From Owenia fusiformis (taxonomy: Eukaryota), in contig CAIIXF020000001.1 in assembly GCA_903813345.2 (NCBI GenBank), forward strand, positions 3,906,001-3,970,000: a stretch of DNA of 64,000 nucleotides, written 5' to 3'. Made by a program: the position numbers and the translations under genes. The notes under the pieces were generated by a model that did not search any database, was not told the origin of the DNA, and saw only the letters and a list, made by a program, of their open reading frames with translations. Positions 1 through 64,000 of the stretch are shown piece by piece (the first letter of the stretch is position 1; each line of letters opens with the position of its first letter).

Positions 1-949
1 AGGGCATGCTAGGGTCAGAGGTTAGTGGTCTAAATATCTGACAGATGGCCATCCCCATAGCAACGACACACATCAATTTACAACTGAAAGGTAAGTGAAG
101 ATTCTAGAGAATATTATTAAATCTGAGTACTCTTAACCCCTTGACCATATGAATATATTAGCCAGTAAATAAATGTGCCTATTGAACAAGGCACCCTGCT
201 TCACCCTTATTTCTGTGAATCTTAATGTTTGCCAATCCGAATCCCTCAAAGACCGTCTAATGCATTTTCCTGACCAGATGGCTATTATGAATAGAAGGAC
301 ATGTTTACATTTTTCTAGTAATCTCATCTTAGACTTATCCTACAGGTTTCACCTAAGGCTCACCTCCGAACATATTTATACCAAATCAAGATCTAGAAGC
401 AAATGCAAATACAGTCTAGTTATTATATAGCTAGCCTAGAATAAATATAGGTCTAAATAGGAATTTCCCTGTCCCATTAAGTTATATAATATTTTATGTT
501 GATAATGATGCATATGTCCCACAAAGTTGGTTGACAGAGAGGTCATCTATTCTTAGAGACACTTGTTATTCATGGATGAGACACCTTAGGGGTCAAGTCA
601 TAATAATATCTACTTCCATTAGGAACATTTATTGTGTTAGTAAGTGTTTTGTGATGGCATACATTTTCATATTCTCAGCATTAGTAAAGACACTTTTCAT
701 CCGATGCAGTCAATAATAACATCCATACAAATGCATGGTGAAGGATAAAGGTTATGTTAAAACCAAAATAACACTTTTTGAGAGATCTTAATTTATTTTT
801 TAAATGACCCCTATCACATTTTAACTGTCTCCCACAGGAGTGGTCTTTCAGCTACCCTGCATGCAGAGTCTAGTTAAACTACACTCTGCCTAGTAGAGAC
901 CATATTACAGTTTAGTAGCCCCGCCCCCACGACGGGTACCGGTGACAGT

Positions 950-1200
950 TTGAGTAAATCACTTTTGACCTACGCGCTGACCTTCCACCAATCAGCGAGC
1001 TTGAAGAAACATGGACCAAATGCGTTCTAATTAAATATGCGCATGTCATTGGTCAATTCCGGGCTCAACGATGACGTCAGAAGGAATGACCATATAAAGA
1101 ACATCGGTCAAATTTGGCCGACGAACACTGATTGGCGCGGTGAGTTCACAGGTTTATTTAAGTTTGAAAGAGTGAAGACGAAGCTCTCTTTTAAGAAGTG
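950..1200. promoter_or_regulatory. Possible promoter/enhancer (CCAAT boxes, CRE) of an unidentified gene
   Basis: Locally CpG-rich patch with CCAAT 988-992, ATTGG at ~1048 and ~1131, and palindromic TGACGTCA 1072-1079. No linked coding exon was found. Confidence 0.3.
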
Positions 1201-4200
1201 AAGTCAAACGAATGTAAAGGGTATCTTTCAGCAAGGTTGTCATACGAATCTTTCAAAACCTATCTCATTAAAGGAAGTTCAGGTCTCAAGTAGAACTTAT
1301 TTAGACCCCCTGGGACCCTAGACAGTACCATGAAAAGTTCAGTATCAATTTGGGACACTTCTAAAGCTTAAATGTTATTTCACACTACATGTTTAAGTAA
1401 TTAAACCAACTGTAATTAGTGATATCATTGCTTGCCTAATTGATGTTCCTGATGAATTATGCATGGCTATTTAATATTTCTAGGATGACTAGATTTGAAC
1501 ATTTCATGATAGAAATAACCTGGTAGTATTATTGTCTCCTTTTGCCAAAATCTACACCCATGATGTGACATAATACCATATTAGGAATTTTGACTAACTT
1601 GAACAAGCGGTATTTGAGTTATCAAAATTCATATTTTCACAAAAATGGCAGACATTTTTAATTGAGCACCCATATCTGAAACTCATTCTACAGGAGAAGT
1701 CCTAGATGTATTTCAGAGAATTGTTGCAACAATATATAATTTAGTGAGAATGTTTGTACTTACAATACAATACAGAGAAACAGTGTAGCATCCCTTGACA
1801 TCCTGGCTGTAAACATCAGCAATGACTTTGCTTACTGTGGTAGTTTAGAGGTAAACTTTCGCGTCTTTCCAGTACCAATGGACGTTATGTACGACAACGT
1901 CAACGTCATAGCAATCAATGTCATAGCTGAAAACACAAAGAATAGAAAATAATCAAATTGTCTCTTGTTCCTATGTAAGAACAAATGTGACTCAATATGC
2001 AATCCTCTGTTTCATTTCCTCCCACAGTTATTAAAGGGACTGGAAGAAACAGAGAGGAGTTGAGGTGAAGTTTCAAAAAGTTTCTATTAATTTTATATTT
2101 TCACAATTCTTACTTTATTTCAGTGTAATTAATCAATTTTTAAGGTACTGGCAAAAAATTGAAAAAGGAACAAATTAAAAAAAATTTCTGCAACTTCTAC
2201 ATATTAGGAAATTTGGATAATTTATCAGGAAAACATTTGCAGGATATTTGACAAGAGCGCTTGCAACATTTAAGTCTTGTCCATCCCTTCTAATGCAAAT
2301 CAAAACTTTTTATTTGAATAATTAGAGATTGAATGTGCACTGTATATTGCCCATTCTTGCCTTCCATCTTGGTTCACTTTGCTCCATTGAGCAAAAGCTG
2401 AGCTTTGAAGATGGCCTTCGCTGGGTCTAAAGGGATTAAAACAATTAGATCCCCATAGATTAAGAAGGCAAATGTGACAATATTGTAAAATGCTTATTAC
2501 TATTATAATGCACAAGCTGTCTAAGAATTTGAGTATTATTTTCATCTTTGGCTTCTGGGTCTATGAGGTTGAAACAATTTGACACTCCTCATACATGTAT
2601 ATTAAATACTTCACACCTTTTTCAAGATTTGGAGCTTCATGTATACTCTTTTAATAGGAAGTATATCTTTGATGTCGTCTTAACCAATCAGATAAGTTCA
2701 ATCAAAATTTTGCAGCCATACATATTATATACTAGTATATCTTTTATTATTCATATAAATGACATATCAGTCACTACAGTGTACAAACCGGCCTTTAAAC
2801 TACAAACTACAACTACAAACTACAAAACTATTTTACATCAGTTTCACATGTTACAAGTATAACTAATAACGAAACATAGCTGTTATTTATTTTATATTCA
2901 ATCTCCCGTGAAAGGCCATAACAACTACTTTTGTGGTCATTAAACTCTTATCTGCAGCAAAACTGTAAAATGTTCTATCCTTTTCAGAGAGTAGTTATGG
3001 CTATTAGCCTTAAAGCCTCAGGGTTATTAACCAATATAATTAGAATTATTTACATGTATAAAACTGACATATAATCATATGTAGTGGGAATGTATAATCG
3101 AGAGTCCAAAGTTACTACATGTCTCTTGACATAAACAAAATTAAATTTTTAATGAAGGGAAAGTCTGTTAGAGACACAGACAAGTGGGTCATAAATATGG
3201 CACTTGCAATAAAACAGAATGAATGTGTACTTGTATGAGGGAGTGTTTCTGATATGAAAAATGGATTGTGCATTATCAGCAATGAAGTATGTATTTTATA
3301 AGTCTATTTATTTATCTAGACCATCTGCTGTCTTCAACCACCTATCAGTAAGCAGGTATTAAAGTTCAGATATTTTTGTACAATTTCAAATTTTCTGGTT
3401 AGAAGCATTTGGCTAACTATGCGGGACAGATGGTGAAGTTGGATACTAAGCCCTTTTTGTGACATCAGAGACCTTTAATATTTCATGAAGTGATCCTGGG
3501 GATGTTATACGCTATTAATTATAATTTAATTGAACAATTCAAACTCATTTGAAGTACAATAAATATATGCACATAAAAAGTGATTTTTCAATTCAAAACC
3601 AGATTCAATAGATATCAATACTGAGACACCTAAACCTATATCACAGAATATTAATGAGTTTTAAACAATATGTGTAAATGGAAATCCTCAGTTAGAGACA
3701 GAGATATAGTTCCAGCTTGAAATAATCAAGAAGATTACATAATTCTTGGAATTTTAGATGTATGGTTGGAGCTTGAAATAATCTACAAGATAACATAATT
3801 CCCTATTATCATATAGAATACTATTATAGTATTAGTTACCATTGGGTAATAGAGGGTTATGATATCTATATTTAAATCCAAATTAAATCCATGGCCTAAT
3901 CAACGGCTACTGTGATGTCAATCAGAAACTAATGGACAATGCCCTTTTGTCCTTTAATACAGATCATTAATACCATTGAGCCCAAATCCCCCCCCCCCCC
4001 CCCCCCCGGTCACAGTAATTTCACAAACCAAACAGACTTGGTTCATCTTGTACTCAAAGACATAATAAATAGAATATAGAGCATATAGGTACATTATGGG
4101 TGCATATAGCCCATCCTTTTTTAAATTATTATTTGTTTCATTAATGATATATATCATGGCATACCCACAGGCTGGTTAAATAATATTACATGCAACATTA

Positions 4201-4266
4201 TAAGATCAAGATGTACTTGGTATAACCATAGTTGACACTAACAGTGGTCTAAATTCATATGGATTG

Positions 4267-4371
4267 CAGGCCCGTAGTCAGGTCTTACTGGGGGTGAGCA
4301 GTTTTTCGAAGGGGGGAGTTTTTCCCAAGTTTTTGTGGCAGCTCCCTCCTCCCCCCCTAGATACGGGCCTG
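4267..4371. mobile_element. Short MITE-like element (CAGGCCCGTA...TACGGGCCTG)
   Basis: 10-bp perfect terminal inverted repeat around a G/C-run-rich core. Confidence 0.45.
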
Positions 4372-6959
4372 GACTGATACTGTAAAATAGAAAGAAACTA
4401 TTAACACTTTTTTTATATTAATCGAGCAAACTTGACAGTTTTACTGTCAAAGCCACTGACACCCTTCCCTTAGTTTAATCTAAGAGACTAAATTGCCTGA
4501 ACTCTTGGTCTGAAGCATTGGCTCTAAAGCCAATGGTTATATTAAAACTGAAAGACAAAATTACATTAACAATATGAATGCGTGACAATATGATGAAAAT
4601 GTCGCGCTTGCAAAGAGAATAACATTAAAATCAATAATCGGCAGCTGACATCGTATTTAGAGTGGAAACCACAGAGCAAACACTGTAACAGGAAAAATGC
4701 ATCTATCACTGGAGGCCAAATCAATACTTTAATATTGTCACCATTGATATTGAATAGAAATCTCCTGGACTGTAATGATTATAATTATAGAGTATAGCAT
4801 CTAGGGCCCTCATCTTTTATGGGTTGTCATGGCAACCAGCACACGTTTGTGACAGATGAAGGGACGCATTAGTGATATGCTGTCATATATCATCTAGTGG
4901 CAATCCCACAGAATATGTGCACGTAGGCTGATAGCAGATATCAGTGAACATAATGAATAGAAGAAACTTGAAATAATGCATGCGTGTGTGCACTTGAAAG
5001 ATGTATCTAAGTTACACAGATGCTTCAAAAAAATCTCAATAGAATCCCTCATGGAAATTTCATCAGCATACATATGATAATGTTGAATAAGCCTACCAGA
5101 CAGTGAAAATACCAGACGCTGTTACTGGTTTCATTTTTTCACTTCAGTAAAACATGTTGGATAAACATACGAATGTCAGACAGGAATTTATTTCAATTTC
5201 AACCTCCCCTTCTTTTGATCAACTTTGAAATTGATGACAGAGCCAATATTTGATGGTTAGACATTTTAATAAGCATTTAATAATTTAAATGTACATGTAT
5301 TTAGTCCTAGGGATTACTCCTATTAAGTTATTAAGTATAAGGCATCAAGTGAACCATACTAACAGTTTCAAAGTTATCATTTTTAAATTATAATATTTTT
5401 TTAACAAGATACCATCTAACAACCATACAGCCTTTCATCATTTTGAATGTTTCGGGCCAAAATTATCAAACTTGAAAACTGAACCCCCTCCTTCATGGCA
5501 AAAGCTGACTTTGGGCCTGTTCATCAAACTTTTTCTAGATGGCAGCTTGTATGTTTTAACAAGAATTGTGTTATAAGGAACACCTTATGTATTCAGAGGT
5601 TTAGGAATGATACCGAATTTATCCTAGGGAAGATACACATATTCCCATATCCAAAACCAACCATACAGATCAGATGTATCCCATACCTACTGAGGTTTCA
5701 TGTACAAAAAAAATAAATGGAATTTTCTAAATATTAATTTTCAAACTTTAAATATGAGATTTAATTACTATTTTTTAAAATTTAAAACGTTTTTTTATTT
5801 ATGAAACAAGACTGGGATAGTTACAGCCGTATGTCCCATACCTTGGTGATAGTGGGACAGATATAGACATATCCACTCTGGTCTTTGGATATATTATGTA
5901 TCCCTGCATGTTACGTACCAAAAACCACAGAAGGTATGAGATATAAGTACATGTAATCTATATTCCATTACCCCCTGGCTATATGAAAACTAATTCTATT
6001 CATTTTTTAATTTATGCGCCGTTTTTTGGCATATCCTGTCTGTCGTGTTGAAATCTTTTCAGCTGGCACGCGACTCATTCCTTTTTGTTTATCTACTTGA
6101 CACAAGCTTTACAAAAGCTCAGATCATACAAAATAATGAAACCTAGAATAATGAAACTTTAGAAATATCATTTAGAGCATAAATCAATACAAGAGTAAAA
6201 CATTCTTTGAAGTCGAGTTCAAATGTTGGTATTAAGTTTAGTCACCAATAGCTGAATGGGGGTTTATGTGTTCTAGTACATTCACAGCATTTCTCCACAA
6301 TTGGGACTTAACAATTATTCTAAGCAGCTGTTTGCCTATAGTTAAAATTAAAGGAAAATGGTTAAAACTGTTAAAAAGAATGTGGTTGTCTTTTCAGAAG
6401 TACAGTAATTGAGATTGGTTTTGTAGGAACAGATGGTGGCTTACATGGCTTGAAATTAACTTAGGACTTTACAGTGCATGTATCACATTTTGACTTCAAA
6501 ATGGATTTTTATTTGCCAATTGCCAGTAAAGGTTCAATGATCAGAAAACTGTTTGCTATTTTGAAATAAAAAGCAAACATTTTAAAAGCAATTTTTAATG
6601 TATTTTTGTTCCACTTTGGTATATAATTAACAACATCTTAGAATAAATTGAAAAATTGTACCTTTTCAATCTTGAGCAAAAGTAAAAAGTGAAGAGTGAT
6701 CTACTATTTTCTTTTCTTAAAAACAACTTTAATTTCTAAACAATCCAGTGAAAAAAAATGCTGTCATTCGGTTTTGCAGATAACATTACATCCTCTTAAT
6801 CCCCTACTCTCTTAATTCTATACCCTAACATGGGAGATCATGTTTTCTAGTTTTACATGACAAATGAAGTCCATGACCCCCATATTTTGCATGATTATGA
6901 AACTTAAATGTCAGAGACATTTTAATCAAAAATTTTAAATAAATGCTTCATTGTAAATC

Positions 6960-7456
6960 TTAAACCTGCACATCGCTCCAAAACGCAATATGTTGACATA
7001 TATTGTTTTTACATTTTCAAGCTCTAATATAAAGTTTATGTAAATAAAAATTGTTTTTTTCTGCGTAATATCAAAGAACAATCATTTAGTTAAAAAAATA
7101 AAAAGGCGAGTGCGGGATTCGAACCCGGGCCTCCCGCGTGCTAAGCGAGGATTCTACCGTTACACCACCGAATTCTTGTGAAGTGTGAGCGTAATTAAAC
7201 GCTACTTATTTTGAATGCTATGATTCGGAAGTGACGTCACGTTCTTCATTTAGAAACCTTTCCAAAATCATATCGCCGGCACCGATCGAAGCAAATTCAA
7301 TGAAAAATCTTTGAAATGACACATTTATCGTAAGTATTTCTACACAAGATTTGCCCCATTTGTTCATCATTCTATAATCTTTCATTAAGCTCAAAATGAT
7401 AAAGTTCACCCCCGAAACAACCCAAGATTGCGTTTCGGAGGGAAGTCCAGCTTTAA
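6960..7456. mobile_element. TTAA-flanked non-autonomous DNA transposon (Kolobok/piggyBac-like) carrying a tRNA-like sequence
   Basis: Left end TTAAACCTGCACATCGCTCCAAAACGCAAT; reverse complement of right end TTAAAGCTGGACTTCCCTCCGAAACGCAAT; TTAA on both sides. Confidence 0.6.
7105..7175 (-). pseudogene. tRNA-Ala(AGC)-like sequence (pseudo-tRNA / Pol III unit)
   Basis: Minus strand GAATTCGGTGGTGTAACGGTAGAATCCTCGCTTAGCACGCGGGAGGCCCGGGTTCGAATCCCGCACTCGCC followed by a T-run. Box A, box B (GGTTCGAATCC) and anticodon arm CTCGC-TTAGCAC-GCGGG are intact, but the acceptor stem does not pair. Confidence 0.55.
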
Positions 7457-7821
7457 ATGCTTTATTGTTAATTTATTTTCAGGCCACTGGGTATCATGGG
7501 CTAAAATGTATAATTTTATTAACAGTAGAGAGCACTTTCAAGTAAAGATGGTGCTTAAATCCAATGAGTCAAACATTCTAAACTAAAGGAAATCTTGAAT
7601 AAAGATGGCAGTAACATACAGTCTAATTCTACAACTAAACTTCAAAATTTTCTGGGGGAGACTCAACCTAGAATGATTGTTTTTCATTTCCCTCAACTTA
7701 TGTTCCCGTGGTGACATACTACTCATAGCGCTACACCCATGTAAGGCATCCTTCAAGATCAGGCATCACTACTATAGCAGCTATAAAAAGCATTGACATG
7801 TACCTATTTATATAAACTTAA

Positions 7822-8055
7822 CAGGGGCGTACCCAGCTTTCAGTCAGGGGGGATGGGATCGCCAAAAAAATTTCAGTTTTCAGTCAGGGTGGTGCGATTT
7901 TGGCATACACAAGATATTTGATTTGAATTTTTCAAAAATTGATGCAACTTCCCTCAAAATTGAGCTAGAAGCTTCAAATAAAAGCATTTTAAAGCTCTTT
8001 TCTTCTTCTATCTCATGGTTTTATTTTTATTGGTTGTGGGGGGGTGCGATCGCAA
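7822..8055 (+). repeat. Dispersed MITE-family copy (CAGGGGCGTA...), related to 56970-57244 in opposite orientation
   Basis: CAGGGGCGTACCCAGCTTTCAGTCAGGGG closely matches the reverse complement of CCCCTGACTGAAAGCTGGCTACGCCCCTG at ~57216-57244; internal segments are also shared. Confidence 0.55.
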
Positions 8056-8159
8056 ATGGTGTCATACATAGAGGTTCTTGTATGAGTACCTGTGCAAGAT
8101 TGTCTATTCTTGATGAGCTTTGATAATTCTTCTTTATCGAGTTAATAAAGCAAATCAGT

Positions 8160-8553
8160 AAAGGACGATTCTCGGTTTGGAGAACGAAGTTCATCAATCT
8201 AAATGAGCATTATCCCTGCTTCGGAAAAATTTGATTTTTTTACATAACATAGATTTGAGTGTCTTCTTTTGAATAGTCACAATTTAATTTGGGTAATATT
8301 TCTAGATTTTTCGCAAAAAAATATTAGCGCAGCACACTGATGAACTTCTTTCCTCAAATCGAGACTTGTATTTTATTGAATCGGTATAATTGAGCGTTAT
8401 CCCTGCTTCAGACCAAGTTGTTATTTTTACATCTTGTAGATTTAAATGTCTTCTTTTGAATATTCATAATTTAATTTGGGTAATATTTCTATATTTTTCA
8501 TCAAAAAAATTATTAGCCCAGGAGACTGTTCTCCAAACCGAGAATCGTCCTTT
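8160..8553. repeat. Element with ~25-bp inverted ends and an internal ~187-bp degenerate direct duplication
   Basis: AAAGGACGATTCTCGGTTTGGAGAAC versus GTTCTCCAAACCGAGAATCGTCCTTT; internal TGAGC(A/G)TTATCCCTGCTTC at ~8204 and ~8391. Confidence 0.5.
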
Positions 8554-9544
8554 CTTTTTTGTTTGTCTTTTTTTATCATAATTGATTATTTCAGTACTAG
8601 CTTCATCCTTTCACACAATGTACCATATATCTTTATCTTACACTCCCATCTTTCACTAGTTTGACATTAATGTTATTTAGCCTTGTCAATTTTACTTTAC
8701 TATTATGTACTTCTGTATCCAGGGGTTGCATTAGTATTATATAGACAGAAAAAACTGAGTCCATGTATATGTAAAATATATCCAAAAGCGCATTGTTCTC
8801 AAAAAATCCCCCCTTCATCATATGAAACACATTTTTTACATTGGGTCATTACTAAAAAAAACAAATACAAAAAATGTTTTGATCAGCCAAATCTAAATGT
8901 CTAGTTTTTCTAATATTAAAATGGTGGCAAGGATATTATACCATCATGATTCAGACGAAGTGAGTCGCTCCAAGGACGTCTATAGATAGATAGATGTCCT
9001 TGGTCGCTCCCATAATTATGTCGTATTCTTTCATTTTCTTTTGTATTCATGAACATGATTTATTTAAATCACGCCCCTCAGCATTTGATGTCCAATCAAA
9101 TTGCAGGATGTGATCATCTGAACAATCATGAGCACATGCTCTCTCAGTTCTGCACATGTGAAAGTAAAATTTGAAATCGTGGAAATGGCTTGAATAAACT
9201 TGAAGAAAAAACTCATAAAACAACAGTGAATATTGTGAGAACCATTTCAAATGAGGCCTGTTTATAAAATTGAATATCAAACATGCCAATACCAAAGGTC
9301 ATCTTTTGGAAATCCCCCCCCCCCCCTTGATTATGATTCATTCATTTTTGGTTAAGTGTGAACCATATATGCCATCTATTAATTCAAAATAAATCTAAAA
9401 CACACTGGTGAATTGTGTGCAGGCACCACTAAAACATCTCTAATGCTGGTTTTTATGGAGTTATTTTTTCTCCCTTCAATATTGAAACAAAAGAAGCTTT
9501 GTATAGAATTTAAGATTAGTGTGTATGTTTATGCAAATGTCAAT

Positions 9545-9860
9545 GGAGTCACATGTTACTTCAGGAACACATAACTCATTCCATATAAGGTCTCCATCTT
9601 TTCATTTTGCACATGAGTGCATTAGTGTGCCTAGAAAAAGTGACAAGAATAATATTTTATAAAACATGAGAAAATACAGTGACTTACTTTTTAAGATTAA
9701 AAGTTATTTAGGTCACTAAATATTCTCATTTTTTATACACCTTTTTGAAAATTATTCTCTTCACTCATTATCTCTCTGTGCAAATGTGAAAGAAGACGAC
9801 CATATATTTTTTATATGAAATGAGTTTTGTGTTCCTTAAAATAACATGCGAATTCAATGG
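9545..9860. mobile_element. Degenerate palindromic MITE related to 26183-26604
   Basis: Shares GAGTCACATGTTA...TTTTGCACA..GAGTGCA..GTGCCTAGAAAA with the LRRC40 intron-1 MITE; arms are imperfectly self-complementary. Confidence 0.45.
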
Positions 9861-10185
9861 TGATTAGTTGACTAGTCGCCATATTGGAAAAAATAATTTC
9901 ATTCGACTTTCAACACTTTCATTCCAAGCTTACAGCACTACAAACTGCAACATCGATGCAACAACAGAATAAAAGCACTCATCTTCAAATTGCATTAATT
10001 TATATAGATGTTGAAAAGTGAAAACCCACAAACAACTTAGCAGTTGACTAAAGAAGACATGTCGCTATTATCTAGGTCAATCAGTTCAGTGTCCGATAGC
10101 AAATCTATAGTACTCGTTTCCGAATTTTATTGTTCATTGTACAAGCTTTTCTTGATCATACTCGGTATACTGACCATTCAGGTAG
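9860..10185 (+). repeat. Dispersed repeat; inverted copy at ~46760-47070
   Basis: GACTAGTCGCCATATTGGAAAAAA and ~300 bp downstream match the reverse complement of the RCHY1 intron-1 copy. The spurious ORFs 10044+ and 46673- share SKSIVL.SEF.CSLY.L.LI.LGILTI. Confidence 0.7.
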
Positions 10186-11901
10186 TAATTTACATAAATA
10201 TCTCCCATGATGCAACACTTTGGAAGGGACAAATCCTCATTGGCCTGCTGAACGAATCGATTACTCTGAACGTTTTTCAGCTTCTGATCTTCCATCAGCC
10301 CTCAATCATAGTTATATGATCCAATATATTCAATAATCAAAAAGATAATGAGAGATTCAAAGTAACATTATTGATATTTTTTCAATCTTCGATGAAGTCT
10401 GAGCAATTTCTGGGAAATCAGTGACGTCAGTGGAATTGGACGGCATTTTCAACTACAGTTTCTTCGGATTTGGGGATTACAGTTCAAAAAGCTTTGTTAT
10501 ATACCTTAATATATATCTAATATTAATATTATATCATACATACCTATCATTTGTGCAAATGCAACTCTACATAAATGTTTAATAGAGTGTTTAATAGAGT
10601 GTGTAATCCAATGGGAAAGAACCCGGATGTAGACGAAGTTGTACCATACATGAGAGCTCTTCAAACGAGAGCTAACTAAACTGAACGAAAACTAAACGTT
10701 ATCGCGTATTGGTATATTGATAAGTTCCTTTTACTTTTGTCATTTATTATTATTACACTTAATTTCTAATTCCCTAAAGTTTTTTAATGTATAAAAAGAT
10801 TAAGGCCACAAGATAGCTCCCCAATGCCTGGTGCGCTGAATGTGTGACAAACTTTTTTAAATCATACATGTGACAGAAAACTGTACTAATATTCCTATTC
10901 TGGGAAAGTATTTTGATGCTTTATCTAAAGCTTTATGCAGCAGCATTATATATAATTTCTCAGTCTCTAAATGTTTGATAAGTTTTTTAAGCTGGTTTTA
11001 ATGAGTGATGAAGAAATTGTAATCAACATGCATCTCCTCAAAATGGTGGTAGACTAAAGTGAGTGATGTTACAAAATTGTGTGATTTTCCATATAAGTGT
11101 TCAACTTAGGAGAAAACACATTATGCATGGGCGTAGCTACATATATGCACTGGAATATACGCAGCCTCATACGATTGAGAGTCCAGACCAAAAGGTACGA
11201 AAATTTCCAATAAACATGCGTGACATATACGGGATTCGCGTGACAAATCCGAACAAATTGCGTTATTTTTACCGTATCGTAAAAATATTTTGAAAAATTT
11301 TCTACAGAAATATTTTTGCTTGACATTTACCAGGTAAAATGCGTATTTGCGTGACATTTTCTGTCACGCAAAAAAAACTGGCGTGACTTCAAATTCTTCA
11401 GCAAATGCGTGACAAATACGCAAATTGCGGGACAGTTGACAGGCCTGCAAATGTCATTCATGTACAATATGAATATACTTTTCCATATATTATTACACAA
11501 TGGTCTCCTGATTTCTTATTTTTGGGGTTCTACTGACAAAATAAAACAGTGAAAACTGAAATGGGCTGTAAGAAATATGTGCAATCAGTCCATTGTGCAT
11601 GGCGTCTTTGGTACGCTACTCTTTGTCTTTGTTACTATAAAATCTGTCACTTACTGTGTATTGACGTCCACATAAATATTTGTCGATAGTGGATATAGCG
11701 CCTAAATTAGAAATACGCCACTGCAACAGCATCTTTTTATTTTGCAACGTCAATTAACGGAAACTCAGGAACTTACTTTATTGTTAACTTGTAGTTCGCT
11801 CTAGCGATAGTAGTACGCTATAGCGAAATATAGGTGTTTCCTCTGGAAAATAACACGAACCGGAAAAATGCATCAGGTCAAGGACAGTTGAACGAAAGAT
11901 A

Positions 11902-14900
11902 ATGGCTTCTTCAAATGGAAATGGAGAGATTCCAAAAAGCATTAAGTTCTTATTCGGAGGCACAGCAGGGTAAGACATTTATTATTGTTTTTATTACGAA
12001 GTGGTTTTGTCACTTTCACTGATCACCTCACATCTTCCTTTTCCATTCTGATCATAATTGATTCCGATTGTCCAAATCCCTGTGGTCCAAATCACAGAGA
12101 TTCATGTTAGAACCTCAAAGGGACAGCATCTTTTCCATTCAGTCGAGGTTGAGCCATGCAGTCGAAATTAAGCCATGCAACCGAAGCTAAGCCATACAAC
12201 CGAATTGTACCGATTCAATCTGACGGAGAATGCCGAGCCTCTCTTTTTGACCAATAAGATACGTCCTCTTCACATTCGTGGTACTCGGCCAACTTCGTTT
12301 GCAAAGAAAATCTTCAGCAATTTCTGGCTTTTCTTGAGGTATCTTCGGTTGCAAGCCAAAAGTTGACACCCAAACCTCAAAGTCGTGACTGACTGGAGCA
12401 GCATGTCAGACTAAAATTTGTATCATTCAAATTAGGGTAATTAGAGCAACATGAACAGAAAGTAGAATCGTCCCAGGAAAACAACTGAAATTACTAGACC
12501 TGAAAGGGAATGTGCTAAATTCAGTGCCCCGTTCAGGAATCGAACCTAGGACTTTTCGCTTACAAGATTGACGCTCTTCCACTTTAGCCAAAAGGACCAG
12601 CCTGCAGCCAGTACAGCTGTAGACTGTAGTAATGACTTGCTATAGGCTCTATAGAGGGTCTACACAATCCTCCCTGAAGGACGATGTCCTGTTATAACTG
12701 ATACACAAGGGAGCTACAGTGGGAGCCACTGAAGGAGCGTTGAGAGGCTGCTAGAGTTTTCCTTTTTTTACAAAGGAAAGCAGAACCTAGCAGCCATCAA
12801 CGTGCCTCAATACTTCAGCCAACAGATCAATATCAACACTAGGTTGTATCATCCTTCTAAGTTCATACAACCATCAACTAGAACAGATGCATACAAATTT
12901 AGCTATTTCCCTAGGACTATAGCTAAATGGAACACTCTACCTGGTGACATCTTAGACTGTGACAGTCTAAGTAGTTTTAAATCATCATACTATGCCTATG
13001 TCAATAAATGCAATTAAATAGGTGTGTTTTTTCACATGTAGATTTCAAATATGACATCACTTAATTTTGAATATTAATGACGCAAATCAAGATTATTTCT
13101 ACTTTCATCTAGTCTATTAAGCCCGAGGGATCGTTCTGCCCAATTTGTTTGCTGTCTTTTGTTTATTTTATCATTATTACTTTTATTTTTTTCATTACAG
13201 ATGTGCCGCTACACTTTTTGTGCAGCCTTTAGATCTGGTGAAAAATCGAATGCAGCTTAGTGGTAGGTTTTTGTTTAATTATTATCTAATAGATGGGTAA
13301 CTGGTGGGTCTATCAAGATAAAGCATAAAGTACAGGGTATGATTAGGTACAAAGTATGAAGATCTCTGATTAGAATGAAGGAATGCTAAGGTACACCCAA
13401 GAGAGATCATGTACTTTCGAGTGTTTATTATCATATCGAATAGAGTTCAAGTAAGGATATAGAGAAGCTGTTCATACATATGTCCATTCATTCGTCTGCG
13501 TGTTCATTGAACTGTATGTTTGTCTGCCCAAACAATAATTCATATACTGGTCGACTTTGAAAAGTGTTTCACGAATGGAGGTTTTGTACTTACAAAGGCG
13601 TTCCACTTGAAAGGTTTCACTGAATCTTTTTTTATAGGTGAAGGAGGTAAAGCAAGAGAACACAAAACAAGTTTTCACGCTCTAAGAGCTATCTTGAAAA
13701 ATGAAGGTGTCACAGGAATATACACAGGGTGAGCTTTATTTTTGTAAAAAAGATTCATATTCAAAGAAGGGTTTAAAAATAGCAAAAATACCTTTACTGA
13801 CATTGATTAATTTTTTGTTGAATGAGTTGTACAAGAAATAGATGACTTGCTATGAATAGATAGATAAAGTTCATAAAAATATAAGAATCTAAATTTTGAT
13901 TATTGTTGTATTTCAGGCTGTCAGCTGGGCTTCTTAGACAAGCAACATACACTACAACTAGACTAGGGGTATACACAACCCTATTTGATAAATTTAAAGG
14001 GTAACTACTATTTTATTAGAATTTTCATAGACAGCATGTTTGTCGTTTTGCTTAAATGATTATACCAGTGGAAGTTTGAGATTTATCAAAATAATAACCT
14101 CAAAACCTGAAACTGTACCAGATTTTATAGAAAGCAAAATGGAAAAAAAATTACAGAGAATTTCAAACCTGATTTTTTTGTATTATAGAAAAGATGGCAG
14201 TCCACCAGGTTTCTTTACCAAGGCTGGGATAGGTGTCACAGCTGGAGCCATAGGTGCATTTGTAGGAACTCCTGCTGAAATCTCTCTTATACGAATGACT
14301 GCAGATGGTAGGTATGTACAAATAACACTACATGTTTTAACTTGCTTCTTATTTCTGCTTTGCGTGACTGAAAATTAGTGTTCAAGTTAGTATATGGATA
14401 TAAGTGTAGTTTTACTTAAGTAACATTATCAAGTAAACTTTAGATAAATCCATAATTTAAAGCCTTAATTTTATTTCCTCGAGTAAAGTACTATAATGTG
14501 GCATCCAATAAATATGCATAGAAGTGACTGATAATTTACTTGTTAAATGCATCCTAGTTGTAACTGTCCACTGTTCTAATAGACTCCATTAATACCTCTA
14601 CAATTACTTTATGTGTTACAAAGAATTGCAAAAATGGAAGTAGCAGGGCTAAAATCAAAACCTTCATCATTGAATTTTTTGTAGACTACCAGCTGCTGAG
14701 AGACGTAACTACACTAGTGCTTTCAATGCTTTAAGTAGGATCACCTCAGAGGAGGGCATACTTACATTATGGAGGGTAAGAAACATCACTATAGCATCAT
14801 TTTAAAGGTGGAATCTGTTATACAGAGGGAGAAAGAATTGGAATAAAGAATATAAAGGTTTCTATGTGCCCATAATCATTGTGTCAATGCCCATAATCAG

Positions 14901-17900
14901 TGTGGCAGATATAGCTCAAACATAGGATAAAATATTTGTTTTATTGTTTTGTCAATTGCTATCAATTGTTTTTGATCACATGGTACAGCATTAACCAATC
15001 AGAATACTGGAATTCTGATGCGCCTCAAAAAATATTTTCACTTCTGGAACACCTTCAATTTAAGCTCCAAGTAAGATGTTTGAAGAAACTTCATAAACCT
15101 TCAATACCTGCTGCCAATTCAAGTTGTTTAAACCTTCCGAGTCAAATTAAAGTTTTGAAAACATTTGAAAAATTTCAAAATTGAAAAAGTTTTTCTTGGA
15201 TCAACCTCAAACTGCACTTCAAGTCAATTAAATATAGCCATAAACCACAAAATTGTTATAGTATAGATGAAAACTGAAAACTGTTTTTTTTCTTCAAGAC
15301 CAAAATCACTTGCTACTTCAAATATATTCTACATCATCCAATATATTATCTTACATTTTGATATTTTATCATTTAACATAATTATTGAAATGCAGAAGTC
15401 TGTAGTTTTCTTGTGCAAGCTTTGATTATAGATAGGGGTATATATCAGTGTTGGCCCAAGGCTTGTTTATTGTATTGAATATTTAATTACCTCCAATTAA
15501 TAGAGAGTTACAATAAATAAATAATATTTTTAAGTGAACTACAAACAACTAAATGTATAATAAATTACAACATAATATGTTCAATAAGTGAATAAGATAA
15601 AATATGAATCCTGTAGTTAATATACACCGCTATAGTAGTGATTGCGGCCATCTTCATATAAGTAACGTAATTGCACACTTGCAGGGTGCTGGTCCAACAG
15701 TGTTCAGAGCAATGGTAGTCAATGCTGCCCAACTTGCCTCATATTCTCAGGCAAAGCAAATGCTAATAAACACAGGTATCTAAAGGAATCTGTTGTTTAT
15801 GCAAAATGCATGCATATATGTGTATATCTTTGAATATTCACTGCAACACACACAAATAATTGGGAGTGCAAATAGTTTATATTTGCCGAAAATGTTGAAT
15901 ATTTTGACTGATTACCCAAACAAAATTACATGTGACATTTAAAATTTATATAAGTATTACACAAGGCTTACATGTTAATAAAGGCTATCAATTTTAGGGC
16001 CTTATCTGGGAACCTTTGGGTTTTATTCAAAAGAAAACATTTGCACCCACAAATGTGTGTTCACACTATGAATATGAGCTGAGCTTTGTTGCTTGTTTTA
16101 TAATCCAGTTTAGCGCATTTGTGTACATGTGTTGCTTAGAGCGATTAGAGAGAAATTTTATACCAATTCAAAGATGGTGATTTATTTGAGTGATTGAGAG
16201 CTTCAAAGTTTGTCTTCCATTCAGTATGTATGAAACAAATAACATTTTGTAACTCATTTTTAAAAAACAATGACATGCAATTTGTAATATCTTCATCTAC
16301 CAGTATATGCATTTATTACAGGTTCTGTAGACCTCCAATGCTTGATACTTAGCAATAAGACTTTTGCACGCTGGTGACTTTGCGCCTTTATAAATAGTTC
16401 TTACACCTTAGAACTGTATCAGTTCAAAAAATCATAGAAGACTTAACAGAAATCATACCCTCCCCTATCCACCCAATTTATCCGATTTACGATCTTCATT
16501 GAGAAGAAATTTAAAATAATGCTTAAAATTGAATTCAAAATGAAATGGCTGCCTTTGTAAAGAATGTTATTTTTGACGACACAAATACTGGTTATCTAAA
16601 ATGTTATAGACTGGGGTCTTACAGGCACAGAAGCTTTGCTGGAGGGGGATTTTCTGATATTGATGCTTAATTCTCAATTTAATTTTAGCTTTCATAGTGT
16701 CACTAGTTCCTCATGAAAAAATTTAGGCTATAACTTGCCCAGTTTGTGTTATATGTCATTGGTGTTGTTTTGCCAAATGGAGACCACATTACTGCGTGGT
16801 TTGTGATCATTGACTTAAATTTAAAAAATCCTGATTTGAGAACATAATTATTTATTAATGTAAAATGCTGTTGTAAGATTCAATTTAGAGGTGTTGCATG
16901 TATCGCTTCTCTATTTATACCCAGCGCTTTTAAGAAATGATAAAAACACAAAACAACCCAAGATCAAAGAGTCTACCTAAGATACTATCTATTTATTTCT
17001 GCTGTTGTTTCATTTGTGTGTGTACTGTCGTGCATATTGTGAGTAACAGCCAACATTTAGAATGTAGTGATACATTTAGTGCATGTTTTGTGTTAATAGG
17101 GGGCTGGCCCCACTATGGTACGTGCTATGGTAGTAAATGCTGCTCAACTTGCTTCATACTCACAAGCAAAACAAACTCTGAAATCTACAGGTAAATATAC
17201 AGTATTTGACATACATTGACTATTGTAATAACTATTTGTTTATGTTTAGGGCCTTGGAGGGGGTAAAATATCTTTTTCTAGATTTTATAACAGATTTGAT
17301 TTCAAGACCTAACTTCAGTGTGGAAATTTTGTATCAATCATCATATTGATTAACTACCGAATGAATATCTATGTTACCTGTATATTCATGTATACCTATG
17401 TTCATGTTTGCCTATTCATTGCATTAGAGCTTCACCAAAAAATGAAACGGAGGGGGTAGCTGATATCTGTGATTTATTCATAAATGTTCTCATGAAAAGA
17501 AATCTTGAAGATTTGTCAAATTTTCTAGCAAAAATTGGCTACTCCCCCTTCGTTAATTTTTTCCAATCACTGGGTGTGTTCACAATGTAAAAAATCCATA
17601 TTATGCTTTTCATGCTAACTATCAAATTGAAAAAGTGATAGACTACAATTGATTGAAAATAAGCTCTTCTTCATTTCTTTTTGTATCTTTTTATTGATAA
17701 ATGAGAATAATGTAATTGTGTTTCAGGTTACTTTGGTGATAATATTTTCCTCCATTTCTGTGCCAGTATGATAAGTGGTTTAGTAACAACTGCAGCCTCA
17801 ATGCCCGTAGATATAGCTAAAACCAGGTAAGTTTCTATTTTGATAACAAAGAACAGACATCAGTGATGTACTTAGCATTGAAGTTCTTAAGACAGGGTTC

Positions 17901-19890
17901 ATGATGACTGATTGTCATGGATATTCAGACAGCGGTGAGGCAGATTTTGACCAACTGTGGACAGAATTATAAAATGAGGCGTTGAACACACTTGAGGAAG
18001 TGTCATGTTAAGAAACCTGCTATCCTTGCAAGTCACTATACATCCACAAGGATTGAACCAAGCTTTTTGTCAGTTAACTCTCAATTATTCAAGGGAGAAT
18101 TTCAGCGAGAATATTAATATAATGGTTATGAATGTCATCACATTTGCTATAATATGGTTTCGAGTTGATGTATAAATTAATTTTCTTTATTCTCATTTCA
18201 GGATTCAGAATATGAAGATGATAGATGGAAAACCTGAATACAGAGGTGCTCTGGTAAGTTTTACATGGAGGATTACTTCAAGGGTGTTATATTGCGCTTA
18301 GTTTGCTGGGCAGCCAGAGGCACTCGTTAACACAGGCTGCACTTTTTAGTAGGGGTGAGACGAGTCGAAAAAATCCGATTCGAGTCGAATCCGATTCGAG
18401 TCAGAAAATGACGATTCGAGTTTCGAATCCGTTTCGAGTCAGATAAAGTGCGAACAACATCGCTTTTGACCGTTCGTATTTTTAATGCATCAATGGTGGA
18501 AAGCCGGAAATATAAACAAACACAATTCGTCGTAAGTTTATTCTGATTTTATTACATATATTCTTTCATTTATGTGTACATACAATATAATAATTTAATA
18601 CAAGCATATCCAAGTCATTGAAACTTATATATTCAACGCAATATCGAGTAAAAACATGCATATTGACAGTATTTTTCTGAATTTTTTTATTTTTTCGAAT
18701 TTTTTTCTCAACTCGAAAATGATTCGATTCATCAACTTCGACTCGATTCGACTCGACTCGAAGCCCCAAACCCGCGAGTCCTCGACTCATCGGGTTGTCG
18801 TCTCACCCCTACTTTTTAGACTCCAATCAAGAATATGTGTTGCGGGATAATTGAGACTGTATCAGTTATAATAACAGACAAACCACTCTAAACCTTAGCT
18901 GATTTTAGGTTCACAGTCATGCAGTATTACACTGCAGAGAAAGATGAATCTCTGTCTGGAAAGCATCACTTGATTCAAACCTGGAGCTGCATCTATTATT
19001 AATTGATATTTCAATTGAGACCCAAACATTAGTCAAAAAAGTTTCGCTTGAAACTCTTTACAATTATACTTCGAAAAATTGAGACAGGGTATTTCAATTC
19101 TCTAGTTTTAAGGTTGTATCCCTTGGTACAACCTTCAACCTTTATAGTTCACTTTATTTTTGAGATGTTCACAGGCTATATTGTGTAGGCTTCTTACTAG
19201 GGGTGAGACGACAACCCGATGAGTCGAGGACTCGCGGGTTTGGGGCTTCGAGTCGAGTCGAATCGAGTCGAAGTTGATGAATCGAATCATTTTCGAGTTG
19301 AGAAAAAAATTCGAAAAAATAAAAAAATTCAGAAAAATACTGTCAATATGCATGTTTTTACTCGATATTGCGTTGAATATATAAGTTTCAATGACTTGGA
19401 TATGCTTGTATTAAATTATTATATTGTATGTACACATAAATGAAAGAATATATGTAATAAAATCAGAATAAACTTACGACGAATTGTGTTTGTTTATATT
19501 TCCGGCTTTCCACCATTGATGCATTAAAAATACGAACGGTCAAAAGCGATGTTGTTCGCACTTTATCTGACTCGAAACGGATTCGAAACTCGAATCGTCA
19601 TTTTCTGACTCGAATCGGATTCGACTCGAATCGGATTTTTTCGACTCGTCTCACCCCTACTTCTTACCATTGAGACATTCTTCATCTCACTCTTGATCCT
19701 TCGTGTTTTCCAGGATGTTGTTTATAAGACCATGCGGAATGAAGGCTTCTTCAGCTTATGGAAAGGCTTCACTCCTTACTATGCCAGGCTAGGCCCACAC
19801 ACAGTGTTAACATTCATTTTCCTTGAGCAAATGAATAAGTCGTATGCTAAATATGTTTTGAAGGACGATAGTGCAGGAGGTGGTTTATAA
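11902..19890 (+). CDS. SLC25A11: Mitochondrial 2-oxoglutarate/malate carrier (OGC), ~312 aa, 10 exons per isoform
   Basis: GT-AG exons with matching phases: 11902-11969, 13201-13262, 13638-13728, 13917-14000, 14189-14311, 14685-14775, [15685-15775 or 17100-17190], 17727-17826, 18202-18253, 19714-19890. Contains KFLFGGTAG, QPLDLVKNRMQLSG, GLSAGLLRQATYTTTRLG, TPAEISLIRMTADGRLP, MPVDIAKTRIQNM and KGFTPYYARLGPHTVLTFIFLEQ: three PX[DE]XX[KR] carrier motifs and OGC-specific strings. Confidence 0.96.
12524..12600 (-). mobile_element. tRNA-derived SINE-like head in SLC25A11 intron 1
   Basis: Minus strand GGTCCTTTTGGCTAAAGTGGAAGAGCGTCAATCTTGTAAGCGAAAAGTCCTAGGTTCGATTCCTGAACGGGGCAC has box A (TGGCTAAAGTGG) and box B (GGTTCGATTCC) but an imperfect cloverleaf. 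Confidence 0.55.
12711..13017 (+). mobile_element. 3' fragment of non-LTR retrotransposon ORF2 (C-terminal to RT)
   Basis: ELQWEPLKER*...TRLYHPSKFIQPSTRTDAYKFSYFPRTIAKWNTLP aligns by eye with LQWQSLQDRR...KYSFFPRTIVDWNALP of the LINE at 26631-27002; contains an in-frame stop. Confidence 0.8.
15685..15775 (+). CDS. SLC25A11: SLC25A11 alternative exon 7a (GAGPTVFRAMVVNAAQLASYSQAKQMLINT)
   Basis: TTGCAG| acceptor, |GTATC donor, 91 nt, phase 0 to 1; fits between exons 6 and 8. Confidence 0.85.
17100..17190 (+). CDS. SLC25A11: SLC25A11 alternative exon 7b (GAGPTMVRAMVVNAAQLASYSQAKQTLKST)
   Basis: TAATAG| acceptor, |GTAAAT donor, 91 nt, phase 0 to 1; fits between exons 6 and 8. Confidence 0.88.
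18350..18811. mobile_element. hAT-type MITE, copy 1 (462 bp)
   Basis: TIR TAGGGGTGAGACGA...TCGTCTCACCCCTA; 8-bp TSD CTTTTTAG at 18342-18349 and 18812-18819. Confidence 0.9.
19198..19659. mobile_element. hAT-type MITE, copy 2 (462 bp, inverted relative to copy 1)
   Basis: Same TIRs; different 8-bp TSD CTTCTTAC at 19190-19197 and 19660-19667; ORF 19219+ is identical to ORF 18566-. Confidence 0.9.
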
Positions 19891-22120
19891 TGCTGGCAGT
19901 ATTTAGCGCAATTACTAAGTTATGACATTGTATCATTTATGGGAATGTACAGTGCTTTTAAGCTTCAAGGATTGGATTTTATTGTGGAAGATTGGATCAA
20001 ATTTGTGTTGCAGTAAAATTAATAAAGATATCAAAGAATAAAAATATTTTGGAACAGTTGGTTCTCTTTGGAATGTTTAGCTTTGGGTTGGAACATTTTT
20101 AGTTCAGTTCACTTGTTAATTGTGTACATTTGAATCATTTAATGAACAAACTAAAAAGCAGAACTGAATTCAGGACGCAATGCCCTACCGTCTTGTCGTG
20201 CTGCAAGTTTCAGTAGATGAAAAGATAAGATAGTTGTGTTGCAGAACCAAACCAAAGTACAATTTCTTTGTTTTATGTTCCAAACCAAGGGTCTAAGCTC
20301 TGTACATAGCAAATCAGAACAAATTCAGGTATCCATAACACCTGTATTCATCATAATGCTTCCCTCTCAAGAGATTTAAAAGAATGAATTTGGCAGAAAT
20401 GACAACCGTGTAATTAAATTTAATACATATCACCTGTACTAATAATAATTGTGAATCTCATTTGCCATAGAATGTAAAATAAAATGAATTCTGGATTGCT
20501 AGTCAGGAAACCAGATCAGGGAAATTTGAAATTTAATTTTTTGAATTTTGTCTTGTCAAAATTGATATGTCAAATGTTCAATATTTAGCGTAAAAAGCAT
20601 AATATTCTATGATCTGATATCCCTTTTATCCCTAACTCCCATTACAAAATTTGCTATTATTCCTTTCATCATGGCCAGGTTGGGAAAAATTAAATTGGTC
20701 AGTAAGGGGTCAGAATTCCATTATAGTTTTTATTATAAAATTTGCCACCATAAACTGCATTTATTTATGTTTTATCCCAAATACTGACATATCAGCTGTA
20801 TAATTGTAGTTACTGTGGAGACCAGATATTCAAATACAAGTACCGGTATAAAAAGTTGATTTTATTGTTATTTATTTATTGTATAAACAAAGTCTGTGAT
20901 GTGACTTATTGAGATAAACTTAAATATACATGTGGCCTAGTTATCAAAAATGAAAATGATTTCTCCAAAGTGAGGTAAAAGTAGGCATATGGAGTTAATT
21001 ATCAGCAGTATGCCCTCGTAAAATTTTGGTCAACCCGCATCTCATTTTTTCTTATGTGATTTATGTGAAAGTTTAAGTTATATTATTTTCTTTATCACTG
21101 TTAAATGATATATCTGCTTCAAAAGGGCTCATTAGCCTAATGCACATTATTGACATAGACAGATTTTCAAACCAAATTGCTTAAAATATTTTTATTGAAA
21201 TCTGCCCAGATTGATCGATTGTTACAAATTTGGAGGGAAGTTAACTTAGCATTTGTAGCATTCATCATGGATTAACTGGATATATGAGTTCCTTTTCATT
21301 GTAACATATCGACTACCACCTGTTCTTTGATTAGTCTTATATTTGAATTTTAGTCATAGAGACTTGACGGGTTATTTCTTGGACATCAAACTTGTCAATT
21401 GATTCTTATATCCAGTTAACTATGGTATCCAATTAAGAGTTTAGCTGGCCCCAGCAATATTTTAATTGAACAGCTTTTACACCAGGAAATATGTCATACT
21501 ATTGGTCTGTTGGTCATATTTAGATGGCCAGTGTAACTGAAAGTCTCTTCAGAGGTCAGAGAGGAGCCACAATGGTCCGGGCAATAGTTTCAAGAAAAAC
21601 AATTTGACATTGTTTCATTGGAACTTTTGACATTCTGTAGGCCTAAGATTTAGAGATTAAAACAATTGAATAATTCACTTTTCACAATTCAATGTTTTAT
21701 TCTGAACAATTTTCTCATTCCAAATATTTAGAATATTTATATTCATATTACTTTAATGATGTTTTCAACACCTTACCATCGCAACTGTAGAGATGCACCT
21801 CTGCTTGTAGCTTAAATATTCATAAATACACAAAACATATGATAAACAAAATATAAAAACTACTTTTGAAGTAGTTTTGGGTAAAATACAATAAAACCTG
21901 AAAGTGGGCACCTCTCTTTGGTTCCAATTTTTTGATTAATCTTCAATATTTTAGCGTTTTGTGACATCAGACCTTCTAAAACAGTATTACTGTACATACT
22001 CCTCACACTGTCCCAGTAGTATTCACTTAGACATGTTTTACGGTAAATTCACTGATATTTTTCAAAAATAAGCTACTGCAAAGTTATTGCGTTGTATATT
22101 ATAACAATCCGACAATCAGC

Positions 22121-22565
22121 ACAGGGTTTGTACCAAATTAAGTGTGACCATTTTAGCGCGGGGTAAGGTACAACACGAGGGTAATGAAATTTGAGTAAAT
22201 GTCTGTAACAACATCCTAGACATTGAAATTGACAGTGAATTTCATAATCAAACCTACACAAACTGGTATAACGCTAGGTAGCATGGTAAGGTACAACACA
22301 AGGAAAGTGAATTTGCGGTATACTGTATCTCAGGTAAATGTACCCTCGCATTATACTGTATACTACATTGGGAGTTTGTGTAGGTTTAATTATGAAATTC
22401 ACCGTCTAGGATGTTGTTACAGACATTTACATAAAACATATCTAGAAACTAGACCAAATCTTTCTGAAACGATGACAACATCAGTTTGCTCAAATCGCAT
22501 CATCTTCATGTTGTACTTTACCCTGTGCATTCAACTGTCACGCTTAATTTGGTACACACCCAGTG
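22121..22565. mobile_element. Palindromic MITE between the 3' ends of SLC25A11 and PARK7
   Basis: Outer TGTACCAAATTAAGTGTGAC / GTCACGCTTAATTTGGTACA; inner GTAAATGTCTGTAACAACATCCTAGAC / GTCTAGGATGTTGTTACAGACATTTAC. Confidence 0.65.
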
Positions 22566-22855
22566 GTCAGGGATAATGTTAGTTATTCTTTAAAATTAGT
22601 TTCAGTCCATGGTATGAAATTCCCAAGCCTCTAATAAAGGAACTGGTAAAGTATAGAAGGTTCCCAGTGGATGTGATAGTATCTGAGTAGTTCCATTATT
22701 TTCCAATAATAATTTATATCTCCATAATGAACATGAGATTGTACTGTATGTCAGTTCAGATATCAGTTAACTAGTCAGCTAGTATGCTCTATATGACCAT
22801 ATGCCAGAATAATGACATGGACTTTCTTCCCACCATCCATTTATTACAAAATAGC

Positions 22856-25290
22856 TCATAGTTTCACAAGCATAGGAGGCACTAAAGAGTCAGCTTTGTC
22901 TTTTCCTTGTAAGGTTTCCACAATTTTGAGAGCAAATTCAAATGATGTTCCTGGCCCCCTACTTGTGATGATATTGCCATCTTTTACCACTCTCTCTTCA
23001 CTGTATTTGTAGTCTGAAACATTCATTTAGAATTGGTATATAATGTTCTTTTATGGCCTCTAGCCATGGTCAAACAGAGCAATGTATACATACTCGGTAA
23101 TAAAACTGGGAAGGCAATTAAAATTAAATTAAAATTAAATTCTTTATTTTACTTGAAAATGATAAGCCTAGTAGTAAATACATGTAAGCATTTGATTTTG
23201 ACATAAATCATGTTTTTTTAAATTTGAGATATACACGCATTAGACAAATAATGTGATACTTTAGACTGAGTTCCTTTATGATGGCTGATGTTACTAACCT
23301 TTGACTAAGGTGTCCTTGACAGCTGGATGAGATGTTACACTGGAACCCTTCGCAATATCATGTTTGGCCAAAACTATTGGGGCTGAAAAAACAATTAGGG
23401 ATATTTCGAAAAAATGTAAGCAATAAATAATTTGTACCCATACAACTAAACTAAAAGATGATATTATTTTACTACAGTAGTACTAAGTAGTAAGTAAATC
23501 TGAAATGTTTATGGTGAAAATGTGATTCATTCTCATATTGGCAAGCTCAAAGGATTGATGATGATATTTACCTGCACATACAGCTGCGATTGTACGACCT
23601 GCTTTCTCCTGGTTTTGTAAAATCTCCTTCACCTTTTCTGACTTGAATAGAGAGAAAATGCCAAAAATAAACTTAAATATTTATTTCTCTAACATTTTGT
23701 TGGCCCATCTACCACAATGAAATCCCCATAATAATTTCTGAATCTGCATTGGATAATACAGGCATCGAGGGGACTGGGGTATGAGAAATTTTAGGAGTTC
23801 AAAGCAGCAGTTTGTCATCATAATCCATTATCTGCAAAATTTCCCAGTTATAAAGACTTTTAAAATCTAATAGCTCTCTCATCGAAAGATGCCTCAGAAC
23901 TTACCTCAGCCATTGCTTTAGCACCACCATTTCCACCAGGCAAGACCACTACATTATAGGTTGTGCCACCCGCCAATGCCTTCTCAAGACTGGTATCAGG
24001 CACTATGACAACACCACGACTGCATTTCACAGGATCTACTCCACTAAGGCCTGCAAGGGTCACATTGATCTGAAATACACAGTTTAACATTATTCTGTAA
24101 TTACATGTACTTCATCCAGTATTTGACACAAATTGTAAACATTCACTTTCCAATACAACCGTGACAATATTAAAAACTGTAACATGTTTTGTAACAACAG
24201 ATTCAATGTTAAATAATGAAACAATGTCTGGTACAACCGTGACAATGTTAAAAAGTGTAACACTTTTTGTAACAACAGATTCAGTGTTAAATAATGTAAC
24301 AATGTCTGGTACAACCGTGACAATGTTAAAAAGTGTAACACTTTTTGTAACAACAGATTCAGTGTTAAATAATGTAACAATGTCTGGTACAACCATGACA
24401 ATGTTAAAAAGTGTAGCACTTTTTGTAACAACAGATTCAGTGTTAAATAATGTAACAATGTCTGGTACAACCGTGACAATGTTAAATGATGTAACAATGT
24501 CTGGTGAAACCGTGACAATGTTAACAATGTAATAATGTAATAATGTAACAATTAGTAACAATATCTGGTACAACAGTGACAATGTTAAAATTTGTAACAT
24601 GTTATGTAACAACAGACAACATGACAGGATGCATATAACATAGTTTGGTTGGTAACCCTATACTGTTACAATCTCGACAGTTTCCAATAATGTAACATTG
24701 TTTGCATGATAATGTAAAATAATGTAACACTATCTGCCTGTCTGTTACAATATCTGCAATTTCAATGTTTCAATGTTTTATTCAATGTAACACTGGCTGT
24801 TACAATTGTGGCAATGCTAAAGAGTGTTACGCTGTCGGTAACAACAGTAACAATGTTACTTAATGTATCATTGTGTAGTACATAGCTAAGGTTGTGGCAG
24901 AAAATTATAACTAGGCACAGTTGCGCCAGATTTCGACAGATATTTGTTAACATTGCCACGGTTGTACTTGTACCAGATGGAATCCTGCATTTGATTGTAT
25001 GTGGCCATAGCTTTACTAACTTAGAGTGCACATGATCCCATGTATGCCTAACTATCTGAAATATACAAAAGTTATTTTTCCATATAATGTTGCAATGTTC
25101 TTCTTCACGTATGTCATCTCTGAACCCCCCTCTTGTCTTAGCCAGCCAAAAAGTAAAAATAACAAAAAAACAGACAGTCCCAAAAGTGTCTTTATAAGTT
25201 TATCACCTCTCCACGCCTCATGACATCAACTGCAATTATTGTTTCCATCTCTTCAGCGCCCTCTGCAAGGATTACTAATGCAGACGCCAT
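22856..25290 (-). CDS. PARK7: Protein DJ-1 / Parkinson disease protein 7 homolog, 186 aa, 5 coding exons
   Basis: Minus-strand exons 25290-25207, 24069-23905, 23641-23572, 23382-23299, 23013-22856. Translation [53 protein letters not shown]...VVVLPGG...IAAVCAAP...VTSHP...[30 protein letters not shown]; equivalents of Glu18, Cys106 and His126 are present. Confidence 0.96.
24150..24960. repeat. Minisatellite (78-bp unit made of 39-bp halves) with a degenerate inverted continuation, in PARK7 intron 1
   Basis: GTACAACCGTGACAATGTTAAAAAGTGTAACACTTTTTGTAACAACAGATTCAGTGTTAAATAATGTAACAATGTCTG repeats about 4.5 times, then TGTTACAAT/TGTAACA-type motifs occur in both orientations. Confidence 0.85.
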
Positions 25291-25415
25291 AGTGAACTGA
25301 ATAATTTCAGCCAAAACTTAAAATAGAAAGCTAAGAAAGCTGACTCTAATGAATGACCTTGACCTTTTGAACATCTAACGAGTAACAACTTTCACAAGAG
25401 TTCTTGATAACATTC

Positions 25416-25827
25416 GAGTCGGGGCAATCTGCGCGAGATTCGGTTTTTACTTGGTTCGGTTTTTCATTAAAGGAAGTACTTCATTCCCATGATTCAAAGT
25501 GCTTTTCTGCCATCGGTTCGGTTTAAGTTTGTACAACATACGTCTACAACTCCGGGGCAGGTTGATATTATGTCATTACATTTGTTTTGGTGCATACTTT
25601 TTGTTTTGACAATAAACAAAAATATTCCCACACTATATGGTGCATCATGGGTAGGGACTGCTGTGAAAAAATGAACGTAAGTGACATCTATCTCAAATTA
25701 AATGTTCCTATAAGTTATTAATTGCGCATGCGTTATAATAATTTGAACCAATTAAATTGCTGGATTTATTGCGCATGCGCTAAAAACCGAACCAAAAAAT
25801 GGAATCTCGCGCAGATTGCCTCTAGTG
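25416..25827. mobile_element. TIR element with 8-bp TSD (hAT-like) inside the PARK7-LRRC40 bidirectional promoter
   Basis: GGCAATCTGCGCGAGATTC..TTGGTTCGGTTTTT versus AAAAACCGAACCAA..GAATCTCGCGCAGATTGCC; TAACATTC flanks both sides (25408-25415, 25828-25835). Confidence 0.65.
25723..25780. promoter_or_regulatory. Two NRF1/EWG-type motifs flanking a CCAAT box; candidate bidirectional promoter core
   Basis: TGCGCATGCG 25723-25732, CCAAT 25748-25752, TGCGCATGCGC 25770-25780, between divergent ATGs at 25290(-) and 25907(+). Confidence 0.5.
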
Positions 25828-25906
25828 TAACATTCTTGTAACATTGTTATCAATCATTCTGGATATACTTGGCTACGTTTAATGGACCACTTCTTTACGA
25901 TAAGAC

Positions 25907-33712
<7,806 letters not shown>

Positions 33713-34197
33713 TATGACATCTCTAAATGCCAATGATTATATGAAACATTTAATAATTCATGTAAAGAACTTTTTCCTGGATATTATTCTTTTACCAGAA
33801 AACCCACATTTGATAAAATAATGAATTGATTTGATAAAATGTAAATATTATGTGATGAAAATATATGATAAGGCTTTTGTTGAAAGTATTTCCAAAATAA
33901 TGTTCATAACATTCATGACCTGGAGTACTTGTTTTATCCTCTATCTTTTCAAGATGAATGACTAAACACATCCGTACACTGTACATCTGAGGAAATAAAT
34001 ACCATTTAGGTATATTATATTATGAGCACAATTGCAGTATTTTTTTGGATTATAGAGACAGTTGGCCTTTATCAATTTCATATCTTTGTGCAGATAGTTA
34101 CAATGCAGCAGTTAGAAATTCTTCATATAAAGCCAAACACATTTTGCCATACCTAGGGCTTTTTCAATTATCAATTTATAAACAATTGTTCATCTTC

Positions 34198-34529
34198 AGG
34201 CCTCCTAGACTTCCACTAACGCGATCAACTTGCGAACTATGTTCCTTCGGAAGTTCCAACCGAACCACGGTTCTCGCAACGCGAATATTGATTCTTTAGT
34301 CGGGGAAACATCAGTTCCTCACTCTCGCACCAATCCCACATGGCGAACGACAGTTTTGTTTTTCGCAAGGTGGAACTCCGTTCGCAAGTGGATTAATATG
34401 TTTGGGAGAGTGGATTAGTATTTATTAAGTATTTATTCGCGTTGTGAGAACCGTGGTTCCGGTGGAATGAACGCAGTTCGCGAGGTCGGAACTGATGATC
34501 GCCACTGATGGAAGAGTCTAGGAGGGCTT
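34198..34529. mobile_element. MITE-like element
   Basis: AGGCCTCCTAGACTTCCA versus TGGAAGAGTCTAGGAGGGCT; internal GAACCACGGTTCTCGCAACGCGAATA versus TATTCGCGTTGTGAGAACCGTGGTTC. Confidence 0.65.
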
Positions 34530-35467
34530 ATCAACACATTGTAATATCTAGACTGTCAATAGACATAGGTAGGAGTAGGTTCAGATACCTTTCGGTTGAG
34601 AAAAATCGGAAAGGGATCCCCGCGATAAAAATCTCCCGGCGAGTGCGGCGACCGTACGTCTGATAATCGGCCGATGGTGCCCGACAATCGTCCGGCACCC
34701 GTACGATACTCGGTCCAGAATTGAAAACCAAATGTTACCAAGCATTACATGCAAACCAATATGCATTCCAAAGTGATACATGTACATCTTACGGTTGGGG
34801 GTTGGTTTTTTCCATAGGTAGCCTCAACACAGGGTGAGAGGAAAATGTAAAAGCCCGACCATATTTGTAACCTTAAATTATTCATATGCTTCGAGTTTGA
34901 ACACATGCTAATCGTGTGATCGAATTCAACGTTTTTTAGCCATTTTGTTCATTTCATTTTTTTGACCACCCTGTATTTTCATACTGCAGTAGCCTACTGA
35001 ACATAATGAATATGTAATGTACGTGTATGAAGCCCCAATTGTTATTGGTTACCCGGCCAAGTACTGTATTCCGACTTCCGACGTATTCTGACTTGACCCA
35101 AGTTTATTTTGTGTTAACTTGTTTTATCAAAAACACTCGATACTTTAATTTTCGATTTACCATTCAATTATGTTTCTCGAAGAGATGAATGAATATTTTT
35201 ATCGGTTGGGTCTCAATATCACAAATATGCCCCACTTTTGATAAAACGGACCTCAATTTCAATAATGAGCTCACATTTGAAAAGGCCTTTAAAGGCCTAT
35301 AGTATTCATAATATTAAACTTCGATATACAGAGAATATTAGAGGGGGGGGGTGATTTACTCGCCGCGAGTGTTCTGGGCTATCTAAGTATTCCGACTCTT
35401 GCATGCAGTTTATTTATTTTCAAATGCACTTGGTACATGTCTCCAATATGAATCATAATAGTCATTG

Positions 35468-36400
35468 TTTTCGGCTCACACAGTGAGCCTATGGGATCGA
35501 CCAGGCGTCCGTTGGCCCGTCCGTCTGTCAACATTGGCCGCACAAATTAGAACTACTATTCGGATTGAGTCATATCCACATTCATTTTACGCATATCCAT
35601 AATGCCTATTTGACGACCTATCATCGCCATTTCCCAAGTTCGCCCGGTTTCCGAGAAATTGCTGATTTTGACGTCAAAAAGTCAAATTTTCTGTAAAAAC
35701 TAGACACTTTGTTGAAGTAGAACTTTAAATTAACTTGTAGTAGTTGCTGTATATGCAACTTATGTCCTCTGAAGATTCCAAAGCTCTTGGAATTAGTTTT
35801 TGATGTTTAATTTGACAAAAAGTAGGACTTCATTAGGAGTAGGAGTCATTTTCAGGAAACTTTCTCATGTATAAAGTCAATGGCAGGTTTTGCGATTGAC
35901 ACGTTTCTCAAAGTTTGCCTTATACTTAATCATTTCTTGCAATGAATTACATCGAGATTTAAGCATTCCCTACATATTGCTCAATATATGTCAGCATCAA
36001 ATTTCAATAACCGTTTTTGAGATATTTGACGTCAAGAAACAGTAAAAATAAGTTATTTTTCAACTTGCTTCAATTTGACCAATTTTTTTTTTGAAAATCA
36101 TCTACATGTTGCCAGGAGTTCAAATCTGACATTAGTTTTAGGATTTGAGTTGATTTTTCAAATTGATTTTTGGATGTAAATTTTGGTCAGCTTTATCACA
36201 AAAGACTTTACTGAGCTCTGAATAAGTAAAATTTTCAAGGTCAAATGTCATCAAACTAGGTCACACAACTGTGCTATCTAAGTTTCTCAAAGTTCGAGAC
36301 TACAAATCCAAATCAATATTTTTGTTTGAGTCAGGATATACATTCCTCTGAAGGTTCGGACTTCCAAACTGTGTGAGCACAGGACCGTGGGTCCTTTATT
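35468..36400 (+). mobile_element. Helentron-associated non-autonomous element (HINE/DINE-1-like)
   Basis: T-rich start, subTIR GCTCACACAG plus adjacent IR TGAGC, (CGTC)-type microsatellite, 3' subTIR CTGTGTGAGC, stem-loop AGGACC-GTG-GGTCCT, T-rich end. Confidence 0.65.
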
Positions 36401-36864
36401 TTTATTTTATTCGAAAGATGGTTCCTTTCATTCTGGTTCACTTTACCAACTTGTAAAAGTTTCGATACGCGACATCATATTATGGAGAAACGATGTCAAT
36501 TTTTCCTTATTATAGTACCCCGGACAGGTTGTATGATGCAGTCGTTTTTTTACTCTATATTTGCAACAGAACAACCATTCTTATTAAAATTTTCATATTT
36601 TATTCTGGAGACAATTTCCAACATGGAAAAAAAATATTTTAACGAAATTCCCAATTTTATGATTTTGACGGACTTTTTCCCAAAACACTACACTGTCAAT
36701 AAAATACAGGTTTTTGCTTGAACAATTGAACTTTTAACGTAATTTAAAATATTGTCTGGCTATTGAATTTTCGGCCGCCTAAAGTCTTTCCAGATATGAC
36801 TGTTGCCATATTAATAATTATGTCTGATTAATGATATTCACTTGAGTAATATTCAATATTATTA

Positions 36865-37267
36865 CAGTGCATTAGGCCAATAAAATGATAAAAACTTGTT
36901 GCTCTGGGTCTAGTTTTGTGAAGTGTTCCCTAGATTGAGCCCAGATAGAGGATGTCAATCTTCTTGTCCACGGACATGAGTTCAACCCGTTCAAACTGTT
37001 CAATACTGTCCAAAATGAAGTAAAACATTACGAATCTCGAATTTCAAGTATTCTTGGCATTAGATCCTTCAGAGATGTTAATATAGCTGTGTCAAATGTT
37101 ATCATGAAATTATCAGGGAGACCTGACATTTTAAAAGCATGGTACAATTTACGTGCCACAGGCTTGCATGCTGAGTGACGGTGGCGGAAAAACCCAGTGG
37201 AGAAAAAGGTGCGTTTTCAGAGGAAACGTGACTCAGAGTGACAAGTTTTTATTGGTCTAATGCACTG
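36865..37267. mobile_element. Tc1/mariner-type MITE with TA TSD
   Basis: TA|CAGTGCATTAGGCCAATAAAA...TTTTATTGGTCTAATGCACTG|TA. Confidence 0.75.
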
Positions 37268-37308
37268 TAATAATGTTAGCCCTATTGAATATGACAAAAA
37301 TGAATAAC

Positions 37309-40300
37309 AACTAGACATGTAAATTGAACAAGTTCAATTTAAGACTCCAGATTTAATTCTTTTTTTAAGCTGAGTCATCCAGAATACTTGTAAGCTGAGT
37401 CATCCAGAATAAGCTGATCGAGTCAGCTAGAATTTAGACATTTAGACAACTCTCCATTTTTTATCTTCGACTCCATTGGCTTAACATGGGGATATCATCA
37501 TATCGACTTTTCGAGACTTCAAACCGCTATAACTATCTAACCAGAAGTAAGATTGTATTTTGGTTTAAAGATTCGGACTCCTGAGAAAATTCTACCCTTA
37601 ATTCATAACTCATACATTAAATTTGGAGATTTTTTTATTTTGACCTACTTTTTGGACACCATATCTCAAAAGTGGGTCAAAATACTTTCTGACGGCAAAA
37701 GGCTATCACTATAAGCACACTCTTTGCTACCTGTATACAAAATTTCGAAGCAAATCATTAAAGTGTAATGTCAGAATCGCAAAAATAAGGAAAATTATGA
37801 ATTTGCCCTAGATTTTGACCTTGGCATTTTGGTGTCCAAATTTTAAAGCTAGATAGCCTTCGAGGTCCCCTTCTTTTAAAGGCTTTCAGAATGTTAAGCT
37901 GTACTCAGTCTATATCTGGTATTTTAGACTTCAAAAAAATCTTTTTCCCTATTGACATAACATGGGGCACCAAATTTAGCAATTTTTGAGCTTTCAAACG
38001 CTATAACTTTCAAACAGAAAGTCGGATCGAAATTTGGTTTGCAGATTCAGATTCCTCAGAAAATTCTATCCTTATTTCATAACTCATATGCTAAATTCGG
38101 AGAACTTTTATTTTGACCTACTTTTCGGACACCATATCTCAAAAGTGGGTCAAAATACTCTCTGACGGCAAAAGGCTAACACTATTAGCACACTCTTTGC
38201 TACCTGTATACAAAATTTTGAAGCAAATCCTAAAAGTGTAGTGCCAGAATCGCAAAAATAAGGAAAAACTATGAATTTGACCTAGATTTTGACCTAGGCA
38301 TTTTGGTGTCCAAATATTGAAACTAGGTAGCTTTTGAGGTCCCCTTCTTTTATAGGAATTCATTATCTTAAGCTGTACTCAATCTATATCTCGTATTTTA
38401 CACTTCAAAAAAATCTTTTTTCCTTGACTTTCTATCAGGATAACATCAGATCGATTTTTCTCGAAATTTCAAAACGCCATAACTTTCAAACCGGTAGTCG
38501 GATCGAAATTTGATTTAAAGATTCGGATTCCTGACAAAATTCTACCCCTTATTCATAACTCATACGTTAAATTTGGCGAATTTTTATTTTGACCTACTTT
38601 TAGGACACGCCATTACTTTGGAACTGGAAGTCGGATCGACATTTGGTTTGCAGATTCGGATTCCTGAGAAAATTCTACTCTTAATTCATAACTCATACGT
38701 AAAATTTGGAGAATTTTTTATTTTGACCTACTTTTCGGACACCATATCTCAAAAGTGGGTCAAAATACTCTCTGACGGCAAAAGGCTAACACTATAAGCT
38801 CACTCTTTGCTACCTGTATACAAAATTTCGAAGCAAATCCTAAAAGTGTAGTGCCAGAATCGCAAAAATAAGGAAAAACTATGTATTTGACCTAGATTTT
38901 GACCTAGGGATTTTGGTGTCCAAATTTTAAAGCTAGTTAGCCTTCGAGGTCCCCTTCTTTTATAGACTTTCAGAATCTTAAGCTGTACTCAGTCTTTATC
39001 TGGTATTTTACACTTCAAAAAAATCTTTTTTCTCATTGACATAACATGGGGCACCAAAATTAGCGATTTTTGAGCTTTCAAAACGCCATAACTTCCCAAC
39101 GAAAAGTCGGATTGAAATTTGGTTTGCAGATTCGGATTCCTGAGAAAATTCTACCCTTAATTCATAACTCATAAGTTAAATTATGAGAAATTTTTATTTT
39201 GACCTACTTTACGGACACCATATCTCAAAAGTGGGTCAAAATACTTTCTGACGGCAAAAGGCTCTCACTATTAGCACACTCTTTGCTACCTGTATACAAA
39301 ATTTTGAAGCAAATCCTAAAAGTGTAGTGCCAGAATCGCAAAAATAAGGAAAAACTATGAATTTGACCTAGATTTTGACCTAGGCATTCTGGTGTCCAAA
39401 TTTCGAAGCTATGTAGCTTTTGAGGTCCCCTTCTTTTATAGGCATTGAATATGTTAAGCTGAACTCAGTCTATATCTTGTATTTTACACTTCGAAAAAGC
39501 CTTTTTTCCCATTGACTTAACATAAGCACCAAATTTAGCGATTTTTGAGATTTCAAAACGCTATAACTTCCGAACCGGAAGTCGGATCAAAATTTTGTTT
39601 GCAGATTCGGATTCCTGAGATAATTCTACACTTATTTGATAATTCACACGTTGAATTTGGAGAACTTTTTATGTTCTGACCTACTTTTCGGACGCCATAT
39701 CTCAAAATCGGTAAGAGTAATCAAAAAACGGTTTGCCTTACGGAATTAGCTTTTTTTCTAAGGAACATGATGAAAAAAACCCGGAGCGAAAATACCAAAG
39801 GACGACTGAGAAAACTTGTGAAATAGCAAAAAGAGACGATTTGACCTAGTTCTTGACCTATGACCTAGATAAACATTTGACCTAATTTCCCAGAAACTAG
39901 AACTCATTACCTAGTTGACTATGTTAGCAGATTTTAGGAAGTCCCTCTAGTTGCTGAGAAAACGCGGAAAGAAAGAAAAATAATAATAATAATAATAACT
40001 AGATTTTGGAAATTGAACGAAGTTCAATTTCAGACTCCAGATCTAGACTTTTTTTTAGCCGAGTCATCCAGAATAAGCCGAGTCATCCAGAATAAGCTGA
40101 GTCATCTAGAAAGAGATGGATAAATAAAATAGGAAGGTAGGATAGGATAGAATAGGAAAGAACGATAGGATAGAATAAGAAAGAAGGATAGGATAGAATA
40201 GAATAGGAAGAAAGGATAGGATAGGATAGGATAGGAAGGAAACGATATGAAGGAAGGATAGATAGGAAGGATAGGGTAGGATGAGATAGAAAGGATGGAT

Positions 40301-43300
40301 GAATTTTTCAATATTTTCTTCTCTACTCTTGACTTTCTATGAGGATACCATCAGATCGATTTTTCTTGAAATTTCAAAACGTCATAACTTCCGAACCGGA
40401 AGTCGGATCGAAATTTGATTTGCAGATTCGGATTCCTGACAAAATTCTACCCCTAATTCATAACTCATACGTTAAATTTGGAGATTTTTTATTTTGACCT
40501 ACTTTTCGGACACGCCATAACTTCCGAACCGGAAGTCGGATTGAAATTTGGTTTGAAGATCCGGATTCCTGACAAAATTCTACCCTTAATTCATAACTCA
40601 TATATTAAATTTTGAGAACTTTTTATTTTGACCTACTTTTCGGACACCATATCTCAAAAGTGGATCAAAATACTTTCTGACGGCAAAAGGCTAACACTAT
40701 TAGCATATTCTTGGCTACATGTATACACAATTTCGAAGAATATAATTAAAGTGTAGTGTCAGAATCGAAAAAATAAGGAAAACCTATGAATTTGACCTAG
40801 ATTTTGACCTAGGCATTTCGGTGTCCAAATTTTGAAGCTAGATGGCTTTTGAGGCCTCCTTCTTTTAAAGGCTTTGATTATATGAAGCTGAACTCAGTCT
40901 TTATTCCGTATTTTTCACTTCAAAAAAATATTTTTTCCCATTGACTTAACATGGGCACCAAATTTAGCGATTTTTGAGTTTTCAAAACGCCATAACTTCC
41001 GAACTGGAAGTCGGATCGAAATTTCGTTTTCAGATTTGGAATCCTGAGAAAATTTCCTATAAGACTAATATCCTGGACATTTGATTCGGAGAACTTTTTT
41101 TTGGACCTCGTTTTCGGACAATGATATCTCGAAATCGGTTTGAGATATCAAAAAACTAAATCGACCCTAGGTTTCCTACTTTTTTATAAGGAACACAATG
41201 AAAAAAAACCGGATCAAAAATATTGAAGGATGACCGAGAAAATCGAAAAAAGTGACAAAGTACTGGATTTGACCTAGTTCTTGACCTTTGACCTAGATAA
41301 AAATTTGACCCAATTTCCAGAGAACTAGATACTGAACCTAAATTGACCAAATGATTGACTTTACTGAAGACCTTATGGTTATTGAGAAAACTGGGTTAGA
41401 ATAATAAGAAGAAGAATAACTAGACATGTAAATTGAACAAGTTCAATTTAAGACTCCAGATTTAATTCTTTTTTTAAGCTGAGTCATCCAGAATACTTGT
41501 AAGCTGAGTCATCCAGAATAAGCTGATCGAGTCAGCTAGAATTTAGACATTTAGACAACTCTCCATTTTTTATCTTCGACTCCATTGGCTTAACATGGGG
41601 ATATCATCATATCGACTTTTCGAGACTTCAAACCGCTATAACTATCTAACCAGAAGTTAGATTGTATTTTGGTTTAAAGATTCGGACTCCTGAGAAAATT
41701 CTACCCTTAATTCATAACTCATACATTAAATTTGGAGATTTTTTTAATTTGACCTACTTTTTGGACACCATATCTCAAAAGTGGGTCAAAATACTTTCTG
41801 ACGGCAAAAGGCTATCACTATAAGCACACTCTTTGCTACCTGTATACAAAATTTCGAAGCAAATCATTAAAGTGTAATGTCAGAATCGCAAAAATAAGGA
41901 AAATTATGAATTTGCCCTAGATTTTGACCTTGGCATTTTGGTGTCCAAATTTTAAAGCTAGATAGCCTTCGAGGTCCCCTTCTTTTAAAGGCTTTCAGAA
42001 TGTTAAGCTGTACTCAGTCTATATCTGGTATTTTAATCTTTTTCCCTATTGACATAACATGGGGCACCAAATTTAGCGATTTTTGAGCTTTCAAACGCTA
42101 TAACTTTCAAACAGAAAGTCGGATCGAAATTTGGTTTGCAGATTCAGATTCCTCAGAAAATTCTATCCTTATTTCATAACTCATATGCTAAATTCGGAGA
42201 ACTTTTATTTTGACCTACTTTTCGGACACCATATCTCAAAAGTGGGTCAAAATACTCTCTGACGGCAAAAGGCTAACACTATTAGCACACTCTTTGCTAC
42301 CTGTATACAAAATTTTGAAGCAAATCCTAAAAGTGTAGTGCCAGAATCGCAAAAATAAGGAAAAACTATGAATTTGACCTAGATTTTGACTTAGGCATTT
42401 TGGTGTCCAAATATTGAAACTAGGTAGCTTTTGAGGTCCCCTTCTTTTATAGGAATTCATTATCTTAAGCTGTACTCAATCTATATCTCGTATTTTACAC
42501 TTCAAAAAAATCTTTTTTCCTTGACTTTCTATCAGGATAACATCAGATCGATTTTTCTCGAAATTTCAAAACGCCATAACTTTCAAACCGGAAGTCGGAT
42601 CGAAATTTGATTTAAAGATTCGGATTCCTGACAAAATTCTACCCCTTATTCATAACTCATACGTTAAATTTGGCGAATTTTTATTTTGACCTACTTTTAG
42701 GACACGCCATAACTTTGGAACTGGAAGTCGGATCGAAATTTGGTTTGCAGATTCGGATTCCTGAGAAAATTCTACTCTTAATTCATAACTCATATGTAAA
42801 ATTTGGAGAATTTTTTATTTTGACCTACTTTTCGGACACCATATCTCAAAAGTGGGTCAAAATACTCTCTGACGGCAAAAGGCTAACACTATAAGCTCAC
42901 TCTTTGCTACCTGTATACAAAATTTCGAAGCAAATCCTAAAAGTGTAGTGCCAGAATCGCAAAAATAAGGAAAAACTATGTATTTGACCTAGATTTTGAC
43001 CTAGGGATTTTGGTGTCCAAATTTTAAAGCTAGATAGCCTTCGAGGTCCCCTTCTTTTATAGACTTTGAGAATCTTAAGCTGTACTCAGTCTTTATCTGG
43101 TATTTTACACTTCAAAAAAATCTTTTTTCTCATTGACATAACATGGGGCACCAAAATTAGCGATTTTTGAGCTTTCAAAACGCCATAACTTCCCAACGAA
43201 AAGTCAGATTGAAATTTGGTTTGCAGATTCGGATTCCTGAGAAAATTCTACCCTTAATTCATAACTCATAAGTTAAATTATGAGAAATTTTTATTTTGAC

Positions 43301-44246
43301 CTACTTTACGGACACCATATCTCAAAAGTGGGTCAAAATACTTTCTGACGGCAAAAGGCTCTCACTATTAACACACTCTTTGCTACCTGTATACAAAATT
43401 TTGAAGCAAATCCTAAAAGTGTAGTGCCAGAATCGCAAAAATAAGGAAAAACTATGAATTTGACCTAGATTTTGACCTAGGCATTCTGGTGTCCAAATTT
43501 CGAAGCTATGTAGCTTTTGAGGTCCCCTTCTTTTATAGGCATTCAATATGTTAAGCTGAACTCAGTCTATATCTTGTATTTTACACTTCGAAAAGGCCTT
43601 TTTTCCCATTGACTTAACATGGGCACCAAATTTAGCGATTTTTGAGATTTCGAAACGCTATAACTTCCGAACCGGAAGTCGGATCAAAATTTTGTTTGCA
43701 GATTCGGATTCCTGAGATAATTCTACACTTATTTGATAATTCACACGTTGAATTTGGAGAACTTTTTATGTTCTGACCTACTTTTTGGACGCCATATCTC
43801 AAAATCGGTAAGAGTAATCAAAAAACGGTTTGCCTTACAGAATTAGCTTTTTTTCTAAGGAACATGATGAAAAAAACCCGGAGCGAAAATACCAAAGGAC
43901 GACTGAGAAAACTTGTGAAATAGCAAAAAGAGACGATTTGACCTAGTTCTTGACCTTTGACCTAGATAAACATTTGACCTAATTTCCCAGAAACTAGAAC
44001 TCATTACCTAGTTGACTATGTTAGCAGATTTTAGGAAGTCCCTCTAGTTGCTGAGAAAACGCGGAAAGAAAGAAAAATAATAATAATAATAATAATAATA
44101 AGAAAACTGGCAAAAGCAATAGACTCCAGATGAAATCTGGAGTCTAATAAGAAAACTGACGAAAACAATAGACTCCAGATTTCATCTGGAGTCTAATAAG
44201 AAAACTGGCAAAAGCAATAGACTCCAGATGAAATCTGGAGTCTAAT
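37309..44246 (-). mobile_element. Three nested Helentron-like (HINE) elements with internal satellite arrays (~475-bp monomer, ~136-bp sub-repeat)
   Basis: Left ends AACTAGA..AAATTGAAC-NN-GTTCAATTT..AGACTCCAGAT at 37309, 39997 and 41418. Three stacked 49-bp right ends with hairpin TAGACTCCAGAT-NNN-ATCTGGAGTCTA at 44100, 44149 and 44198. Monomer marker CTCAAAAGTGGGTCAAAATACT repeats throughout. Copies 1 and 3 are nearly identical (ORFs 38139/42236 and 38573/42670). Confidence 0.8.
40108..40300 (+). repeat. Degenerate purine-rich (GGATA)n microsatellite inside the middle nested element
   Basis: GGATAGGATAGAATAGGAAAG... run; it explains the spurious YPIL-rich ORF 40102-. Confidence 0.85.
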
Positions 44247-44784
44247 AATCAGCCATAATTAATATGGCATCAAATACATTCGGAAAGACTTTAGGCGGCC
44301 AAAAATTCAATAACTAGACAATATTTGAAATGACGTTAAAAGTTTAATTGTTCAAGCAAAACCTGTATTTTATTGACAGTGCAGTGTTTTTGAAAAAAGC
44401 CCGTTAAAATCATAAAATTGGGAATTTCGTTAAAATATTTTTTTTCCATGTTGGAAATTGTCTCCGGAATAAAATATGAAAATTTTAATAAGAATGGTTG
44501 TTCTATTGCAAATATAGAATAAAAAAACGACTGCATCATACAACCTGTCCGGGGTACTATACAAATAGAAGATCATGAAACTTCACCCATAAATGTGAAA
44601 TTGATTTGTCGAAATAAAAAAAATGTGTGACGATCTAATAATTGCTGTACAACAGTCAGAGGTGTTGACACAACGACCTTGAGCCTGATGTGAACTGCTT
44701 GAATACTTATTATTCCAGGATCGAGCCTTTTGCACTTTAACGGCTATATAATGTCATGACTGGGGACTAGGGACTTTTTTCGTC

Positions 44785-45392
44785 TCTTTTACAAGTAACA
44801 ATTCGAAGACAATTTATAAGAGAAAGATTTGTTGAAAAATGGTCAGACAATCCTTTTAAAAAGTCTACTTTGGACTTTTTCGTCCAATGAAGTTACGTTT
44901 TAAGGCAAAGTAACGTTAAAAGAGTTAAAAAGTTAAAGTCCAATAAGGTTACGTTTTTATGGCAAAGTAACGTGTTTTGAAAATGTTTACATAAAAATTC
45001 ATTCGGCATTGTTTGTGTGGCGATAAGTCAAAGTCCAATAAAGTTACGTTTTAAGGTAATATTACGTTTTTTACAGCAAAGTAACGTGTTTTGAAAATGT
45101 TTACATAACAATTCATCCATTCTTCGTGGTTACGTTTTTAAGGCAAAGTAACGTGTTTTGAAAATCCATACTAGACTAGGCCTATACATAAAAATCATCC
45201 ATTTTAGCGGAAAAGTTAAAGGCCAATTAAGTTGTTTAAGGCAAAGTAACGTGAGTAAAAATGCAAACGTTACTCTTCACGAAGAATGATTAAGTAAGTC
45301 CAAAGTAGCGCTTTTTAAAAGGATTATCTGACCATTTTTCAACACTGAATCTTTCTCTTATAAATTGTCTTCGAATTGTTACTTGTAAAGAG
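44785..45392. mobile_element. Foldback element with ~95-bp TIRs and internal palindromic repeats, upstream of RCHY1
   Basis: TTACAAGTAACAATTCGAAGACAATTTATAAGAGAAAGATT versus AATCTTTCTCTTATAAATTGTCTTCGAATTGTTACTTGTAA; about five internal variants of GTTACGTTTT(T)AAGGCAAAGTAACG. Confidence 0.7.
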
Positions 45393-45821
45393 ATGAAAAG
45401 AGCGTTAGGCCTACCCTTTAAAACTGCTAATATCCCCCCCCCCCCATTTTCTGTCCCTGAGCAACACCAGAAACGAGCGTTCGATTTGCTAGACGATATG
45501 CGTCACCCTTTAACAACTTTGGCCCAGAAATGGCCAAAATCACATAAGAAATGCACAGACTGATGAAACTGCATGCTTTTGCCCGTGACCCCCTCCCCCT
45601 GGCCCGGCGCTAGAAGGTATCAGAGTGAACTTATAGTTGACAAAATAATGTAGGCCTAGTAAACAAAAGTTGACAGAATCAATACTCGTTAGAATATTTC
45701 GGCAAGAGTCGGAATACATGGGAAGACTGGAATGGTTGGGGCGCCACAAATAGGCCTATGGTACCTGTTCCAGTTTTCCGTGTTTCAAAGCGTTCGTAAA
45801 TTTAATGCAACATCCTGAAAG

Positions 45822-48800
45822 ATGGCTGAAGATTTTGAAACTTTAGGATGCAAACATTACAAGCGAAAATGTGCATTTATTGTGAGTATAGAAGATATCT
45901 ATGTAAACTTTACTTCTGTATTCTTTCCTTTTCAAACTGGAACTAACGATTTAAAGATCAAACAAGAGACTTAGCTTTGCCAACTAGACTTTACAATTTT
46001 CCGTCTTTTTCATTTTTTGTAAAGTGTGAAAGTCGACAATTGCAAGTGAATAAACTTAATGCACGGACCTCTGCCAGATTACCTCTTCTTGGTAGTGTCT
46101 AGTCTCTATAAATATACTCAAGGACAAGACACAAAGTCTTCGGAAAATTTATATTTCCTTGATTTTTGAGTCAGTTTATCAATAAATATCACATGTCATA
46201 CCTCAAACGATGCGTACTGTTGTTAGCGTCATCTCCAATCACTAAAACCACACATTCAAGAAAGCGTTTGTTCATAAAAGGATAAAATAAGCGAGCGTAT
46301 ATTTAATGGAGTGCTTCGGCTATTTCCGTTGTTCAAATGTTTATTCCCGAAGTCAAATGCCTTTTCTGAGAATGTGACGCCACTCCGGATGACGTCACAT
46401 CAGAGATTACCTGGGAATCCCTTGACGTTTCTTTAAATACTCCTGTAGAAACAATAACAACGGTTTGCAAGACTATGCGATCCTTTACTTACATTGGCTG
46501 TTTGTTGCGATGTGACATAATTCTCCTTTTCGCGGTTCGCTCTTTGAATCAGAACGTTCGCAAATATGCACTGAAAAAGCACTCAAAAAGGACAAAATTT
46601 GATTGGTCAATATTTTCCCACTATGCATTTCGCGTAGCTATTTGCGTGACACGAAAGTTCTAAATCAAACTATTACTCAATTTTGTTTTTACACCCGCAC
46701 GCTAAATAAAACAATGACAGTATGACACCATCGTAAGTATTCTTCTTTGTCATTGCTTTAATAGTCAGTATACCGAGTTTAATCAATAAAAGATTGTACA
46801 ATGAACAACAAAATTCGGAAATGAGTACTATAGATTTGCTTTCGGACCACTGAACAGATTGACCTATATAATAGCGACGCGTCTTCTTTGGTCTACTGCT
46901 CAGTTGTTTGTGGGTTTTCAACGTAACTCTACAATGTAATTTGACGATGAATACTTTTATTCAGTTGTTGCATCGATGTCGCAGTTTGTAGTGCGGTAAG
47001 ATTGGCATGAAAGTATTGAAAGTCGAATTGAATTGTTTTTTCCAATATGGCGACTAGTCTACTGATCACGTGACCTTCTCTTCCGGAATATTTTCTCACT
47101 TTTCAATCATCGTTTTCACCACGCTATGAATTAATGCAATGAAAAAAATAGCTGTTATATTAAGATTAATGAGAGATCAATCGTTTCTAATAATTTTTTC
47201 AGTACTCTCGTACGGGAATATGAACGAATATATCGTTTGAAAAATAGGTGTGAAAATCCCCATGTTAAACCTATGAGGGAAAATAAGGAAGTATAAATTT
47301 GTTCCTCCGGGAACTGCATCATGGGAAATATTTTGCCCTTATAAGGAAAGATTTTCGCGTCTTCTCTTTTGAAGAGGGAACAACGATTTCGAGAATTCAA
47401 GATACAAACAACATCGGACACTGCCGGAAATTACTGAAGCACTCCATTATCTTTACGCTCTGAAAACTTGAAATAAATGTACCTGGAAAATTCGATTTAC
47501 AGGGTCAATAATTGATACCATGCAATCATTCAAACTAATACATAAAGAAGAGATTACAGGGTAAATATTGATCACTCAATGTTTGAGAGATGGAAAAGAT
47601 AAAGGTCAGTACGAGCGTCATATTTTTGGGTGGTCATTTTTTGGATGTGCCTTTTTTGGTTGGTGTCTTATCTTCTCAATTATTCTCTGAGCCAATACCA
47701 AAAGGGGCTGGATCTGGCTCCTGATCTGTGACTTCATGTGGATTGCACTTGTCATAGGCCGGGAAACATGTATAAAAAAGTCGAGTCGAATACACCAAGT
47801 AAAGATCTCTTTAATTAATAATAATAATTTTCAAGATAATTGACTGAGTCAAATTGAATTGATGTAGTAGTATATACATGTAAATGTCTATAGTATTTTA
47901 ATGTAAATACAACTCCTTGTAAGTATGTGATATGTATGATGAAAACTGCTCTTTGTAAAACACCACATAAAGTGAAACAGTTTTTCAAGGTTGCAATTTT
48001 ACAACCCAATGTCTGAATGTTGTATAGACAATTGACATGTCTTCATACTTTATTTGGAGCAATTATTTCAAGATTGTTTCTTTTTTGATAGAATCTGAAT
48101 CAATCTTGAAGCCAAGAAGCAGGTTTATATCATTCTTATTAATATGTTTTCTAGTCCCCGTGCTGTGGAAAGGTTTACACATGCAGACTGTGCCATGATG
48201 AAAAGGAGATGCATACAATTGAACGTACTTCTGTCAAGCAAATTCAGTGCCTCGGTTGTAGAGTCAAACAAAAGGTATTCAAATTTGTTAAAGCATTAAA
48301 TACAATCAACTTATTTGATAACATTGTACATGTATAAAAAAAATGTAATATGAGTGATTATAGACAATCATCTTTTGGTATATGAATGCACAATTGGATT
48401 TTAGAGTCAGATAAAAAAAATATAACAGCTAGAATTGATGTTCTTTAAGATTTGATAAATGGATTTTTTATTTTTCTCTGATTGATTCACATCGTTTAGT
48501 TGGTGGCTGATAGAGGTTATATATAAAATAAAGATTATCTACAAATTCCACTTTTTGACCAATACCACTCACCAATATCGGCTTTCAAATGGTGGTTTTA
48601 ATTTGTCAACTAAATGTACCATGTATATAAATGTGGTATACGAGTAGTATTCTATATTATTGCAGGTAAAGGCTGTATGTTCTCATTGCAAGGTGACATT
48701 TGGCAAATATTTTTGTGAAGTTTGTCGGTTGTATGACGATGATGAAAAGGGACAGTTCCATTGTGAAGGGTGTGGAATTTGCAGGTTTGTTAGTGAAATA

Positions 48801-51800
48801 TATCATAGCTGTTGCTCTCAATGCTCTGTATATATACAGTACTTGAAATTTGATGTAGGGCTTCTAAAACATTCAAAAATTCATTGAACTTCAAATTGTG
48901 TTTTTATTTATTTTTACTACGTGTACTTATCCATGTTAATGTCCCTTGCAGGGTTGGTGGACGAGACAAGTACTTTCATTGTAGCAAGTGTGACATGTGC
49001 ATGCCAATCTCTAGTCAGGAGCAACACAAGGTTAGTGGTAATCATTTAGTAACTGAGACTCTGGTAAGGCAAATCATCCATGATTACACTGTGCTTAGTT
49101 TTTACTACACTTTATCAGATTTGTTTATAGATCTGAGAAATTGGTTTTGGTTTTGGAGTTGACTTTAACTCTCTGACGAGATATATTTCCCCAAATTATC
49201 ACCCCCGGTGATCGTACAAAATGGATGGAGGGGGGATTAGGCAATTTCTGCAAGAAAACTCAACAAATTTGGAAGATTTATTTTTTCAAGAGAAAATTTA
49301 CAACTGAATTGCCAAATGAATAGGCACAGTGCATGGCAAAATATATTAGGTCATCTAGTATTTTTTTTGAACTGATACCCTTCTAAGATATGAGATCTAT
49401 TAAAAAAGGCGCATCATCACCAACGTGCAAAAGTCAATGTTTTTGCTATAAATCGGGCAAGAATGGTCTACACGACCTGTAATAAATAGGTATAAGGGAC
49501 GTTATTATCACAATACTAATGACATTGCTCACTTTTTAAAGTTAGTTTCCATGCAATATACCAAAAATTTTCAAAATAAATTAATATTGGATGGAGGGGG
49601 GATCACATGTATATAAGACATGATAAGACATGCTACTTGAATTTATTCTTTCCACTTTTTCATTCTCCAGAGATATAATATCCAGTTTCTTACTGGGGTA
49701 CTGAGTTTACTTTTTTCAAATACACGAGTTCTTGTGAATTTGTTCCATCGTAAAGACATATAAATCCCCCCCTCCATCCACTCCCCCCTCCATCCAATAT
49801 TAATTTATTTTGATTATTTTTTGTATAACGCATTGAAACTAACTTTAAAAAGTGACCAATGTCATTAGTATTGTGATAATAACGTCCCTTATACCTATTT
49901 ATCCCAGGTCGTGTAGACCATTGTTGCCCGATTTATAGCAAAAACATTGACTTTTGCACATTGGTGATGATGCGCCTTTTTTAATAGATCTCATATCTTA
50001 GAAGGGTATCAGTTCAAAAAAAAAAACTAGATGACCTAACATATTTTGCCATGCACTGCGCCTATTCATTTGGCAATTCACTTGTAAATTTTCTCTTGAA
50101 AAAATAAATCTTCCAAATGTACCCAAATGTTTGTATTTTCAAAGAATTCCTAAAGTTCATATTTCATACTTTATTCCCAGGAAAATTAAAGGTTTTACAC
50201 GTTTGTGTCCTATGACCTCAACAAAGTTTGATTTGGATAATGAAACCTTCCTTCTATTTGTCAGTCCTGCAGTCTGTCCATGCATCCCTCCATTCAGAAA
50301 ATAACTTGAATACTAGTGGACAGATTTTCTTCATATTTGGTGGAAAGATGTATATTGGTAAATATCAGAGAATAAAATTTGCAACCTGTATAATGCTAGT
50401 CAGTTCTTTTATTACAGTGCATAGAGAAAGTGTCCCGGACTAACTGCCCAGTTTGTATGGAGGATCTGCACACATCAAGAGATGGCTCCACTATACCTCC
50501 ATGTGGTCATCTCATACATGGGTAAGTATATTGTGGTTGAAACATTCAAAATATGCGTTATAATATATATGTATTGATAAATATGGGATTTCTCACATGA
50601 AGCAGGGAAGGAAGGTGTCAATTCAACACTACGCCAAAAATATGAAAAAAATGTGTCCAATCTTTAATATCAAAACGCCTCTTTTATGCGCGTAAAACAT
50701 AATTTTTACGGTAATACCAGACAATGTGCTTAAAATGTCCAAATGTCTTTCATCATATAGAATCACCATGGAAAGCGGATCTTTTAAATCAACAATACAG
50801 ATTAAAGAATCTAGTATGATCAATAGAAACATGTCCGTGGTCAATGATACAACTAACTCTAATGTTTGCAACCTTTTTTATAACACTAATTCGCAAGACC
50901 AAATAAACACCCCTCAACAAAGGTCAACATGCCATTTTGTGCTAATGTTAATTTCCTTTCAAAATAATTATTGGTGCCTAAATGGTTTATTTCCTAAAAA
51001 TAATAATCTATTATCTTTCAAATGAAATAAAAATTAGGGTAATTGCTTTCCTAGAACTGAAGTTATGTATTTTCGAAGATAGCATGCATCACGAAAACTC
51101 ATTGAAATCAATGGAACGCGTAACTGAATAATCAACAATTTGAAGTTCAACTTGTTTCTGTCTTTAACATTCATATTTCAAGAAGTCCTACAAATAACAA
51201 TAACAATTAGTGATTTAGCTAGATAATATATAAATGCTGACTTATTATCATTTCAATATAATTTCAGTCCATGATTTTTGCTAGCAACCACATAGCAACA
51301 GAATATTAATTGAATATTAGTGAAATTGAAAAATTGGGGTAAGGGAAACATAAAAAACTATATCTAAAACTGGGAGAGGTTTATAATTATAATTCTGGTA
51401 CCACAGTTTACATAAGCATTACGGAACATGCACAAAAATTAACTAAAATCGATTCTCATGAAATTATGGATGTTGGAAAGAGAATTCAATCTGTTCAATG
51501 AGTACTACCTACCAAACAGAGTAATTTACTGATTAATTTGCATTTCCTACAGTATTAGAAACAATGTGACTATCAATATTTTACGAATTTTATTTTTATT
51601 GGCTTAAACTTCTGACTATCATAACTTTGCCCCTCTACCCCAAATCACTTTGATTTTTACGCAAAAAAGTGAAATATATCTGTGGCTGAAGCTAAAAAAA
51701 TAACAGAAGCACAAAAAACTTCCAAAAAGTACTATTGAAAAACTCAAACATTTTACATGGTGTCCAAAAATATTTGTTTAGTGTGCTCAAGATCACAAAC

Positions 51801-53264
51801 AATTTATTAACAATGAGGAAATATGACTAAAATAAGGACATTAATAAGCTATTTTATAAAGTGTAGATAAAAGTGACAATTACACCCTCTTTTTATTTTC
51901 AGGACATGCTATAAACAGATGCTCTCAAAAGGGTGAGAAAATATTTAAATAATAATTTCTTTCAAGTCCCAGTAATACAACCCTTAACATTCAATATACA
52001 AATGTTATACCTCTTGACTGTACTTAATCACATCTTGCTAGAAATACATTGATTTCATAAATATCTTCTTTTTTCAACCTTAATGGCCCAAGTTAAGCTG
52101 CAGCTGTGCTGTTCATTCTTTGCCCGTCCTGTCCAAATTGGCGATACAAATTATTGTTGTAATTATTTCAGGCACTTTGCCTGTCCAAATGGCCAACTCA
52201 CATCTATTGTTGTAATTATTTCAGACACTTTGCCTGTTCAAATGGCCAACTCACATCTATTGTTGTAATTATTTCAGACACTTTGCCTGAAATTGCCCAT
52301 TACAGACTTGTTGTAATTATTTCAGACACTTTGCCTGTCCAATGTGTGGAGAGGCAATGGTTGAGATGGACAACATTTGGAAGAGGCTGGATGAGGAGGT
52401 TGCTAACACACAGATGCCTGAAGAATACAGAGACACCATCATTAACAGTTTATGCAAAGATTGCCACAAGGTTAGTTCCTTCACATGTTTGTGTTTAGTT
52501 AAATTAGTAGTGTGTTTTGAACAAATTGCAACAAAACCAAGCTCCAGCCAGTAACTTAAATGGACATACAGTATTGTGCATCTGCTCACATTCAAAGTTG
52601 CATTGATAAATGGCATTTCTGTCCTATATATGGTGTAGTTGTATGAATTTAGATTACTTGTTTTGCAGCCTGTGCTTCATGTTGCAGCTTGTACCTCATG
52701 TTGCAGCTTGTACCTCATGTTACAGCTTGTACCTCATGTTACAGCTTGTACCTCATGTTACAGACTGAACCTTTTGTTCCAGACTAGCAAAACTAAGTTC
52801 CATGTCCTTGGCCAGAAGTGCCAACATTGTGGATCCTACAATACGTGTGGTGCTGATGATGACATTGAAGAGAATCCAAACACTGCTGGCTATGAAGAAA
52901 CTGGTGCAGGTGACACAGGTGAATCTAACATTCCAATAGGAAAACAAAATTGTGTAAAGGAGCTTAGAGGATATTGTTTGATGTTTAATTGAACATTGAA
53001 AACCAATGACACATTCTTTTATAAGAAAAAGTATTTAAAATGATTCCACCTATTAGTTTACCTTTTAATATTTGAACCCGTTGACCTATTGAATGTATGA
53101 TCTTCTTGGAATTGCCTTCTTCCAAGTTATACAGGAGTTGTAATGCATCTCATAAATTAATTTTGTTTTCACTTTCAGCATCTCCTAATGATGTAGATGA
53201 ACGAAGTGTTGCAGCTCAAACCATAGATACAGAGAGTGAAAGGACGGGTACATCAGTAGACTGA
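45822..53264 (+). CDS. RCHY1: RING finger and CHY zinc finger domain-containing protein 1 (Pirh2 E3 ligase), ~290 aa
   Basis: Exons 45822-45881 ([12 protein letters not shown]), 48155-48274 ([15 protein letters not shown]), 48666-48784 ([25 protein letters not shown]), 48952-49030, 50418-50521 ([20 protein letters not shown]), 51903-51932, 52326-52470 (CPMC...TQMPEEY..CKDC), then 52783-52918 plus probable 53179-53264, or read-through to the stop at 52992. [16 protein letters not shown] zinc ribbon is present. The 3' end is uncertain. Confidence 0.92.
49267..50118. mobile_element. Foldback element with near-perfect ~335-bp arms in RCHY1 intron 4
   Basis: ATTTGGAAGATTTATTTTTTCAAGAGAAAATTTACAA...TATTGGATGGAGGGGGG versus its reverse complement at ~49783-50118; ~180-bp spacer. 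Confidence 0.8.
52150..52340 (+). repeat. Four tandem copies (53/53/48-bp spacing) of the RCHY1 intron 6/exon 7 junction
   Basis: TTGTTGTAATTATTTCAG|(G/A)CACTTTGCCTG with AG ending at 52171, 52224, 52277 and 52325. Confidence 0.9.
52663..52763 (+). repeat. 19-bp minisatellite just upstream of RCHY1 exon 8
   Basis: TT(G/A)CAGCTTGTACCTCATG repeated about five times. Confidence 0.85.
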
Positions 53265-56200
53265 ATAGTACTTCAGTAGATTTAACAGATGGTGCATATA
53301 AGGATGTATTATGAAATAGTTCTAATATGATTCCTGATTCAGCAGTGTGATATAGCCATAAGTTAAAATAAACTATAAAAGTGACATATCCCATATTTTA
53401 TCCCCATGGCTTAAAGCAAGACATTTCCTGATAATTGAATGGCGAAAGACACGAGCCAAGCGAGCGGTGGGTTTTGGCGGGTCCTCCCTCCAAGAAATTT
53501 TGGAAAAATGAGATTTGATTGAATGCTTTTTATTAGAGTAATGTAGACCCATTACATATACTTTTAAAGGAGGAAAAATAAAACAAATATGACCTTAATT
53601 TTGAAACCCTTGCTTGACCCCCCTACTCCCCCCCCCCCCCCCTAGAAATAAATCCAGATTTGTATTGAACTCAATGTGGTCAGATTTTGGTCAATTTTTT
53701 CCTGAAATTTCTGAAGACTTAAAGCCATGTTTCCCACAATGATTCTGTTATCTCTACAATAACAGCCAGTGATATTTTTCAGAAATCATTTATAAGCCTT
53801 ATATGCGGCTGATATTGATTGTCAGCTGCATATCCATAAACTAATTTGAATTTTTTGATTTTGATCATGGGATAAACCCACTGTCAAATCATTCTTTGTG
53901 ATATCATTTTATTACCTTGTAGATATCAAATATCAGCAATCATTCTCTTCGCTGAATTGTGTTAATATTTTATATTACTTGTCAATAAAAATATCATTCA
54001 AAATAATTTGATATTCTGTATTTCTGGCATTTTACTACCTCATCCGATAAACTAGATGCAAGTAGAAATGATCTTGATTTTCTGTCATTAATATTCAAAA
54101 TTTTGTCAAAGTGATATCATATTTGAAATCTCTATATAAAACTACATCTAAAAATGTGGTTTTAAAAATTCTTTATCAACTTTGAAATTTTAGTTTTTCT
54201 TTGAAAATGTGACTTCTAGGTCAGTCCATTATAGGCGTTATAAAATCATGAAAAATGAAATATCTTCTTGAATTACAATGATAATATTTTCTGTCACTGG
54301 ATATATTTTCTACTGTATAATAATAATTTAAAGGAATTTTTTTCTTTAATTTTATCTATAATATCTGGAATGTTATTTGACCCAGATTAGCCATCTGGTG
54401 GTGAAATTGGAAACAACCTTGCATTTCCATTGAAAAAATTTCATAGTTTAACAAGCTCTGAAAATCGGAATTGCCATCAAGATCATTACACTATTCAAAT
54501 GGTGATGAAAAAACTCCAACAGCATTGTTATTTTGGTAGTTGTATTTATTTAAAATAAGATAATTTATTCAAAATATGCAATAGGTACATTGTATATTCA
54601 TAGTGTTACCTTTTTACATATTAAATAATAACTGAATTACATGTATATTATATGTACAAAACATGTTTTTGAAGAATAAAAACAAATCATGAAAACCTTG
54701 TTCTTTGAATAGTCAAAGAGTTATGTATATCACAGTAAAAAGAACTGCTGCTTTTTTGTGCATTTGAATTTTAACCATCGATTTTTAACGATTAATTTTA
54801 ATGATCCCCTCACTATTAGACCAAATTGAGCAGTTGGATGCAGCACACGTGATAATTTGAAAAATGTCTGCCATCCTGTAAACACCCTATCAATTTGAAG
54901 AACTAATTCTGGGGAGATCACTGTATAGTCATTTCAATTTCCATATATTTACAAGTATAAAGTGTTAAAAAATATAGGTGTACTCTATGGCAAATGACAT
55001 TCAGACTAAAGATATAAAGCATTACATAGTCAAGGTGTACAAGTGAATTAAATGATGAAGGCATTAACATAACATCAACAATGGTAAAACTCAACATTCA
55101 TCAAAAACATCATGCAACAAATATGACTAGATTTGAAAGTAGTATGTTGTAGAAATATGACCAATATGGCCAACAGATGGGGCCCAATAGGCTCACCAGT
55201 CAAAAAACATAAAATCAAAAAATTAAAGCTTGTCAATATTTTTACCAACTTTGTTCATTTGAACAATCTTCAGCATAACATTAAAGAGTGAGCTTTCATT
55301 GAATACAAGAGTTTATCAGATCATATATAAGTAAGTATTCACTCCTCATATGTCTTTGGTATATTGAATCCTTGAAAAAGGTCAGTAGCTGTTCCCTACA
55401 ATGACATGTACAACTTGTACTTAAACTATATACCGGTGCTATAGTGAGTCCATGACCGTAGAGGTACATTAACTCCAAGATGTGATTCAGTCACTCGAAG
55501 AGATGTTCTGTAGACTAATCATCTATTAAATGTAGTTATGTCACTACATATGACGCTATTCAGATCTTTCATGTTATGACTGGACTGGAAAACAAGAATG
55601 TAAAAGTTAGAGTGGCCTAGAATCAAAACAAAAGGGTTGGCAACCCGAAACTACTTTAATACAGTTAAAAAGCAAACAATTTCACAGGGGGTGATGCAAT
55701 ATTTCAAATACAGATTGTTTTAATTCTTAAAAAACTTTAAATATGAATATATCTGCATATATAGAAAGATAAACATAAAATTGCTAAATCTATGACTCCC
55801 TGGATTAGGTTTGAATGTTATGATTTCTAGAAAATAAAATTAGCCAAAAAGTCAGACACATTAACATTTTCTGCCTATAAGTGCCTAACATTCAGTGTAC
55901 ATGTAAACTACCCTAAAAATAATAAGAGCTACATTCAAATTCATCAAGATCAGTATCAAAACTGTAAAATATTATGTAATTTTTAGATCAGTCTGTTCAA
56001 TACTTGAATACATTAAAGGGAGAATCAGATCTAGCTAGTAAGCTGAACAAAACATTGTTTCTATTTGAGAATATTTTTTTGTCATGTATATTTTCTAAAA
56101 ATCCCTTAAGTGCATACTTTACAGTATTTCAGGAAAACGATAACTATGGCTACCATTTATTATCATTTGGAAGAATTTAAACATTTTCCCCCATTTTTGC

Positions 56201-57436
56201 ACTTTGAATTCTAATAACTTCACCAATATTATAACACATCAACAATCTTAGGGGAGTTATTGTATTTGAGATTGTAAGTCATAGATTGGTAAGTCAATTG
56301 TTCATGTTGCTTGCAATTTTGTCACCCCCTTAGGCCCCTTTAGATCTGATTCTGCCTTTAAAATGTAAAATCTGATCCAAAAAATTTTGTAACTGTCACT
56401 GCCATTGGTTAATATTAATACATGTTAGTACAGAACTACAGACATACAGAGATACATGACATAACATTTACAGCAATATTCACAGACTGTTCACCTTTCT
56501 GTCTATGTCTCTGGGAAGATACATGCTGTGGTTATAATTCTTTCATTAGTTCATCAATTTCAGCTTCAAGGTCAGTTGCTAATTAAATAATTTGACAAAA
56601 AATTAACTACATTTTATCAAAGAGCTACATAATAAAACCATTGAAATTGAATATATACAGCTTTGACCAGCTAACTTGAACATGATGAAAAAGTGTCATT
56701 TATCAATAATTCACAATGAAACTAAATCACACAAATTTGGATTCAAATGTGAAAATCTCCGCATTGGGTATTGGAGACATACCTGAAATTAAGTGCTAGC
56801 AACTTATTCTGGAAATGTCTGGAAATTTGATGCTACATGTTTAATTTGCCAGTACCAGAAGAAGGCAATAGCTGTTAACTCTCTCTTATCTGATTGCAGA
56901 GTTGAAGGTGTGGTCAAAATTTCAAAGCCAAGTGTTTTGGGGTAAGGGTTTTGATTTGATGCATCACATAGGTGTAGCCATGATGAGTGCGATGGGTGCG
57001 ATCCAATAAAAATAGAACCACAGGTTAGAAGAAGATGATCAAATTTTTTTATCTCAATTCTGAAGGAAGTTGCATCATTTTTTGTAAAATTCAAAACAAA
57101 TCTTAATAAAAACTCCAAACTTTTTGCCATGCTTATGCCATGACTGAAAAGCGAAAAGAATTTTGGCAATCGCATCCCCCTGACTTTAAACCAAAAAAAA
57201 TTGACGATCACTCCTCCCCTGACTGAAAGCTGGCTACGCCCCTGTATCTGCCATATTAAAAAAAATAACAGCCATTACTATCTCCTAATACTGACCAGTG
57301 AGGATTATGGTGGAGATTATAGTACTCATTGGCAACCCTATCTATCTATTGATCGTTCAATTCTCTTTCACATACATGTTTTGTACATGATTATAATTTG
57401 TACATGAGTATATAGCGTTTGAAATCACATAGGTTT

Positions 57437-57882
57437 TAGTCTGACATAAAGATGGCAGCAATGGTAGAACTTTATATTCTCTCAAGAGGGGGATTAACCC
57501 CAGAGTTCAAAGATGACATATGCTTATAATGTAAACCTGTATTGATATGACATACACCTCTGATTGGTCTAAATCGATAAAAAAAAATGGCGGATTCCAA
57601 ATTTTCTAATAACGCTTTGAATAATATTATGTTGATTCCTGGCGTATTAACCAATATCATAGCTTGGTTTTTCACATCAAGATAAAGAAATATGTAAGGA
57701 ATATGTTTACACCTATTAAAACATCATGACGATGCGCTATGTTCGAAAATTAACTGGTGAGAATTTGCGCAAATGAAGGTGGTACGCAAGAGACGTATTA
57801 TGTCAGTCATCGCTAAAGCTCTGGGGCTTTCCCTCCTCTTTATTCTCTCATTATTATATTGATTGCACTGCCATCTTTATTT
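57437..57882. mobile_element. Possible MITE
   Basis: ATAAAGATGGCAGCAAT versus ATTGCACTGCCATCTTTAT; CpG-richer interior; no clear TSD. Confidence 0.4.
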
Positions 57883-57918
57883 AAGTATTATTTCTATCAC
57901 CCTTTAGCTTATATGAAA

Positions 57919-63496
<5,578 letters not shown>

Positions 63497-63811
63497 CTGA
63501 AATATTGTTATTGGAAATATAAGCTGTTTTTACATTAACTTCTGAAAATTAAACTTATGACACTGTCAGGCTATATTTCAAAATGACTACATACATGTAT
63601 TTTGCATTTTGTCTTTTGGTGTGTAAGATTCAGAGCCAAAATATAACATTTTGGCCCTTGGGATGACATACTTAGTTTATTTTTGAAAATCTAACTGCAC
63701 AATGTATTGCAAACAGGGATCAATTTGATATTCAATGACATGACCATGAAACTAGCAGACAAGCACTTGATTGTGGGACGCATTTAGTGTCTTATAGGCT
63801 GTAGAAGACAC

Positions 63812-64000
63812 AATAAGCTTTCCAATGGTGTGCTGTATGTGTGGTTAGTTATTATCATAACAAAAATAGATAATAGATAACAAAATATTTTTTGCAGCCT
63901 TACATCATAATGTTAAGATAAGCTTTCCAATGGTGTGTTGTATATGTGGCTAGTTATTTCTAAGCATAACAAAAATGGATAATAGATGACAAAATATTTT
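63812..64000 (+). repeat. ~106-bp tandem duplication running off the window
   Basis: ATAAGCTTTCCAATGGTGTG(C/T)TGTAT...CATAACAAAAAT(A/G)GATAATAGAT(A/G)ACAAAATATTT occurs twice. Confidence 0.8.

Follow-up and report, generated by a model that had tools for sequence, protein, structure and literature searches.

The window analysed here is a 64-kb stretch of DNA (C1:3906001-3970000) from the Owenia fusiformis assembly, which comprises 499.5 Mb. It raises the question of how three related element bodies came to lie one behind the other, followed by a stack of three short palindromic units. A sequence-only reading of this DNA had proposed three Helentron-like elements, each inserted into the microsatellite of the previous one. 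Our results indicate that the locus very probably arose when members of a high-copy, non-autonomous HLE2 family inserted three times, independently and by the rolling-circle route, the second and third each landing in the tract of the prior copy. The parts of the locus, in window positions, are as follows.

36511-44561, no strand assigned: host foldback/MITE-like element, with arms 36511-36916 and 37224-37309 plus 44245-44561
37310-44244, minus strand: outer element A (non-autonomous, Helentron/HLE2-like), with its body at 37310-39997 and its displaced spacer and head at 44196-44244
37321-37340 and 37342-37352, minus strand: 3' end signals of A, a stem-loop and a subTIR, respectively; the minus-strand end is CTAGT
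37511-39707, no strand assigned: central tandem array of A, with units of ~475 bp and 133-bp sub-units
39976-39997, minus strand: left portion of the (AAT)n/(TTA)n tract of A, which B enters at the head-proximal ATA^ATAA site
39998-44195, minus strand: middle element B (divergent subfamily), with its body at 39998-41418 and its displaced spacer and head at 44147-44195
40009-40031 and 40032-40042, minus strand: 3' end signals of B, a stem-loop and a subTIR, respectively
40129-40300, no strand assigned: (ATAGG)n-like microsatellite within B
41419-44146, minus strand: innermost element A', uninterrupted, 2728 bp, with an (AAT)8.7 tract at 44076-44101
44120-44146, minus strand: head 1 (subTIR and inverted repeat; plus-strand loop GAA), belonging to A'
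44169-44195, minus strand: head 2 (loop TTC), assigned to B on the basis of uninterrupted B-type copies
44218-44244, minus strand: head 3 (loop GAA), assigned to A on the basis of uninterrupted A-type copies

On the plus strand, an element reads ACTAG...GTCTA. The three ACTAG ends are at positions 37310, 39998, and 41419; the body starts first placed at 37309, 39997, and 41418 are present with their landmarks shifted by 1-2 bases. The bodies of A and B finish in (AAT)n or AAT/AAG tracts without a terminus, and the next ACTAG follows immediately. Behind the bodies, the palindromic units recur with a period of 49 bp (3.1 copies). The first and third units do not differ from each other, while unit 2 departs from them in its loop (TTC versus GAA) and its spacer. 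The bodies, the tracts, and the stacked units had been described from the letters alone, and they stand. Folding of the head stack gave z = -15 relative to shuffles, and the hairpin pattern displayed 537 exact matches genome-wide and none in the reversed control. The alignment of A and A' contained 2656 matches, 20 substitutions, one 12-bp deletion, and one additional AAT (99% identity). Meanwhile, B displayed 81-86% similarity to A over long alignment blocks. The nest splits the right arm of the foldback, and the element boundary was set such that the re-joined site has the same length as the opposite foldback arm.

Other features were detected in the window. A second inverted-repeat element with internal short repeats (44788-45389; arms of 42 bp, 100% identical) adjoins the foldback. 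A LINE-like reverse transcriptase fragment (PF00078) lies on the minus strand at 26634-27971. The minus strand also holds, at 59357-59752, an exon encoding an adenylate/guanylate cyclase catalytic domain (PF00211), and the nest may lie in or near such a cyclase gene.

The layout of the elements provided insights into the class to which they belong. Read on the minus strand, it consists of a head formed by a 5' subTIR and an inverted repeat, a 22-bp spacer, a (TTA/TTC)n tract, a tandem-repeat body, a subTIR, a stem-loop, and the terminal CTAGT. The subTIRs are 11 nt long, within the 11-18 nt of HLE2 elements, and are placed asymmetrically: one lies 1 base in from the head end and the other 32 bases in from the opposite end. 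As in HLE2 elements, stem-loops with stems of 9-10 bp lie between the 3' subTIR and the end (folding z = -1.5 in the A region and -4.6 in the B region). No stop-free frame of at least 130 aa occurs within 37310-44244, as in the non-autonomous members of that class. The HLE2 definition in the available text of PMC11417382 fits this layout. A DINE-1-like layout, in the accessible part of PMC4067079, has an inverted repeat 3-22 bp from the 5' subTIR; here, the head loop measures 3-5 nt, the tract lies 22 bp behind the head, and the body contains the 475/133-bp arrays. Judged by layout, the members of the nest are non-autonomous Helentron/HLE2 elements of the HINE type, in agreement with the identity first proposed for them. 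The canonical Helitrons (HLE1) were rejected as a candidate class: these have a 5' TC, a 3' CTRR, insertion at A^T, and no terminal inverted repeats, whereas the element here starts with TAGAC, inserts at T^T, and has subTIRs. The sole resemblance to HLE1 is a CTAG near the 3' end.

The stacked units had been taken for the terminal hairpins of the bodies. Under the DINE-1/HLE2 convention, they would be 5' heads on the minus strand rather than 3' stem-loops, each made of a subTIR and an inverted repeat, and the supposed starts would be 3' stem-loop ends. This naming of the 5' and 3' ends rests on convention because the ORF of a candidate autonomous sister-family element, described below, runs toward the head. 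The CRISPR look that had been ascribed to the hairpin stacks is incidental, and a CRISPR-like array was rejected: each unit is the end of an element, the DNA is eukaryotic, and the 22-bp spacers, instead of being unique, fall into a small number of subfamily variants.

Next to the ends of the elements, a short target motif recurs. With the element boundary set as above, the junction was T^T at 30 of 30 outer host sites, including eight loci in which the two flanks may stem from different events. The bases to the left of the outer junction were TNAT in 26 of these sites, and those to the right were TAT in 23, while heads were followed by ATNA in 115 of 120 cases. No target-site duplication was observed: once the nest in the window is taken out, the interrupted arm has the same length as the opposite arm of the foldback. 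Only one base was common across the junction at 15 of the 30 sites, and 3-9 bases of periodic ATA were common at the remainder. These junctions point to TNAT^TAT, without duplication, as the target. The earlier proposal of (TTA)n as the preferred target holds in that the family carries its own target, but the real target is this short motif. A requirement for a long microsatellite was rejected, as only 4 of the 30 outer host sites have (AAT)4A. An uninterrupted tract holds about four AATAA sites, and those proximal to the head are mildly favoured (28% observed versus 17% expected). Of 65 head-to-head gaps, 35 measure 22, 25, or 28 bases. Insertion about 49 bp from the end, as first suggested, describes the spacing at this locus, but 49 bp is only the shortest head spacing, and most others add approximately 3n bases. 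In one unrelated host repeat, the (AAT)n tract was entered independently by two different subfamilies.

Nesting predicts which head each body should own. To follow this in lone copies, as the sequence-only reading had suggested, we used the best 30 matches to the body end of A' and the best 30 to that of B (40 scored of 2372 and 1861 candidates, respectively). Among the A-type copies, 17 were interrupted at the tract by another copy, 12 were uninterrupted, and one was classed as other. The uninterrupted copies, one of which is A' itself, displayed the spacer of units 1 and 3 in 12 of 12 cases and the GAA loop in 9 of 12. The B-type copies comprised 18 interrupted and 12 uninterrupted ones, and the latter displayed the unit-2 spacer in 12 of 12 cases and the TTC loop in 9 of 12. 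No spacer swap between the two types was found among these 12 and 12 uninterrupted copies. The pairing tests, together with evidence given below that A' is not a duplicate of A, agree with the order originally proposed, with B inserted into A and A' into B.

In a bracket test, heads were assigned with a nearest-neighbour predictor trained on 52 uninterrupted copies, which was exact for 29 of 52 in leave-one-out. Outer elements with a gap >4.5 kb were excluded, a false head (c32770:7880) was dropped by hand, and a variant start (c22585:15618) was added. The last-in-first-out head matched for 18 of 52 outer elements versus 9.5 in permutations (p = 0.00015), with one row, the window's own A predicted from A', not being independent. 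Balanced loci, in which bodies equal heads, matched in 8 of 12 cases versus 4.6 in permutations (p = 0.011), and unbalanced loci were exact in only 10 of 40 versus 4.9. The expectation that n bodies are followed by n stacked ends is not a strict rule: only 6 of 19 multi-element loci were balanced, and some of the 13 unbalanced ones are cut at the edges of the fetched sequence. The locus C1:3414045-3430562 closes perfectly, with nine opens and nine closes, including one sister-family pair. Other loci have host flanks on both sides and yet are short of heads, with 8 bodies and 4 heads (C1:19.84 Mb), 4 and 2, 4 and 3, or 2 and 1. At C1:0.94 Mb, one solo-length body between host flanks has two identical heads. 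Other processes also act at the unbalanced loci. They would be explained by units lost from or added to the head array, or by transposition beginning or ending at a wrong terminus.

The body with two heads at C1:0.94 Mb and the head-poor loci fit a model of composite copying, which was proposed for the Fusarium FoHelis in the available text of PMC5148889. In this model, the transposase starts at the outer head and stops at the inner 3' end or reads through, so that a few primary nests are multiplied. However, the inner elements of the 17 interrupted A-type copies belong to many different subfamilies. Only one pair among these 17 copies, and one pair among the 18 interrupted B-type copies, shared the same near-identical inner element and the same tract junction. 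The window's own nest is also balanced, and we consider composite copying very unlikely as the main source of nests. Local tandem duplication or unequal exchange could also be invoked, with A' produced from A and the heads multiplied. A and A' are 99% identical, and a tandem head array lets exchange add or remove units, which would account for the unbalanced loci. Over the last 1200 bp, however, A' differs from A by 12 changes and from five unlinked copies by 9-11, and A differs from eight other copies by 4-6. Hence, A' is no closer to A than to unlinked copies, and inner elements and junctions are rarely shared in pairs, indicating that local duplication and composite copying explain little here. 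Moreover, the middle head fits the subfamily of B, and copying A would not flank the head of B with one head per side without extra events. Duplication is largely refuted for this locus, and we regard it as highly improbable.

An error of assembly was weighed as well, as the region is highly repetitive and read support is absent for this exact locus. Against it stand at least 937 junctions genome-wide that place the spacer of one copy no more than 12 bases after the palindromic end of another (reversed control 0), with varied spacing. In addition, head order tracks subfamily, and joining the two flanks restores an arm as long as the opposite one of the foldback. Raw reads from one other, diverged sample also contained stacks, with head-to-head joints at a distance of 52 bp in 40 reads in each of two runs, which indicates that stacks exist outside this assembly; these reads gave no depth on the unique flank of this locus, and no allele lacking some or all of the insertions was seen among them. 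A repeat mis-assembly thus appears extremely improbable.

Three successive nested insertions remain our preferred account of the locus. A transposase, presumably supplied in trans by a partner that was not found at the loci described below, would insert copies at TNAT^TAT and leave the target unduplicated. Behind the head of each copy, at a distance of 22-45 bp, lie several of these sites, on one strand. An insertion there would split the old head from the old body and supply a fresh tract. With repeated hits, nests of uniform orientation would grow, their bodies following in series and their heads stacked at intervals of about 50 bp. At this locus, A very probably entered the foldback arm, B entered A, and A' entered B. 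The nesting would follow from a short TTA repeat, present in each copy, that serves the family as its favoured landing site. The anatomy, the match between bodies and heads, the target motif, the independence of the insertions, and their frequency across the genome are observed, whereas we infer both the rolling-circle chemistry and the end that would be nicked first.

The family comprises about 2,800 copies, with 2860 genome-wide matches to the stem-loop (3') end and 2708 to the palindromic end (heads), and none in the reversed controls. These matches cluster, and the clusters are co-oriented; a lone opposite-strand start in the fetched loci is a separate element beyond a solo copy. The co-oriented nests span up to 53 kb, with the next spanning 50 kb. 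On C1, four heads have no 3' end listed for them. Three 3' fragments of about 0.9 kb that lack a head have the same left flank, as if carried by another repeat. Within the 53-kb nest, at C1 ~22612800-22622800, a 717-bp unit is repeated in tandem about 14 times; every unit includes 140 bp of family sequence, and the array is possibly a satellite born from the element.

We used contiguous C1 up to 25.6 Mb as a chromosome sample with 106 elements (the locus c32770, outside this range, was left out). Among the 106 starts, 53 were in the tract of another copy, 13 just past a head, and 40 in host DNA. No next landmark occurred within 4.5 kb for 10 of the 106 elements, and 49 of 96 scorable copies were interrupted. 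Weight matrices from 30 host sites predict 1.0%, 2.6%, and 10% of insertions in tracts at widths of 8, 12, and 20 bases, rough figures in which the window flanks stand in for the genome. Set against this prediction of 1-10%, the 53 of 106 starts in tracts bear out the suggestion that the family carries its own preferred target and inserts into itself repeatedly. The same range of C1 holds 64 (AAT)4A tracts, 39 of them outside the family. Roughly 4 of 43 non-family tracts were occupied versus 49 of 96 family tracts, again rough figures, as some of the outside tracts belong to other Helentron families.

The excess of insertions in tracts over the host-site prediction hints at homing or selective retention. 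As to what would cause this preference over host sites, cooperative tract recognition, a guiding role of the resident head, or the loss of insertions elsewhere through selection could be responsible. Two sister families, with other subTIR heads and the same AAT tract layout, nest with the main family (e.g., C1:3426911-3428452), and one sister family has 47 heads and 69 ends. The entry of sister families with different subTIRs into the same nests argues against strictly family-specific subTIR recognition. We tentatively put forward, as a possibility we hold to be somewhat less than even, that active homing on resident relatives takes place among these HLE2 elements. The landing pad would then consist of head, spacer, and (TTA)n tract, be common to at least three families with different subTIRs, and be used much more often than host sites of the same local sequence, giving rise to safe havens and satellite-like blocks of tens of kb. 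This suggestion stems from the contrast between the predicted 1-10% and the observed 50%, from the occupancy of family versus non-family tracts, and from the head-proximal bias.

PF14214 displayed 63 matches in the genome. All eight intact RepHel frames scanned carry DUF6570, which is named as an HLE2 marker in the available text of PMC11417382, and five carry an endonuclease domain. An autonomous element with the ends of this family was absent at 9 of the 63 PF14214 loci, eight covered at +/-7.5 kb and one on one side, and the ends could lie farther out. No RepHel frame was found within the long nest gaps, which consist of unrelated DNA, the 717-bp tandem array, and, as judged by eye, an RT-like frame of 710 aa. 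At C12:19506441-19534020, a sister-family end and head 27.5 kb apart, with about 8 kb of the span unread, flank an intact 3164-aa RepHel (OTU, DUF6570, Rep, Pif1) that had no endonuclease match at 1e-5. This frame is oriented toward the head, and the head of a third family comes next, making it a candidate autonomous element that sits within a different family. For HLE2, reversed frames are described in the accessible part of PMC5148889. Two apparently full-length autonomous HLE2 elements of other families lie at C6 ~5172600-5184700 and C1 ~4661045-4673230, with intact frames of 2508 aa and 2053 aa, respectively. In both, a head of subTIR and inverted repeat follows TTAT, upstream of the RepHel frame. 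Small unplaced contigs (C13, C158, C790, C809, and others) hold clusters of intact RepHel frames of ~3000 aa, dozens in all, which suggests a repeat-rich compartment, e.g., telomeric or heterochromatic DNA.

Elements that carry the sequence targeted by their own machinery are known among retrotransposons. Alu and L1 insert into the A-rich tails of older Alus, and Dong retrotransposons insert into TAA repeats, resulting in clusters and nests as in the present family. Those elements, however, use target-primed reverse transcription and are not rolling-circle DNA elements. Among the latter, the DINE-1/HINE elements of Thomas et al. 2014 share subTIRs, an inverted repeat a few bases from the 5' subTIR, a microsatellite behind it, central tandem repeats, a 3' stem-loop, T^T insertion, and an unmodified target with the family described here. 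The accessible part of that paper (PMC4067079) differs in that its targets are T-rich or TT and it describes no insertion of copies into the microsatellite of the element itself, whereas here the target is TNAT^TAT and the tract is made up of target sites.

The Fusarium Helitron2 elements FoHeli1 and FoHeli2 (Chellapan et al. 2016, PMC5148889) resemble the present family, in the available text, in their asymmetric inverted repeats, hairpins at both ends, and insertion after TNAT; the figure legend gives the site as before T and the main text as before A. The same source attributes FoHelis with several 5' termini <200 bp apart to self-insertion. Stacked termini through self-insertion, supported here, had thus already been proposed for fungal Helitron2. 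That available text holds one nested example, "a number" of multi-5' elements, and no microsatellite landing tract, whereas here about half of the sampled copies, from many subfamilies, are nested in stretches of up to 53 kb. Cg_HINE of the Pacific oyster (Vojvoda Zeljko et al. 2020, PMC7492417), also lophotrochozoan, has a 5' subTIR, inverted repeat, and microsatellite, satellite-like central arrays, a 3' subTIR and palindrome, and insertion at TT without TSD. In the text available, its microsatellites are mostly of the GTCY type, and the word "nested" is absent from the main text. The accessible portion of a review (PMC12628747) describes, for oyster, Helitron parts that are shuffled and inserted into one another with no fixed landing site, and dimers arising through insertion-site preference in Drosophila.

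The element class and the idea of self-insertion are already published. In the literature searched, with supplements and most subscription journals outside it, we found no published Helentron that mainly targets its own microsatellite, nor this scale of nesting and excess over host-site expectation. No printed account was found of a landing tract that the element carries with it, of a nesting rate of 50%, or of use of the tract across families. Self-nesting, known in outline from fungi, is unusually strong in this animal.

These findings have implications for the understanding of rolling-circle transposons. By carrying its own target, such an element has a concrete route to build long satellite-like blocks. 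The TNAT^T target is suggested to be common to fungal and animal HLE2. Nests keep the order of insertion, so the activity of subfamilies can be ranked. Annotation pipelines in which each left end is joined to the closest right end will annotate families of this kind wrongly. If the excess of insertions in tracts reflects true homing, HLE2 transposases would be target-selective integrases.
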